Shown here: piece after piece, positions 1 through 64,000 of the stretch
Layout: every line of letters starts with the position of its first letter
Numbering within the stretch: the stretch's first letter is position 1
Assembly (NCBI GenBank): GCA_038203695.1
Contig: JBBRDQ010000001.1
Coordinates: 14,825 to 78,824, forward strand
Reading direction: 5' to 3'
From: Chitinophagales bacterium
GTDB lineage: Bacteria; Bacteroidota; Bacteroidia; Chitinophagales; Saprospiraceae
Length of the DNA: 64,000 nt
The notes under the pieces: generated by a model
Seen by the model: only the letters and a program-made list of their open reading frames with translations
What the model was told of the DNA's origin: nothing
Database searches by the model: none
Made by a program: the position numbers and the translations under genes

Positions 1-129
1 CACCCGTCTGGCCACGCTGGTGACCGTTTGAGAATAGGCATCCAGTAAAGGTGCGTCTTGGGCAAAATTACTATTTTTAATCCCCGCTGTACTGGATGAA
101 GGACCTTCATTTGCCAGAAAATTGACCAT
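1..129 (-). CDS. Trypsin-like serine protease (S1C/HtrA-like), N-terminal fragment running off the window edge
   Basis: Hand translation of the minus strand from the ATG at 129-127 gives MVNFLANEGPSSSTAGIKNSNFAQDAPLLDAYSQTVTSVARRV, open to base 1. The LLDAYS..V....V stretch is the usual lead-in of S1C proteases. It is absent from the ORF track because the window truncates it. Confidence 0.4.
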   Translation of the reverse strand, partial: MVNFLANEGPSSSTAGIKNSNFAQDAPLLDAYSQTVTSVARRV

Positions 130-285
130 AAGAATCGTAGTAAGTTAAAAAGATGAGTCGTAATAGGGGAGGGGAGGGCTTATTCATTTTGCGAGAATTG
201 TGCCATGTTTTTGCCGGCTGACAGAATGGCGTCTTGCGCAATAATAATACGTTCGAAATCCCCGAAATTACGTACTTTTGTAAGG

Positions 286-621
286 ATGATACCTGACGAA
301 GATTTACAAATGACCGCCGCGCTGGTGCGCGAACCATTCGAATTGCCAGCTGGCCCGCCGCCGGCCAATGAAGCGGAATTGCTCGCCTTGCTGGCCGATC
401 GGATTGAGGAAATGCTGGCCACCCGGCCGGAATACCTGATGAGTTTATTGTACCGGTTGGACGTGCTGGAAAAATATATCGTCCCGGCGCTCCATCCGAC
501 AGCACCCGAGCCGCCACATATTGGTCTGGCCCGGCTGGTGCTTGAACGCCAGCGGCAGCGCGCCGAAACAAAACGCTCTATTCCAATTCAACCGCTGGAA
601 GATTGGGAGGACTGGATGTGA
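286..621 (+). CDS. Hypothetical protein (start uncertain; in-frame ATGs at 205, 286 and 310)
   Basis: This is the only long + ORF in this gap. A TActTTTG box at 273-280 favours a downstream ATG. I recognise no motif. Confidence 0.4.
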   Translation: MIPDEDLQMTAALVREPFELPAGPPPANEAELLALLADRIEEMLATRPEYLMSLLYRLDVLEKYIVPALHPTAPEPPHIGLARLVLERQRQRAETKRSIPIQPLEDWEDWM

Positions 622-632
622 GAGGCCCCCTT

Positions 633-2267
633 TTAACGCAGCAGCGTCACATTTCCCTTTTTTTCCATCAATTGCCCGCCCGCACAGACGGCCCGCAAGT
701 AGTAACCGTAGGTTTCAACGGGTTGAGCCACGCCCCGGAGCGTACCATCCCATTTATCGCTGATCGTACTCGCTTCGAATACCTTCTCTCCCCAGCGGTT
801 GTAAATCACCCAGTACACAGATTCGGTGAAATTGCTTTCAAATTTCAGAAAGTCATTTTCGCCGTCGCCATTCGGTGAAAATGCGGTGGGGAAAAACAGG
901 TACGGTTCATCACACAGAAAGGGCTGCACAACCACCCGCGCCTGACCTATTAGCGGGCATTCCCCGGTCGAGTCGGGTATTACCACGGTATATACAGTGG
1001 TAACCGGCGGCATCGCTACCGGATTGGCGATACTGGAATCGGATAAAGTGGCAGGAGGCGTCCACATATAAGGTCCGCTACCCGGATACACGGCTGTTAA
1101 TTGCGAACTGCCGCCAATGGTGATAAACGCCGGCGTAGCCGTCACCGTCACGGTAGGACTTAAGGTGACATGAATAGTCTGGTAGGCAGTGTCGCGGCAC
1201 GGATCGTTGGGTTGCGCGATTAAAGCAATGGTGTAGTAACCGGTATCCGGATAGGTATGCATCGGTGAAAAATCAAGGGAAGTCTGGGTTTTATCGCCCG
1301 TCCAGTCAAAATACCACTTATACGAATCCGCCGACTGGCTTTGGTTGTCGATACTGATACCCAGCGTATCACATTGTACGGAGGGCGTGAAAAACGCGGC
1401 ATACGGCGTGCCGCAGTCGGCCACATTGTATTGAAAATCCCGCCGGGTGGTCGAAATAATCGAATCGGCGCGGTATTCATCTACACAGACACCGACCACA
1501 TAATTGCCCAGTTTGTTGGGTACGCCGGTGATAAAACCGGTTGCGGAATTGATCATAAGTGCCTGACCGCCCAGTACATTTAACAAATTATACGGCGGAT
1601 CGAGCCAGGTAATTTCCTGATAAGGGCCTGGATTGGGCGGGGTCGGCTGTGGCGCTATGGCATCGGCTCCATTGAGCGGTGTACAGAGGCGATAGACCAG
1701 CGAATCGCCGTCCGGATCGGTGGCGGCATGGTCAAAGTCGATCGGTTCATTGACACAAATCGCGACGGGTGGCCAGTTGTTGAAAACCGCGCTGCTGTTA
1801 CATTGTGTCAGGGTCGTTTCCGACATGTTTACAATGAACGAGGCGCCCACATCTTCCGGAAAAGGAATATTGCGGATCAGTTTATTGCGGCAGCAGCGCT
1901 GGTAGACGAGCGTGTAACCGCCGGCTAAAAAAGGCAGATTGATGATTGCCTGGTAGCTGGTGCGGTGTACACATACATCGGGCGGCGCAGTCAGACAGGG
2001 ATTGCTAAGGATAATCGGAATGGTATCGTCGGGCATCAATAGCAGGTTAAAGGCACCAACCAGGTTCCAATTCTGGTCAAAAACCCCCAGCGAAGCGGGA
2101 TTGTCAAACCACGGCTGGCCATTGTAACAATCTCTGTACACCGTTAAAGTCACCGCATAATTGTTGTCACCCAGACATTTATAGGTTATTTCCCCGCCGA
2201 CAATGTGGGTGGCAAAAAGTGTTTGGGTACAGCATGGCAATAAAAGCAGGAGGAGAAATAGTCGCAT
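633..2267 (-). CDS. Secreted PKD-like repeat protein with gliding-motility-associated C-terminal domain (T9SS type B sorting domain)
   Basis: It has a signal peptide (MRLFLLLLLLPCC). The C-terminus reads FFPTAFSPNGDGENDFL...WVIYNRWGEKVF...WDG...YYL...GNVTLLR, the CHU_C/type B sorting signature. Confidence 0.75.
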   Translation of the reverse strand: MRLFLLLLLLPCCTQTLFATHIVGGEITYKCLGDNNYAVTLTVYRDCYNGQPWFDNPASLGVFDQNWNLVGAFNLLLMPDDTIPIILSNPCLTAPPDVCVHRTSYQAIINLPFLAGGYTLVYQRCCRNKLIRNIPFPEDVGASFIVNMSETTLTQCNSSAVFNNWPPVAICVNEPIDFDHAATDPDGDSLVYRLCTPLNGADAIAPQPTPPNPGPYQEITWLDPPYNLLNVLGGQALMINSATGFITGVPNKLGNYVVGVCVDEYRADSIISTTRRDFQYNVADCGTPYAAFFTPSVQCDTLGISIDNQSQSADSYKWYFDWTGDKTQTSLDFSPMHTYPDTGYYTIALIAQPNDPCRDTAYQTIHVTLSPTVTVTATPAFITIGGSSQLTAVYPGSGPYMWTPPATLSDSSIANPVAMPPVTTVYTVVIPDSTGECPLIGQARVVVQPFLCDEPYLFFPTAFSPNGDGENDFLKFESNFTESVYWVIYNRWGEKVFEASTISDKWDGTLRGVAQPVETYGYYLRAVCAGGQLMEKKGNVTLLR

Positions 2268-2428
2268 ATAATAGATTGTTGATCCGGTATTTTGTTCAGA
2301 GCGAAAGTAGGCACAATTCTGATTTTATCGGTAAAATTTCCTGCTTTGCTGCAAGACGCAGTCCAGTGCCGAAACGTTGGGCAAACGGGTTATTTTTATT
2401 ATTTTACGATTATTTTTGCTAAAAAACC

Positions 2429-2436
2429 TACTTTTG
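2429..2436 (+). promoter_or_regulatory. Bacteroidota sigma-A -7 box (TActTTTG) upstream of gap; a second TAttTTTG lies at 2411-2418
   Basis: It matches the TAnnTTTG consensus 65 nt upstream of the ATG at 2501. Confidence 0.4.
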
Positions 2437-2500
2437 CGCGGCTTGCCGGATCAATACGGTTTATTTGTCAACATCTTGTTTATCATCATACAAAATCATC

Positions 2501-3493
2501 ATGGCCAAGAAAAAAATTGCCATTAACGGCTTCGGTCGCATCGGTCGCCTGACCTTTCGCAACTTAGTTAAAGACCCCACTGTCGAAGTCGTTGCTATCA
2601 ACGACCTGACTGACAATGCTACACTCGCACACCTGCTGAAGTACGACACGATGCACGGTCGCTTCGACGGCACGATCGCATCGGATGAAACCAGCATTAC
2701 GGTAAATGGCCAGAAAATTGCCTGCCTCGCGGTTAAAAACCCGGCAGAATTGCCATGGGCTTCGCTTGGCGTAGATGTCGTACTGGAATGCACCGGTATT
2801 TTCCTGGATAAAGAAAAAGCCGGCCTGCACCTGCAAGCGGGCGCCAAACGCGTCATCCTGTCAGCCCCTCCGAAAGCAGACGATGTGCCTACGTTTGTAA
2901 TCGGCGCCAATGAAAAAGATATTAAAGATACGGACCTGGTAATTTCGAACGCTTCGTGCACCACGAACTGCCTCGTGCCGATGATTATGACGCTGGACAA
3001 AGCATTTGGGGTGGAACAGTTCTTCATGAACACCATTCACGCCTATACGGCCGACCAGAATCTGCAGGACGGTCCGCACAAAGACCTGCGCCGCGCCCGC
3101 GCCGCTGCACAAAACATCGTACCAACCGGTACCGGCGCCGCTAAAGCAGTCATATTGGTGGCACCACACTTGAAAGGCAAAATTGCCGCGCACTCGATGC
3201 GCGTTCCAGTGGCAACTGGTTCGGTTACTGACGTGGTGGCTACTATCAGGAAAACTGCTACCGTAGAGGAAATCAACGCCGCTTTTAAAGCCGCCGCCGA
3301 TAGCCACCTGCAAGGTATTCTGGAATACAACACCGACGAAATCGTATCGAGCGACATCGTGCGCAATACGCACTCGTGTGTATTCGATGCGCCGCTAACC
3401 CAAGTGAATGGCAACACCTGCCGCATTGTGGGCTGGTACGACAACGAAGCCGGTTACTCGGCCCGTTTGGCGCAGTTGGCTTCGATGGTGTAA
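2501..3493 (+). CDS. gap: Glyceraldehyde-3-phosphate dehydrogenase
   Basis: It carries MAKKKIAINGFGRIGR (NAD-binding fold), the SNASCTTNCL active-site Cys motif and WYDNEAGYS near the C-terminus. The start was moved from the ORF-track 2465 to the ATG at 2501. Confidence 0.92.
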   Translation: MAKKKIAINGFGRIGRLTFRNLVKDPTVEVVAINDLTDNATLAHLLKYDTMHGRFDGTIASDETSITVNGQKIACLAVKNPAELPWASLGVDVVLECTGIFLDKEKAGLHLQAGAKRVILSAPPKADDVPTFVIGANEKDIKDTDLVISNASCTTNCLVPMIMTLDKAFGVEQFFMNTIHAYTADQNLQDGPHKDLRRARAAAQNIVPTGTGAAKAVILVAPHLKGKIAAHSMRVPVATGSVTDVVATIRKTATVEEINAAFKAAADSHLQGILEYNTDEIVSSDIVRNTHSCVFDAPLTQVNGNTCRIVGWYDNEAGYSARLAQLASMV

Positions 3494-3500
3494 ATAGATC

Positions 3501-3553
3501 TGTACTGGCTGCTTGCGCTGCCGCTTTAGTAGTGGGCGTTGGCAGCCAGTACA
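3501..3553. terminator. Hairpin between convergent gap and STAND genes
   Basis: There is a perfect 12-bp inverted repeat, tgtactggctgc (3501-3512) and gcagccagtaca (3542-3553), followed by a T-rich stretch. Confidence 0.45.
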
Positions 3554-3600
3554 AACTTTATCTATTTCAAGGTTAAAATCGGCCGCTAAAGCAGCCGGTA

Positions 3601-5775
3601 TTACATTCCCCGCAATTGCCGGCATCGCGCAATTTCCTTGCGCACATACACATCCGGTCGGTCGGTCAGGCGTAAATCGCCCTTGAGTTGGTTCAGTTCT
3701 TCCACTCTTTCCGGCAAGAGTTTTTGCATTTTCAGCAGGTTGTGCAGTGCCAGATTCCAGGCACCCGCTTCTTCGAATGTTTCCACATCGCGTTGCAACA
3801 GGTTAAACTGCGAGGTGAGCGTCTTGAGCGCGCTTCCGGCCCGTTGATCCAGGGTGGTTTTTTTCTCGGTTATTTTGGCTGGATCGACCCGGTGTACGCC
3901 GTTGCGCGTTTTGAAAAGATCATTTTGGGCTTTATAAACCGCCAGCGTATCGAGTGCGCGATGGTAATACCGCAACGCATTTTTATAATCGTCGGCAAAA
4001 TAGTATTGGTCGCCCTGCGTCAGACTGCTGTCAACAATACTGGCGTACAAACGCTGTAATACGATGGCAGTATCCCGTTGCAGACTTACATCTTTGTGCG
4101 GGCGGATATTTTTCAGGACCCAGAATTTTAAATCGCGGCCTTCGATTGCTGCATACCCTTCAATGGCGGCCGCATATTGTTCCGTGTAGACATTTTTGTC
4201 GGCCTGAATCAATTCCTGGCGCGTGGCTTTGATCCAACTGATCATAAACCAGATGAAAAACCCCAGCGTCACCAGCAGCGACACAAAGGATGTAATCGAC
4301 ACCATGCGTGCCAGGCGGCGTTTTTCGCGGAAACTTTTCAGTTCGGCGGCCATTTCGGTTCGCCGCAGCGCTTCTGCTTTCAATTGGTTTTCCAGCGCTG
4401 CTTTCTCCCGGTCGGCGGCCTCGATTAAACGACGGCGGTCGCGCGATTCAACCACCGCCGGCAACAGCGTATCGTGGCTGATTTCGTAATAAAAGTCGTC
4501 CAGCCGGTTGTCTTTGCGCAAGAGGCGACTATCGACCAGCACATCCAGAAAATCCTGGTTTACCCCGGCATAACTGGACATCAGGTGATCGTCGACCATG
4601 CTACAGCGGCGACCATTGGGGGTGACCAGACTTTCTTCGATGAGACGCCGGGCCGTTGCGCGGAACCCTTCCGGATCCGCCACGGGTAAGGTGGTTTTCC
4701 GGGTGTAATTTTCCGGTAACGAATAGATCTGATTTTGATAAAATTCGCGTATTTCCCGCCCCAAACCTTCCAATTCCCCATAAAAAAGCGGCGTTACCTC
4801 AAATCCTTCCGGTTGCTCCTGCTCGATTATTTTTTCTTCGACAAACTGACACAGGATCTGCAAATTGAAGGATTCAATCTCGTCTTCCTTTTTCAGCAAC
4901 GCCAGATCGGTACTGGCCTGGGCCGGTGCCACCGTTTGCCGGCCGGCTAAAAAGTCTAGAATACCATCCATTGCGGCCGTATTATAGCGAAACCGCGGAC
5001 TGGCATAGGGTCCGCCGGGCGCGTTGGCCGGCGCTTCGATGGCCGATTGGGCTTGCAGCCGGTTGAGTGGTTGCAGTTGGTACCGGCTCTTGAGAATACC
5101 GGGAATGATCGGGCTGATCTCATCGAGCAAATGCAAAAAGTCGGAACGGATTGCGATCACGACGCGTATTTCCGGCGGTTCTTCCCACCAGTGCATCACC
5201 TCCGACGTTAGGCCAGTTTCTCCGGCTTCATAGCGGGCGGCCAGGTTGCTGCGCAGACTTTCCGGCATCGGGCCGTTGCATAAGTCGGCCAGTTCGCTCA
5301 AAAATTGCGAGCGGCTTTGCAGCGAATGTCCGAGCGTGAATATTTCCTCAAACTGGTCGAAGACCAGGATCGGGGTAGCGGGCAGCCCATTAAAATCGAA
5401 TTCAAAGCGTTTCATGCGCTCCCACAGCGTTTGCGGCTGTCCGGGCCGTTCGCCGGTCGTGTTGATACCGCCCATTTGCGGATGCTGCGCCAGGATGTCT
5501 CCGTAGCGCGCTACCAGCGTGAGGTCGGTTTTGTCGGCCCGCAGGAAAATCGGCACATACCCTTCGTGTTCGAGTTCCGGCCCTACGCCCGCCTGAAGGA
5601 GCGAGGTTTTTCCGATACCTGATTTGGCGAACAATACGACCAGTTGTTCGCGTTCGATCTGGTTCGACAAGCGCTGCACGTCGTCCTTGCGCCCGTAGAA
5701 CACGGCACTTTGGGTGCGCTCGAAGGGCTTGAGGCCCGGGTATCGGCGCGGCAGATTTGCGGCGAGTGGCATCAT
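3601..5775 (-). CDS. Membrane-anchored STAND (nSTAND/NACHT-like) P-loop NTPase with C-terminal helical TPR-like domain
   Basis: The N-terminus reads RRYPGLKPFERTQSAVFYGRKDD. Walker A is AKSGIGKTS (aa 49-57) and Walker B is ILVFDQFEEIF (aa 136-146). A coiled coil spans aa 450-490. One hydrophobic helix, MVSITSFVSLLVTLGFFIWFMISWI, spans aa 491-515. A helical tail of about 210 aa follows, containing YYFADDYKNALRYYHRALD. The ATG overlaps the upstream stop as ATGA. Confidence 0.8.
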   Translation of the reverse strand: MMPLAANLPRRYPGLKPFERTQSAVFYGRKDDVQRLSNQIEREQLVVLFAKSGIGKTSLLQAGVGPELEHEGYVPIFLRADKTDLTLVARYGDILAQHPQMGGINTTGERPGQPQTLWERMKRFEFDFNGLPATPILVFDQFEEIFTLGHSLQSRSQFLSELADLCNGPMPESLRSNLAARYEAGETGLTSEVMHWWEEPPEIRVVIAIRSDFLHLLDEISPIIPGILKSRYQLQPLNRLQAQSAIEAPANAPGGPYASPRFRYNTAAMDGILDFLAGRQTVAPAQASTDLALLKKEDEIESFNLQILCQFVEEKIIEQEQPEGFEVTPLFYGELEGLGREIREFYQNQIYSLPENYTRKTTLPVADPEGFRATARRLIEESLVTPNGRRCSMVDDHLMSSYAGVNQDFLDVLVDSRLLRKDNRLDDFYYEISHDTLLPAVVESRDRRRLIEAADREKAALENQLKAEALRRTEMAAELKSFREKRRLARMVSITSFVSLLVTLGFFIWFMISWIKATRQELIQADKNVYTEQYAAAIEGYAAIEGRDLKFWVLKNIRPHKDVSLQRDTAIVLQRLYASIVDSSLTQGDQYYFADDYKNALRYYHRALDTLAVYKAQNDLFKTRNGVHRVDPAKITEKKTTLDQRAGSALKTLTSQFNLLQRDVETFEEAGAWNLALHNLLKMQKLLPERVEELNQLKGDLRLTDRPDVYVRKEIARCRQLRGM

Positions 5776-7172
5776 GACGTGGCGGGGAGTTTTTCGAGGT
5801 AGCGTTTCAGCGTTTCGGTCAGTTCGCCCAGTTGCGCGTCCTGGTTATTACCTAAAACAGGGTTGCCATCGGAGGGGTGAATGGTGCGCAGGGCATTAAA
5901 AACCGTGTCCTGGATGTTCACCGTGCGCATTAACAGCGGCAATACCAGCAGTTTGCGCTGGCCGTTGTTGCGGGTATTATTAGCGGCGATGATTTCATTC
6001 AGCACCGGTAGGGCCGGATTTTCATCGGAAAAAAAATCGGCCGAAAGCAGTGGAATGACGACCTGGCTTTTTTGATAAGTTGCACGGATCCAATCAGTTG
6101 GGTCTCCGCCCAGGGCGTCGTTTGTATGCGTCCGAATGCGTACCCGCAATGGCAGCAGGCGTTGTTCGACGATTTTATACCCGGCGTCATCCTTGGTATC
6201 GTTGTATAAAATCAGGATATCGCCGCGCATCTGGGCCGCATCTGTGGCCGGGCCGGCCTTCATACTTTCGGCGGTGGCTACAAGTTGCGCAATAAAACTA
6301 TCCAGGTCAACTTTGGGGAACATCATGCCGAATTCGCCCTGGAAAAATACCCGCGCCTGCGCACCGGTGTCGCGTTTTTTATGCGGTTTATAGGCGAATG
6401 GCTGCATGTTCTTGCGCTCATTGCGGAAAATGGCATTGAACAAGACCCGCAGGCTCCAGTCGTCAAAATCGAACCCCAGGAACAGGTGAAAAATCGGTTT
6501 GTCCAGCGCTTTCAGCAGACTATTGGGCGGGCCTTCGTTCTGTTGGCCGGTAATCTTATTGATAAAATTGAGTTGGTCGCTGTAACTCAGCACCATGCTC
6601 TGCGGTTTGTCTTTGTAATAGCCGAACAGGTTGTAAATCAGCGGCGGCGCTTTGTCGCCAAATTCGTACAGCGGGTCCTTGGGTTCCGGTTTTTCAAAAT
6701 TGTAGTAGGCAAAACGCTTGGGCGAGGCCGCTGCCTCGTACAATTCGGCAAAAAAGTCATCCGGCGTCGTATTGATAATAATCCGGAACGGCAGGTACGA
6801 CAATTGTTCCAGCGCGGGCGACAACTGGACCGTCTGGGCATGTTGCTGGTAAAATTTCTGGATTTCGCCGCGTAGAATAATATCGGCTACGCGTTCCACA
6901 CTGCGATTGAGCAGCAAACTGGTCACATACGACAGCGATTCGGCTTCTTCGGGCAGGAGTTCCAGGCCGTATTTCTGGGCCAGAAAATTAGCGCACAGTT
7001 CCGTCAGCGGCCGGTACGAACCATCGGGCTGTTTTACCGAAATAGCCGAGGGCCCCAGGAAAAGCACACAGGAGCCGTCGCCGATCTGCCGGGCTATACT
7101 CTCATATAGTTCGGGGGATAAAGTACCGTCGGCGTTGAGCAGCCCGGACGAAGCGAATGTTTCGATTGGCAT
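5772..7172 (-). CDS. SIR2-like (SIR2_2-type) domain fused to a C-terminal TIR-like domain
   Basis: aa 33-250 follow the SIR2_2 layout: CVLFLGPSAIS, IINTTPDDFFAELY, IYNLFGYY..MVLSYSDQLNF and HLFLGFDFDDWSLRVLF. aa 317-440 follow the TIR layout: DILILYNDTKDD, VRIRTH, GGD and VVIPLLSADFFSDE..LNEI. Confidence 0.7.
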   Translation of the reverse strand: MPIETFASSGLLNADGTLSPELYESIARQIGDGSCVLFLGPSAISVKQPDGSYRPLTELCANFLAQKYGLELLPEEAESLSYVTSLLLNRSVERVADIILRGEIQKFYQQHAQTVQLSPALEQLSYLPFRIIINTTPDDFFAELYEAAASPKRFAYYNFEKPEPKDPLYEFGDKAPPLIYNLFGYYKDKPQSMVLSYSDQLNFINKITGQQNEGPPNSLLKALDKPIFHLFLGFDFDDWSLRVLFNAIFRNERKNMQPFAYKPHKKRDTGAQARVFFQGEFGMMFPKVDLDSFIAQLVATAESMKAGPATDAAQMRGDILILYNDTKDDAGYKIVEQRLLPLRVRIRTHTNDALGGDPTDWIRATYQKSQVVIPLLSADFFSDENPALPVLNEIIAANNTRNNGQRKLLVLPLLMRTVNIQDTVFNALRTIHPSDGNPVLGNNQDAQLGELTETLKRYLEKLPATS

Positions 7173-7206
7173 GAAAGAATAAAGACTCCCTTAAATTTGG
7201 CTGCGA

Positions 7207-7214
7207 CAAAGGTA
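7207..7214 (-). promoter_or_regulatory. -7 box (TAccTTTG on the minus strand) for the SIR2/TIR-STAND operon
   Basis: The plus strand reads caaaggta at 7207-7214, 35 nt upstream of the ATG at 7172. Confidence 0.4.
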
Positions 7215-7722
7215 GTTAAGTTGGGGTTTTATGCAAGGGGTGGTTTTAAATGATTGGGAGTCGTGGATTGCGGGCGATCGCGTGCTTACCGGCTTTGGGG
7301 GCGGGGCAAATGCGCTGCTCCGTTACTAGGCAGTGACCAGGCGCGGCGGGTGGATTTCTGCCGCAGCAGTGTCTCCGACCTGCTGCTCACGTACAGCACG
7401 GTGATCCACCAAATGGCCATAAAAGTCTGGCAGATTCAAGTTTCCAATGCAACAGAATTAGGTTTTATAGAAACGAAATTGACCCCTGCTTGCGCGAGGC
7501 TAATCCCGCGCACTAAAAAAAGAACCCCTCGCTCAATCGGGCTATGCCCGCTACGCCAATCCGCAACACACGTTCAGACCAGACTAAAATTACCCCATCT
7601 TTGCAATACACTGCTTTGTAAAAGGTTTGTCGAACAATCATAGCCCGAAAAATACGATGACAGTCCCGCGCAAGCGAGGGTTATTTTAGCCCTATATTCG
7701 CATCGTTAAACAATCCATACCC

Positions 7723-8103
7723 ATGCCTGAATCAGCCCTCATCCAACAACTGCTCGAAAGAGAATCGGCCACTTGGCGGGCCAACGATTTTCAGGGCCAT
7801 GCCGCGTGCTGGCATATTCAGCCGTACAGCCGCATCCTGGTTTCCACGATTACGGGTGAAACGTTGGATGTTGATCCGGCGCTGATGCAGGATGCCGGCG
7901 CAGCCATGGGCGATGGCGGTAGTTCGGTCAATGCCAATTATAGAATGAGCATTCATGGCGATCACGCCTGGGTGAGTCACGACGAGATTTCCACTGCGCC
8001 AAACGGTGCAAAGAGCTATTCGCACGAGATTCGTATCTTGGAAAAGGTAGGCGGTACATGGAAACTGGTAGGGCAGTCGATTCATTTTTACAAGCCTGCA
8101 TAA
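7723..8103 (+). CDS. NTF2/SnoaL-like fold protein
   Basis: It is 126 aa with an alpha+beta cone-like pattern (ATWRANDFQG ... HAWVSHDE ... GGTWKLVGQS). The assignment is by general resemblance only. Confidence 0.45.
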   Translation: MPESALIQQLLERESATWRANDFQGHAACWHIQPYSRILVSTITGETLDVDPALMQDAGAAMGDGGSSVNANYRMSIHGDHAWVSHDEISTAPNGAKSYSHEIRILEKVGGTWKLVGQSIHFYKPA

Positions 8104-8108
8104 CGGAT

Positions 8109-8648
8109 ATGCAGCAAAAACGTATCCAATTGACCCTTTTCGTCGACGAACAGGCATCGGTCACAATGGAAAGGGTGCGCCGGGAATTCAACCCCGCACA
8201 ATCTGCCCTGATTAAAAGCCACGTTACGTTGTGCCGGGAAGACGAACTGACGCCATTGGAAAACGTCATTTTAAATTTGCAACAACGGCACTTTGCGGCG
8301 ATCACCATCGACTTTGGGTCGGTGATTCGTTTTGCAGACGGGAAAGGTGTGCTGTTGCCGGCGATTGGCAATCAGGACGCATTCGCCGCCTTGCGGACAA
8401 GTATTCTACAGGGTATCGTTGAAAAGCCACGCCTGCAGGAGCCACATATTACGTTGATGCGCCCCAGAAATTCCACTTGCACAGACGATATCTTTTATCA
8501 AATCCAACAGCACATACTTCCCCAACAATTAACCTTCCGGAGCATTTGCCTGATCGAACAGGAACCCGGCAAGCGGTGGACTGTTGTGGCGGAGTTTCCG
8601 GCTCGCTTAGCTCCTGAAAAAAATACCAAATCCGGGTTTGAAAAATAA
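8109..8648 (+). CDS. 2H phosphoesterase superfamily protein (LigT / 2'-5' RNA ligase-like)
   Basis: It has two HxT motifs, SHVTLCRE and PHITLMRP, about 75 aa apart. The start was set at MQQKRIQLTLF (ATG 8109), 6 nt after the upstream stop. Confidence 0.6.
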   Translation: MQQKRIQLTLFVDEQASVTMERVRREFNPAQSALIKSHVTLCREDELTPLENVILNLQQRHFAAITIDFGSVIRFADGKGVLLPAIGNQDAFAALRTSILQGIVEKPRLQEPHITLMRPRNSTCTDDIFYQIQQHILPQQLTFRSICLIEQEPGKRWTVVAEFPARLAPEKNTKSGFEK

Positions 8649-8690
8649 TTCAACTTTGTGCATTCGATCATTTTCAAAACAAGAATCAAG

Positions 8691-9158
8691 ATGAACCGTA
8701 AACATTTCTTTACCCTCCCTTTTTTGCTGCTTTGCCTGTGTACAAATGCGCAGGAATTAAAACCCACCCTCACGTATGCAACCACCCAGAAAATACTCCA
8801 GGGCTGCATCGCTTATGCCGACAGTGCTAAACTTACCTTGTCGATCGCCCTGTACAACCGGGACGCCCAGTTGATAAGCTTTGCCAGAATGGACGGTGCA
8901 TCGCTTGGGTCCGCGAAAATAGCCCACTGGAAAGGGATATCGGCGGCTACGTATGGTGCTTCCACTGCCGAAACCGGCTCCTGGAACGTACCCAACGCGC
9001 CGGATATCGCCACTATTCCCGGCGGATTGCCCATTGTTTTGCCGGATGGCACAGTAATCGGTGGCCTCGGCGTATCGGGCGCGGCGGCTTCTGTCGATGT
9101 AACCTGTGCCGAAGCCGGTCTGAAAGCGGCCGGATTGTACCGCGCACCTAAGAAATAA
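8691..9158 (+). CDS. GlcG/HbpS-family (DUF336) heme-binding protein, secreted
   Basis: It has a signal peptide (MNRKHFFTLPFLLLCLCTNAQ) and GGLPIVLPDGTVIGGLGVSGAAASVDVTCAEAG, the DUF336 signature. Confidence 0.65.
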   Translation: MNRKHFFTLPFLLLCLCTNAQELKPTLTYATTQKILQGCIAYADSAKLTLSIALYNRDAQLISFARMDGASLGSAKIAHWKGISAATYGASTAETGSWNVPNAPDIATIPGGLPIVLPDGTVIGGLGVSGAAASVDVTCAEAGLKAAGLYRAPKK

Positions 9159-9236
9159 CAAACCGGTTAATTTTGACAGCTCCTGCGAAATTCTTGATCT
9201 TTCTGCACAAATTACAATGAACCTTTCACCGGCTGC

Positions 9237-9446
9237 GTGTTGCGGCCGCAGTTCCAAAGACAGGGGTTTATGACGCCGGCATTTCAACTGGCCATCGACT
9301 TCGGCTTACATACGATCGGGCTGAATCGCGTCTGGGCCGCTACTTCGCAAGGAAACGAGCGGGCTTTAAAGTTGCTCGACCGGCTGCACTTTGTAAAAGT
9401 GGCGGACCGCAAAGATGATACCGTCGAGTATGAACTGGGTATTTAA
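9237..9446 (+). pseudogene. C-terminal remnant of a RimJ/RimL-type GNAT acetyltransferase
   Basis: Only motif A onward is present (QRQGFMTPAFQLAIDFGLHTIGLNRVWAATSQGNERALKLLDRLHFVKV). The roughly 90 N-terminal residues of a normal GNAT are missing, and only 78 nt separate it from the upstream stop. Confidence 0.5.
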
Positions 9447-9469
9447 CAGCGCCTCAAACAATTGTAAAC

Positions 9470-10711
9470 ATGCAACCAGCCTTACTCCATACCATTCAGC
9501 AATACGTCGAGCAGGATTTTGCTGATCTCGACGGTATTTTTGAGGACTATTCCCGGCATCCCGAACTTTCCCTGCAGGAGTTCGAGACCAGCCAAAAACA
9601 GTCCGATCAATACAAAAAGGCCGGTTGCGACGCAGTCGAATTTTGTGCCGGCACCGGTGTAGTGGCAATTATCCAAAACGGCCCCGGTCCGATATTGCTT
9701 TTTCGCAATGACCACGACGCCCTGCCGATACAGGACGAAATAACCGGTAAATACGCCAGCACCCGGCCCGGCATTGCGCACAAATGCGGCCATAGTCTGG
9801 TGCCGGCCGTTTCGGTCGGGGTTGCCCGCAACCTGGTCCGGTTGAAAGCACACTGGCAGGGCACGGTGATGCTGGTGTCGCAATTGGGCGAAGAAGCCGC
9901 CGATGGCGCACGATTGATGTTGCAAGACGGATTATACACCCGTTTTCCCCGGCCCGACCTGGCGCTGGCCTTCCACTGTTCGCCGTACCATCCGGTCGGG
10001 CATTGCGCGTTTCGCCAGGGATATGCCTTCTCGACCACAGAAATGGGCCAAATTGTGGTAAAAGGCCAGGGCGGACACGGCGGTGTTCCGGAAAACGCCA
10101 TCGATCCGATCGTGCTGGCCTCCGCCATTGTACTGCGGTTGCAGACCATCGTCAGCCGGGAAATATCGCCACTTGAGCCGGCTGTGCTGTCGGTTTGTTC
10201 GATCGTCAGCAGCAGTCAGCATCCGGCGGTCATTCCAAGTGCGGTGGAATTAAAATTCACGATCCGCTGTTTTGGCAACCCCGTTTTCACTAAAATATGC
10301 GCTGCGCTGGAACGCATCTGCAACGCCGAAGCCGCCGCCAGCGGTGTCCCACCAGCGCTGTACCCGGAAATAACCTACCGGGGTGCCGTGACCGAGGCTG
10401 TTTATAATGACCCGGCGCTCACCAGCCGGGTCGAAGGCATTTTCCGCGAAATTATCGGTGAGGCATATATCCACGAAGCACCTTGTTATACTTTTGGCGA
10501 AGATTTTGGCCACTTGGGTTTGCAGGGGACCATTCCGCTGTCGCTGATCTGGCTGGGCAGCGTCGACCCGAAAAAATTCGATGCGGCGGGCAATGCCAAT
10601 GTGTTTCTGGAGCCATTGCACAGCCCGAAATTTATGCCCGAACCGGAGACTATTAAAACGGGCGTACTGGCGATGACGGGAGCGATTATCGAGATCCTAA
10701 GAAAGGGCTAA
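9470..10711 (+). CDS. M20-family amidohydrolase/peptidase (M20D-like)
   Basis: It is 413 aa with HKCGHS metal-binding and GQGGHGG motifs, the typical M20D layout. Confidence 0.65.
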   Translation: MQPALLHTIQQYVEQDFADLDGIFEDYSRHPELSLQEFETSQKQSDQYKKAGCDAVEFCAGTGVVAIIQNGPGPILLFRNDHDALPIQDEITGKYASTRPGIAHKCGHSLVPAVSVGVARNLVRLKAHWQGTVMLVSQLGEEAADGARLMLQDGLYTRFPRPDLALAFHCSPYHPVGHCAFRQGYAFSTTEMGQIVVKGQGGHGGVPENAIDPIVLASAIVLRLQTIVSREISPLEPAVLSVCSIVSSSQHPAVIPSAVELKFTIRCFGNPVFTKICAALERICNAEAAASGVPPALYPEITYRGAVTEAVYNDPALTSRVEGIFREIIGEAYIHEAPCYTFGEDFGHLGLQGTIPLSLIWLGSVDPKKFDAAGNANVFLEPLHSPKFMPEPETIKTGVLAMTGAIIEILRKG

Positions 10712-10716
10712 TTTTT

Positions 10717-10724
10717 TATCTTTG
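10717..10724 (+). promoter_or_regulatory. -7 box TAtcTTTG upstream of 10800
   Basis: It matches the consensus 76 nt upstream of the ATG. Confidence 0.35.
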
Positions 10725-10799
10725 CACGACGGTAAGTATTTTAACAAGTATAAGTCAGCCACTACAGGCACATTTCACATATTATAAATCTTCTTCTCT

Positions 10800-11336
10800 A
10801 TGTCCAACAAAAACATTCTGGTATGCCTGTTATGTCTCACAGGCGCGTATTCACTATCGGCTCAATCCGAATACGGGGAGTATGGCAAAAAATTAAGTAT
10901 TGGGTTTTCAATTTTCCAGGGTATTGGTGTACCAGTAAGGTACTACGCCGGTTCGCATGTACTGGAAGGCGGGGTGTATATGGGCGGAATCGTTTTTACC
11001 GCAGATGATGAGATCCAGGAGGTCCGGTTAGAGCCGATGGTCAGCGGTGGATACACGTTTTTTGGCGATCGTTTCCTCAAAGAAAAGAAAAAACGCAACA
11101 AAATCCGCGCAAACGGCATCTCTCTGCGGGCCAGCCAGATTTTAGGCGACTATTCGACCACCATTCCTTCGCTGGCCTGGGCACAGGAAACGTTCCGGCA
11201 GGGACGTACCAAACAATCCTTTCTCTTCGAACTCGGCCTCCGGTATGTAATTCCGCATTATACTTATCGGGGCCTGGAGGTAGAAAACCAAATCGGTTTG
11301 CATCTCAGGTGTCAATGGAACTTCTTTCTGAAGTAA
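10800..11336 (+). CDS. Hypothetical secreted / outer-membrane-like protein
   Basis: It has a signal peptide (LVCLLCLTGAYSLSAQ), an alternating beta-strand-like composition and an aromatic C-terminal region. Confidence 0.4.
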   Translation: MSNKNILVCLLCLTGAYSLSAQSEYGEYGKKLSIGFSIFQGIGVPVRYYAGSHVLEGGVYMGGIVFTADDEIQEVRLEPMVSGGYTFFGDRFLKEKKKRNKIRANGISLRASQILGDYSTTIPSLAWAQETFRQGRTKQSFLFELGLRYVIPHYTYRGLEVENQIGLHLRCQWNFFLK

Positions 11337-11360
11337 GGCCCGTTTGCGTCATTCTGCAAC

Positions 11361-11442
11361 AACCTATGCGAATATTGGGTTAGGATTAGGAAGTGGTTGA
11401 CAATCAGTTGCTTAGTGACGAAGTGACTTAAAGTCACCCCCC
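11361..11442 (-). repeat. Copy A of a ~70-80 bp intergenic repeat (GGGGTGACTTTAAGTCACCCC palindrome plus GTCACTAAGCAA..CCAATATTCG)
   Basis: By hand alignment its reverse complement is about 90% identical to 51077-51147. A partial inverted copy of its end (aacccaatattcacata) lies at 11474-11491. Confidence 0.6.
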
Positions 11443-11591
11443 GTCAATAGCCCTGGCAATCAAGCATTATCTTAACCCAATATTCACATAACCTATTATT
11501 TTTTAAACCCCGGTGTGCTGTTTGGTCGAAACCGGAATTCATGCACGCTCCTACCGACCAAAGCCAATCTTTGCCTAAATCAATAAAAAAC

Positions 11592-12053
11592 ATGCAACTA
11601 AAACTCGCAGTCATTGCCCTCGCTACCACGTTTGCCGCTTGCCAGCCACCTTCCAAAGACAAAGAACCCGGGCGCGCCACCTTGCCACTGCTCGGCACTT
11701 GGGAATTGATCTCGGCGACCTCCACGGAGCGCGACAGTACGGTCTCTACGTTCAATCCCAAGCAGAAAATGATCAAAATTATCAATCCCACCCACTTCGC
11801 TTTTTTTAGCCACGACCTCCGTGTCCCCCGGGATTCTACCGCTCCTTTTACGTCGGGCGGCGGTACGTATACGCTGAAAGACAGTGTGTACACGGAGCAC
11901 TTGGATTACTTTATACAGCCGGAGTGGGAAGGCAATACATTCGAATTCATAGTCACGATCAAAAACGATACACTGACGCAAAAAGGCATTGAAAAGGTAG
12001 AAAAACTGGGCATTGAGCATGTGATCGTGGAGCGCTATAAACGGGTGAAATAA
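11592..12053 (+). CDS. Lipoprotein, lipocalin-like (DUF4488-like)
   Basis: It has a signal peptide plus lipobox (ALATTFAAC) and GTWELISATS at the start of the mature domain. The start was moved to MQLKL (11592). Confidence 0.45.
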   Translation: MQLKLAVIALATTFAACQPPSKDKEPGRATLPLLGTWELISATSTERDSTVSTFNPKQKMIKIINPTHFAFFSHDLRVPRDSTAPFTSGGGTYTLKDSVYTEHLDYFIQPEWEGNTFEFIVTIKNDTLTQKGIEKVEKLGIEHVIVERYKRVK

Positions 12054-12060
12054 CCCGGTC

Positions 12061-12270
12061 TTACCGCATTTTAACCACCCGCGCAGCCGCCACCCGTCGG
12101 CCGGCCGAATCCGCAATTTCTAAAAAGTATACACCTTCCTCCAGGTTGTCGATTGACAGCGCTGATAGTTGTGCCGGCACATCAGGGAGCGTAGCGCGGA
12201 CGCTGCCGTGGGCGTCGAACAGCCGAAGGGTACACGGTTGGTCGGTTTTTTCAGTAAGCGTATAATACAA
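12061..12270 (-). pseudogene. Orphan T9SS type A C-terminal sorting domain fragment
   Basis: The 69 aa end in LSIDNLEEGVYFLEIADSAGRRVAAARVVKMR, a Por_Secre_tail-like pattern. No cargo domain or signal peptide lies upstream, and it abuts repeat copy B. Confidence 0.45.
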
Positions 12271-12283
12271 GACCTCCCGGGTC

Positions 12284-12344
12284 GGGGTGACTTTAAGTCA
12301 CCCCGGCACTAAGTAATTGATATTAATCACAACCCATTATTTGC
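12284..12344 (+). repeat. Copy B (shortened) of the GGGGTGACTTTAAGTCACCCC repeat family
   Basis: The sequence is ggggtgactttaagtcaccccggcactaagtaattgat...aacccattatttgc. It aligns with copy C but has an internal deletion of about 12 nt. Confidence 0.5.
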
Positions 12345-12349
12345 ATTGC

Positions 12350-13732
12350 TTACGCAAACAACCGGAAGATCCAGTACAACAACGCCGAACTGACAAACGT
12401 CACCGGCAGGGTGAGCAACCAGGCCAAGCCGATGCTTTTGATGGTTTTGCGGTCCAGGTTTTTGGTCCCGCCGGAAGCAACCATCGTGCCGGCAATACCC
12501 GAGGACAGGACGTGCGTAGTAGACACCGGCAATCCTACCAGCGTGCTTAAGCCGATGGTGGTACTGGCTACCAGTTCTGCCGAGGCACCCTGTGCATAGG
12601 TAAGGTGACTTTTACCGATCTTTTCGCCGATCGTCACCACGATCCGTTTCCAGCCGACCATGGTACCGATGCCTAAAGAAAAGGCGATCAAGGCTTTCAC
12701 CCACAGAGGCGCAAATTCATAACTCTCCTTCAGGCTGGCGATTTCTGCCTTGGCTACTTTCGCCGTTTCGCCGGTAATTGAATTATTATTGATCGCTGTC
12801 TGTAGGTCGCCGGAATAAACCTGGAGCATTTTACGCAGGTTCAGAATGTCCGCTTTTTGGCCGCTATTGCTTACAATATCGATCCCGGCCGTTACTTTGG
12901 CCGAAGAAGTGAGGATATCCTTTATGCGCGCATCCATGGCCGGTTCGGGTATGGTACGTACGGCCGTTTCTACTTGTGCCACACTGCTCTTCATGGCTTG
13001 GAGCGGCAGATTCGAATTAAGGGCGAACTGCATCGGCAGGAAGGAAATTAAAACGACCAGCATCAGGCCGACGCCTTTTTGACCGTCATTCGAGCCGTGG
13101 AAAAAACTGACCAGGGTACAAGTGACTACCAGCACGGCGCGGATCCATAGGGGCGGCGCTTTCTTTGCATCGGGTTCCTTAAAAATAACCTTGCTCTTGA
13201 TGGTGGACTTCAGGATGAACATCAGCAGTACCGCTAATCCAAAGCCTAAAAATGGTGACAATAGCAGCGAGAGAAAGATCTCCTGGGCTTTGTGCCAGTT
13301 CACGCCGGCACCGCCGTTGATAAACCAGAAGGCAAATCCGCCGCCCAGCAGCGATCCGGTGAGCGCATGCGAAGAGGAACAGGGAATGCCGACATACCAA
13401 GTCCCCAGATTCCAGATAATAGCCGCTAATAGAATGGCCATAACCAGTGCAATATTCTGCCCGAGGCTCATGGCCAGCAGGTCGTTGAGCGGCAGCATTT
13501 TGATCATGCCCATCGCTACGGCAATACCGCCGACCCATACGCCCAGGAAATTCCACAATCCCGACCACACGACAGCGACTTGGGGTTTGAGCGTTCTCGT
13601 ATAAATAACGGTCGCGACTGCATTGGCCGTGTCGTGAAAACCGTTGATCGTTTCATAGAAACAAACGGCTAAAATGCACAGAATGAGGAAAATAGAACTT
13701 GCGGTGTCTAAGCCGGAGATAAATCCTAACAT
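12350..13732 (-). CDS. Inorganic phosphate transporter, PiT (PHO4) family
   Basis: It has the duplicated PiT signatures NGFHDTANAVAT and FFHGSNDGQKG and is polytopic. Confidence 0.8.
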   Translation of the reverse strand: MLGFISGLDTASSIFLILCILAVCFYETINGFHDTANAVATVIYTRTLKPQVAVVWSGLWNFLGVWVGGIAVAMGMIKMLPLNDLLAMSLGQNIALVMAILLAAIIWNLGTWYVGIPCSSSHALTGSLLGGGFAFWFINGGAGVNWHKAQEIFLSLLLSPFLGFGLAVLLMFILKSTIKSKVIFKEPDAKKAPPLWIRAVLVVTCTLVSFFHGSNDGQKGVGLMLVVLISFLPMQFALNSNLPLQAMKSSVAQVETAVRTIPEPAMDARIKDILTSSAKVTAGIDIVSNSGQKADILNLRKMLQVYSGDLQTAINNNSITGETAKVAKAEIASLKESYEFAPLWVKALIAFSLGIGTMVGWKRIVVTIGEKIGKSHLTYAQGASAELVASTTIGLSTLVGLPVSTTHVLSSGIAGTMVASGGTKNLDRKTIKSIGLAWLLTLPVTFVSSALLYWIFRLFA

Positions 13733-13813
13733 GTCGTATAAAGAAGGTTAAAAAATCTTGCAAAAGTGCAGTAACTCCCTGTTACACCGCTCTTTGCCCG
13801 ATTTAAGTTAATG

Positions 13814-15679
13814 TTAATCATTGTCCAGTACGGGTAATAAAACGATTACCCGAGTACCCTGACGGGCGCCCTGGCTTTCTTCGCCCAGGTCGGTAATGAG
13901 CACATACGGCTCCACCGCCGGGCTTTTTTCCGTCTGATGCAGCAGATGCAGCCGTTCGCGGGTGATGTCCATCCCGCGCGAGCGATGTTTCTGATATGCC
14001 GCCTGGTCCGATTGTTTTTCCTTGCCTTTGTTGTAGCCCACGCCGTCGTCTTCGATGGTACAACGCAGTACGGCCCCCTCGTTTTCCAGGTTGAAATAAA
14101 TCTCCAGGCGTCCTTTCGCCAAGGGTCGCAGTCCGTGTTCGATGGCATTTTCGACAAACGGCTGCAGGATCATGGTCGGCATTTCCAGTTCGCGGGGTTT
14201 GATGTCGCGCGCCCAACTGATGTTGAATTTCAACTGATCCTGGAAGCGCAATTTGCGGTTGATCTCCAGGTAGCGTTCCAGGAATTCGACTTCCTGCTCC
14301 AGCGTCACTACTTCCATATCCGAGTAATCGAGCGTGTGGCGCATCATTTTGGCAAATTTGGCCAAATACGATTCCGCTTCGTCGTTGCGGTTGGATGTGA
14401 TCAAACCCTGAATGGCATTGAGCGCATTGAACAGAAAGTGGGGATTCATCTGCGACCGCAAGGCCCGCAATTGCAAACCCGCCATGCGCAAGCGGGCGAT
14501 CTGAGCCTCCTGTCGGCTGCGTTCGAGTTCGTGACCGGCCTCAATCTCCCGGCGTTCCCGGTCGCGGGTTTCCGCAAAATATTCGCGGTGCTGGGTCGTG
14601 GCCCGGGTCTGCCACTTGTATGCCGCAGCGTAGTCGTTCTGCTCGGCTTTGAGCGCGGCCATATTCTGGCTCACCTGCCCGAGATGGTGTTTATCGTGCC
14701 CTTTTTCACCCACTTCCCAGGCTTGTTGCAGGTGTTTTTCCGCGTTGGCCAGGTCGTCGAGTTCGATGTAAAGACCGGCGCGCCAGTTTTCTATTTTGGA
14801 TAAATTGGTGAAATCGGCGGTCTTGACCGGATGTTCGTAATGCGCGGCCGCCTGACTGAACAAATCGAACGCGCTTTCGGCATCGCTGTCCAGGAAAGCC
14901 AGGATGCCCAGATTGCTGAGCGCCAGGGTTTGCGCTTCGATATCACCGCCGGCGGCGTATTGCACGGCATTTCCAAAAAATATCCGGGCTTGATCGGTAT
15001 TGTCGAGCGCCAGTTCGGCGCGCCCGGCATTGAGATAATGCCAGGCCACCCGCGGCCGCAGTCCGTGTTGTTCTACAATCGGCAATACGCGGCGATAGGC
15101 CTCCAGGCTCTGGTCCTTTTCGCCCAGTTTTTCGTACAGATCACCCAGTCCGTTGGCGACCAGGGTCTGGATGTAAAAATCCTTGAGCGGCGACTTGTCA
15201 TCCAAACCGAGTAAATCTTTTTCGGCGGTCATCAGTGCATCGAGGGCCTGGCGATGGTTGCCCAGATGCAAATGTAAAAAACCTTCCCGGCAGGATACGT
15301 GTGCCCGCAATGCCTCGGCTGATTCGTCATTGAGGTATTCCCGCGCCGTATCGAGGCTGTCCTGGACGGCCGACCAGTCGCCGAGATTGAGTTGAATGGC
15401 GGCCAAATCGGCCCAGGTTTCCACCAGAACCGGCGTGTCCGACAGTTCTTCCAGAATCTCGATCGCCTGATGGGCGTGCTCCAGCGCCAGGGTGTAATGT
15501 TGCCACTGGTTGTGTAAAAATGCCCCGTACCGATAATACGCCAGCCGCACGTCGAATGGCGTGTCGGGCGTAACGACTTCCGACAGTTCGCGCAAAGCAA
15601 TGCGCGCTTGTTCAAAATCGGTAAAAGCCCAGATCGCCAGTTGGGCGGCGAGGGAAGACTGGTACGTGGGTTTTTGCAC
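13814..15679 (-). CDS. Cytoplasmic TPR-repeat sensor histidine kinase, LytS/YehU type
   Basis: The N-terminal ~370 aa are TPR-like helices, followed by a coiled coil. It carries the LRSQMNPHFLFNALN H-box (His_kinase family), FVENAIEHG and DDGVGY ATPase boxes. No TM helix is seen. Confidence 0.7.
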   Translation of the reverse strand: MQKPTYQSSLAAQLAIWAFTDFEQARIALRELSEVVTPDTPFDVRLAYYRYGAFLHNQWQHYTLALEHAHQAIEILEELSDTPVLVETWADLAAIQLNLGDWSAVQDSLDTAREYLNDESAEALRAHVSCREGFLHLHLGNHRQALDALMTAEKDLLGLDDKSPLKDFYIQTLVANGLGDLYEKLGEKDQSLEAYRRVLPIVEQHGLRPRVAWHYLNAGRAELALDNTDQARIFFGNAVQYAAGGDIEAQTLALSNLGILAFLDSDAESAFDLFSQAAAHYEHPVKTADFTNLSKIENWRAGLYIELDDLANAEKHLQQAWEVGEKGHDKHHLGQVSQNMAALKAEQNDYAAAYKWQTRATTQHREYFAETRDRERREIEAGHELERSRQEAQIARLRMAGLQLRALRSQMNPHFLFNALNAIQGLITSNRNDEAESYLAKFAKMMRHTLDYSDMEVVTLEQEVEFLERYLEINRKLRFQDQLKFNISWARDIKPRELEMPTMILQPFVENAIEHGLRPLAKGRLEIYFNLENEGAVLRCTIEDDGVGYNKGKEKQSDQAAYQKHRSRGMDITRERLHLLHQTEKSPAVEPYVLITDLGEESQGARQGTRVIVLLPVLDND

Positions 15680-15825
15680 TGGCTAATTTTAGTTTTTTTG
15701 ATTTTGAGGCGTAATCTGCAATCGGACCTCCATGCGGACCGGCTCACAAAGCACGGTAAAATAGCCCATTCTTTTCCTAAAAAAAGTACTTTTACCCAAA
15801 AATCCGTCACTACAATTTCCTATAC

Positions 15826-17994
15826 ATGAAACAATTACCCGTTTTTTCCATTTTGGCAGTACTCGTTTTCATGGCCTGCCAACAGCCGACTACCACTACC
15901 ACTAACCCACTTGTTTTTACTGTGCAACCATCCGTTTTTCATCCCGAACAATTTACGCCACCCCATCCCGAGAAAAAATTGAAAGAACTGGTCGCCGCCA
16001 ATGGCGACAAACGTTCGGACGAATATTACTGGCTCAACGAACGGGAAAACCCCGCCGTTACCGCTTACCTCCAAGCCGAAAATCAATACATGGATTCCGT
16101 CTTGGCGCCAATTGCCCCGCTGCGGGAAAAGTTATTTGCTGAGTTAAAAGCCCGTATCCAGGAAGACGACGCCTCGGTGCCGTATTTCAAAAACGGCTAC
16201 TGGTACATTACACGCTTTGAAAAAGGCAAGGAATATCCAATCTACAGCCGTAAAAAAGGCGATCTGAATGCACCGGAAGAAATCATGGTCGACGTCAACG
16301 AACTCGCCAAAGGCAAACCCTACTGCCAACTCGGTGATATGACGGTCAGTCCGGACAACCGGCTACTGGCGTACGGCGTGGATTACACCGGTCGCAATCT
16401 CTTTAAATTATATTTTAAAGACCTGACTACCAATCAATTATTGCCCGATGAATTTGACTATGCCGGCTCCGCCGTGTGGGCCAACGACAACAAAACGATC
16501 CTGTACGATACGAAAGACGCGGTTACGCTGCGCAACGATAAAGTCTGGCGGCACGTCATGGGCACCGACCACAAACAGGACGTGCTGATGTATTTTGAAA
16601 AGGACGACACGCAGTACGTCTATTTGTCCAAATCCAAATCGGAGCAGTATTTTTTTATCAATTGTGCCTACACCCAGACGGTGGAAGTGCTGTACCTCAG
16701 TGCCAACGACCCGACCGGAAAATTCCAGGTCGTACGGCCGCGCGAAAAGGATTTTTACTACTCGCTGGAACACTGGAATGATAAATTCCTGGTCCGCACC
16801 AACTGGGATGCACCCAATTTCCGCCTGATGGAAACGCCGGTAACTGCTCCACAACGCGAAAACTGGAAGGATGTGCTGCCGCACCGCGACGCTGTGTTGC
16901 TCGACAATTTTACCGTTTTCAAAGACTATCTGGTTACCGAAGAGCACAAGGGTGGTTTGAGTCAGGTGCACCTGATCCGCTGGGCCGACAAAGCGGACCA
17001 CTACATCGAAGTGGGCGAACCGACCTATGCTTGCAACCTGGGAACCAACCCTGAATTTGACACTAAAAATCTGCGCTATGTTTTCACCAGCCTGAAGACG
17101 CCGTACACAACGGTGGACTACGACATGGATAGTCGCGTCAAAACGGTGAAGAAGGTAGCGCCGGTGCTGGGCGGTTTTGATGCCAATAATTACACGACGG
17201 AATTCGTGCTGGTAACCGCCCGCGACGGGGTCAAAGTGCCGGTTTCGATCGTCTACAAAAAAGGTCTGCAACGCAACGGCTCGGCGCCGTGCCACCTCAC
17301 TGGCTACGGCAGTTATGGTTTTTCGTACGATCCGTCGTTCAATCGCGACAAGATCAGTTTGTTAGACCGCGGTTTTGTGGTCGCCATCGCGCACATTCGC
17401 GGCGGCATGGAAATGGGTTACAAATGGTACGAAGACGGCAAAATGATGCATAAGATGAACACTTTCAATGACTTTATTGATTGTGCCGATATGCTGGTAA
17501 AAGAAAAGTACACGGCATCCGATCGCCTGTTTGCCGAAGGCCGCTCTGCGGGTGGATTGCTAATGGGCGCGGTCTCCAACCTGCGGCCCGACCTGTTCAA
17601 AGGCATTATTACCGGCGTTCCTTTTGTGGATGTATTGACCACCATGAGCGACGCGAGTATCCCGCTCACTACCGGCGAGTACAGCGAATGGGGCAACCCG
17701 AATATCGCGGAGCAATACGCATATATGAAAACGTATTCGCCCTACGACAACCTGAAAGCCGGCAACTATCCGAATTTGCTGGTCCTCACGTCTCTCAGCG
17801 ACTCACAAGTCCAGTATTTCGAACCCGCCAAATACGTCGCCCGGCTGCGCGAACTGAAAACAGATAAAAATCCGCTGCTTTTCTACACCAATATGACCGG
17901 CTCCCACGGTGGCTCTTCCGGCCGCTTCGAACGCCTCAAAGAACGGGCGCTGGAGTACGGGTGGATGCTGGGATTGCTGGGAGTTAATGATTAA
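15826..17994 (+). CDS. ptrB: Oligopeptidase B (S9A prolyl oligopeptidase family)
   Basis: It is 722 aa with a signal peptide or lipobox, DEYYWLNERENP near the N-terminus and the catalytic Ser motif GRSAGGLLMG. Confidence 0.8.
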   Translation: MKQLPVFSILAVLVFMACQQPTTTTTNPLVFTVQPSVFHPEQFTPPHPEKKLKELVAANGDKRSDEYYWLNERENPAVTAYLQAENQYMDSVLAPIAPLREKLFAELKARIQEDDASVPYFKNGYWYITRFEKGKEYPIYSRKKGDLNAPEEIMVDVNELAKGKPYCQLGDMTVSPDNRLLAYGVDYTGRNLFKLYFKDLTTNQLLPDEFDYAGSAVWANDNKTILYDTKDAVTLRNDKVWRHVMGTDHKQDVLMYFEKDDTQYVYLSKSKSEQYFFINCAYTQTVEVLYLSANDPTGKFQVVRPREKDFYYSLEHWNDKFLVRTNWDAPNFRLMETPVTAPQRENWKDVLPHRDAVLLDNFTVFKDYLVTEEHKGGLSQVHLIRWADKADHYIEVGEPTYACNLGTNPEFDTKNLRYVFTSLKTPYTTVDYDMDSRVKTVKKVAPVLGGFDANNYTTEFVLVTARDGVKVPVSIVYKKGLQRNGSAPCHLTGYGSYGFSYDPSFNRDKISLLDRGFVVAIAHIRGGMEMGYKWYEDGKMMHKMNTFNDFIDCADMLVKEKYTASDRLFAEGRSAGGLLMGAVSNLRPDLFKGIITGVPFVDVLTTMSDASIPLTTGEYSEWGNPNIAEQYAYMKTYSPYDNLKAGNYPNLLVLTSLSDSQVQYFEPAKYVARLRELKTDKNPLLFYTNMTGSHGGSSGRFERLKERALEYGWMLGLLGVND

Positions 17995-18064
17995 TGGTTA
18001 ATGCTAAATGCCAGGCGTTATGACATTAACCGTTAACCATTATCCATTAATCATTAATCATTAA
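17982..18064. repeat. Heptamer-built palindrome (TTAATGR x3 / loop / CATTAAY x6); likely bidirectional terminator
   Basis: gttaatgattaatggttaatg (17982-18002) faces cattaaccgttaaccattatccattaatcattaatcattaa (18024-18064) between convergent genes. The ptrB stop codon (17992-17994) lies inside the left arm. Confidence 0.7.
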
Positions 18065-18068
18065 AAAA

Positions 18069-18578
18069 TCATCCTCGCGCGATTTCCCCGTTTTCCATAA
18101 TTTCCATGTGGTAGGTGCGCGAGTTGGAGGCATCGAATTCATCATTCTGACCGGCTGATTCGCCTTCGGCGATGATGATCTCGAGTTCTTCGTTGATGGT
18201 GGCGACGGCCCGCAGAATCTTGCCGCTTTTGACCCTGGTTTGGGCAATTACCTTACGATCAATCAGTTCGCCGCGTTCGGTGAATGTGGCGAGCGTGTAT
18301 TCGTAGGTCAGCAATTCGGCTTTCCACCATACCAGGGCGATGAAACGCAAGGTATCGTCGATGGCAAAACAGGGTATGTATTCCGTGAATTCATCGTCGA
18401 TCTCTTTGCTTTCTACGGGATGAATGTATTGTGCGATCATTGCGTCGCTCAGCGGTTCGTTTTCGGTGCCGAAGGCGTGATGGGTGTCTTCGCCCAGGGT
18501 GACGGGCATCGTAACCGGTGGAAATTTGGCTACAAAATCAGCGAACGTGTAGCGCTTGGTGCCGGTGGTAGGTTCCAT
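18069..18578 (-). CDS. Hypothetical protein
   Basis: It is a clean 169-aa ORF with no competing frame. I recognise no motif. Confidence 0.4.
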   Translation of the reverse strand: MEPTTGTKRYTFADFVAKFPPVTMPVTLGEDTHHAFGTENEPLSDAMIAQYIHPVESKEIDDEFTEYIPCFAIDDTLRFIALVWWKAELLTYEYTLATFTERGELIDRKVIAQTRVKSGKILRAVATINEELEIIIAEGESAGQNDEFDASNSRTYHMEIMENGEIARG

Positions 18579-18800
18579 GCTGTTATTTTTTGAATGAACT
18601 TGAAATTTGGCAAGTCTACAACCGGCGAAATCTCAAAAAGTTGGCCGCAAAAGTCGCGTTTTCTACCTAATAAATAACGGATATGGGAATCTAACCACTA
18701 AATTTTCCATTTTATGCCGGGCTTAAAACGGTTTTCGAACTTAACCATTTCATAATCCAAACATAACATTCGCTTTCCAGGTGCCGCCAAAATCCACCTT

Positions 18801-18808
18801 TACCTTTG
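18801..18808 (+). promoter_or_regulatory. -7 box TAccTTTG upstream of the btaA-like gene
   Basis: It matches the consensus 16 nt before the ATG at 18824. This argues against the TTG start at 18806 given in the ORF track. Confidence 0.4.
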
Positions 18809-18823
18809 GCTGTTAAAAAGGCA

Positions 18824-20008
18824 ATGGGGCTTGCACAAACGTTTGAAGAACAACTTTTCAGCCAGATTCACGGCAAAAACCTGGTGTACAATACCTGTTG
18901 GGAAGATCCACGCTGCGATCGGGAACTGCTCCAGCTGGATCGGGACAGCCAGATTGTAATGCTGACCAGCGCCGGCTGTAATGCCCTGGATTATTTGCTG
19001 GACGATCCGGCGCAAATACATTGCGTTGACCTCAATCCCCGACAAAATGCCCTGTTAGACCTCAAAAAGGCGCTTTTTTTGGGTGCTAATTATACAACGT
19101 TGTTCGATTTTTTCGGCTTCGGTACGGTCCGCGACGGACGCGCGATTTTTGAAAATGCCTTATTACCGCATCTGCAAGCCCCTTATTCACGGCAATACTG
19201 GGAACGCAACCTGCATTTTTTCAACGGTAAAGGACTGCGCAAGTCGTTTTACTGGTATGGCAGCAGCGGTGCCGTTGCGTGGTTGATACGGCAATGGTTG
19301 CAGCGCCAACCGGAAACGCGCCGGCTGATCCATGCGCTAATAACCGCAGAATCGGTCGCCGAACAACGCGCCTGGTACGAACAACTGGAGCCACAAATCC
19401 TGAATCGTTTTTTGCGCTGGTTTATACGCCAGCATTTTGTCCAAAGCATGCTTGGCGTACCCAAAACGCAGCAACACCTCGCGGCGGCTTATTACCCCGA
19501 AGGAATGGCCGGTTATATCCGGCAGTGTTTCCGCCACGTGTTTACCCAGTTGTCGCTGCGCGATAACTATTTCTGGAAACTGTATTTACACGGCCATTAC
19601 ACGGTGGATTGCTGCCCGAACTACCTGAAAATCGAGCATTTTGCTACCCTGAAAGACCGGGTAGCGCGCATTCGCACCCACACTACTTCGCTCAGTGATT
19701 TTTTGAAACTGCATCCCGGCCAGTACTCGCATTTTGTGCTGCTCGATCACCAGGACTGGCTGGCCGCACATTTACGTCCGGCCCTGGAGGAAGAGTGGCA
19801 ATTGATTTTACAAAATGCTGCGCCGAATGCCCGGGTATTGCTGCGATCGGCAGCCCTTGAGCTCGACTTTTTGCCTGATTTTGTGCGTGAGCGGGTTACA
19901 TTTGATCAGACCGCCGCTACTAGTGCACAGGCTAAAGACCGGGTTGGCACCTACGCCAGTACCTGGATCGGCACGATACACTCCAATTATGCAGAACGAA
20001 ACAGTTAG
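18824..20008 (+). CDS. btaA: DUF3419 / BtaA-like S-adenosylmethionine:diacylglycerol 3-amino-3-carboxypropyl transferase
   Basis: The N-terminal block LVYNTCWEDPRCDRELLQL..IVMLTSAGCNALDYLLDDP..IHCVDLNPRQNALLDLK is the DUF3419 signature as I remember it. Confidence 0.6.
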   Translation: MGLAQTFEEQLFSQIHGKNLVYNTCWEDPRCDRELLQLDRDSQIVMLTSAGCNALDYLLDDPAQIHCVDLNPRQNALLDLKKALFLGANYTTLFDFFGFGTVRDGRAIFENALLPHLQAPYSRQYWERNLHFFNGKGLRKSFYWYGSSGAVAWLIRQWLQRQPETRRLIHALITAESVAEQRAWYEQLEPQILNRFLRWFIRQHFVQSMLGVPKTQQHLAAAYYPEGMAGYIRQCFRHVFTQLSLRDNYFWKLYLHGHYTVDCCPNYLKIEHFATLKDRVARIRTHTTSLSDFLKLHPGQYSHFVLLDHQDWLAAHLRPALEEEWQLILQNAAPNARVLLRSAALELDFLPDFVRERVTFDQTAATSAQAKDRVGTYASTWIGTIHSNYAERNS

Positions 20009-20633
20009 TTTGCCCCAATCAGATGCGATGCGCCGCTATTATCGCTGGCACGCGCTGATCTATGACCTCACCCGCTGGACTTTTTTGCTTGGTAGGAACA
20101 CGTTGTTAAAAGAACTGGATCTCGAAAAAGTGCCGGCACCTGTCCTCCTGGAAGTGGGCTGCGGAACGGGCCGCAATCTGCGAATCCTGGCTATTCGGCA
20201 TCCCACTGTAACACTCATCGGTATCGACGTCTCGACTGATATGCTGACACGGGCGTTCAAATCCACTGCCTCCTATTCGCGGCGCGTCTTATTGTTTGAA
20301 GCAGCCTATCGCCCTGAAATGCGGATTAAGTTGGCTCACAAGCCGGATTTTGTGTTATTTTCTTACGCCCTTACCATGTTCAATCCCGGATGGGAAGCTG
20401 CGATCGACCGCGCCTGGCAGGATTTGCCGGTAGGCGGACAGATTGTCGTAGTGGATTTTTACGCCACGCCAGTTGCCGGATTTGGCTGGTGGATGGGGAA
20501 AAATCATGTCCGGATGGATGGCCATTTGCTGCCGTATTTGCAGGCAAAATTCACCCCAGTCCAACAGACTGTACACCCGGCTTATTTGGGATTGTGGCAG
20601 TACTTTATTTTTATCGGTCAAAAAACCGACTAG
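19989..20633 (+). CDS. btaB: Class I SAM-dependent methyltransferase, BtaB-like
   Basis: It carries motif I, LLEVGCGTGRNL. The start was set at MQNETVSLPQ (ATG 19989), overlapping the btaA-like gene by 20 nt. Confidence 0.55.
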   Translation: MQNETVSLPQSDAMRRYYRWHALIYDLTRWTFLLGRNTLLKELDLEKVPAPVLLEVGCGTGRNLRILAIRHPTVTLIGIDVSTDMLTRAFKSTASYSRRVLLFEAAYRPEMRIKLAHKPDFVLFSYALTMFNPGWEAAIDRAWQDLPVGGQIVVVDFYATPVAGFGWWMGKNHVRMDGHLLPYLQAKFTPVQQTVHPAYLGLWQYFIFIGQKTD

Positions 20634-20764
20634 TTAAGGCTGCGCTTAACCATTCATTCATTCAAACTTAACCTGCACTTTCGGTCTTACCCTTTGTTCT
20701 TGCCCACCTTTGTACCGAATTTGAACTTGTAGTTTTTTAGCATACGAAAATGGGTTTCAGTTAG

Positions 20765-20806
20765 GTGGGAAATCCGGCGAAATGCCGGTTTTCCACAATT
20801 TTTTTA
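20765..20806 (+). terminator. Intrinsic-terminator-like hairpin plus U tract between btaB-like and NPP-like genes
   Basis: GUGGGAAAUCCGGC-GAAAU-GCCGGUUUUCCAC (20765-20796) is followed by aauuuuuuua. It lies downstream of a cAccTTTG box at 20706-20713, so it could instead be a leader attenuator. Confidence 0.4.
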
Positions 20807-20840
20807 TGCTAGAAAATCGTACAGCAAAACAACGGAACGA

Positions 20841-22106
20841 ATGCGATTAGTTTGGTCTCTTTTATTGGCGATGCTCCTGCAATATCACCACGCCAACGCA
20901 CAAAGTAACGCCCCAGTCACCAGCGCGTTTACCGTCTTCAGCAAAACACTTAGTGCACAACTCAACTCCTTTACCAACGACACTACGGTTACGTTTGCGC
21001 AGATGGAGCCGTATTTAGCCGCAGCCTTTGCGGTGTATCAAAAGAAAAAACGCCTCGAACGCGCGGAAAAACCGCAGACAAAATATCTTTTTGTGGTCAC
21101 GCTCGATGGTATGCGCTGGCAGGATGTCTTCAACGGCGCGGATAGCCTGCTCCTCCACAACCGGGAATATGTGCATGATACGGCCGCCTACCGAAATTTG
21201 TACTGGGATACCACACCAGCATTGCGCCGACAGCGGTTGATGCCGTTTTTGTGGTCTACAATTGCCAGCAAAGGGCAGATTCACGGCAACCGGAAGTACG
21301 ACAACAACGTAAATGTCGCCAATGGCATGTGGTTCAGTTATCCGGGTTACAATGAAATTTTTACCGGTCAGCCCGACGACGAGCATATTAAAAGCAACCT
21401 GAAAATTGCGAATCCGAATGAGAATGTACTGGAGTTTTTGAATAAACAGAAGGGTTTCCGCAACAAGGTAGTCGCTTTTGGGTCGTGGGATGCGTTCCCG
21501 GCCATTCTCAATGAAAAGCGTTCTAATATGCTGGTTAACAGCGGTTTCGAAAATCGAACGGAAGGGTCGGTAAGTCGGGCACAAGTGTTGCTCAATAAAA
21601 TGCAGCACGAACAACCCAAGCCCTGGAAGGAAGACGAACGCTTCGATGTTTTTACCTGGGCATTTGCCGATGAGTATATTCGGGCGCACCATCCGCGCGT
21701 ATGTTACATCGGTTTTGGCGACACGGACGAGTTTGCGCATGAAGGCCATTACGATCTGTATCTGGATGCTGCCCACCAGGCTGATCTGTGGCTGGCCGAA
21801 CTCTGGCAATACCTCCAATCGGACGCTAAATACCAGGGGAAAACCACTTTGCTCATTACGACGGATCATGGACGCGGCGACAAAATCAAAAAGCAATGGC
21901 GCGATCACAATGCCCGCATAGAAGGCGCGGATCAGATCTGGTGCGCTGCTATGGGTCCCGATACGCCTGCGCACGGCGAACTAAAAACGCCCGGCCAGTT
22001 GTACCAGAAACAAATGGCGCAGACGATGGCCAATTTATTGGGCTTTACGTTCGCGCCACAGCGACATACGCCGGCACCTGCAGCGGCGATTATACTGGGG
22101 AAATAA
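20841..22106 (+). CDS. Secreted alkaline-phosphatase-superfamily enzyme, NPP-type phosphodiesterase/pyrophosphatase-like
   Basis: It has a signal peptide and the motifs VVTLDGMRWQDVF, FSYPGYNEIFTGQP (nucleophile region), DTDEFAHEGH and LLITTDHGRG. Confidence 0.55.
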   Translation: MRLVWSLLLAMLLQYHHANAQSNAPVTSAFTVFSKTLSAQLNSFTNDTTVTFAQMEPYLAAAFAVYQKKKRLERAEKPQTKYLFVVTLDGMRWQDVFNGADSLLLHNREYVHDTAAYRNLYWDTTPALRRQRLMPFLWSTIASKGQIHGNRKYDNNVNVANGMWFSYPGYNEIFTGQPDDEHIKSNLKIANPNENVLEFLNKQKGFRNKVVAFGSWDAFPAILNEKRSNMLVNSGFENRTEGSVSRAQVLLNKMQHEQPKPWKEDERFDVFTWAFADEYIRAHHPRVCYIGFGDTDEFAHEGHYDLYLDAAHQADLWLAELWQYLQSDAKYQGKTTLLITTDHGRGDKIKKQWRDHNARIEGADQIWCAAMGPDTPAHGELKTPGQLYQKQMAQTMANLLGFTFAPQRHTPAPAAAIILGK

Positions 22107-22122
22107 AATTAAAAAAGAAATA

Positions 22123-22171
22123 AAGAGGAAGGAGAAATAACGCTTGGCGAGCGTTATTCCTCCTTCCTCTT
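22123..22171. terminator. 22-bp-stem hairpin between convergent genes
   Basis: aagaggaaggagaaataacgct (22123-22144) faces agcgttattcctccttcctctt (22150-22171) with one mismatch. Confidence 0.55.
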
Positions 22172-22189
22172 GGTCGCAAGAAACCCGAA

Positions 22190-23731
22190 CTAACCACCTG
22201 CTTTACCGGCCAGAAACGCTTCAAAATCATCCAGTTGGGCGGTTTTAAGCACCCGCGGGATTTTGGCCTGTCCGTTCAGTTTGCCGCGATTGGACAACCA
22301 GCCCAGAAATACATCGTTGGACAATATTTTTACCCGGATCGTGCGCAGGGCATAGATCCGTTCGACGGCGTAGTCTTCATTGAGCCGGCATAGTTCTTCG
22401 TCTACCGCTTGGGCAAAATCATCGCCGCTGACGGACTGATTCTCAACCGACACGTACCATTGATGCGCCCAGCCGGAGCCTTCGCGCACGCCGGCTACCG
22501 AAAATTCGCGGACGCCCGCCCGCAGACGCGCATCGGCACAACGCACCGCTTCGTTGAGGTTATCGATCGAAAGGTGCTCGCCACAAACCGAGAGGTACTG
22601 TTTGGTGCGGCCGGTGAGTTTCATTTCAGCCGCTGCTACATTGCTAAACTGCACGGTGTCGCCCAGCAAATAGCGCCAGGCACCGGCACAGGTACTGATT
22701 AGCAGCGCATAATTTTTTCCTTCTTCAACTTCCGCCAGGGTGCAGACACTCGGAAACTCTGTGCGTAAGTCGCCATTATCGTCAAAGTTTTCTGCGTTAA
22801 AAGGCACAAATTCGAAAAAAATGCCGCCGTTGGTGAGCAGTTGCATAGCGCGTTTATCGGGATTGCGCTGGTAGGCAAAGAATCCTTCCGAAGCCATATA
22901 ACTGTCGACATACTGTACCGGCTGACCGAACAACTGTTCCAGCGCCGGGCGATAGGGCTCGAAAAACACCCCCCCGTGTACCATAACCGAGAAATTCGGC
23001 CACAGGTCGTGGATGGTGCGCAAACCGTGTTGCTCGATAATTTTTTCCAGGATCAATTGCATCCACATGGGATTGCTGACGGCAAAACCGATATCCCACG
23101 TCGGCGCTTCGTCGGCGATTTGCTGGATGCGGTCGCTCCACTCCGGCAGATCAGTAATATGACGGCCCGGCCGGTAGGAACGCTCCATCAACAGCGGACG
23201 GTTCATGCCGATAATGCCCGAAAGGTCGCCGCTCCAGTGCCGGCCTTCACGACGCGGTGTGGTGCAAGAGCCGACCATCAGCATCTGTTTGGTGTACTGA
23301 TCGGATGGCAGGTCGAAGTGATTCATGTCGAAAAACAGGCGGCGAGATCCGCGTTTCATGGCGCGCAGCATGGCTTCCGTTACCGGAATGTATTTGGTAG
23401 CCGCCTGACTGGTACCGCTCGACAAAGCGAAGTAGGGTACTTCACCCGGCCAGCATACGTCGGGTGAATCGCACAAATGTGCCTGCGACCACCAGCGGTC
23501 GTAGATCGTTTGGTAATCCATCGCAGGTACTTGCTGGCGGAAAGCATGGATAATATCGGGCGCATGCAGGATATCGCGAAAATCGTAATACTGGCCGAAA
23601 GCGGTTTTGCGGGCTTTGCGCAGTAAATTGTGCAGTTGAAAATACTGCTGTTCTTCTGGGGTGAGAGGAGTGCGATTGGCAAATGCACCAATGCGGGTAC
23701 CATTCTGGATGATTGCTCCGAGTAAAGACAT
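22190..23731 (-). CDS. GH3 (auxin-responsive promoter) family acyl-adenylate-forming protein
   Basis: It carries FGQYYDFRDI...F..QVP...Y..I..W and YFALSSGTS..ATKYIPVT, the bacterial GH3-family pattern. Confidence 0.7.
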   Translation of the reverse strand: MSLLGAIIQNGTRIGAFANRTPLTPEEQQYFQLHNLLRKARKTAFGQYYDFRDILHAPDIIHAFRQQVPAMDYQTIYDRWWSQAHLCDSPDVCWPGEVPYFALSSGTSQAATKYIPVTEAMLRAMKRGSRRLFFDMNHFDLPSDQYTKQMLMVGSCTTPRREGRHWSGDLSGIIGMNRPLLMERSYRPGRHITDLPEWSDRIQQIADEAPTWDIGFAVSNPMWMQLILEKIIEQHGLRTIHDLWPNFSVMVHGGVFFEPYRPALEQLFGQPVQYVDSYMASEGFFAYQRNPDKRAMQLLTNGGIFFEFVPFNAENFDDNGDLRTEFPSVCTLAEVEEGKNYALLISTCAGAWRYLLGDTVQFSNVAAAEMKLTGRTKQYLSVCGEHLSIDNLNEAVRCADARLRAGVREFSVAGVREGSGWAHQWYVSVENQSVSGDDFAQAVDEELCRLNEDYAVERIYALRTIRVKILSNDVFLGWLSNRGKLNGQAKIPRVLKTAQLDDFEAFLAGKAGG

Positions 23732-23889
23732 TGTCGTGTGGTGGGTTTCAAAATCCGCGTAAAGGTCTAACCAAATTATTGGTTTTATTGTAAATCAATC
23801 GTTAACTTTTAAATAGTATTTGTATTAAAATGTGCAAATGCCTGCCCGAAGCCTGCAATAAATCCACTGACTAATTGCAGGTAATTCCC

Positions 23890-23897
23890 TATTTTTG
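23890..23897 (+). promoter_or_regulatory. -7 box TAttTTTG upstream of 23930
   Basis: It matches the consensus 33 nt before the ATG. Confidence 0.4.
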
Positions 23898-23929
23898 GCA
23901 CCGAAAAATTAATTTCAAACGCCCGTTTT

Positions 23930-26548
23930 ATGTTCCAGCGTCAGACCACACCCCCCTTTCCAGTGCGAAATATCTTGATAATAGCCGTTATGGCTTTAAT
24001 CCTTTTGGGTTATTCATTACAAAAAAACCGCGAAGTCCCACTGACTGATTCGTCCGGCGAACCTGAAAAAGAGGCGGCCGAACATCAGGGCAGCGGTTTG
24101 TGGCCCGACGAATGGCAATACCTGATCCGGGAATACCCCGATTTCAAACCCGGATTGCGCGCTTATAAAACCGCTCTCACCCGTGCGCGCGATGGCGTGC
24201 AATCGCGTGGAAACAACCCCGGATTTAATGCTCCCTGGACCATTGAAGGCCCAGGCAATATCGGTTCCAGGGTCAATACCATTAAAGCCGATCCCACTAA
24301 TCCGGACATTATCTATATCGGCTATTGCCGCGGCGGCGTCTGGAAAACAATCGACGGCGGACTGTCCTGGAATCCGATCTTCGACGGGCAAAATGCGCTG
24401 GCGATCGGTGATATCGAACTCGATCCGCAAAACCCGAATATCGTCTATGTAGGTACCGGCGATCCCAATATTAGCGGCTACCCGTTTGTCGGCGACGGAT
24501 TGTGGAAAAGTACGGATGCGGGGACTACCTGGAAATACTTAGGGCTTGAAAATCAACGCATTATCTCTAAGATTATCATTCACCCCACCAATCCAAATAT
24601 CTTATATGTCGGCACTATGGGTCTGCCTTTTACCCGCAACAATGAACGTGGTTTGTACAAGTCCAGCAACGGCGGACAGACCTGGGAGCAAGTTTTGTTT
24701 GTCTCCAATGCCAGCGGCGTGATCGACCTGCAAATGTCGGGTAGTGATCCAAATACGCTGTATGCATCTGTCTGGGATCGCATCCGCAATAATCAGGAAA
24801 GTTTCGTCACCGGTAACAACGCCCGCATCTGGAAAACCACCAATGGCGGTAATTCATGGACCAAACTCGAAGGTGGATTGCCGCAAAATAGAAAAAGCCG
24901 GATCGGACTGTCCATTTCGGCCAATGATCCGAACTTTGTGCTCGCAGTCGTAGTGGATTCCACGCTCGACATGGACAACATCTATAAAACCACCGACGCC
25001 GGCGCTTCCTGGTCGCCATTGCCCCAGACGGGGCTGGATGCCGGTTTTATGGGCGGTTTTGGCTGGTATTTTGGCAAAGTATTCATCAATCCGTTCGATG
25101 ACAACGACCTGTATGTCTGCGGAATAGAATTGTGGCGCTCGGTAGATGGCGGCGAAAACTGGTTTATTACTACGCCCGAATGGTGGACCTACGAGGTACA
25201 TGCTGACAAACACGACCTGGCTTTCATCGATGCCAACACGGTTTTATTAGCCACCGACGGCGGGTTGTACCGCTCTTCCGACAGTGGGCAATCCTGGGCA
25301 AAAATCGAAAATAACCCCACCAGCCAGTTTTACCGGGTGGCATTCAACCCTTTTCAGCCCGATTGGTATATCGGCGGGATGCAGGATAATGGCACGGCCG
25401 GCGGGGATGCCTCCATTGTCAACGACTGGCCGCGGCTGTTTGGCGGGGATGGCTTTCAAGCCGTTTATCACCCCGAAGACCCGAATGTTTTTTATTATGA
25501 AACCCAAAACGGGACGATTTATGGCGTTGATATGGACGGAAACGTGAATTCGGTAAGCGGTACACTCACCGACGACCGGCGCGATTGGGATATGCCTTAT
25601 TTTATCAGTCCCAATAATTACGAAGTCATGTACGCCGGAACGTACCGTGTGCAACAGAGTTATGGCCATCCGCCCAACTGGTTTCCCGTCAGCCCCGATT
25701 TGACCGACGGGATCATTTATGGCAGTCGCTACCACGTGATCACGACCGTCCATGAAAGTTCGCTGGAGACCGACCTGCTCTATGCGGGCACCTCCGACGC
25801 TAATGTCTGGCGCGGGAATCCAACCCAGCAAGACTGGGTAAATATCAGCGCCGGCCTGCCCGAACGCTTCGTTTCCAGCGTGAAAGCGTCGCCCAACCTA
25901 CTCGACCGCGTGTACGTAACCCAAACCGGCTATAAAGACAACGACCCGCAACCACACCTGCACCGCTCCGACGACCGCGGCAATACCTGGACGAATATCG
26001 CCGGCAATCTGCCTGGTTTTGCCATCTACGACGTGCTGATTATGCCCGGGCATCAGGATTCAATTATATTTGTCGGCACCGACGGCGGTGTTTACGGCAC
26101 GATCAATGGCGGTCAGCATTGGGAACGGCTCGGCACGGGTATGCCCTTTGTGCCGGTGTTTGCCCTAACCCTCAATCCGGTACTTAAAACGCTGGTTGCC
26201 GGCACACATGCCCGCAGTATCATGACTTTTCCGCTAGATTCGATTCAACTGGGCAACAATGTTTCCACGTTTACCCCCGGTGGTGTGTTAGCGCCTTCGC
26301 TGCGGGTGTTGCCCAACTTAGTGACCGATCACGCCAATCTGGTGCTGAAAAACCTCCCATCGCGCCGGCAAACAGCGATTTTTATCACCAACGCAGCAGG
26401 AAAGGTGGTTTGGGAAGAACAATTCACGGGTCTGCAAGCGCAGGAAACTCCCATAGACCTGGCCGATCTGGCAGCCGGCGTCTATTTTGCCTTTGCGCGC
26501 AGCGACGGACGTATCTGGGGGCAGTCTAAATTTGTGGTGGTAAAATAA
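23930..26548 (+). CDS. BNR/Sortilin-VPS10-like repeat glycosidase-like protein with T9SS type A sorting domain
   Basis: It has at least 8 BNR SxDxGxxW motifs (WKSTDAGTTW, YKSSNGGQTW, WKTTNGGNSW, YKTTDAGASW, WRSVDGGENW, YRSSDSGQSW, RSDDRGNTW, INGGQHW). The C-terminal tail reads LRVLPNLVTDHANLVL...GVYFAFARSD...KFVVVK. Confidence 0.7.
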   Translation: MFQRQTTPPFPVRNILIIAVMALILLGYSLQKNREVPLTDSSGEPEKEAAEHQGSGLWPDEWQYLIREYPDFKPGLRAYKTALTRARDGVQSRGNNPGFNAPWTIEGPGNIGSRVNTIKADPTNPDIIYIGYCRGGVWKTIDGGLSWNPIFDGQNALAIGDIELDPQNPNIVYVGTGDPNISGYPFVGDGLWKSTDAGTTWKYLGLENQRIISKIIIHPTNPNILYVGTMGLPFTRNNERGLYKSSNGGQTWEQVLFVSNASGVIDLQMSGSDPNTLYASVWDRIRNNQESFVTGNNARIWKTTNGGNSWTKLEGGLPQNRKSRIGLSISANDPNFVLAVVVDSTLDMDNIYKTTDAGASWSPLPQTGLDAGFMGGFGWYFGKVFINPFDDNDLYVCGIELWRSVDGGENWFITTPEWWTYEVHADKHDLAFIDANTVLLATDGGLYRSSDSGQSWAKIENNPTSQFYRVAFNPFQPDWYIGGMQDNGTAGGDASIVNDWPRLFGGDGFQAVYHPEDPNVFYYETQNGTIYGVDMDGNVNSVSGTLTDDRRDWDMPYFISPNNYEVMYAGTYRVQQSYGHPPNWFPVSPDLTDGIIYGSRYHVITTVHESSLETDLLYAGTSDANVWRGNPTQQDWVNISAGLPERFVSSVKASPNLLDRVYVTQTGYKDNDPQPHLHRSDDRGNTWTNIAGNLPGFAIYDVLIMPGHQDSIIFVGTDGGVYGTINGGQHWERLGTGMPFVPVFALTLNPVLKTLVAGTHARSIMTFPLDSIQLGNNVSTFTPGGVLAPSLRVLPNLVTDHANLVLKNLPSRRQTAIFITNAAGKVVWEEQFTGLQAQETPIDLADLAAGVYFAFARSDGRIWGQSKFVVVK

Positions 26549-26691
26549 ATTGCCGCAGTATAGGAAACATGACGGCCAGAAAATTGCTTTCCTGGCGATC
26601 CATTGGATAGGTAGGCGTAATAAACTGCGTCGTGTGTTCTAAGTTAAAAAACAAAAAATGAGTGACTGTGAAAAATAAACAACAAAAAGTT

Positions 26692-26699
26692 TATTTTTG
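26692..26699 (+). promoter_or_regulatory. -7 box TAttTTTG upstream of 26764
   Basis: It matches the consensus 65 nt before the ATG. Confidence 0.35.
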
Positions 26700-26763
26700 C
26701 CGGTGAAATAAAGAAGGTCGTACAGGCTTCCCTTTTCATACTTCACTTTTCACTCCTGATAAA

Positions 26764-27687
26764 ATGGCTCGACGCTCATCTTCCGATTCCGGTGGTTTTC
26801 TGTTTAAAACTGGTGCCTTTGCGGTGTTAGCCGCCGTGGCTTTTTGGCTTTTTAATCAATTTTCGGGCAAAAAACCGGCAGAAACTGCGGATAGTACCCC
26901 GAAAACAGAACTGCCTGCTTCCGCCGATCCCAAACCCGCGACACCCAACCCGACGGTTTCGCAGGTGCCGGAAAATATCCTGCCGGTTTCGACAACTGGC
27001 GAGATCGTACGCCACACCTGGTACACCCTTTCGTATTCCGAAGACCATGAACAGGCCGAATGGGTGGCGTATGATCTGACCCGCGACCGCTTGAATGAAA
27101 ACTGGGCGGCCCGGCCCAATACCTTCCGCCCCGACGCAGCAGTGCGCACCGAAAGCGCTACGCCACGCGATTACAATGCCAGTGGTTACGACAAGGGTCA
27201 CCTCTGCCCGGCCGCCGATATGGCTTTCAGTGAATCGGCCATCGACGAGACTTTTTTTATGAGCAATATGAGCCCGCAGGTGCCGGCGTTCAATGTCGGT
27301 ATCTGGCGGGAACTGGAGGAATTGACCCGCGACTGGGCGCGCAAATTCAACCACCTGTACATTGTGACCGGCCCCGTACTTACGCAGCCCGGGCTGGCGC
27401 AGATCGGCTTTAGCAAAGTAACCGTTCCGGCGGCTTATTATAAAGTTTTGTATGCTCCCGACCAGCAGCGCGCCATTGCGTTTATGATACCCAATGCCCG
27501 CAGCATCCAGCCGGTGATGAACTATGCCTGTAGCATCGACCAAGTGGAAAAGTTGACCGCCCTTGATTTTTTTCCGCAACTTTTACAAGGAATGGACGAA
27601 GAACTGGAAGGTTCGCTCGATAAAGATGCCTGGCCAATCAATCGGCAGCGCTATGAAATGCGGGTAAAAGAATGGAATGATAAATAG
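26764..27687 (+). CDS. Membrane-anchored DNA/RNA non-specific endonuclease (Endonuclease_NS / NucA family)
   Basis: It carries YDKGHLCPAADM and FFMSNMSPQVPAFNVGIWRELE (DRGH-N-type active site), with an N-terminal TM anchor and a Pro-rich linker. Confidence 0.75.
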   Translation: MARRSSSDSGGFLFKTGAFAVLAAVAFWLFNQFSGKKPAETADSTPKTELPASADPKPATPNPTVSQVPENILPVSTTGEIVRHTWYTLSYSEDHEQAEWVAYDLTRDRLNENWAARPNTFRPDAAVRTESATPRDYNASGYDKGHLCPAADMAFSESAIDETFFMSNMSPQVPAFNVGIWRELEELTRDWARKFNHLYIVTGPVLTQPGLAQIGFSKVTVPAAYYKVLYAPDQQRAIAFMIPNARSIQPVMNYACSIDQVEKLTALDFFPQLLQGMDEELEGSLDKDAWPINRQRYEMRVKEWNDK

Positions 27688-27691
27688 GCAT

Positions 27692-28306
27692 CTAGGAGCG
27701 CCACTTCAGCGTCTGGATCATGCGATTGACATCCGCTTTCATAAAATTCAGGACCGGGGCCAAAGAATCGGGCCGGGCCTGTGTGTTGAAGTACAAAGCG
27801 CCGCGGACAAAATTGTGGGTGGAGTCGGTTAGAAAAAACTGATAGGCCGATGCAACCGGTCCTTCGACGTTAAAAACGATGCCATACACTTGGTCGGCTT
27901 TGCGTTCGATCGGGATTTCTTCAATGTAACTGGCTTTGACATTGTGTTTGTTGGTCATTTCGTACGCATCCTGCACAAATCTGTCAAAATCGGCCCGGCT
28001 GCCGATCTGGTTGTACGTAAAATACACTTTTGCATTGAGCGCGGCTATATCCAGATTAAACCAGCAATCATTGCGCACTTTCCCACCAAAAAACGTCGTA
28101 TCGCGCTCGATTGTCGCATAGGCAGGCTGGTCGAACGTAAAATTGCAATACGCTGCATCGAACGGTTTATAGACCTTGGCGGGATAATCCACGCGCGGAT
28201 AGGCCCGCGGTTTTGGAACGGAGATATCCTCTTCGCAGGCCGTCGTGGCAATGCTAATGATCGAAAGAAGCAGCAGGCAGGCAGTATATTTTTTTAGTAA
28301 AAACAT
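27692..28306 (-). CDS. gldD: Gliding motility lipoprotein GldD
   Basis: It has a lipobox (ATTAC), PKPRAYPRVDYP, FLTDSTHNFVRGALYF and a TLKWR end, matching the GldD pattern. Confidence 0.7.
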   Translation of the reverse strand: MFLLKKYTACLLLLSIISIATTACEEDISVPKPRAYPRVDYPAKVYKPFDAAYCNFTFDQPAYATIERDTTFFGGKVRNDCWFNLDIAALNAKVYFTYNQIGSRADFDRFVQDAYEMTNKHNVKASYIEEIPIERKADQVYGIVFNVEGPVASAYQFFLTDSTHNFVRGALYFNTQARPDSLAPVLNFMKADVNRMIQTLKWRS

Positions 28307-28432
28307 AAAAGCGCGGGGTAGGAAATAATTTAGCGTAGTGATTTGCCGCAGGCACCTAGAACAGGAAGACCCGGCAATATAGTATGAAGCATGGGTTTAT
28401 TCCCTCAAAATGTACCGAAATTCCGCGCGTCA

Positions 28433-30151
28433 CTAGATTTTATCGCCTAACAGGGCGTCCAGATCTTTCACCAGTTTGTTGGTTTCGGCCCAGGTGTTGT
28501 TCATACTGGCGGATTGATTTTGTCCGGCAAAGACGGCTTGTTCGCAGGTTTGCCAGATGGTCAGTGCCGACTGAATCTGGTTAAACGGCACCCGGCGTTC
28601 CGCCATACGCTGCCGCATGGTAGTCGGCGTCAAGACAGTCGGCGACAGGTCCAGGCGCACCGCCAGGTACTCCTTAAAGGCTTTGAATAGGGTATCGTAA
28701 TAAGCGCGCGGTGGGCCGGTCTGCAACAACTGGCTGGCGGCAAAAAAGCGATCGTTCAGCGGCAACATCGGCGTAGGCTCGCTTACAAACGACGTTTTTG
28801 CCGTTTTAGGGCGTTTTTTCCACCACAACAACAGAACGAGCGATAAAACCAACAAGGCCAGCGAACCCCACACAATCGGCAGCTGCAACCAGGTCAGCGA
28901 TCGTTCAAAATAAGCACTGGAACTGCTGTTCCCGGCATCGGGCAAGAAAGCGGCACCTGGCAGTACGGTTATCGGGAAAGGTTTTTCCAGGCGTAACGTA
29001 TCGTACCGGCTACTATCGGTATTAAAAAATACAATTTGCGGATGGAGCGTAAACTGACCGGCTTGTTTTGGCAGAATCAAGTAGTCGAGTGTTTGCGCAT
29101 GGATAAAAGTTGCCTGGTCATTTTCATAGACATCTTCGTCGCGCACCTGAGGCGTGGCGGTCTCAAATCCGGGCGGAAGGGTCAGGGTCGGTGCAGCAAA
29201 GCGCTGCGGATTGCCGGTGCCTTCCAGGTGAATACTCATGATCAGCGCCTCGCCTACCCGTAGCGAATCGCGATCAACTTGCACTTGCCAGGTATAACGC
29301 CCTATCAGTCCGGCAAAACCTTCCGGTGCCGGCATAGGCAGCGGTTTTACCCACAACTGCGCCGGAGGAGCCTGCAATACCGTCTGCACCGGTACGGGTG
29401 GTAAACCGCGCTGCTGTTGCACGACGCCAATGCGGCGTGTTGCGCTGTCTACCGTGGACAGTCCTTCTTTTTGCGGATACAGCCCGGCTTCGTATAGTGT
29501 CTGGACGGTATAGGTTTTATTGCGGATGGTTTCGCTTTGCGAACGTGTATCAAAACGCTTTTTTTCTTTGGCCGTGAAACCTTCAAAATTGGGCATCGCC
29601 AATTCACTATCGCCCTGCACATCGATACTGGTGCAGACTTTCAGCCGCCAGGCGATTTGTTGTCCGACAAAAACGGTGTCGTGTTCGAACTCGCCGACCA
29701 GAAAAATCGCCGACGCGGCCACGCGCACGGCCTTTATCTTTAAGGGCAACGTATTGGAATTCAACTGTTTACCATTTACCTCAACCGTTGCGGGCGCAAT
29801 CGAATAATTGCCCGGCGTAGTGGCTTCCAGGGTGTACACCCAGGATTCCTGGTAATAAGGCCGTCCGTTATTAAAGCCGCCGCCTCGAATAGGGCCGTCG
29901 ACCGAAACCACCCGGCAGCCTTTGAACTGCGGCGCGCGAAATGCAGTGCCACTCGCATCCCGCAGGATGTAAGAAACGTCCACGTTATTGCCGACTGAGA
30001 GGATACTCCGCTCAATTTTTGCCGTCAATACAGGGGTTTGTTGTGCAAAAAGCGGCTGCACAGCAGTGAGTAACAACACTACGAGGTAGGGGAGCGGTAA
30101 ACGAGTTCGAAAAGTCTGCAAAAGAATGGGTATTAACATACGGGCAAGCAC
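28433..30151 (-). CDS. batD: BatD-family protein (oxygen-tolerance locus protein D-like)
   Basis: A signal peptide is followed by repeated Ig-like modules (..YTLEATTPGNYSIAPATVEVNGKQLNSNTLPLKIKA), a late TM helix (WGSLALLVLSLVLLLWW) and a cytoplasmic helical tail. Confidence 0.55.
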   Translation of the reverse strand: MLARMLIPILLQTFRTRLPLPYLVVLLLTAVQPLFAQQTPVLTAKIERSILSVGNNVDVSYILRDASGTAFRAPQFKGCRVVSVDGPIRGGGFNNGRPYYQESWVYTLEATTPGNYSIAPATVEVNGKQLNSNTLPLKIKAVRVAASAIFLVGEFEHDTVFVGQQIAWRLKVCTSIDVQGDSELAMPNFEGFTAKEKKRFDTRSQSETIRNKTYTVQTLYEAGLYPQKEGLSTVDSATRRIGVVQQQRGLPPVPVQTVLQAPPAQLWVKPLPMPAPEGFAGLIGRYTWQVQVDRDSLRVGEALIMSIHLEGTGNPQRFAAPTLTLPPGFETATPQVRDEDVYENDQATFIHAQTLDYLILPKQAGQFTLHPQIVFFNTDSSRYDTLRLEKPFPITVLPGAAFLPDAGNSSSSAYFERSLTWLQLPIVWGSLALLVLSLVLLLWWKKRPKTAKTSFVSEPTPMLPLNDRFFAASQLLQTGPPRAYYDTLFKAFKEYLAVRLDLSPTVLTPTTMRQRMAERRVPFNQIQSALTIWQTCEQAVFAGQNQSASMNNTWAETNKLVKDLDALLGDKI

Positions 30152-30299
30152 AGCGGTAAAGGTAAGTCAGAATTGTTTTTCAATTTCAAATTTTGATGGG
30201 CGATCAGCCAGTTTAATTTTAGACGCACGCCCAAAGCAAAAAAATCTGGCGGCGTATGGTTTAATTTTTAGCACATTTGCGCAAAACTTTATTCCCGCT

Positions 30300-31229
30300 A
30301 TGTACGAGTTAAATAAATCTACATTCGGCCCTTATACCCGGTATGAACTGCACCATCCGGCGACGGGTAATGGTTTCAGTATCGTACCTGAACGGGGCGC
30401 TAACCTGCTCGACCTCTCCTTTGGCGGGCGCAATATCCTGGATGGATTCACTACCCCCGAAGAATTGACGGCCGCTAAATGGGGGAAAAGCGTGTTGTTA
30501 TTCCCGTTCCCCAATCGCCTGGACCACGGTAAATACAACTGGTTGGGCAAATCCTATCAATTTCCCCTCAATAATGCTGCCACGGAAAATGCCATCCACG
30601 GTTTTGTGCGCGACGAGGCATTTACGGTCGACTATATCTTTTTAGCCAAGGACCACGCCAGCATCCTGTGCAGTTTCAATTATGACGGCAGCCGGGAATA
30701 TTATCCGTTCCCTTTCACCCTGGAAGTGGAGTTCATGCTGCACGACAACGGTACTTTTACCCTGGAAGCAGCCTGCCGCAATCTGCATACCGAAGTCATT
30801 CCGATCGGTTTCGGCTGGCATCCTTACTTCCGCCTGGCCGAACAAGCCGGCGATCATTCTATGCAATTGCCTGGTTGTGAAATGGTTGCCATCAACGACC
30901 GCATGATCCCCACTGGCGCGCCTACCCCTTATCCGACATTCCAGCGTACCAAGAAAGTGGGTGACACCGTACTGGACAATTGTTTCCGCAGCGCACGCGA
31001 CAGCGGTAGTTATAAAATGGTCCTTCAAGGACCCGCAGGCAAGATCGCGGTGAAAGCCAACGCCCGTCAGTTCCCTTACTTTCAGGTATTTACGCCGCCG
31101 CACCGCGCCAGCATCGCCCTCGAACCCATGTCCTGCAACGTCGATGCTTTCAACAATCAGCAGGGCCTGGTTACGTTGGCACCGGAGGCGGAATGGAAGG
31201 GGAAGATGGTTATTAGTTTTGAGTTTTGA
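30300..31229 (+). CDS. Aldose 1-epimerase family protein
   Basis: The start was set at MYELNKSTFG (ATG 30300). It carries the GFGWHPYF and ALEPMSC motifs typical of the mutarotase fold. Confidence 0.6.
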   Translation: MYELNKSTFGPYTRYELHHPATGNGFSIVPERGANLLDLSFGGRNILDGFTTPEELTAAKWGKSVLLFPFPNRLDHGKYNWLGKSYQFPLNNAATENAIHGFVRDEAFTVDYIFLAKDHASILCSFNYDGSREYYPFPFTLEVEFMLHDNGTFTLEAACRNLHTEVIPIGFGWHPYFRLAEQAGDHSMQLPGCEMVAINDRMIPTGAPTPYPTFQRTKKVGDTVLDNCFRSARDSGSYKMVLQGPAGKIAVKANARQFPYFQVFTPPHRASIALEPMSCNVDAFNNQQGLVTLAPEAEWKGKMVISFEF

Positions 31230-31270
31230 GTTATTTTACATAATTTGTACACTATCAATCTATTATGAGT

Positions 31271-31302
31271 ATTAATCATTAACCATTAACCATTAATCAT
31301 TA
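31271..31302. repeat. Single-arm CATTAAY heptamer array directly upstream of the permease start
   Basis: attaatc attaacc attaacc attaatc atta ends 4 nt before the ATG at 31307. Confidence 0.6.
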
Positions 31303-31306
31303 TAAA

Positions 31307-32692
31307 ATGACCGCTGAACTACGGCGCAACCTCACCCTGTACGGACTTACCATGATTGCCGTCGGCAGCACGATTGGGAGTGGTATTTTCCGTACGCCCG
31401 GCCAGATCGCCCAGCAAGTACATCTTCCCTCATTTGTGATTGCGTTGTGGGTGCTTGGGGGCGTCGTAGCCCTGACCGGCGCGCTGACGTATGCGGAAAT
31501 GGGCAGCAAATTCCCCGGTGCCGGTGGTTTATACGTGTACCTGCGGGAGGCGTATGGCGATGGCGTCGGATTTTTATACGGGTGGTTTATCCTGTTTATC
31601 AGCACCTCGGGCAGTATTGCCGCATTGGTAGTGGTGTGTGCCGAGCACCTTATCTCGCTGTTTGGCGGCGAAAAAGATAGTTCGCTGGTGGTGCCGCTGG
31701 CCATTGGCATTACCGTTTTTTTGACCGTTATCAACTTATTCGGCGTAAAAATCGGGGAGTGGATTGCCAATATTTTTACCGGTGCCAAACTGCTGGGCTT
31801 GTTGCTGATCATTGTGAGCGGTTTCTTTTTTGTGCAGCCGATTGCCGTAAATGCCAATGCGCACAGTGCTTTTGCCACCACCGAACCGGTTAATTTGTGG
31901 ACGGCTTTTGCCACGGCTTTTATCGGCGTATTGTGGTCGTATGGCGGCTGGCAACACGCCTCTTTTCTCGCCGGCGAAACCCGCAATCCCACCCGCAATG
32001 TCCCCCGGGCGATGATGCTGGGTGCGGCGATCGTCACCTTGGTGTATGTACTGGCGAATGTGGCTTATATGCGCCTGTTACCCGTGGAACAGATTGCCGC
32101 TTCCAAGACGGTAGCCGCCGACGCCATGGGCACGATCGGTGCCTGGGCCGGCCCTTTGATGGCTTTTCTGATCGCATTATCGACTTTTGGGACGACCGGT
32201 ATTTACTGTATGACCGCGCCGCGTATTTATTATGCCATGGCCAAAGACGGTATTTTCTTTGAAAAACTGGCCGCCGTACATCCGCGCTGGCAGACGCCGG
32301 TGAACGCGATCCTGGTGCAAAGTACCTGGGCCATTATTTTGATCCTGTTCTGGGGCACTTTTGAAAACCTGATCGAGTACGTCACATTTGTCGACTGGAT
32401 CGGTCTGATGCTGGTGGGCACGACTATTTTTATCTTCCGGCATCGCGAACGAAAACGCCGGCAAAGCGGCACCGAATTATCGGACCCGGCCAACGAGTCG
32501 TCCGAAATGACCGCGTCTTATCGCACACCCTTGTACCCCGTTGTGCCCATAATTTTTGTCGGTATTTGTGCCTGGTTTGTGTCCTACACGATTTTTACCA
32601 CGCCGGTGAGCGCGGGCGCGGGATTGCTGGTGGTGGCGTTGGGGTGGGTGGTGTATTGGTTTTATTTCAGGCGGCGGGTGCCGTTGAAGTAA
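31307..32692 (+). CDS. Amino acid permease (APC superfamily)
   Basis: It has about 12 TM segments. The N-terminal block LTMIAVGSTIGSGIFRTPG is typical of APC transporters. Confidence 0.75.
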   Translation: MTAELRRNLTLYGLTMIAVGSTIGSGIFRTPGQIAQQVHLPSFVIALWVLGGVVALTGALTYAEMGSKFPGAGGLYVYLREAYGDGVGFLYGWFILFISTSGSIAALVVVCAEHLISLFGGEKDSSLVVPLAIGITVFLTVINLFGVKIGEWIANIFTGAKLLGLLLIIVSGFFFVQPIAVNANAHSAFATTEPVNLWTAFATAFIGVLWSYGGWQHASFLAGETRNPTRNVPRAMMLGAAIVTLVYVLANVAYMRLLPVEQIAASKTVAADAMGTIGAWAGPLMAFLIALSTFGTTGIYCMTAPRIYYAMAKDGIFFEKLAAVHPRWQTPVNAILVQSTWAIILILFWGTFENLIEYVTFVDWIGLMLVGTTIFIFRHRERKRRQSGTELSDPANESSEMTASYRTPLYPVVPIIFVGICAWFVSYTIFTTPVSAGAGLLVVALGWVVYWFYFRRRVPLK

Positions 32693-32723
32693 CTATATTT
32701 CACCACAACTGGTTAAATAAACC

Positions 32724-32731
32724 TAACTTTG
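32724..32731 (+). promoter_or_regulatory. -7 box TAacTTTG upstream of 32782
   Basis: It matches the consensus 51 nt before the ATG. Confidence 0.35.
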
Positions 32732-32781
32732 TTTGTAATCTTTTAAACATTGGATACCTGTAACAAGTCAAGTTTGACCTT

Positions 32782-33351
32782 ATGACTGCTGTATTAAAAA
32801 TGAATATTGAGGAACTTGATACGAAGTTCGTCGAGAATTTGAAGCACGATTTTGCGCATGCAGAGTTGGAAATCCGCGTGCATGACCAGCCTGATTCGAC
32901 CGTAGTTTTTTCCGTGGAAGATTTTTGGCAAACGATCGCACAACTAAACTGGTCGAATGAAGAAGATGACGCCAGTATAATAGCGCCCGTTATTCAGATA
33001 TTAATGCAGCAACCCTTGGCTTACATCTACCGGTTTGCCGACATTCTTTCCGAAAAACTTTGGCAGTTAGACACAAAAGATCACGCACAGGTTTTCCTGG
33101 AAGATGCGGAAGAAGAAGGCTATTTGTCGGTTGATGATTTTCTGTATGCCCGATGTGCGGTAGTAGCCAATGGGCGTGATTATTATGAAAAAATACGGCA
33201 AAACCCTGCTGAAATGCCCATTGATGCCACTTTTGAACCTTTATTATACGTTGCTATAAGTGCTTATAAACGTAAAACCGGTAAGGAGTTTAATGCCTTG
33301 CCTGCTTTTAATTATGAGACTTACAGCAATAAAGAGGGTTGGAAAAAGTAA
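32782..33351 (+). CDS. DUF4240 domain protein
   Basis: DFWQTIAQLNWSNEEDD...YRFADILSEKLWQLD...DDFLYARCAVVANGRDYYE resembles DUF4240 as I remember it. Confidence 0.5.
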   Translation: MTAVLKMNIEELDTKFVENLKHDFAHAELEIRVHDQPDSTVVFSVEDFWQTIAQLNWSNEEDDASIIAPVIQILMQQPLAYIYRFADILSEKLWQLDTKDHAQVFLEDAEEEGYLSVDDFLYARCAVVANGRDYYEKIRQNPAEMPIDATFEPLLYVAISAYKRKTGKEFNALPAFNYETYSNKEGWKK

Positions 33352-33360
33352 TTGCAGGAC

Positions 33361-33669
33361 ATGGCGGAACACGGCAACTCTAATTTAAATAATAAACTAC
33401 ATCATCTTTACGAAATACGTGATTCTGTAGATGATGTAGTGTTCAAATACGGTATCAGCCACGATCCGATTGATGAAGATGGCTATTCCAACCGAATGCG
33501 GGCGCAGGTTAATTTTCTCAATCTCGGCGTCGACTGGTTGCGCTTTTTTGCCAGAATTCTTATTGTAGATATTGGAGGCAGGAAAGAGGCAAAGCGCATT
33601 GAGCGCAACTACATTCGCACTTTTAAAGATCAAAACGGCCACAACCCACGCGGGAATCTCACTGATTAA
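33361..33669 (+). CDS. Small GIY-YIG-like nuclease-fold protein (about 100 aa)
   Basis: HLYEI..(13 aa)..FKYGIS ... R.RAQV ... AKRIERNYIRTF...PRGN lines up by eye with I-TevI GIYQI..VYVGSA..R..H..IERENFWIKEL..GYN. The ATG is 10 nt after the DUF4240 stop. Confidence 0.35.
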   Translation: MAEHGNSNLNNKLHHLYEIRDSVDDVVFKYGISHDPIDEDGYSNRMRAQVNFLNLGVDWLRFFARILIVDIGGRKEAKRIERNYIRTFKDQNGHNPRGNLTD

Positions 33670-33794
33670 GCACAAGTGAACGAAAGCCACGCTCCATCAC
33701 CCAAAATGTTCCAACAAACGATTCAACTCACTTCCGGCGAAACGCTCCAACTCACCTGGATGCAGGAATCTAAGCCCTTAAAGCCTGATTTACA

Positions 33795-34565
33795 ATGAAA
33801 CGAACGTTCCTTAGTGCGTTGATTTTATGGCTCGGTTGTCAGTCGCCACCTGTGCCAGGCGAACCGGTTGCACCAGTGCCGACGGCCCCCGATTCCCTGC
33901 AACAACGTTTGCAAGACTCTCTTGTACAAGCCGTCAACCGCAAAAAACAGGAAGCCCGCTTGGATTCCATAGCCGCTATCGCCCAATCAAAAACCATTTG
34001 GGGACCGCACAGATCAGTGGTCGGCGACTTCGATGGTGATGGCGTGCAAGACACCCTTTATGAAAAATACATCAGTCTGTTAACCGGTAAGGAGACGAAT
34101 AAGGACTATGATTTCAGGGGTACATCCAATAAAGAAATGATGGAATGGATAGACTGCCTCTTTTACAAACAAAAGTGGATCGCTCAAAAGGAACCGTTGG
34201 TGCGACTGGCCAGTAAAAATCCGGCCATCAAATCTTTTGATGTAGAATCAGGCGACTGTCAGAACGGATTTGGGTACCTGAAAAACGTTGGCGACCTGAA
34301 TGGCGACCGCACCGACGAGATCGTATATTATATTTACGATGTGGATATGTCGTCGATGAATTCCTGTGCGCTGGCGACCTATCAAAACGGTGCATGGAAA
34401 GAAGTGCGCCACTGGAACATGACGGAAAATGACTTTCTCTATGAAGAAGGTCAGCCGCAACCCAGCCCAACGTACATTAAAAAGAAAAACGGCAACGTGT
34501 ATTACAAAGAGATGGACTTCGGTTCGGGTGCACATATTTGGCGACGGCTTACAACAGATTGGTAA
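33795..34565 (+). CDS. Lipoprotein with FG-GAP/VCBS-like Ca-binding loops
   Basis: It has a lipobox (LWLGC) and two DxDxDG-like loops (GDFDGDGVQDT, GDLNGDRTDEI). Confidence 0.4.
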   Translation: MKRTFLSALILWLGCQSPPVPGEPVAPVPTAPDSLQQRLQDSLVQAVNRKKQEARLDSIAAIAQSKTIWGPHRSVVGDFDGDGVQDTLYEKYISLLTGKETNKDYDFRGTSNKEMMEWIDCLFYKQKWIAQKEPLVRLASKNPAIKSFDVESGDCQNGFGYLKNVGDLNGDRTDEIVYYIYDVDMSSMNSCALATYQNGAWKEVRHWNMTENDFLYEEGQPQPSPTYIKKKNGNVYYKEMDFGSGAHIWRRLTTDW

Positions 34566-34616
34566 ACAGGTATACACACACTCATAAACCAGTCAAACAA
34601 TCACCATAAACACTTT

Positions 34617-35083
34617 ATGCAAAACGAATTTGAAAAATACATCCAGTCGTATTTTGGGGTGCCGCAACATACGGTCGATGCCATAATGCCTTTTTTCAAG
34701 TTGCAGGAATACAAAAAAGGCGACTACTTTCTGAAAGAAGGCCGTTATGCCGACAAACTGGGCTTTGTGCAAAGCGGCATTATGCGCGAATATTTAACCG
34801 ATACTACCGGACAGGAAGTGACTAAATGGATTGCCACACCGGGGTATTTTTCGGCGACATTGCCAGTTTTTTATTCGATCAGCCGGCGCGCTGGAACCTG
34901 CAGGCATTCACCGATTGTACGCTGCTAGTGATTACCAAAACCGATTATGCGCATATCGGACAACTGGTCGCCAAATGGCCGGAACTGGAAAAACTGTTCA
35001 TCGCCCGTTGTTTTACTATTTTAGCGCAACGCATTGTCATGCACCTTTCTTGGTCGAGCGTGTTTCCAGCCGTGCACTTTTAG
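34617..35083 (+). pseudogene. Crp/Fnr-family regulator, frameshifted and 3'-truncated
   Basis: The cNMP-binding domain is split between two frames (34617-34928 and 34826-35083). The switch is at the T5 run at 34846-34850. The combined length is about 155 aa and no C-terminal HTH is present. Confidence 0.55.
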
Positions 35084-35432
35084 TTAGGTAAAAAAGTACA
35101 AAGTTGCTTGAAAATTTGAGAAAATAGGTGCTTGAAATCGGCGGTTTCAAGATGGCCGATGTGTTTTCGGTCCCGCTTATTATTGACCACAAAATCAAGG
35201 TCATATTCCAGTACATGCTCCGCATGTAGGCGTAACACCCAATCACATCTAACATCTTGTAACCGCTCGTTTCAACGGGCGGCCCAGCCTAACACCTAAT
35301 CCCATCAGCTTTCTTTTCAAACATCCACTTCCACTTCTTGATGGGATGTGCTGAAAAGAAGATGGATGTGCATCAGGGTAAAGTTTGCGACGGGTGTCTC
35401 AGCAAAAACACACGATTCTAAACATCCGTATT

Positions 35433-36017
35433 ATGCAAACAAAATGGATACTTTTTGCCCTGATGCTCTCTTCCACGGCGCTTTTTGCACAAAAAGAAAA
35501 TGAAACACTGTTCAAAAATAGCCGCGTAACCGGCGGATTTGGCGGCCCCATCTTTTCCTGGAGCAACAACAATAGCAAAACCGGCTACGGTGCCGGTGGC
35601 GGCGGTGGCGTAGTGCTCAACAATTTTTTTATCGGACTCTTTGGCATGGGGGAGACGTTCGAGCGGCCGAAAATCGGTTCGCAGCAACTTGCGCTGGGCT
35701 ACGGCGGCTTGTGGATGGGTTACACCATCCCATCGCACAAACTCCTGCACTTGTACACATCGGTCAAAGTAGCCGGCGGCGCGGTAGGGCTCACGAATTT
35801 TGAAGATGACTGGGAAATAGACGACGACCGGATTGATGCCACGCTGGTGGTCGTGCCGGAGGTCGGCCTGGAACTCAATGTGGCCCGCTGGTTTCGGCTG
35901 GGCGCTTCTGCCGGCTACCGGGTTGTAGATGGTTTCGACGGCTGGGGCAGTTATGGTAAAAGAGACCTGAATGCGCCGGTGTATGCTTTTACGCTGCGGT
36001 TTGGATGGTTTAAATAG
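35433..36017 (+). CDS. Small outer-membrane beta-barrel-like protein
   Basis: It has a signal peptide (MQTKWILFALMLSSTALFAQ), Gly-rich alternating strands and an aromatic C-terminus (FTLRFGWFK). Confidence 0.45.
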   Translation: MQTKWILFALMLSSTALFAQKENETLFKNSRVTGGFGGPIFSWSNNNSKTGYGAGGGGGVVLNNFFIGLFGMGETFERPKIGSQQLALGYGGLWMGYTIPSHKLLHLYTSVKVAGGAVGLTNFEDDWEIDDDRIDATLVVVPEVGLELNVARWFRLGASAGYRVVDGFDGWGSYGKRDLNAPVYAFTLRFGWFK

Positions 36018-36029
36018 TGGGTTTGGGTA

Positions 36030-36112
36030 GCGCGTTTTGAGTTCGTTACATTGGACGCACGATTGCCAGCATGTTTGGAAAACAGCGAATGGTTGCGTAA
36101 CTCAAAACGCGC
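36030..36112. repeat. GAGTTTT/CTCAAAA-based inverted repeat between convergent genes; likely terminator
   Basis: gcgcgttttgagtt (36030-36043) faces aactcaaaacgcgc (36099-36112). A further CTCAAAA unit at 36118-36124 contains the acs stop codon. Confidence 0.5.
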
Positions 36113-36118
36113 AAAAAC

Positions 36119-38026
<1,908 letters not shown>

Positions 38027-38117
38027 GGTAATGATGCAAATGAGTAGATGGTGAGGGAGCAGGAATTAAGGGGGTAAAAAGGTGTGTATCTGGTCAAGTA
38101 CATGTATCCCCAAGTTT

Positions 38118-38381
38118 TTATTCCTTTCCGGTCATACTTGAATCGCGTGCAATCCGATCGTATTCCCCTTTCCAGGCATACCATCCGAACAGGCACAATC
38201 CGGACATGATCGGGGTGAAAATCGGAATGATAATATACCAGAACATTTTGGTATCGAGCACCGCCGTGCCGATTTTGGTAGCAACATCAATCTCAGTACC
38301 GGCCTGTTTAACCATTAGAAATAAAACGGCCACTCCCAGAAATATCCACAAGAAACCGGAAAAACGTTTGAGCACATTCAT
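38118..38381 (-). CDS. Small membrane protein (2-3 TM), start uncertain (38381 or 38429)
   Basis: MNVLKRFSGFLWIFLGVAVLFLMV... is hydrophobic. It lies between the MFS transporter and acs on the same strand. Confidence 0.4.
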   Translation of the reverse strand: MNVLKRFSGFLWIFLGVAVLFLMVKQAGTEIDVATKIGTAVLDTKMFWYIIIPIFTPIMSGLCLFGWYAWKGEYDRIARDSSMTGKE

Positions 38382-38437
38382 ATTGATAGTAGCGTGTGAT
38401 TCAATGTATGAAAATAATTGTCCAGGCAAATGTGCGT

Positions 38438-40021
38438 TTAGTCGAGCACATTTTCATCATTTTTCCAGGGTAGAAAAAGCATTCCCAGCACAAAACAGAT
38501 GCCACCCACAATAATGGGATACCACAGCCCCACATACGGATCTCCAGAGGGGTTGTTCGCTGTTTTACTGGCATCAAACAGCCGCGTGGCAATAAATGGG
38601 GTGAGTCCGCCGAAAATGCCATTGCCAATATGATATGGCAGCGACATCGACGTGTAGCGAATACGCGTCGGAAATAACTCGACCAGGAAAGCCGCAATCG
38701 GGCCGTAGACCATGGTCACGTATAGAATCTGGATAAACACCCATAATGCCATCATCCAGAAGTCATAAGAAGACAACCAGAAGGTATTGGTTATTTCGGG
38801 TTTTACCGCAAGTTTGGAGGCATCCGCCAGTACGGTCGCCTTTTTCACTACTTTCAGGGATGCTCCGTCGGTAAAAAAGCGCATGGTCGCGGTGGTAAAC
38901 GTTGAGTCTCCGGTAGCGGTCACGACCACCGTGGTGTTGACCGAACGCTGTGCCATTATTTCCGTTTTGGCGTCCGGATCGGCCAGATGGTACATAGCCT
39001 TGTAAATGGGACGATACGTGACGATCGCCAGCAGCATACCACTCATCATAATGGCTTTTCGGCCTACTTTGTCCGACCAGGCACCAAAGACCAGGAAGAA
39101 AGGCGTGACGGCCAGAATGGCGATGCACAACAGGTACCGCACCTGTTCAAACTCCACCGCAAGCGTGCGTTCGATAAAGGTTTGCGCATAAAACTGGCCG
39201 GTGTACCAGATCACGCCCTGGCCCATTACTGCCGCAAATAGGGCCAATAACACCATTTTCAGGTTGGCTTTGCGGGCAAATGATTCTTTCAATGGATTCG
39301 TAGAGATTTTCCCTTCCCGCTTGATTTTGGCAAACATGGGCGACTCAGCCATGCGCATCCGGATGTAAACCGATACAGCAATCAGAAAGATCGATACAAT
39401 AAACGGCACCCGCCAGCCCCAGTCATTGAATACCTCGACGCCCAGCACTTTCCGCGTGGTCAGAATCACGCCCAGGGACAGGAAGAAACCCAGCGTGGCG
39501 GTCGTCTGAATATATGCGGTGAAATAACCGCGACGATGCGCGGGGGCATGTTCGGCTACGTAGGTCGCCGCGCCCCCGTATTCGCCGCCCAGGGCTAGCC
39601 CCTGCACAAAGCGCAACAACAGGATCAACACCGGTGCCCATATCCCGATTTGCCGGTATCCGGGTATCAGCCCGATGGCAAAAGTGGAGCCGCCCATCAA
39701 CAGGAGCGTCAGCAGAAAGGTGTATTTACGCCCGATACGGTCGCCAATGCGGCCGAACACCAGGGCACCGAAAGGACGCACGATAAACCCCGCCGCGAAA
39801 GTGGCCAGTGTAGCCAGGAAGGCTGCGGTGGGATTGTCCTGTGGAAAAAATTGCCTGGAAATGGTCGTCGCCATCGCACCAAAGATGTAAAAGTCGTACC
39901 ACTCAATCAGGGTACCTACCGACGAGGCCATAATGACTTTCATCAATCCCTGGGTACCAGTAGCATCTTGTATAGCCGTGTCACGCATAAATTTGGACGG
40001 AGTATCGGACTGTATCTGCAA
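38438..40021 (-). CDS. MFS transporter, metabolite:H+ symporter (MHS)-like
   Basis: It has WYDFYIFG, the VFGRIGDRIGRK loop signature and about 12 TM segments. A hydrophilic insert of about 70 aa (ADPDAKTEIMAQRS...KPEITN) is also present. Confidence 0.75.
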   Translation of the reverse strand: MQIQSDTPSKFMRDTAIQDATGTQGLMKVIMASSVGTLIEWYDFYIFGAMATTISRQFFPQDNPTAAFLATLATFAAGFIVRPFGALVFGRIGDRIGRKYTFLLTLLLMGGSTFAIGLIPGYRQIGIWAPVLILLLRFVQGLALGGEYGGAATYVAEHAPAHRRGYFTAYIQTTATLGFFLSLGVILTTRKVLGVEVFNDWGWRVPFIVSIFLIAVSVYIRMRMAESPMFAKIKREGKISTNPLKESFARKANLKMVLLALFAAVMGQGVIWYTGQFYAQTFIERTLAVEFEQVRYLLCIAILAVTPFFLVFGAWSDKVGRKAIMMSGMLLAIVTYRPIYKAMYHLADPDAKTEIMAQRSVNTTVVVTATGDSTFTTATMRFFTDGASLKVVKKATVLADASKLAVKPEITNTFWLSSYDFWMMALWVFIQILYVTMVYGPIAAFLVELFPTRIRYTSMSLPYHIGNGIFGGLTPFIATRLFDASKTANNPSGDPYVGLWYPIIVGGICFVLGMLFLPWKNDENVLD

Positions 40022-40101
40022 AACTAAAATGTCGAAACAAAATCAGGTCGATCCTGCTACAGGCACTTGATTATTGGTGGCCGGACAAATGTAGTGTAAT
40101 C

Positions 40102-40560
40102 TTAGCGGGACGGTTTAAGATGTTTTTCGCACGTTGCCATCCACTGCTCAGGCGTTATTTTAGTGCATAATTCGCCCAACAATGCCACCGGCACATCGGC
40201 CGCTTTTTTGAAGCGCACACAGCACTTGCCCATATCCGGTTTTTTAGTAGAAACCTTGGCGTACGCTTCGAGAAACCATGTCAACAATGGCCCTTCGTAC
40301 AAAGCCATGTGGTAAAATGAGATGTAGTTTTTTTGCGAAGCCAGACTGATAAAAGGCAACGGCATTTTCGGATCGCAATGGTACCCAGTCGGGTAGAGCG
40401 AATGCGGCACCACATAACACAACATGCCATAACCCATAGTGGAAGCAAATCCTTTGGGCAGATTGTCTACAATAGCATAATGCAAATCCGTGATAACGGC
40501 TTTCCGGTCTTCCGGCAGGGAGTTGAGATATTCGGCAGGTGTGGCTGCTTTTGATGTCAT
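40102..40560 (-). CDS. DUF1801 (YdhG-like) domain protein
   Basis: It is 152 aa. The pattern PAEYLNSLPEDRKAVITDL...ISFYHMALY...KCCVRFKK is typical of DUF1801. Confidence 0.5.
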   Translation of the reverse strand: MTSKAATPAEYLNSLPEDRKAVITDLHYAIVDNLPKGFASTMGYGMLCYVVPHSLYPTGYHCDPKMPLPFISLASQKNYISFYHMALYEGPLLTWFLEAYAKVSTKKPDMGKCCVRFKKAADVPVALLGELCTKITPEQWMATCEKHLKPSR

Positions 40561-40588
40561 GGACTGGATTTTTTACGCGTGTATTGCC

Positions 40589-40969
40589 TTATTTTACCTT
40601 AACATAGTATAAAGGTCTGGAAAATCTCAAATTTCCATTATAATCAATCATATCGATTATAGGCCCTACCTGATCCGAACAGATGGAAAGCCGGTTTTTA
40701 CGCTCGTCCCAGTACCAGGTTTGCAACAAGCGAAGGGATTTAATATTATTAAGATTTATATCGTTGCGTACGATTACCACTTTCTCTTCATACGTTTCAG
40801 GATCGAAGGTAATAACGGTATCTACTTTGGAAACTATGCTGAGCCGGTCTTGCAACGGCATGGGCTTCCTGGCTTCCACAGTCGCATAAAATTGTCCTTT
40901 TGGATCGTCTCTGAACAACCCCAAATTATGTTCCACCGGATTCTGAAAACCATCCAGCAATTTTAGCAC
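40589..40969 (-). CDS. Hypothetical protein
   Basis: It is a 126-aa ORF with no signal peptide and no motif I recognise. It may be a gene fragment. Confidence 0.3.
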   Translation of the reverse strand: MLKLLDGFQNPVEHNLGLFRDDPKGQFYATVEARKPMPLQDRLSIVSKVDTVITFDPETYEEKVVIVRNDINLNNIKSLRLLQTWYWDERKNRLSICSDQVGPIIDMIDYNGNLRFSRPLYYVKVK

Positions 40970-41073
40970 ATGCGGCTGGCATACTTTTCTTACCGTTTCA
41001 ATAACGCCCCGAAAGTAGCATATTACATTCGCCCCGTAATAGTGTTTTCAATATTACTTTCAAATTTTCTGCC

Positions 41074-43068
41074 ATGAATATTCGCCTGTTATCCCTTCTG
41101 TTTAGCCTCTTTTTTACCACGACGTCTTACGCGCAATGCTGGAACCTGGTCTGGTCCGATGAATTCAGCGGCACTGCGCTCAACACGGCCGACTGGTCGT
41201 ACAATACCGGCGCTGGCGGCTGGGGCAACAACGAACTGCAATATTACACCGCGCGGACAGAAAACGTCAGCGTCGATAATGGCAGCCTGAAAATCAAGGC
41301 ATTAGCCGAAAATTATATGGGCAGCAACTATACTTCTGCACGCATTGTAACCAAGGATAAGGTGGCGTTCGCCTACGGAAAATTTGTGGCCCGCCTGAAA
41401 TTGCCCACCGGACAAGGCATCTGGCCGGCGTTCTGGATGCTGGCCGACAACAGTCCGTATGGCGGCTGGCCCTACGGCGGCGAAATTGATATTATGGAAC
41501 TGATCGGTAACCAGCCCGCCCGCTCGTATGGCACGATCCATGGTGCCAACGGAAATGTGCACGTTTCTTACGGCAATTATTATGACCTGCCCAGCGGCAT
41601 TTTCGCCGACGCTTTTCATGAGTTTTCAGTGGAGTGGGAGCCCGGTACGATTCGGTATTACATCGATAACATCTTATACCAAACCATTACCAATACCCAG
41701 TTGGGCGCAAATCCATGGCCTTTCGACCAGCCTTTTTCTTTGTTGTTAAATATAGCAGTCGGCGGCAATTGGCCCGGCAGTCCCAATATTAACACGGTTT
41801 TCCCGCAGACGATGGAAGCAGACTGGATCCGCATCTATCAAAAACTGGAAGATGTGGCGGTAAGCGGCCCGACGCTGGTCGAACCCGGCGCGACCAGTAC
41901 AACCTATACGGCCGGCGATATTCCGGGCACCACTTATACCTGGTCGGTTCCGACGGACGCTACCATCGCCAGCGGACAAGGCACGCATAGTATTCAGGTG
42001 AATTGGGGCAGCACGGGTGGCGAGGTGGCCGTACAATTGAACAACGGCTGTGGTACGATTACGCCATCCCTGACCGTGGATGTTTCGACCAATATCTGGG
42101 CAAATCCGGCATTTGAACAAGATCTGGCCAACTGGAATTTCCGCACCGGCAACACAGCGACCGGAAATATTGCCATCACCACCACTAATGTGCAGCAAGG
42201 CACTAAAGCCGCCAGTATCCAGGTCATTACCGCCGGGGTTAATCCCTGGGACGTGCAGTTGTCGCGCCTGGCTACCGGCATTATACCTGGCCAGCAATAT
42301 ACGCTGTCCTTTTGGGTCAGGGCGGATGCTACTCGCCTGGCGTCATTCGCGTTTATTCATCCGACCAATTATACCTGGTACGCCGGTGGCAATTTCACCG
42401 CTACCACCGCCTGGCAAAAAATCACCCTTAACTTCACTGCCCCGGCCGGGCAAACGGCATTGCTGTTCAATATCGACCTGGGGCGTTTTTCCGCAGCCAC
42501 CTATGTAGTCGACAATTTTGAACTAGGCCAGACGCTGCTGTTACCGATCGAGTTATACGCGTTCACCGGGCAGCGTTCGCAAGCACAAACGGTTTCTTTG
42601 CAATGGTCAGCATTTGAACGCGAAGTAGACCACTACGAACTGGAACGCGCCGATGGTAATGACTTGTATTTCAAGACAATAGGTCGTATGCCAGCCACTG
42701 GCGACAACACGCGGGAAACCTATCAGTTTGAAGACAACAACGTGCCGGAAGCCACTTTATACTATCGCATTGCCAGTTTTGACAACGACGGGACGCAGCA
42801 GAAATCGGCGATCGTAACGGTTGAAAGTTTAAAAATCCCGATTACCATTGCACCCAACCCGACGCAAAATACCTTCCGTATTGTGGCGGCGCTATTGCCT
42901 TATGCAGTAGAAATAACCGATGTCAGTGGACGGATCATTGAACGCCGTACGGAAACCAACAGCGATGATTCATACTCTTTGGCGGATTATCCCACCGGCA
43001 CCTACTACATCAAAGTATGGATATCGGAAAAATCGCTGCCGGTTTCGTCGATTATTCAAAAACAATAG
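41074..43068 (+). CDS. GH16 beta-glucanase (laminarinase-like) with CBM-like domain and T9SS type A sorting domain
   Basis: It has a signal peptide and the GH16 catalytic motif GGEIDIMELIG. A central carbohydrate-binding-like module follows, then an LLPIELYAFTGQ... domain. The tail reads IAPNPTQNTFRI...GTYYIKV. Confidence 0.8.
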   Translation: MNIRLLSLLFSLFFTTTSYAQCWNLVWSDEFSGTALNTADWSYNTGAGGWGNNELQYYTARTENVSVDNGSLKIKALAENYMGSNYTSARIVTKDKVAFAYGKFVARLKLPTGQGIWPAFWMLADNSPYGGWPYGGEIDIMELIGNQPARSYGTIHGANGNVHVSYGNYYDLPSGIFADAFHEFSVEWEPGTIRYYIDNILYQTITNTQLGANPWPFDQPFSLLLNIAVGGNWPGSPNINTVFPQTMEADWIRIYQKLEDVAVSGPTLVEPGATSTTYTAGDIPGTTYTWSVPTDATIASGQGTHSIQVNWGSTGGEVAVQLNNGCGTITPSLTVDVSTNIWANPAFEQDLANWNFRTGNTATGNIAITTTNVQQGTKAASIQVITAGVNPWDVQLSRLATGIIPGQQYTLSFWVRADATRLASFAFIHPTNYTWYAGGNFTATTAWQKITLNFTAPAGQTALLFNIDLGRFSAATYVVDNFELGQTLLLPIELYAFTGQRSQAQTVSLQWSAFEREVDHYELERADGNDLYFKTIGRMPATGDNTRETYQFEDNNVPEATLYYRIASFDNDGTQQKSAIVTVESLKIPITIAPNPTQNTFRIVAALLPYAVEITDVSGRIIERRTETNSDDSYSLADYPTGTYYIKVWISEKSLPVSSIIQKQ

Positions 43069-43071
43069 ATA

Positions 43072-44154
43072 CTATCCTGCTTTCAATTTCATCCGGTACG
43101 CCATCACCAGCGGAATGACCTTGCCGTAATTCGCCATCCCTTCCGGAATCCCTTGCGCTTTCAAATATTGGTCGTACACATCATACCGAAATGCCGCAAA
43201 ATACTCCGGGTATTGGGCCATTTGCTGGTAAATATTGTCCAGATCGGCGCGAAATCCGGTTGGCAACGCTGCGCGAAACGGCAGGTACGCCTCCGGCTCC
43301 AGTTGCCGGTAGGTACTGGCCAGTTCCCGCCAGTAATCCAGTTCCGCCGAGTAGCGCAACAAAGGATCATTAGAATTTTCCAGCGCCAGATACGCCAGAA
43401 AGTTGCACGTCCCTTCATCGGCAAAACCGTAACCGTGACAAAATTCGTGGGCCAGGTTGTATGGTTTAGTCAAAGGATGCAGACCCTGGTCAATATTGCA
43501 TTCGCCCGTAAAGGGATTGTAAATACCCGCCGCCCCGAACCGCAACAGAAAGCCATCCCAAAACGGCTGTCGGCCACGCGGCCGCCCCGGTGTAGGGTAG
43601 CCCAGGAGTTGTAATTCCCGGGTTACCTCCCGACGTATATCGTGTTCCAGTTTCGCTGGCGCGAATTCCAGCGCGAGCGGCTGGCTGCTATCGGCTTGTA
43701 TCTGCCTGCGCAAGGCCAAAACCAGTGTGGTTTGGGTATCCAGCGCCATTTTTAAATTTTCGGTCGTTAGGGAAATAGCCGGCAACGCCAGGTGTTGTTC
43801 GATCGGAATACGGCTGTAATTATAACCCCATACCCAGTAGAAAAGCGCAATCGTACCGGCTATAAACGCCAGCAAATGGCGACCGGATTGCAGCAGGCGT
43901 TGGCGAAGGGGTACTGTTTTCCGAAATAAAAATGACCCGCCAAGGATCAATTTCCAAAGCAGCACCGCAAACAACAAATACGTAAACGGAAACGGCAGCC
44001 AGCCCGGCAAATAATCGATCGTATAGCGAACGCCCTGAAAAAAGCCCCGGCTATACCACTGCTCGGTCCAGGCAGGGTGCGCCTGCAACAGGGTGCGTAA
44101 GACCAGAGAAAAACCGGCAAAGAGAAACCAGAAATATTTTTTTAGAAATTTCAT
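43072..44154 (-). CDS. DUF3810 domain membrane protein (putative Zn-peptidase-like)
   Basis: It has N-terminal TM helices and a NLAHEFCHGYGFADEGTCNFLAYLA block. Confidence 0.55.
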   Translation of the reverse strand: MKFLKKYFWFLFAGFSLVLRTLLQAHPAWTEQWYSRGFFQGVRYTIDYLPGWLPFPFTYLLFAVLLWKLILGGSFLFRKTVPLRQRLLQSGRHLLAFIAGTIALFYWVWGYNYSRIPIEQHLALPAISLTTENLKMALDTQTTLVLALRRQIQADSSQPLALEFAPAKLEHDIRREVTRELQLLGYPTPGRPRGRQPFWDGFLLRFGAAGIYNPFTGECNIDQGLHPLTKPYNLAHEFCHGYGFADEGTCNFLAYLALENSNDPLLRYSAELDYWRELASTYRQLEPEAYLPFRAALPTGFRADLDNIYQQMAQYPEYFAAFRYDVYDQYLKAQGIPEGMANYGKVIPLVMAYRMKLKAG

Positions 44155-44216
44155 TCGGACTGGTGCTGGTATAAAGGTGCAAATTTAGGGTGACGGTTTG
44201 ATCGCAGCACCATTCC

Positions 44217-45146
44217 TTATTTATCCCAGCATGCCCCCTTCACAGCTTTGGCAAATTCTACATCGCGCACCAGGCGCAAATACGAATCGCGGTTGTATTC
44301 CCGGCTCGTTGCCGGCAGGTCGTTCTGGTGAATAAAATGGGCCAGTACCGGCCAACCCTGCCGTTCCAGCGCAACGCGGGTGACACAAAAACAGTGCTGG
44401 TCGGTTTCACCCGGATGATTGGACTGTTCTGCCTGCGCCGCGAGTTTCAAATAATTCGCCACCGTAGGCGCAGTAGGGCGGGTAAAGTTAATGCGGTGCA
44501 CTTGTGGGTCGTCGGGCAGATAAGTCGCCTCGAATTCATCCTGATCGGTGAGTGGAAAATTATTGGGCAGCATAATAGCGCCCGTATCCGGCACCACAAA
44601 TTTGCCGGCCACCTGTGCCCCGTCTGCCGTTGAGAATCCATAGACTACTTTTCGTTGCAGCGATTCTTCCACCACGTACAGGCGGGCGTTGGACGTGCTG
44701 CCGGCGGTATTGAGTTGCTGTTCAAGTAATGGCGTGAGTTTACTGCTGATACTGCGTTCGTAGGCGCGATTTTTCTGACTGCGGCCATATTGTTGCAGGC
44801 CGAAAACGGCCAGTCCCAATACTACCACCAGTCCGACTACGAAATATACCAGGTATTTATTGTTCTTCCTGGCGTCGGCTTTACGCTCGCGATTGCGGGG
44901 CGTATCAACGGTTTTATTGACGACAAATTCGTATCCAAAGCCGTTGGACTGTTTTTCCAGGTGCACTTCACAGAGTTCATCTTCAATAAAAAACGAGTAA
45001 TTCCGCGATTCCAGCACCGAAAAATCAATTTGCACAACCCGCATATTACAATGGATGACCAAATGGCCCGTACGATCGCCATGGTACAGACCGACCTTAT
45101 GCCGTCCGCCGCGATTGTCGAGGAAAACCCAACCCATTTGTGCCAT
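44217..45146 (-). CDS. Hypothetical single-pass membrane protein
   Basis: It is 309 aa with a central TM helix (YLVYFVVGLVVVLGLAVFGL). I recognise no motif. Confidence 0.35.
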   Translation of the reverse strand: MAQMGWVFLDNRGGRHKVGLYHGDRTGHLVIHCNMRVVQIDFSVLESRNYSFFIEDELCEVHLEKQSNGFGYEFVVNKTVDTPRNRERKADARKNNKYLVYFVVGLVVVLGLAVFGLQQYGRSQKNRAYERSISSKLTPLLEQQLNTAGSTSNARLYVVEESLQRKVVYGFSTADGAQVAGKFVVPDTGAIMLPNNFPLTDQDEFEATYLPDDPQVHRINFTRPTAPTVANYLKLAAQAEQSNHPGETDQHCFCVTRVALERQGWPVLAHFIHQNDLPATSREYNRDSYLRLVRDVEFAKAVKGACWDK

Positions 45147-45205
45147 ATTGCCATCGTTGAAATGCGAAAGTGGAATAACGCAGCAAACGGCACTGCATTA
45201 TGCAC

Positions 45206-46015
45206 TTAAACCAATTCCAGGGACAACTGTTCGATGGCGTTTTTCAGAAAATTCGGAATAATGGTCTGGAATGTAAGTTGGATCTTTTGCGGATTCGATA
45301 AATCGTGGATCATGTGCTCATAACGCGCCGGACCATGCTCTTCCACAATGGATGCCTTGCGCTCCGGCTCCAGGAAATATTTCAGCAGACCCTCCGGATC
45401 GGCTTCCGGGTGAAACTGGGTGCCGATCATTTCCGGACTGAAACGAACGGCCATAATCGCCCGTTCAAAGTGTACGTGTGGCCGCAATTTTTCCAGGCAT
45501 AAAATCTCCGCGCCCATCGCATGCAACTGCCGCGTATTGGCATTTACCACCTGATACCGGCGGAAATCGGCGATGTAAAATGGTTCCGGCAAATGTTCGA
45601 ACACCGGCTCTACTTTTCCGCTGTGGGTTTTGTGGACGGGATAGGTGCCGAACGACATTTTGTAGCGCTGGTTCACTTCGCCTATTCCGAAGTGATGGCA
45701 AGCCATCTGGAACGAATGACAAATGAAAAAGCAGTGTTTTTTCGGCTCCTGCCGGGTTTTTAGATTGAACTGCCACAAGCCTTCAATCAGCGCATAAAAG
45801 CGATCGTGCCACGGTCCGTCATTGAGCATCGGGTCGCCGGGACCACCCGAAAACAGGTAAATGTCGTACGAAAGGTCGGGGATTTCATTTTTGGCACGTA
45901 CATCGAAATGATCGAAGGTCAGTTCGTCGGCATAGCGGCCCAGGATGTTTCGAAGCATCGGAATCCCGCGATTTGATTCGCCATTGTACATATCCACCAG
46001 TGCTGCACGCAACAT
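45206..46015 (-). CDS. Class I glutamine amidotransferase-like protein
   Basis: It has a nucleophile elbow (FFICHSFQ) and a His/Glu pair (QFHPEAD). Confidence 0.6.
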   Translation of the reverse strand: MLRAALVDMYNGESNRGIPMLRNILGRYADELTFDHFDVRAKNEIPDLSYDIYLFSGGPGDPMLNDGPWHDRFYALIEGLWQFNLKTRQEPKKHCFFICHSFQMACHHFGIGEVNQRYKMSFGTYPVHKTHSGKVEPVFEHLPEPFYIADFRRYQVVNANTRQLHAMGAEILCLEKLRPHVHFERAIMAVRFSPEMIGTQFHPEADPEGLLKYFLEPERKASIVEEHGPARYEHMIHDLSNPQKIQLTFQTIIPNFLKNAIEQLSLELV

Positions 46016-46241
46016 AGTATTCCATTTTTAGACATGAAAGATGACCTGGTGTACTAAAAAGCAGTGCCAGGAGCGCATTACACAATAAAAAACAGCGGGT
46101 GTGATCGGCGGGATGAAGGTCGTGGTGCTGCGCAATTTTTAACGGCACATTTTGACACGCCTGTCTGACAAAGGTCACCATTCAACCTGGAATTTTGAAA
46201 CAGTTGGCAGGGTTTAATTTTGGCAGCCCGCCACAAAGCAG

Positions 46242-46249
46242 TATCTTTG
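46242..46249 (+). promoter_or_regulatory. -7 box TAtcTTTG upstream of 46295
   Basis: It matches the consensus 46 nt before the ATG. Confidence 0.4.
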
Positions 46250-46294
46250 TGCCCTTTAAAATAGTTTATACATTGATCTTCAAATACTTACAGT

Positions 46295-46777
46295 ATGAAA
46301 TTTGTTTCTTCTGAAACGATTGACAGCGTTATCGAGACCCTGGAAAATTTGGGTGATGACCAATATGAAAAACAAATGGAAGTCTTTGCCGAGGCCCAGC
46401 CCGTCATTTTTGCCTGGTTGTTCAGCGAGCAATTCGAGTTATTGACCGAAGATGAAAAAGGCTTTTTACAATACCTGGCATTGATCGCCTGGCAGTCGTA
46501 CACCAAAGTAAATGGTCCGGTCGACACGATATCGGAAGATGAAATCGGCGAAGCCGAAGAAGTGAACTTTGGCGTTCTGGAAGCCAGCACCGCCAAGAAA
46601 TTCCGCGATCGTCTCAACCCGTTCTTCGAAAAATATCCACAGGAAGACCTGCTCGCCTTTGCCGAAGAAGCCGTTTTGGAAGAAGAAGATGAAGTCGAAG
46701 CGCTGGTCACTAAAGAAGGCCGGGAGACGATTTTCATCGCCTTGAAAACGATGATCGACGTGTTGCTCCCGGATTAA
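46295..46777 (+). CDS. Strongly acidic hypothetical protein
   Basis: It is 160 aa and rich in Asp/Glu (EEEDEVE tract). The stop is 3 nt before the helicase ATG. Confidence 0.4.
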   Translation: MKFVSSETIDSVIETLENLGDDQYEKQMEVFAEAQPVIFAWLFSEQFELLTEDEKGFLQYLALIAWQSYTKVNGPVDTISEDEIGEAEEVNFGVLEASTAKKFRDRLNPFFEKYPQEDLLAFAEEAVLEEEDEVEALVTKEGRETIFIALKTMIDVLLPD

Positions 46778-46780
46778 TCT

Positions 46781-48796
46781 ATGCAATCTCATTTTACCCG
46801 CTTGCTCGAACTGCTTCGACAGGAACGCGAAGAGGATTTACAGCAGTATTTGCGCACAATTCGCGAGCGGCCCCTGCACGAGCGGGTGGAGCAGGGCCAT
46901 ACGTGGTACCCGCTTCAGGTGATCCAGACCGGTTTTTCGCTCGGGGAAAAAGCCTTCGTAGTGGTCGAGCGTACCACGCGCCTGCACCAGCCGCACCAGC
47001 TCCGCGCCGGCCAGTCGGTCAATTTGTTCACCGCCGTTCCGCACGTCGACCACCCGGAAAAAAGCGGCGTAATCAACTATGTGGAACGCAATCGCATGAA
47101 AATCATCCTCAATGCGCGTGATGTGCCGGACTGGCTTTCGCTCGGCCAATTGGGCGTGGACCAACTTTTTGACGACCGCTCTTACCAGGAGATGGAAAAG
47201 GCGCTCAATAAAGTCGAAGCCGCCAAGGGTACGCGTTTGGCGGAACTGCGCGATATTATGGTGGGTAAAAGATTGCCGATTCCGGTGCCGCCTGCCGGCA
47301 AAACCGACACATCTGCCGTGCCGGAAGCGACCGTCGGCCTCAATGATTCGCAGGCCGCCGCCGTACACGCCATTGTCAATAACCACGATGTAACGGTTAT
47401 TCACGGCCCGCCAGGTACCGGAAAAACGACGACCCTGGTGGCCGCTATCCGGCAATTATGCGCGACGGAAAGTACCGTACTAGTCACCGCTCCGAGTAAT
47501 ACTGCGGCCGATCTGCTCACCGAACGCCTCGCCAATGCCGGCATCAATGTCGTGCGCATCGGCAATGTCAGCCGGGTGGATGAACATATTCTGCCGCATA
47601 CGTTAGATGCGATCCTGGGCCGGCATCCCGAAAGCAAAAATATCAAAAAAGTCAAGATTCAGGCCGCCGAATACCGCCAGCAATCGCGTCGCTACAAGCG
47701 CAGTTTCAGCGGGGAAGACCGCCGCGAGCGCGAACACCTGAAACAACAGGCCAAGGAACTGGAATCCTGGGCCAATGCGCTGGAAGCCCGACTGCTCGAC
47801 CAGATCCTGAGTACTGCGCAGGCAATTACCTGCACGCTCGTCGGTGCGGCGCATCCGGTGCTGGAACCGTATAAATTTCGCACCTGTATTATGGACGAAG
47901 CCGCACAGGCACTCGAGCCGGCTGCCTGGATTCCCTTGCTCAAATGCAGCCGGGTCGTGCTGGCCGGTGATCCGTTTCAGTTGCCGCCGACGGTGAAAAG
48001 CCAGGAAGCAGCGCGTGGCGGCTTGTCTAAAACCTTGATTGAGCGCTGTTTAGAAATCATTCCGGAACAGGTGCATTTGCTGACGGTACAATACCGTATG
48101 CACCAGGCCATCATGAATTTTTCCAATCAATATTTTTACGATGGCGCCCTGCAAGCCCACGATACCGTGCGCGACCGCCGATTGTTGTCGCTGGCAATCG
48201 GCGGTGAAATGTTGACCGTTTTCGATCCGGTAGTTTTCGTCGATACGGCCGGGACTGGTTTTGAAGAAAAAATAAACCGCTCGACGGGTAAGGATTCGGC
48301 GCGTTTTCAAAGCAAATACAATCCGGAAGAAGGCTTGCTGGTCCGCGAGCATTTGTTGAAACTGTTGCTGGAATTTCCAGGCGAACACCCGCCTAGCATC
48401 GGCATTCTTTCGCCGTATCGTGAGCAGGTAAATTACCTGGAGGAAATGGTGCGCGAAGACGCAATCCTGGCCCCTTTGCTGCAACGCAAAAATGCGTTTG
48501 CCAACGCCGAGATGACCGCCATGCCGCAAGCGCCCATTACGATTAGTACCATCGACGGATTCCAGGGCCAGGAACGCGATATTATCTACATCAGCCTGGT
48601 GCGTTCCAACGCCAAACACGAGATTGGTTTTCTGTCCGATTACCGCCGTATGAATGTGGCGATGACCCGCGCCCGAATGTTGCTCGTCGTGATCGGCGAT
48701 TCCGCTACCATCGGCAATAACGTATTTTACAAAACCTTTCTGGATTACTGCGATCAGCACGGCTCGTACCAGACGGCCTGGGAGTACATGCAATAA
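46781..48796 (+). CDS. Superfamily 1 helicase, Upf1/DNA2/IGHMBP2-like
   Basis: Motif I is GPPGTGKTTT and motif II is MDEAAQ. It also carries GDPFQLPP, YRMH, DGFQGQERD and RRMNVAMTRAR. Confidence 0.8.
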   Translation: MQSHFTRLLELLRQEREEDLQQYLRTIRERPLHERVEQGHTWYPLQVIQTGFSLGEKAFVVVERTTRLHQPHQLRAGQSVNLFTAVPHVDHPEKSGVINYVERNRMKIILNARDVPDWLSLGQLGVDQLFDDRSYQEMEKALNKVEAAKGTRLAELRDIMVGKRLPIPVPPAGKTDTSAVPEATVGLNDSQAAAVHAIVNNHDVTVIHGPPGTGKTTTLVAAIRQLCATESTVLVTAPSNTAADLLTERLANAGINVVRIGNVSRVDEHILPHTLDAILGRHPESKNIKKVKIQAAEYRQQSRRYKRSFSGEDRREREHLKQQAKELESWANALEARLLDQILSTAQAITCTLVGAAHPVLEPYKFRTCIMDEAAQALEPAAWIPLLKCSRVVLAGDPFQLPPTVKSQEAARGGLSKTLIERCLEIIPEQVHLLTVQYRMHQAIMNFSNQYFYDGALQAHDTVRDRRLLSLAIGGEMLTVFDPVVFVDTAGTGFEEKINRSTGKDSARFQSKYNPEEGLLVREHLLKLLLEFPGEHPPSIGILSPYREQVNYLEEMVREDAILAPLLQRKNAFANAEMTAMPQAPITISTIDGFQGQERDIIYISLVRSNAKHEIGFLSDYRRMNVAMTRARMLLVVIGDSATIGNNVFYKTFLDYCDQHGSYQTAWEYMQ

Positions 48797-48811
48797 AACG
48801 GCCCTGGAAAT

Positions 48812-49285
48812 TTACCCAATAAGCGCCCGCGTGCTGTAATAACGGTCCGCCAGCCACACTACTGGAATGCTCACACACAACGTTAGGATCAGCATACTGC
48901 GTAGTGCCGGTCCCCACGTAAACACCCCCGGCGGCGTCAGCGTCAGCGGCAATACCAGGTAATTCATCGTTGCCCAGATAAACAGGCCGTAAAAAATGCC
49001 ATTCACCCATTTATTTTTTCGTAAAATGGGCAAATATGGATAAACGACAAAGTAACCGGCCGCAAAACCCAGCGCAATCAAAAAATGGAAAAGCACGCCC
49101 CAGGCCACCATATCGGCACCACCCGTAAAGGCGTCGTCGCCGAAAACGCCGCTGGCAATGTACCGGAACGTACCTACCGCATTGCCTTTCGACAAAATGA
49201 CAATGGCTGCAAAAATATCGAGTATGCCCGCCGATAACCCGGCAAATAGCACGTATTCAAACCAACTTTTCTTTTTCATGGGCAT
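48812..49285 (-). CDS. Polytopic membrane protein, start uncertain (49285 or 49360)
   Basis: It has about four hydrophobic helices. I cannot assign a family. Confidence 0.4.
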   Translation of the reverse strand: MPMKKKSWFEYVLFAGLSAGILDIFAAIVILSKGNAVGTFRYIASGVFGDDAFTGGADMVAWGVLFHFLIALGFAAGYFVVYPYLPILRKNKWVNGIFYGLFIWATMNYLVLPLTLTPPGVFTWGPALRSMLILTLCVSIPVVWLADRYYSTRALIG

Positions 49286-49367
49286 AACAGGCGTTTTACC
49301 GCCGAAAGATAAAAAATATCTCCAGCATCCACCCGTCACTTTTCCCTCTTCACGCTTCACGTTTTTT

Positions 49368-49925
49368 CTACTCCCCCCAGCGGTAACTCTCCAGCGTAAA
49401 TCCCGCCAAATCGAGCACGCGGTCTACTACCGTCGCGGCAATTTCCTCCGGCGTTTCCGGGCGCGAGTAAAAAGACGGGCAGGCCGGACAAATGATGCCA
49501 CCGGCTTCAGTGACGGTTTTCATATTGTTGATATGAATCAGGCTGAGCGGCGTATCGCGCGTGATGAGGATAAGTTTTCGCCGCTCCTTTAAGACCACGT
49601 CGGCGGCCCGGGTGACCAAGTCGTTGCTGATACCGGTTGCCACCCGCGACAGCGTGCCCATGGAACAGGGACAGACGATCATGGTGTCGTAACGCGCCGA
49701 ACCGGACGCAAAAGGCGCGTTAAAGTCATTCTTGGTATAAAAATCGAACGGGTAATGGCCAAAATCTACGGGGCCTATTTCCAGCTCCCAGTTCACTTTA
49801 GCGTTGTCGGACAGCACGATGCCCACGGCTTGCCATTGGGTCGACAAAGTGGCCAGTTTGTCCAGCAGCACCTTTGCATAAATAGAGCCGGATGAGCCCG
49901 TAATAGCGACGACGATTTTGCGCAT
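49368..49925 (-). CDS. ubiX: UbiX-family flavin prenyltransferase
   Basis: MRKIVVAITGSSGSIYA ... MIVCPCSMGTL ... is the typical UbiX/Pad1 layout, at 185 aa. Confidence 0.85.
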   Translation of the reverse strand: MRKIVVAITGSSGSIYAKVLLDKLATLSTQWQAVGIVLSDNAKVNWELEIGPVDFGHYPFDFYTKNDFNAPFASGSARYDTMIVCPCSMGTLSRVATGISNDLVTRAADVVLKERRKLILITRDTPLSLIHINNMKTVTEAGGIICPACPSFYSRPETPEEIAATVVDRVLDLAGFTLESYRWGE

Positions 49926-50035
49926 AATCAGTTATTTTTAGTGGGCAAAACATTGGCATCCCGAAAGAGTTGCGTGGGCGCTTGGGCGCTACCACGGTTA
50001 AAATAAAACCTGCATTGCGTTTGTGACGTTATACT

Positions 50036-50043
50036 TACCTTTG
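50036..50043 (+). promoter_or_regulatory. -7 box TAccTTTG upstream of 50083
   Basis: It matches the consensus 40 nt before the ATG. Confidence 0.4.
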
Positions 50044-50082
50044 CCAACCGGCCTCTTGTAAAGGCTATATCTCGATCCATAC

Positions 50083-51018
50083 ATGACCATTCTCGAAAAT
50101 CAGGACATACGCGCCCTTGGCAGCAACCTTGAATTACTTGCCCAGCAGGTGGTGGAAGGTTTTATCGTGGGATTGCACCGCAGCCCTTTTCACGGCTTTT
50201 CGGTTGAATTTGCCGAGCACCGCCTTTATAATCCCGGTGACAGTACCCGCAACCTGGACTGGAAGGTGTACGGCCGCACCGATAAATTGTTTGTCAAAAG
50301 ATTTGAAGAAGAAACCAACCTGCGCTGCCAGATTGTGATCGACGCTTCTTCCACGATGTATTATCCGTATGAAGAAAAACAACCGGATAAGTACAAGTAT
50401 AAAAACAAGTTCTGCTTTGCCGCCCAGGCATCGGCCGCGCTGATGAATGCCTTGCGCAAACAACGCGATGCCTTTGGATTGACGTTGTTCGACGATGCAA
50501 TCCGCGTCAATACCGGCTGCAAATCCAGCACGGTACATTATCGTTTGTTGCTGTCTTATCTGATTGAACGCATTGAAAATCAGCAATTAAACAAACAAAC
50601 TGACCTGGCCGCCAGCCTGCACCAGGTAGCGGAATCCATTCACCGGCGCTCCCTGGTGGTCATCTTTACCGACGTCATGGAGCAACCCGATAAAGCCGAA
50701 GCGGTATTTGCCGCCCTGCAACACCTGCGCCACGCCAAACACGAGGTGATCCTGTTCCACGTTACTGACAAGGCCCACGAACTGGATTTTGAGTTTGAAA
50801 ACCGGCCCTATATTTTCGTCGACATGGAAAATGGCGAGCAGGTGCGCCTACAACCCAATCAGGTCAAGGAATACTACACCAAACAAGTCACCGCATTTAC
50901 CGATCAACTGAAGATGCGCTGCCTGCAATACAAAATCGACTTTGTCGAGGCCGATATCAACCGCGGTTTTGCACCAATCCTGCAAACCTGGATGGCCAAG
51001 CGGTCGAAGATGGGATAA
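50083..51018 (+). CDS. DUF58 domain protein (vWA-like)
   Basis: HRLYNPGDSTRNLDWKVYGRTDKLFVKRFEEE is the DUF58 signature. A vWA-like region lies downstream. Confidence 0.65.
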   Translation: MTILENQDIRALGSNLELLAQQVVEGFIVGLHRSPFHGFSVEFAEHRLYNPGDSTRNLDWKVYGRTDKLFVKRFEEETNLRCQIVIDASSTMYYPYEEKQPDKYKYKNKFCFAAQASAALMNALRKQRDAFGLTLFDDAIRVNTGCKSSTVHYRLLLSYLIERIENQQLNKQTDLAASLHQVAESIHRRSLVVIFTDVMEQPDKAEAVFAALQHLRHAKHEVILFHVTDKAHELDFEFENRPYIFVDMENGEQVRLQPNQVKEYYTKQVTAFTDQLKMRCLQYKIDFVEADINRGFAPILQTWMAKRSKMG

Positions 51019-51022
51019 TTTT

Positions 51023-51187
51023 TTAATGATTAACGGTTAATGGTTAACGGTTAACGGTTAATGGTTAAATTCCAGCGTTGACTTTAAATCACCCCGTCAC
51101 TAAGCAATTGATTGTCAACCACTTCCTAATCCCAACCCAATATTCGTATTAACCATTAACCGTTATACATTAATCATTAATCATTAA
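51023..51187. repeat. Composite element: TTAAYGR heptamer arm / ~70-bp core repeat / CATTAAY heptamer arm
   Basis: The left arm is 51023-51068 (about 6.5 units) and the right arm is 51148-51187 (about 5.5 units). The loop position is occupied by repeat copy C. Confidence 0.65.
51077..51147 (+). mobile_element. Copy C of the GTGACTTTAAGTCACCCC-type repeat; MITE-like insertion in a heptamer palindrome (tentative)
   Basis: It is about 90% identical to the reverse complement of 11361-11442 and is related to 12284-12344. It has no coding capacity. Confidence 0.35.
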
Positions 51188-51192
51188 AATAA

Positions 51193-51948
51193 GTGGCAAC
51201 GAAAAATACCATCAAACTTGCTGATTATTCTACCGCAGCCCCGGAAGGGCTGGAGAAAAAGAAATTTGAAAAACAAACGGCAAAACTGGTCGTGCGCCTG
51301 GGCGAATTGCAACGCACCATGTATGCCGAAGGTAAATATTCCGTCTTGGTAGTGCTGCAAGGCATGGATGGAAGCGGAAAAGACGGCGCGGTACGCAATG
51401 TTTTTGCACAATGCACGGTCGCTTCCCTTGATCTGGTGTCCTTCAAAAAACCGACCGAAGAAGAATTTGCCCACGATTTTCTGTGGCGCGTCCATAAATA
51501 TGTGCCGCAAAAAGGCGGGCTCACCATTTTCAACCGCAGTCATTACGAAGACATTCTGATCCAGCGCGTACATGGCTGGATCGACGAAACACGGGTGGAA
51601 AAACGCATGGCCGCCATCAATGCGTTTGAAGACCTGCTGCAATTCGATAACAATACGCTGGTTTTTAAATTCTATATGCACATTTCGCAGGAAGAGCAAG
51701 GTATTCAACTCCAGCAGCGTATCGACGACCCGACTAAATTCTGGAAACACAACGACGGCGACTGGGAAGAGCGCAAACTGTGGGATAAATACATGACCGC
51801 CTACGAATACGCGATCAATAACAGCACTACCCCCTGGTATATTTGTCCGGTCGATAACCGCTGGTACCGCGACTATTTTATTACTAAAACGCTGGTAGAA
51901 GCGCTCGAAAAACTGGAGATGCAACTGCCGGGCAAGGCGGCAAAATGA
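51193..51948 (+). CDS. ppk2: Polyphosphate kinase 2 family (polyphosphate:nucleotide phosphotransferase)
   Basis: It carries the Walker A VLQGMDGSGKDG and the PPK2 lid region. A GTG start is proposed at 51193. Confidence 0.8.
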   Translation: MATKNTIKLADYSTAAPEGLEKKKFEKQTAKLVVRLGELQRTMYAEGKYSVLVVLQGMDGSGKDGAVRNVFAQCTVASLDLVSFKKPTEEEFAHDFLWRVHKYVPQKGGLTIFNRSHYEDILIQRVHGWIDETRVEKRMAAINAFEDLLQFDNNTLVFKFYMHISQEEQGIQLQQRIDDPTKFWKHNDGDWEERKLWDKYMTAYEYAINNSTTPWYICPVDNRWYRDYFITKTLVEALEKLEMQLPGKAAK

Positions 51949-51969
51949 TTATATTTACCCTAACCGAGC

Positions 51970-53478
51970 ATGGAAATTAGTGCCCACTCCGTCGTTTTTG
52001 GGATCGGTTTAGGGCTTGTCTTGTGCTGTTTTTTACGGGAAATAAAGATCAGTCGTATTGTCCATCGCTACGGATTGATCGCCGGGGCATTTTTACTCCG
52101 GTTATCCACTTGCCTGGACCCTTTTTTGCACGAATGGGACGAGCGCTACCACGCCCTGGTGGCCAAAAACCTGCAATTTTCGTGGTTGAAACCAGTTTTA
52201 TACCCTAAAACACCCTTGCCCTACGATTATACCGACTGGCAATTGAATGCGGTCTGGTTGCACAAACAGCCAGTTGCTTTGTGGTTGATCTCCGGCACGA
52301 TCCGGTTATTCGGCTGCAATGAATTTGCGGTTCGTATCCCCTCCTTGGTCCTTTCCACGCTTGCCGTGTACCTTACCTATCAGATTGGCACCTGGCTGTT
52401 CTCCCCTAAAGTGGGCTTCTGGGCGGCATTTTTTCATGCGATCAACGGACTGCTAATCGAAATGACTGGCGGACGATCGGCGACCGATCACGTGGATGTT
52501 ATTTTCTTTTGCCTGATTGAATTGGGGATTTTTTTGAGTGTCCTCAGTGGGCGTTCTGCCGACTTGTCTGATCGGAAAAAAACGCTGTTGCGCCTGCTGG
52601 TTGGCGCTGTTACCGGGTTAGCCATTTTGTGTAAATGGCTGCCGGCGCTTATTATTTTGCTGTTATATGGACTGTTGCATTATAAACAAAGGCGGTTTGT
52701 GCCGCATTTCGCCCTTGTTTTAACCGCTACCCTGGTAATCGCACTTCCCTGGCAGATCTATGCAGCCGTACAGTATCCCCATGAATACTGGTACGAATTG
52801 GCTTTCAACAGCCGGCATTTTTTTGAAATACTGGAAGGGCACGATCATTCGCTCTGGTTCTTTTTTAACCAGGCGCGCATCAACTGGAACGATCTGGTGT
52901 ATGTACCGATCGTATGGTTGCTATATTACCTGGTAAAAAACGAGCGCAAATCGGGCAATTTTATCCTGCTGGCCACCTGGATATTTGTGCCGTATCTGGT
53001 GTTTACCATTGCCCGTACCAAACTGCAGGCCTACGTCTTATTCACCGGACCGGCCATTTTCATTGTATCGAGTTATTTCTTCGTTTCGGTCGTAGATACG
53101 TGGCAAAGACCGCTTCGAATTATCTTGACCACACTTTTCATATTGTTTGCCGTGCGGTATGCGGTGGAGCGCGTCAAACCACTGGATACTTTCGAGCAGG
53201 AAAAACGCTCCAGCGCCTTTATAAAGGGCTTGGACGAATTTGCCAAAACCAACTGCAACCACAAAAAGACAGTCATTTTTAATGCGCCGCAATACATTGA
53301 GATCATGTTTTATACCAATCATCTCGCTTATAAAATGAACCCGTCTATTGCGGAAGCCCAGACAGTGACCGATCAAAATTATGCGATTGTCGTGCTGGGC
53401 GATAATGTCCCCAAAACCATTCTGGACATGCCTAATGTGCATATTTACCGAGAGCCAAATCCAGAAAATGAGCGATAG
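51970..53478 (+). CDS. GT-C fold glycosyltransferase, ArnT/PMT-like (family 39/83-like)
   Basis: It is polytopic, with WDERYHALVAKNL in the first loop (a DE-type GT-C motif), at 502 aa. Confidence 0.6.
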   Translation: MEISAHSVVFGIGLGLVLCCFLREIKISRIVHRYGLIAGAFLLRLSTCLDPFLHEWDERYHALVAKNLQFSWLKPVLYPKTPLPYDYTDWQLNAVWLHKQPVALWLISGTIRLFGCNEFAVRIPSLVLSTLAVYLTYQIGTWLFSPKVGFWAAFFHAINGLLIEMTGGRSATDHVDVIFFCLIELGIFLSVLSGRSADLSDRKKTLLRLLVGAVTGLAILCKWLPALIILLLYGLLHYKQRRFVPHFALVLTATLVIALPWQIYAAVQYPHEYWYELAFNSRHFFEILEGHDHSLWFFFNQARINWNDLVYVPIVWLLYYLVKNERKSGNFILLATWIFVPYLVFTIARTKLQAYVLFTGPAIFIVSSYFFVSVVDTWQRPLRIILTTLFILFAVRYAVERVKPLDTFEQEKRSSAFIKGLDEFAKTNCNHKKTVIFNAPQYIEIMFYTNHLAYKMNPSIAEAQTVTDQNYAIVVLGDNVPKTILDMPNVHIYREPNPENER

Positions 53479-53493
53479 CTGGTGCTATATTGT

Positions 53494-53558
53494 AACAAAG
53501 AAGCCGTTAATTCACCGGGTGACTGCGAATCACCCGGTGAATTAGCGGCTTCTTTGTT
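53494..53558. terminator. 29-bp-stem hairpin between convergent genes
   Basis: aacaaagaagccgttaattcaccgggtga faces tcacccggtgaattagcggcttctttgtt across a ctgcgaa loop, with one mismatch. Confidence 0.6.
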
Positions 53559-53588
53559 GTTAAAAAATACAATTTATTTCGGAAATCC

Positions 53589-54416
53589 CTACAGCGCAAT
53601 CGGAAATACCTGCCCGTTAATGGTAGCAGTCGCCTGGTTGTCGCAGCTGCCGCTGCCGTAATCGATACCGATCAACAGACCGTTTATATCGAGTATACCA
53701 GTACCCTGACTGACCCAGTAACAGTTGTTGGCTTTGGTAAGGGGTGTCTGGATCGTCCAGTTGGCGAATTCACCGGTGGATAGAATAGCATTAATGTTGC
53801 CGGTAATCTGGTACACATCGTCGCTCCAATCCCACCAGGTCGGGTGTCCGGATACTTGGGTGAATGTCTCCGCAGCATCGTATGAAATACTTGCATTTGT
53901 CGCGTTGGTCACAGTCACGTTCTGCGCCACAATGGTAAATATGCCGGCATTAACGGTGCTCAAATTGCCAAAGGTAAATTTGCCTGCCAGTTTTACCCCG
54001 TCTTCTACATAGTTATCGTACTGGATCGACATTTCGGTATTGGATTCCCAGATTTTACCGATTGTCAGGATAAACTTGCCGGATTTGAATTTGCCATCGC
54101 CGTCGGTACAGCCGGTGCCGAAATCTACCGTGACTACTTTCGGGAACACGGCCGGATCCAAAGGTGTCACACTGAGTGTACCGCAGGTATCGGTGCGATC
54201 TTCCACCTGGCTACTCAGCAGACCATCCGCCTGGGTTGCGCCACGCTGGGCAATATTGAACGAAGAGGTGATCAATAATTGACTGCGCATGGCTTCGGCC
54301 GCTTTGTTGGCAGATGCCTGATCGGCCGACGTATCGGCGTCTTTTTTACACGCTATGATGGTTAGCGCAAAGGTTGCGATGGTCAGAAACAGAAAGAAAC
54401 TAATTTGCTTTTGCAT
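53589..54416 (-). CDS. Hypothetical lipoprotein
   Basis: The start was set at MQKQISFFLFLTIATFALTIIAC (lipobox). The ORF track extends it to 54509. Confidence 0.45.
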   Translation of the reverse strand: MQKQISFFLFLTIATFALTIIACKKDADTSADQASANKAAEAMRSQLLITSSFNIAQRGATQADGLLSSQVEDRTDTCGTLSVTPLDPAVFPKVVTVDFGTGCTDGDGKFKSGKFILTIGKIWESNTEMSIQYDNYVEDGVKLAGKFTFGNLSTVNAGIFTIVAQNVTVTNATNASISYDAAETFTQVSGHPTWWDWSDDVYQITGNINAILSTGEFANWTIQTPLTKANNCYWVSQGTGILDINGLLIGIDYGSGSCDNQATATINGQVFPIAL

Positions 54417-54766
54417 AATAGTTGATAATGATGGATGCGTTAAAAAGATGGAAGAAATACTGCTCCAATCCAACGGGTAATCGGTTTGCAGGCACTGGAA
54501 CGCCAACAAGACGATGCTTGCCTGGGAATGTTACGCGATTAATGTATCTTAACAAAGTTTTGATGCCGCTGCATAATCCTGTTTTTCTACGCCCGCCCGT
54601 TCAGGAGTACATTCGTCCGGTTCTAACCGATTATTTGCCCAATATTAGCAAACGCCCCCTTTTGTTTAACTTTAGCCGATTGAACTTAAACACTGTGCGT
54701 ACGGTGGCGTTAATGGAGTAAATCATAACCAATTTTTTTAATTTATTAAACACGCCTGTACACAAC

Positions 54767-57700
54767 ATGAAACAATTGAACTTGACCATTTTTGCGCTCC
54801 TCTTCCTGGCGGCGTCGGCAATGGCGCAGTCTGCCCGATTGCAAGTCATTCATAATGCCCCCAATCCTACAGTGGACATCTATGTCAATGGCATTCTGGC
54901 TTTTGACGATGTCGCTTTCCGCACGGCTACGCCGTTTTCAACGGTCCCGGCCGGCATTCCGCTTTCGATAGCCGTTGCGCCCGGCACCAGTACGTCGGTC
55001 GCCGATGCGATTGCCACTTTTCCCGTTACGTTCGAAGCCGATAAAACGTATGCAGTTACTGCTTCGGGCATTGTCGGTGATCTAACCACGCCGTTTACCC
55101 TGATTGCGGATGACAAAGCACAGGAGTTTGCCGGTGATCCACTGAAAGTAGATTTAAATGTACTGCATGGTGCTCCGGATGCTCCGGCCATCGACGTTGT
55201 GGTGCGCACAGGGGCTAAAATCGTTTCCAACCTTTCTTACGGCCAGTTTACGCCGTATTTGCGCGTCGACCCGGCCGTTTATTATCTGGATATAAAACCG
55301 GCGGGCACCAATACGATCGTTGCTACGTACAAAGCCGATCTTACCGGACAAGCCGGGCATGCCTTGCGCATTTTTGCCAGTGGTTTTCTGGGTGGCGGCG
55401 CGCCTGCATTCGGTTTATTCGCGGCCCTGGGTAATGATGGCTCGGTGATTGAACTGCCCCAGACTGCGGTGGCCAGATTACAGGTGATTCACAACAGCCC
55501 TTCGCCCTCGGTAGATATTTACGCCGATACGACTTTGTTGTATGATGATTTAGCATTTCGGACCGCCAAACCGTTTATTTTTGTGCCGGCCGAACAAAGT
55601 ATCAACATCGGCGTAGCACTGGATACCAGTACTTCGTCCACCTCTGCATTTGCGAATTTCCCGGTTACCTTTGAAAACGGCAAAACGTATGTGGTCATGG
55701 CAGCTGGCCTGCTCGGCAGCCCTACCGCACCGTTTACGTTACAGGTTAATGATGGCGCACGGGAAGTGGCCAGCAACTCCGCCAACGTCGACGTCACTGT
55801 ATGGCACAGCGCGCCCGGTGCTCCGAACGTGGATGTAGACGCTACTTTCGTGGCAGACAACCTGGTAGCCAATCTGGCCTACGGTAGTTTCACGCCATAC
55901 CTCAATCTGGCACCGATCACCTATGATCTGGCGGTTCGCGCTGCCGGCGACGCCAATGTAGTGGCTTCGTACCGCGCTAATCTGACCCCGCTCGTCAATA
56001 AAGCCGTGACGGTTTTTGCCAGCGGCTTTTTGAGTGGCACGCCTAACTTTGGATTATTTGCTGCATTGGCTGATGGTACCGTAGTACCACTTGGTATTAC
56101 ACCGACGGCGCGTTTGCAGATTATCCACAATGCCCCCGATCCGACCGTGGATGTATACGTCGATAATATGCGGGTACTGGATGATTTTAACTTCCGTACC
56201 GCTACGCCATTTCTCACCATTCCCGCTGACCGCGCACTGTCGGTTGGCGTTGCGGCCGGTACCAGTGTTTCGGTAAACGATGTGATTTTTCCGATACCAG
56301 TCACGCTGGAGGCCGGTAAAACCTACGCGGCGTTTGCCTCGGGTATTCCGTTTAATTCCGCTACGCCCTTTACGATCCTGCTGGATGAAGCGCGCGAATC
56401 ATCTAGTACGCCCGGTAAAGTCGAATTTGCTACGCTGCATGGTGCCCCAGGCGCTCCAAATGTCGACGTAGCGGTCGTGGGTGTCGGTACGATTATCAGC
56501 AATCTGACTTACACAGAATTCGCACCTTATATAGCGGTGGATCCGGCCAATTACCAGATACAGGTTAAAGTCGCCGCCTCCGGTGCCGTGGTCGCCACTT
56601 ATCAGGTCGATCTGAGTACGCTTGGCGGTGGAGCCGCCCGGGTCTTTGCCAGTGGAATCGTCAATGGAACCCCTGCTTTCGGTTTGTATGCCGCTTTGCC
56701 CGACGGAACAGTGATTGAGTTCCCAGTAGCACCACCACCGCCAACGACCCGCGTACAATTGATTCACAATGCAATTGCGCCGACAGTGGATATTTATGCC
56801 GACGGCGTTTTGCTGCTGGATGATTTTTCCTATCGTTCCGCTACGCCTTTTATTGATCTTCCGGCAGGTGTAGCCATTTCTATTGCCGTAGCGCCTGGTA
56901 CCAGTACATCCGTAGCGGACGCGCTGGCTACGTTCCCGGTTACGTTTACGGAAAATAAAAAATACATCGTCACCGCTTCCGGCGTATTGGGCGATCTGCT
57001 TACGCCGTTCACCCTGATTGCCAACGATGCCGCACAGGAAAGTGCTGTAGTGCCATCCAAGGTGGATATCGCCGTTTTGCACGGCGCTACCAATGCGCCG
57101 GCCATCGATATCGACGCGGTATTTGATGCCAATGATATTATTACGAACCTTGCTTATGGCAATTTCACGGCTTACCTGGGTCTCGATCCGAAAGTCTACG
57201 ACCTGACTGTGCGTGTTGCCGGTACCCCCAATGTGGTGGTTACCTATCGCGCCGACCTGAGCGGACTGACTGGTGGCGCTGCGTACGTATTTGCCAGCGG
57301 CCTGGTGAATGGCACGCCTGGTTTTGGTTTGTTTGCAGCCCTGCCCAATGGCACTGTGGTAGAATTACCCATTACCCCATTTTCACGGGTACAAGTCATT
57401 CACAATTCACCAAGCCCGACCGTCGATGTGTATGCTGGTAACACCCTGCTGCTCGACAATTTTGTTTTCCGTACTGCCACACCGTTTGTCAGTATCCCGG
57501 CGGACCGCGATATTGTGATCGGCGTAGCGCTGGCTAACAGCACTTCTTCGAGCGATACGCTGGTCGGTTTTCCGGTCAATTTTTCCAGTACAAAAAATTA
57601 TACCGTATTTGCCAATGGCATCGTAGGCAACATCGCCACGCCGTTTACGCTGGCGGTAAATGATAATGCCCGCGAAACATCTGCCAGCGGTACAGTAGCC

Positions 57701-59560
57701 GTGTCGGCTTTCCATGGATCACCCGGAGCGCCGGCAGTGGATATTGTAGAGCGTCTGGCCGGTCCGCTGGTTAGCAACCTGGCTTTCGGTCAATATTCTC
57801 CTTACCTCACGCTTCCGCTTGATGAGTATTTTTTAGATGTAAAAGCGGCCGGTTCATCGGCTATTATTGCCACGTACCTGGCTGACCTAACGGACCTGAA
57901 TGCGCAGGCAATCCGGGTTTTTGCCAGCGGTATTGTCGGCGGAACACCGGCATTTGGACTGTTTGCGGTCCTGCCGACCGGTGAAGTGATCGAACTGCCG
58001 AATACCCCGGTAGCGCGGGTGCAGATCATTCACAATGCGCCTTCACCGACGGTAGACGTGTATGCTTTTGGCGAGCCGTTCCTCGATGATTTTGAATTCC
58101 GTACGGCGACTGAATTTTTCTATCTGCCGGCAGGCGTACAGATACCGCTGGCTATTGCCCCCGGCAACAGTACGTCGGCGGCTGATGCGATTGTTACCAT
58201 CCCGGTTACTTTTGAAAATGGCAAAACGTACGTCGTGGTCGCAAGTGGTCTGGTAGGCGGAACGCCTGGTTTTGAACTGATTGTCAATGATGCCGCCCGC
58301 GAGCGAGCGGTTGATCCGTCTAAAATAGAACTGGCCGTGTTGCATGGCGGTGTCGATGCACCAGCCGTAAACCTGCAAACGTACCCTGATGCAGCACCGG
58401 TGCTGAACAACCTGCAATACGGTGATTTTTCAGCCTATTTACCGATTGACCCCGATGTTTTATTGTTGGAAATAGTTCCGAATGCTGCGCCACGTGCCAG
58501 TGTAGGGATCTGGGGGGGCGATTTTTCCGGAATTCCCGGAGAAGCGGCGACTGTTTTTGCCTCCGGTAAACTGGCCGACGGTTCGTTCGATCTGTATATT
58601 ACCCTGGCCGATGGACTTACCTTTCCTTTGCCGTCTTTTGCGCGGGTGCAAGTGATCCACAATTCTCCGTCGCCCGATGTGGATTTGTACGTAGATGATC
58701 AGTTGGCACTGCCTGATTTCGAATTCCGTACAGCTACCAACGTCGGTCTTTTCCCGGCACGGACTGCCCTCACGCTTTCAGTAGCGCCAGCCGGCAGTAG
58801 TTCGGTGGCCGATGCTATTTTTTCCCTGCCAATTACCGGATTGGAAACAGCCCAATCGTACGTGATCGTCGCGGCTGGCGTAGTAGGCAATGCGACTACA
58901 CCGTTTAACCTATACGTTAATGCGAACAGCCGTTTCCGCTCGCTGAGTGCGACCAATTTTGAACTCAATCTGTTTCATGGCGCACCGGACGCACCGGAAA
59001 TTGATGTGCAATTGTTCAACGGCCCGGTCATTATCGATAACCTGGCGTTCGGCGAATTTTCCAACTATCTCTCCGTGCCGCCAAGTGAGTATTTCATCTC
59101 CGTAACCCCTTCCAATGACAATACGACGGTCGTGAAAAGTTATATCGCTGACGCAGCCCCGCTGGGTGGCCAAGTGGTGACACTCTTCGCATCCGGTTAT
59201 CTGGACGGCGCTGCGGGACCTTCTTTTGGCGTATGGGTCGCACAGGGTGATGGGGAGACCTATCCATTGCCAGAATATGTGTCTACCAATGAGTTAAATG
59301 GCAAATTGAATGCGCTGCGCCTGGCACCGAACCCGGCAGATGCCTTTTTAAACGTGCAGTTTGACCTGGACGGATCTGAAGCGCTGCTGTATACGGTACG
59401 CGATATTGCCGGCCGCGTGTTACAAACCGGCGATTTCGGGACCGTCAGTGGCAAGTTTAATACCACCTTGTCCACCGCGTCCTTCTCTGCGGGTATGTAT
59501 CAACTGGAGATCGTCTCGGATGCGGGAGTACAGGTGACGAAATTTGTAGTGCAGCATTAA
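54767..59560 (+). CDS. Giant DUF4397 repeat protein (7 x ~213-aa double modules) with T9SS type A sorting domain
   Basis: It has a signal peptide. ARLQVIHNAPxPTVDxY and LHGAPDAPAIDV modules alternate 14 times. The C-terminus reads LRLAPNPADAFLNVQF...GMYQLEIVSD...KFVVQH. Confidence 0.7.
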   Translation: MKQLNLTIFALLFLAASAMAQSARLQVIHNAPNPTVDIYVNGILAFDDVAFRTATPFSTVPAGIPLSIAVAPGTSTSVADAIATFPVTFEADKTYAVTASGIVGDLTTPFTLIADDKAQEFAGDPLKVDLNVLHGAPDAPAIDVVVRTGAKIVSNLSYGQFTPYLRVDPAVYYLDIKPAGTNTIVATYKADLTGQAGHALRIFASGFLGGGAPAFGLFAALGNDGSVIELPQTAVARLQVIHNSPSPSVDIYADTTLLYDDLAFRTAKPFIFVPAEQSINIGVALDTSTSSTSAFANFPVTFENGKTYVVMAAGLLGSPTAPFTLQVNDGAREVASNSANVDVTVWHSAPGAPNVDVDATFVADNLVANLAYGSFTPYLNLAPITYDLAVRAAGDANVVASYRANLTPLVNKAVTVFASGFLSGTPNFGLFAALADGTVVPLGITPTARLQIIHNAPDPTVDVYVDNMRVLDDFNFRTATPFLTIPADRALSVGVAAGTSVSVNDVIFPIPVTLEAGKTYAAFASGIPFNSATPFTILLDEARESSSTPGKVEFATLHGAPGAPNVDVAVVGVGTIISNLTYTEFAPYIAVDPANYQIQVKVAASGAVVATYQVDLSTLGGGAARVFASGIVNGTPAFGLYAALPDGTVIEFPVAPPPPTTRVQLIHNAIAPTVDIYADGVLLLDDFSYRSATPFIDLPAGVAISIAVAPGTSTSVADALATFPVTFTENKKYIVTASGVLGDLLTPFTLIANDAAQESAVVPSKVDIAVLHGATNAPAIDIDAVFDANDIITNLAYGNFTAYLGLDPKVYDLTVRVAGTPNVVVTYRADLSGLTGGAAYVFASGLVNGTPGFGLFAALPNGTVVELPITPFSRVQVIHNSPSPTVDVYAGNTLLLDNFVFRTATPFVSIPADRDIVIGVALANSTSSSDTLVGFPVNFSSTKNYTVFANGIVGNIATPFTLAVNDNARETSASGTVAVSAFHGSPGAPAVDIVERLAGPLVSNLAFGQYSPYLTLPLDEYFLDVKAAGSSAIIATYLADLTDLNAQAIRVFASGIVGGTPAFGLFAVLPTGEVIELPNTPVARVQIIHNAPSPTVDVYAFGEPFLDDFEFRTATEFFYLPAGVQIPLAIAPGNSTSAADAIVTIPVTFENGKTYVVVASGLVGGTPGFELIVNDAARERAVDPSKIELAVLHGGVDAPAVNLQTYPDAAPVLNNLQYGDFSAYLPIDPDVLLLEIVPNAAPRASVGIWGGDFSGIPGEAATVFASGKLADGSFDLYITLADGLTFPLPSFARVQVIHNSPSPDVDLYVDDQLALPDFEFRTATNVGLFPARTALTLSVAPAGSSSVADAIFSLPITGLETAQSYVIVAAGVVGNATTPFNLYVNANSRFRSLSATNFELNLFHGAPDAPEIDVQLFNGPVIIDNLAFGEFSNYLSVPPSEYFISVTPSNDNTTVVKSYIADAAPLGGQVVTLFASGYLDGAAGPSFGVWVAQGDGETYPLPEYVSTNELNGKLNALRLAPNPADAFLNVQFDLDGSEALLYTVRDIAGRVLQTGDFGTVSGKFNTTLSTASFSAGMYQLEIVSDAGVQVTKFVVQH

Positions 59561-59634
59561 AATTAAAATAGCGGATTGGAGGTGAATGGAATTTTGACAT
59601 CGTTCCTAATACATTCGCGCTATATTCTTTACGT

Positions 59635-59680
59635 AAACAGCACGCGCCGGAGTAACCGCCGGCACGTGCTGTTTCTTTTT
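59635..59680 (+). terminator. Intrinsic terminator after the DUF4397 gene
   Basis: aaacagcacgcgccgg faces ccggcacgtgctgttt (16-bp stem, one G-U or mismatch), followed by cttttt. Confidence 0.6.
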
Positions 59681-59691
59681 AGAATAAAGCG

Positions 59692-59699
59692 TACTTTTG
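59692..59699 (+). promoter_or_regulatory. -7 box TActTTTG upstream of 59728
   Basis: It matches the consensus 29 nt before the ATG. Confidence 0.4.
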
Positions 59700-59727
59700 C
59701 GGATCATTTACTGTAAAACACACCACC

Positions 59728-60234
59728 ATGATTCGCTCCCTGTTGAAAATCGGTTTCATCCTCGTGATTGGCATTTTGATTTATAATTATTTCAAAGGAA
59801 CTCCGGAGGAACAAGCCACTTCTGAAAAGATATTTGGCCAAGCGCGCTCTTTAGTGGGTTCGGTCGGTCAAATGATCAGTTCGGAAAAACAAAAGTTCGA
59901 TGCCGGTAAATACGACGCCGCACTGGATAAACTGGGCGGCGCATATCGCACCATCCGCAACCAGGCCGGTAAAGTGGATGATAAATTGATGACTCGACTC
60001 GACGAACTCGAACAGCGCCGGTTGAAACTGGAAACGGAATTGAGTGAGATCAATAAAGCCGATCAATCTGCGGCTACTCCGCCCCCCAAAGGCGCAAAAA
60101 TCGACCCTAAAACCAAACAGACCATCGGTGCCAAAGTCGTAGACCAGGAAATCCGCAAACAGCAGTTGCAGCAAAAACTGCAACAACTGATTGATGATTC
60201 GGACAAACTGATGCAGCAGGGCGCACAAAAATAA
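59728..60234 (+). CDS. Membrane-anchored coiled-coil protein, hypothetical
   Basis: It has an N-terminal TM helix (IGFILVIGILIY) and a Gln/Lys-rich coiled coil. Confidence 0.4.
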   Translation: MIRSLLKIGFILVIGILIYNYFKGTPEEQATSEKIFGQARSLVGSVGQMISSEKQKFDAGKYDAALDKLGGAYRTIRNQAGKVDDKLMTRLDELEQRRLKLETELSEINKADQSAATPPPKGAKIDPKTKQTIGAKVVDQEIRKQQLQQKLQQLIDDSDKLMQQGAQK

Positions 60235-60392
60235 ATTTTACAATACCGGATTTTACCACCTGGTGTCGATAGCGGTTTCACCTGGATGACATAGTTTTTA
60301 TCATCAATCTTCTCGGTGAACTCGGTGAAACTTCTCGGCCTGCTATGGGGTAAAAAAACACTTTTTCCGATAAATACGGAACCTAACCATCT

Positions 60393-61979
60393 ATGCCACA
60401 ATTAGTTGAACTCGTCGTGTTGCCCGAAGAGCGCTCCGACGAAGCATTATTGCGCCAGCGAGCCGCCCGGCAGACGGGCCTTCGCCCGGATCAGATCAGT
60501 CACCTGGAAATTCTGAAAGCGTCGCTTGATGCACGCTCCCGGCAGCCGGTGTACCGCATTCGCGCCGAGGTATTTGGGCCGGGTGAAATATTTGTCCCCG
60601 AGCCGGCTGTCCTTGCCGGTTTTGGCCCGGTCGATAGCCGCAGAAAAGTCATCATTGTCGGCGCGGGTCCGGCCGGTTATTTCGCCGCGCTTGAATTATT
60701 GGAACGCGGCATCCAGCCCATCGTGCTCGACCGCGGTAAAGATGCGCAGATGCGTCGCCGCGACCTGCGTGCCATCCAGCAGTTTGGTACGGTCAATCCA
60801 CACTCCAACTATTGCTTTGGCGAAGGCGGTGCTGGCACGTATTCCGACGGTAAACTGTACACCCGGTCCGTCAAACGCGGCAGTATTCAGAAGGCCCTGC
60901 AATTGCTGGTCGAACACGGTGCCAAATCCGATATTCTCAGTGAAGCGCATCCGCATATCGGTTCCAATAAACTGCCGGGGGTGGTGCAAAACATCCGTGC
61001 AACGATCCTGCAATACGGTGGCGAGGTGCATTTTGGGCAGTTAGTGACCGATTTTATCCTCAAAGATGGCCGCATGGAAGGCGTCATTACGGAGGATGTT
61101 TCGGCGTATGACACCAACAACCCAGCAAATCCCGGGGTGAGCAGAGAATGGCTCGCTGAGGCTGTTATTCTTGCCACCGGCCACTCCGCGCGCGATATTT
61201 ACCGGCTGCTGCACCGCAAAAATATCCGTATCGAGGCTAAACCTTTTGCACTGGGCGTGCGCGTAGAACATCCGCAACCCTTGATCGATAACATCCAATA
61301 CAAACAAAACCAGCGTTCCGATGCCTTGCCGGCCGCCAGTTACAGCCTGGTTTGCCAGGTAGGCGGACGGGGCGTATTCTCGTTCTGTATGTGCCCGGGC
61401 GGTTTGATCGTGCCGGCGGCTACTGCTCCCGGCGAGATTGTGATGAACGGCATGAGCATGAGCCGTCGCGATTCGCCGTTTGCCAATTCAGGGATGGTGA
61501 CCGCGATAGAGCCGGAAGACCTGCAACCCTGGGCCAAACACGGCGTTTTTGCCGCCATGGCCCTGCAGAGTGAAGTAGAGCACAATCTCTTCGCGGCCGG
61601 CGATGGTAGCCAGAAAGGCCCGGCGCTGCGTTTACCCGATTTTATTAAAGGTAAACTATCGCGCGACTTACCGGCCTCCTCCTATATCCCCGGCCTGTGC
61701 GCTGCGCCCTTATACGACATCCTGCCAGATTTCATTTATCAGCGGCTGCGCGCCGGTCTCGCGGAATTTGGCAAACAGATGCGCGGATTTTACACCGAAG
61801 AGGCTACCGTTGTTGCGACCGAAAGCCGCACCAGCTCCCCGGTGCGGATTCCCCGCGACCCCGTTACGCTGATGCACCCGGACGTTATCGGACTTTACCC
61901 CTGTGGTGAAGGTGCCGGTTATGCGGGCGGTATTATTTCCGCCGCCATGGATGGGCAAAAAGTCGCAAGACTCATTTAA
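60393..61979 (+). CDS. NAD(P)/FAD-dependent oxidoreductase (COG2509-like)
   Basis: It has a Rossmann motif (VIIVGAGPAGYFAALEL) and a C-terminal GEGAGYAGGI block. Confidence 0.65.
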   Translation: MPQLVELVVLPEERSDEALLRQRAARQTGLRPDQISHLEILKASLDARSRQPVYRIRAEVFGPGEIFVPEPAVLAGFGPVDSRRKVIIVGAGPAGYFAALELLERGIQPIVLDRGKDAQMRRRDLRAIQQFGTVNPHSNYCFGEGGAGTYSDGKLYTRSVKRGSIQKALQLLVEHGAKSDILSEAHPHIGSNKLPGVVQNIRATILQYGGEVHFGQLVTDFILKDGRMEGVITEDVSAYDTNNPANPGVSREWLAEAVILATGHSARDIYRLLHRKNIRIEAKPFALGVRVEHPQPLIDNIQYKQNQRSDALPAASYSLVCQVGGRGVFSFCMCPGGLIVPAATAPGEIVMNGMSMSRRDSPFANSGMVTAIEPEDLQPWAKHGVFAAMALQSEVEHNLFAAGDGSQKGPALRLPDFIKGKLSRDLPASSYIPGLCAAPLYDILPDFIYQRLRAGLAEFGKQMRGFYTEEATVVATESRTSSPVRIPRDPVTLMHPDVIGLYPCGEGAGYAGGIISAAMDGQKVARLI

Positions 61980-62075
61980 ATTACGAATTACGAATTACGA
62001 ATTACGTTTAGTAAATGTTTGATTTTCAGATTTTTAACCCTCAAAATCGTAATTCGTAATTTTTAATTCGTAATT
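61979..62075. repeat. AATTACG x4 / loop / CGTAATT x4 palindrome between convergent genes
   Basis: aattacgaattacgaattacgaattacg (61979-62006) faces cgtaattcgtaatttttaattcgtaatt (62048-62075). Confidence 0.7.
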
Positions 62076-62080
62076 AATTT

Positions 62081-62455
62081 TCAAACTTCTTTGTCGGCAG
62101 ACGGCGGGTTTTTGCGTTCGTATAAATATGCCGCCAGCATACCGATACCACCGCCTACGGCGATGAAACCGAAGAAAACGCCCGTTTTATCGCTTCCCTG
62201 CCAGTTCATGGCGTTGCTGATAAACAGGGCCAGCAACAGACCGATACCGGCACCGATAAACAGCAAACTATCTTTGAGCGTGCGGGATGGATCGAGTTCG
62301 CGACGTTTGCGGCGTTTGCCTTCGGCAGGGTTCATGCCTTGGGCGATCATGGACATGTTTTCCCGGTTTTCCAGATAGCGAAGTCCAAAAATCATAATAA
62401 AAACACTAATTGGGCAAATGCCAAAGATGAAAATGATTGCCAGGCTGTTTTCCAT
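62081..62455 (-). CDS. Small membrane protein, start uncertain (62455 or 62506)
   Basis: It has three hydrophobic helices and a basic loop (GKRRKRRE). Confidence 0.4.
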   Translation of the reverse strand: MENSLAIIFIFGICPISVFIMIFGLRYLENRENMSMIAQGMNPAEGKRRKRRELDPSRTLKDSLLFIGAGIGLLLALFISNAMNWQGSDKTGVFFGFIAVGGGIGMLAAYLYERKNPPSADKEV

Positions 62456-62547
62456 AGTTGTTGAATTTTTTTGTGATAAAGGTGATTCTCGTTTTATTGA
62501 TACCACCTAGACAGCACGGTTGGAAAACAGGTTACAGGCAACGTAGA

Positions 62548-63480
62548 TTATTTCACTTCGGGCAGAAATATCTCCGCCATCATACAACGCGCGCTGCCGC
62601 CGCCGAACTTCTCAATCGTATCGATCGGACTGTGCAATAGTTGGGTATGACCTTCCAGTTGCTTAATCTGTGCGGGGGTCAGGGCGCGGTACGCCTGCGA
62701 CGACATCACGAGTATCGTTTTGCCGGCGGTATTGCGCACCTGTAACATATTGCCGGCAAAAGCATTCATTTGCGCCAGCGAAATAGGGATAATTTCCTTG
62801 TCGGTCGTACGAAACTGCTGCTCGAGTTGTGCGCGCTCCCTGGCGTCGCGTATCGTATCCATACAGATCACCACAAAGGTTTCACCCAGTGCCATCATTA
62901 CATTGGTGTGGTAGATATCCTGTCCCTTGTCGTCGACGCTGTGAAACACAACGGGTTGGTACCCAATTTCTTCACAGAGGTCCTGTAAGAGTTCGTTATC
63001 GGTGCGGGGGCTCAGGCAAGCGTAGGCGAGGCGGTGCTGGTGATCGAAAATAATGCTGCCGGTGCCTTCCAGATAGCGGTCTCGTTTTTCATTAAATTCC
63101 AAATTCACGCGCTTTTCCGAGTGAAAGCCCTGCTGCAAGACCGTGTCGATCACCTTTCTCCGGCGTTCAGTTCGACGGGTGGCGGCAAACATCGGATAGG
63201 TAATAACCATCCCTTCCTGGTGAAAAGTAATCCAATTGTTGGGGAATACAGCATCTGGTTTGATCGGTTTTGCCGAATCTTTGGCGACGATCACATGCAC
63301 ACCGGCTGCGCGCAGTTGTTCCACAAATCCATCGAATTCTTTCCTGGCGATATTTGATAGTTCACCCGGATCAAGTTGTCCATCGCGGCTTTGAAAAGCA
63401 TTGTTGGCAGCAGTCTCTTCGTTGAAGGCAAAATTGGCAGGGCGCACCATAAGAATATGAGCGGTAGTTTGATGACGCAT
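62548..63480 (-). CDS. ctlX: Amidinotransferase-fold hydrolase, CtlX/arginine-deiminase-related
   Basis: It is 310 aa. The C-terminal GGGSARCMMAEIF holds the catalytic Cys of the guanidino-group-modifying fold. Confidence 0.6.
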   Translation of the reverse strand: MRHQTTAHILMVRPANFAFNEETAANNAFQSRDGQLDPGELSNIARKEFDGFVEQLRAAGVHVIVAKDSAKPIKPDAVFPNNWITFHQEGMVITYPMFAATRRTERRRKVIDTVLQQGFHSEKRVNLEFNEKRDRYLEGTGSIIFDHQHRLAYACLSPRTDNELLQDLCEEIGYQPVVFHSVDDKGQDIYHTNVMMALGETFVVICMDTIRDARERAQLEQQFRTTDKEIIPISLAQMNAFAGNMLQVRNTAGKTILVMSSQAYRALTPAQIKQLEGHTQLLHSPIDTIEKFGGGSARCMMAEIFLPEVK

Positions 63481-63699
63481 AGGATGTTTTAATTTTCAAA
63501 TTTTAATTGGCTACGGGCTGGAAGCGGGTATAGGCGATATTAGTTTGGGCACTGCCTGAATCCACTTGTTTGTTTCAGGGGGCAAAACAAAGAAAGTTTA
63601 CCGACCCGGGAAACGACCGTTTGCATTTAAAAGATTTAAAAATGCAATAATGCTAATTTTAAGCGGCTAAAGTATCAATTTTGCCCGCCTGTTCCTGTT

Positions 63700-63727
63700 G
63701 ATAATTCGTAATTTTTAATTCGTAATT
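63700..63727. repeat. Single-arm copy of the CGTAATT heptamer array
   Basis: gataattcgtaatttttaattcgtaatt is nearly identical to 62048-62075. It ends 5 nt before the ATG at 63733. Confidence 0.6.
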
Positions 63728-63732
63728 GATCC

Positions 63733-64000
63733 ATGCGTCGCTATTGCCGCAATTGTTATCATCCCATGCCGTACAAGGCGAAGTTTTGTGCGCACTGCGG
63801 ACAAAGAGATTCCGATGGCAGAACGACCATGCGCGGATTGCTGGGCAAGTTGTGGGATACGACCTTTCACCTGGAAAGTAAATTTGTGCGCTCCTGCTGG
63901 CATTTGTTTATTCCGGGTAAAGTAGTAACGGAGTTTTTCAAAGGCAAACTGGGGCGCTACCCACACCCGCTGCGTTTTTATGCGATTGTAGCGTTCTTTT
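63733..64000 (+). CDS. DUF3667 domain protein, N-terminal part (runs off the window)
   Basis: Hand translation gives MRRYCRNCYHPMPYKAKFCAHCGQRDS...LFIPGKVVTEFFKGKLGRYPHPLRFY. This is a zinc-ribbon CxxC..CxxCGQ followed by the DUF3667 pattern. It is open to the window end and absent from the ORF track. Confidence 0.5.
   Translation, partial: MRRYCRNCYHPMPYKAKFCAHCGQRDSDGRTTMRGLLGKLWDTTFHLESKFVRSCWHLFIPGKVVTEFFKGKLGRYPHPLRFYAIVAFF

Follow-up and report, generated by a model that had tools for sequence, protein, structure and literature searches.

Conflict systems of multicellular bacteria are the setting in which the nSTAND1 family of NTPases was defined, with TIR, SIR2 or peptidase domains as effectors, and systems that join nSTAND1 to SIR2 or TIR were outlined in the same work (Kaur, Burroughs, Iyer and Aravind, 2021, eLife; PMC8195603). 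The effector positions of such systems have been noted to be often filled by enzyme domains that are inactive (PMC7159879). The initial annotation of the locus presented here held that its combination of a SIR2/TIR protein and a STAND NTPase could not be mapped to any named system. This view is not supported, as both SIR2-nSTAND1 fusions and operons of split SIR2, nSTAND1 and repeat proteins exist. P0316 and P0269 each join the SIR2 subfamily of gene A to nSTAND1 in a single protein; a paralogous clade encodes SIR2-TIR and nSTAND1 proteins with a 4-nt overlap, followed by LRR and TPR proteins; and the Haliscomenobacter hydrossis plasmid pHALHY02 carries SIR2-EAD11, nSTAND1 and two WD40 proteins, again with a -4 overlap. 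What was borne out is that the models of PADLOC do not cover the pair: gene A had no match, while gene B obtained only a weak mad8 P-loop match (E 4e-4) and no Avs model.

The window, that is, the whole stretch of 64,000 nucleotides that was analysed, contains the two genes at the positions and with the lengths initially given, including the ATGA overlap (Table 1). We propose that they encode an nSTAND1 (NLR-like) conflict and signalling system of the sort found in multicellular bacteria, in a variant that is split and tethered to the membrane; to this tentative reading we assign a probability of about 0.45. The two genes form one translationally coupled operon, as first suggested, given the fact that the overlap is present here and recurs in related loci. 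The TAccTTTG box upstream was also found in its place. Its proposed role as the promoter of gene A is plausible from its position; because TAnnTTTG occurs in the window at chance level (49 matches against 42 ± 6 in shuffles), the motif itself adds nothing to this position.

Table 1. Positions of the features of the A-B locus within the window.
Feature	Position	Strand	Basis or remark
Gene A, SIR2-fold and TIR-fold protein, 466 aa	5772..7172	-	ORF
Gene B, membrane-anchored nSTAND1 NTPase, 724 aa	3601..5775	-	ORF
ATGA stop/start overlap of A and B	5772..5775	-	Read in the sequence
TAccTTTG box, TACCTTTG, Bacteroidota -7-type promoter consensus	7207..7214	-	35 nt before the gene A ATG
SIR2-like domain of A, aa ~20-305	6258..7115	-	Without canonical catalytic Asn and His
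TIR-like domain of A, aa ~316-462	5787..6227	-	Without canonical catalytic Glu (V390)
nSTAND1 NTPase module of B, aa 12-433 (NBD, helical domain, winged helix)	4477..5742	-	Pfam, AF2
Walker A of B, aa 50-58	5602-5628	-	GxxGxGK[ST] type, intact
Walker B of B, aa 136-144	5344-5370	-	hhhhD and acidic residues, intact
Long helix/coiled-coil stalk of B, aa 435-490	4306..4473	-	AF2 helix 435-479, low-confidence hinge 479-490
Single transmembrane helix of B, aa 491-515, MVSITSFVSLLVTLGFFIWFMISWI	4231..4305	-	Hydrophobic peak
C-terminal helical domain of B, 209 aa, aa 516-724	3604..4230	-	AF2 helices, pLDDT >90

The SIR2, TIR and STAND folds that had been read from the sequence were correct, as shown by profiles, AlphaFold models and Foldseek. 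Gene A, for which 186 full-length homologues were collected, passes the Pfam SIR2_2 threshold (32.4 bits, cut-off 24.5), and its AlphaFold (AF2) model (pLDDT 85) matched ThsA, Avs5 and DSR2 in Foldseek, with an E-value of 1.6e-11 for the SIR2 fold. The family profile of the N-terminal domain retrieved BcThsA (E 1.6e-12), SeThsA (6e-12) and KomC (2e-7). On its own, the protein falls below the cut-off of Pfam TIR_2 (20.8, cut-off 28); the family profile of the C-terminal domain matched the solved TIR structures of Cat1 (E 1.8e-10), AbTIR (1.9e-5) and L6 (2.9e-5), as well as MyD88 at E ~1e-3.

The catalytic Asn and His of SIR2 NADases lie in the motifs TTNYD and K[LMF]HG. In the alignment to solved SIR2 proteins, the catalytic Asn (N112) corresponds to T136 of gene A, within the motif IINTTPDD (132-139), and the catalytic His (H152/H146) corresponds to F183, within IYNLFG (179-184). 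Among the 86 aligned homologues, 85 carry T, S or A at position 136. The GAGxS NAD-binding loop retains its first Gly (G40, 86/86), followed by P41, and its Ser position is variable. In the TIR-like domain, the catalytic Glu (WxxxEL, at the start of helix alphaC) aligns with V390, the residue before L391; at position 390, 75 of the 86 clade members carry L. E384 and E393, which had been put forward as the TIR Glu positions to mutate, both miss this site; E393 is acidic in 83/86 sequences, but lies three residues downstream. Gene A is therefore probably a double pseudoenzyme, with SIR2 and TIR folds that appear to lack the canonical catalytic residues. The alignments behind this reading as inactive are at 13-16% identity, although they give a consistent result for four solved SIR2 proteins, namely three orthologues of ThsA together with KomC, and for three TIR enzymes.

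Gene B, with 665 homologues, matched the nSTAND1 family PF20703 at 121.6 bits over aa 12-254 (cut-off 27.1), and its AF2 model (pLDDT 88) resembled Cdc6/Orc1, Avs5, Apaf-1 and MalT in Foldseek. Residues K56, T57, D140, E143, E144, R210, H434 and D435 were each found in 86/86 homologues. Gene B is thus predicted to be a catalytically competent STAND ATPase, and H434, which together with D435 directly follows the NTPase module, may by its position be the MHD-like His after the winged helix. The membrane anchor, long helix, single transmembrane helix and helical tail described in the initial annotation were all recovered from the AF2 model and from hydrophobicity in homologues, 85 of 86 of which display one hydrophobic peak. 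The content of K and R averages 5.2 before this helix and 2.1 after it, a bias which indicates an N-in/C-out topology. The ATPase module would be cytoplasmic, so that the tail would face the periplasm; this predicted location follows from the single helix and the charge bias only. The tail is the fastest-evolving part of the protein, at 36% identity to homologues versus 62% for the NBD, and searches of Pfam and PDB for its family returned only weak matches of the single-TPR type. No N-terminal effector domain was found ahead of the RRYPGLKPFE motif, and the effector-type protein is indeed a polypeptide separate from its STAND partner. Gene B therefore departs from the tripartite STAND layout of a fused N-terminal effector and a C-terminal WD40, TPR or LRR region, with a coiled coil, a transmembrane helix and a helical domain instead.

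The pair was found in at least 70 species-level genomes, nearly all of them uncultured Saprospiraceae/Lewinellaceae. The ATGA (-4) overlap is kept in ~38 of 47 related loci, and the identities between A proteins track those between the corresponding B proteins (Spearman 0.77, 780 pairs). This demonstrates that A and B are co-inherited and co-evolving within a Saprospiraceae clade. The pair had also been regarded as an inserted module, which is contradicted by its genomic context. Its GC content equals that of the flanks, no mobility genes were found at the locus, and a frequent site, between purA-DUF4271-hemD and a 2-hydroxyacid dehydrogenase, recurs in homologues that are 36-52% identical to gene A of the window. 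Both genes remain intact even where they lie 720 kb apart. The pair has thus been inherited vertically within the clade and is not a recently inserted island.

It is unusual for a defence system to be passed on vertically for so long amid housekeeping genes, and this counts against a conflict-system reading, as does the fact that defence models match only a minority of the neighbouring genes (about a dozen of 125 non-redundant neighbours, estimated from the family list), the recurrent neighbours being mostly housekeeping genes. In a non-immune explanation, filamentous Saprospiraceae would have domesticated A and B as a transmembrane signalling pair specific to their lineage, for envelope stress or for cell-cell or developmental signalling, with immune-type folds reused as scaffolds. 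The recurrent site, the persistence after separation, the matching GC and the missing mobility genes all favour it; so do a clade of solo A genes, where A comes after a PadR-PspC envelope-stress pair in at least 10 species, and the 42 invariant columns of gene A, which indicate strong purifying selection despite the lost catalytic residues. However, all relatives whose architecture is informative resemble conflict systems, with EAD11, CHAT, LRR, WD40 or patatin-like domains. A and B also evolve faster than their housekeeping neighbours (identity 0.55 versus 0.75-0.81), and even the closest relatives carry the pair in differing contexts. The hemD site is often without the pair, which occupies it in one of five informative close metagenome contigs, and a pattern scan did not detect the pair in cultured Saprospirales. 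We consider the non-immune explanation unlikely.

A more speculative and less probable possibility is that gene B is a transmembrane NLR-like receptor, whose periplasm-facing domain would pick up a cue from the envelope or from outside and whose ATP-driven oligomerisation would signal inward to a non-catalytic TIR/SIR2 scaffold. This would amount to an outside-in layout of the TLR/MyD88 kind, with a STAND ATPase as its base, in a near-core pair of filamentous Saprospiraceae, using two pseudoenzymes instead of NAD+ depletion.

The initial annotation had favoured a canonical abortive-infection module, in which B would detect phage and A would use its SIR2 and/or TIR domain to deplete NAD+. All three folds are indeed typical of NAD-depleting defence, as the ThsA, Avs5 and DSR2 matches illustrate; the NADases Cat1 and AbTIR are among the TIR-profile matches, and restriction-modification and other defence genes adjoin some related loci. 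In addition, N134 and N181 are conserved close to the canonical SIR2 positions and, with the acidic E393, could reflect shifted or different chemistry. Against this, the SIR2 Asn and His and the TIR Glu on which ThsA, KomC, AbTIR and Cat1 depend align with T136, F183 and V390 of gene A, so the label of NAD-consuming effector finds no support. The His position is F (51) or L (35) in all 86 clade members, and carries His in only one of the 149 wider relatives scanned; no His column of gene A is conserved above 69/86. The Asn aligns with T, S or A, the GAGxS loop appears to have lost its Ser, the TIR Glu aligns with L or V among clade members and chiefly with Q among wider relatives, and gene A is without any PADLOC match. 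The replacements are found throughout the wider family, which leaves canonical NAD+ cleavage by gene A unsupported, and because both NAD-destroying folds appear to have lost their usual catalytic residues, NAD depletion by the pair is improbable. We regard the canonical module as quite unlikely. The least probable explanation reverses the roles, so that B would be the executioner, its transmembrane helix and stalk clustering on oligomerisation to perturb the membrane, and A would serve as bait or guard, being a dead mimic of SIR2-TIR proteins that would be bound or modified by the proteins with which phages counter SIR2/TIR immunity; the membrane part is the sole recognisable effector of B, A keeps immune folds without their chemistry, and decoy roles have been suggested for the inactive enzyme domains of related systems (PMC7159879), but this is inference throughout, leaves the divergent periplasmic tail of B without a role, and sits poorly with the strong conservation of A, where a bait chasing phage proteins might be expected to diversify.

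We infer a functional link between A and B from the kept overlap, the correlated identities, the fusions in relatives, the recurring SIR2-TIR and nSTAND1 operons and the SIR2-EAD11, nSTAND1 and WD40 genes of pHALHY02. In the split, membrane-tethered system that we favour, the predicted periplasmic tail of B would sense a cue that is external or associated with the envelope, and the signal would run through the stalk, upon which the STAND module would swap its nucleotide and oligomerise at the membrane. The oligomer would then engage A, whose amount would match that of B through the coupled message and which takes the position of the SIR2 or TIR domain that is fused in relatives. A would presumably act through assembly or ligand binding, and not through canonical NAD+ hydrolysis, and the likeliest candidate output would be growth arrest or death of a filament cell that is infected or damaged.

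Comparison with known systems places the pair at varying distances from each. Animal non-catalytic TIR adaptors and receptors (MyD88, TLR) share an outside-facing domain, a single transmembrane helix and, on the cytoplasmic side, a TIR without the catalytic Glu; this is an analogy of layout only, as in the A-B pair the TIR lies on a separate protein and the receptor is an ATPase, and homology is evident only for the general TIR fold. Type I Thoeris (ThsA SIR2-SLOG with ThsB TIR) is closer, since the SIR2 domain of A is nearest to ThsA by profile and Foldseek, and the TIR domains of the wider relatives of A match PADLOC ThsB1 (down to 3e-37). Unlike in Thoeris, SIR2 and TIR are fused in A, the SLOG or Macro ligand sensor is absent, both domains are devoid of their catalytic residues, the partner is a STAND ATPase and A itself has no PADLOC match. 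Avs5 (SIR2-STAND, AVAST type 5, PDB 9jap) likewise combines a SIR2 fold with a STAND ATPase, and Foldseek aligned both A (E 2.4e-9) and B (E 3.7e-5) to it. Avs5 joins an active SIR2, which has the catalytic His, and a cytoplasmic sensor at the C-terminus in one polypeptide, whereas the A-B pair consists of two polypeptides, with a SIR2 domain lacking Asn and His, an extra TIR-like domain and a membrane anchor.

The nSTAND1 conflict systems, exemplified by pHALHY02, share with the pair the NTPase family PF20703, the His-less SIR2 subfamily with YNLFG and INTTPD motifs, an effector-type gene directly upstream with a 4-nt overlap, and filamentous, multicellular hosts. They differ in that the A-B pair carries a TIR-like domain in place of the EAD adaptor and is without a WD40, LRR or TPR sensor, gene B having instead a coiled coil, a transmembrane helix and a novel, predicted periplasmic helical domain; the pair is, moreover, chromosomal and vertically inherited, in contrast to pHALHY02. 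The theme of SIR2/TIR with nSTAND1 is therefore already known, and what is new is the membrane-tethered, split layout with a probable double-pseudoenzyme partner.

Gene A, which encodes a 466-residue protein with SIR2 and TIR folds, and gene B, which encodes a membrane-anchored nSTAND1 ATPase, form a translationally coupled pair. Both reading frames and the ATGA overlap that joins them are present as the initial annotation had described, and their positions are listed in the following table.

Coordinates of the A-B gene pair and of the putative promoter box in the window
Feature	Position	Strand	Description
Gene A	5772..7172	(-)	ORF, 466 aa
Gene B	3601..5775	(-)	ORF, 724 aa
ATGA, stop of A over start of B	5772-5775	(-)	Read from sequence
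TACCTTTG box	7214->7207	(-)	35 nt 5' of the ATG of A

The TACCTTTG box is positionally plausible as a Bacteroidota promoter element and is no evidence by itself, because the TAnnTTTG pattern occurs at chance level (49 matches in the window vs 42 +/- 6 in shuffles). The box was therefore rejected as statistical promoter evidence; the TAccTTTG box described earlier does lie ahead of A. Searches of the window found neither sigma-70 promoters nor intrinsic terminators above chance, and no RNA family. The pair is flanked by ordinary genes, namely those for a CHU_C/T9SS protein and gap on one side and, on the other, a 550-bp spacer followed by DUF4440, a 2'-5' RNA-ligase-like gene, an HbpS-like gene and an M20 peptidase. 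The spacer upstream of A holds a long-range inverted repeat with nested complementary segments (7476-7689), the arms of which (7476-7501 and 7662-7687) are 26 nt long and 77% complementary. This region folds better than shuffles (z of -3.9 on the plus strand and -2.7 on the minus strand), has no match in Rfam, and may represent either a MITE-like element or a structured leader or sRNA. Upstream of A, in divergent orientation, there is a DUF4440/SnoaL-like gene in the window (7723-8103) and also in the closest related locus, L159 (188-658; 66% identity), where HxlR and NUDIX genes occupy the place of the 550-bp spacer; the spacer may be the trace of a deletion.

The fold of each protein was analysed using profiles and predicted structures. 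In A, the SIR2_2 domain scored above the Pfam cut-off and TIR_2 below it with this single sequence. The AlphaFold model of A (pLDDT 85.3) matched ThsA over nearly the whole length in Foldseek, followed by Avs5, DSR2 and KomC, and the N-terminal domain profile matched BcThsA (1.6e-12), SeThsA (6e-12), EcThsA (3e-9) and KomC (2e-7). ThsA is a SIR2-SLOG protein, and the C-terminal domain of A was therefore examined separately, with a profile built from 28 family members and compared with structures. The TIR structures matched were Cat1 (1.8e-10), AbTIR (1.9e-5), L6 (2.9e-5) and MyD88 (about 1e-3). A SLOG domain, suggested by the near-full-length ThsA alignment, was ruled out, as the domain-only profile matched many TIR structures and no SLOG; judged by these profiles, the C-terminal domain is thus a TIR domain. 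B matched nSTAND1 in Pfam at 121.6 bits, and in its AlphaFold model (pLDDT 88.3) the NBD, helical domain and winged helix extend to ~aa 433. A hinge then joins one long helix (435-479) to another, which includes the hydrophobic segment, and the C-terminus is a helical bundle. The best Foldseek matches of this model were Cdc6/Orc1, Avs5 (SIR2-STAND), Apaf-1 and MalT. The SIR2 and TIR folds of A and the STAND NTPase fold of B, all proposed initially from the sequence, are therefore supported. Across 86 homologues of B, K56/T57, D140/E143/E144, R210 and the H434-D435 pair after the winged helix are invariant; the ATPase motifs are intact, so that B should be an active ATP switch.

Close homologues number 186 for A and 665 for B, and all of their named sources are Saprospiraceae, Lewinellaceae or 'Chitinophagales' metagenome-assembled genomes. 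A pattern scan using one genome per species gave 70 loci, all in uncultured genomes, with two taxonomic outliers on short contigs. The proposed pairing was borne out by adjacency, with B directly downstream of A in about 52 loci and the exact ATGA overlap kept in about 38 of 47. The two genes co-evolve, as seen in the correlation of their pairwise identities (Spearman 0.77 over 780 pairs), and both evolve faster than their housekeeping neighbours (mean pairwise identity 0.55 vs 0.75-0.81). In a recurrent context, DUF4271, hemD, A, B, a 2-hydroxyacid dehydrogenase and WD40 follow one another on one strand, with purA before them and Lnb and glucosaminidase-LysM after them on the opposite strand; the purA-DUF4271-hemD context spans homologues 36 to 52% identical to the A of the window. 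Other contexts are seen too, among them those of the window and its two closest relatives. The 64-kb window contains none of the genes that recur as neighbours at other loci, and neither gap nor any other window neighbour lies next to the pair in the 70 related loci, so that the universal synteny with gap raised as a possibility in the initial annotation is absent. Five close hemD contigs extend far enough downstream to be informative, and only one carries the pair; those without A-B are rearranged and not clean empty sites, because the downstream 2-hydroxyacid dehydrogenase is missing too.

In a subclade of about 14 species, A stands alone at its locus, and in one of these genomes the two genes lie 720 kb apart on the same contig, both full length. 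Solo A (L032, L035, L038, L044, L046, L048, L065, L067, L069 and L076) always has mnmE after it and, before it, a PadR-like regulator and a 734-aa PspC/toast-rack/DUF2807 envelope-stress protein, a context that may be a link to envelope stress or plain synteny. A or B is split into 2-4 ORFs at five loci (L031, L066, L068, L069 and L070), three of them on contigs named 'tig...', apparently long-read assemblies; these splits may be indel errors instead of pseudogenes. Genome JADJFA01 has two copies of A (L031 and L069).

The initial annotation had proposed an insertion; a recent horizontal one was ruled out: the GC content of the pair (0.52-0.58) equals that of the flanks, the flanks contain no tRNA or mobility gene, no homologue was found in phage records, and plasmid matches are distant and partial only (25-29% identity). 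A decaying relic was likewise ruled out by the number of columns that are invariant across 86 sequences, 42 for A and more than 100 for B. The pair is long-lived and chromosomal, mostly vertically inherited and rearranged at times, and is neither a recent island nor strictly core. We regard as rather unlikely the reading that a pair with this mode of inheritance is domesticated for signalling and not immune; it would mean that immune modules have been domesticated for signalling in multicellular bacteria. Among 125 non-redundant neighbouring proteins within three genes, a minority match PADLOC defence models (type IIG R-M, PDC-M29, PDC-S01/S05, ThsB-like TIR, AriA and LmuB). One solo-A locus beside mnmE (L076, GCA_963852445.1) is a defence-type neighbourhood, with a gene for a 983-aa EAD11-domain protein (EAD, effector-associated domain) and a type I restriction HsdR gene (13397-17344) ~4 kb from A. 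At 17 loci, a 300-aa WD40 beta-propeller protein is encoded two genes downstream of B, after the 2-hydroxyacid dehydrogenase (gene cluster 5; e.g. L001, 14708-15604). It might be part of the A-B module, because related nSTAND1 operons encode WD40 sensors separately; no homologue of it occurs in the window.

The alignments of the SIR2 domain were all concordant. The 'TTNYD' of ThsA lies opposite 'NTTPD', which places the catalytic Asn at T136, and the 'K[ML]HG' of the ThsA proteins and the 'KFHG' of KomC lie opposite 'NLFG', which places the catalytic His at F183. Within the clade, position 136 is T, S or A in 85 of 86 members and position 183 is F (51) or L (35). The motif scan of 149 wider relatives found a His at the catalytic position in only 1, conservation of His in A does not exceed 69/86 in any column, and the first Gly alone is kept in the GAGxS loop. 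In the TIR domain, the catalytic Glu of Cat1 (WDEL), AbTIR (NYEL) and L6 (LMEL) aligns to the residue preceding L391, namely V390, a position that is L in 75/86 clade members and Q (9), L (7) or E (5) among 30 members of the wider family. The residues first nominated as the TIR Glu do not occupy this site: E384 is not conserved, and E393, acidic in 83/86 clade members, is offset downstream by three residues and lacks conservation in the wider family. From these alignments we conclude that the canonical NADase site is absent from both domains, which are probably inactive, making A a probable double pseudoenzyme; the conserved N134, N181 and E393 leave room for shifted or different chemistry. 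The canonical NAD+-depleting abortive-infection model, with A as an NAD-consuming effector through one or both of its folds, is therefore improbable, the SIR2 Asn and His being replaced by T136 and F183 and the TIR Glu by V390. The observations of the initial annotation (ORFs, overlap and folds) hold and its interpretation does so in part, the NAD-depletion component not being supported. Annotating NADase effectors from SIR2_2 and TIR_2 domain matches alone would mislabel a large A family.

B has a single TM helix. One hydrophobic peak was observed in 85 of 86 homologues, with a second peak in the remaining one, and K+R averages 5.2 in the 15 residues before the peak vs 2.1 after. The ATPase has to be on the cytoplasmic side, which predicts a periplasmic location for the 209-aa tail (516-724). 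It is the most divergent region of B (36% identity vs 62% for the NBD), and Pfam and PDB profile searches for its family gave only single TPR-like matches (one helix pair) with E above 0.01. With a membrane helix in B and replaced catalytic residues in A, the roles could be reversed, the membrane part of B killing and A serving as bait, which we consider improbable as well. We tentatively favour, with a probability of about 0.45, a reading in which the tail would be a periplasmic sensor domain, ATP-driven B would oligomerise at the membrane and engage A via its TIR-like domain, and the output of A would be non-catalytic. It is unusual for a STAND switch embedded in the membrane to be combined with a probable double pseudoenzyme. 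If the pair is immune, it would extend NLR-type sensing to the cell envelope and provide an example of SIR2 and TIR folds that act independently of NAD+ chemistry.

A profile search of 1.84 billion representatives identified 4667 relatives at E up to 1e-3 and 164 at E up to 1e-30. Many are 430-460 aa long and cover almost the entire profile, with SIR2 then TIR in every one that was run against Pfam; the relatives include SIR2-nSTAND1 fusions (proteins P0316 and P0269), SIR2-EAD11 and SIR2-CHAT. A paralogous clade has SIR2-TIR, a 4-nt overlap and nSTAND1 (577 aa), with LRR and TPR proteins downstream in one locus and WD40 proteins in the other. Plasmid pHALHY02 of Haliscomenobacter hydrossis DSM 1100 (144 kb; locus L160, 732-7709) carries SIR2-EAD11, a 4-nt overlap, nSTAND1 (550 aa) and two WD40. 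H. hydrossis is a cultured Saprospirales strain and a tractable relative for experiments. The definition of the nSTAND1 family comes from conflict systems that have TIR, SIR2 and peptidase effectors and occur in multicellular bacteria (PMC8195603); according to the same group, the effector positions of related systems often contain inactive enzyme domains (PMC7159879). Given these published systems and the SIR2-nSTAND1 relatives, the pair is thus a variant of an already known nSTAND1 class. The combination had been called unmappable to any named system, which is contradicted by the known SIR2/nSTAND1 relatives and remains true of PADLOC, which has no model for the pair; searches for 'SIR2-TIR' and of recent TIR and STAND surveys found no description of it. 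The pair differs from nSTAND1 conflict systems in that A has a TIR-like domain instead of an EAD adaptor, and B has a TM helix and a predicted periplasmic domain instead of repeat sensors.

The STAND/NLR defences known from bacteria are single proteins of the cytoplasm that recognise phage proteins and trigger an enzyme fused to them. In contrast, the STAND switch of B has a membrane location, with one domain predicted to point outwards, and its partner A is a separate protein that carries replacements at the canonical catalytic positions of its two immune enzyme folds. The A-B pair differs from these defences further in having been kept by vertical descent across the whole clade.
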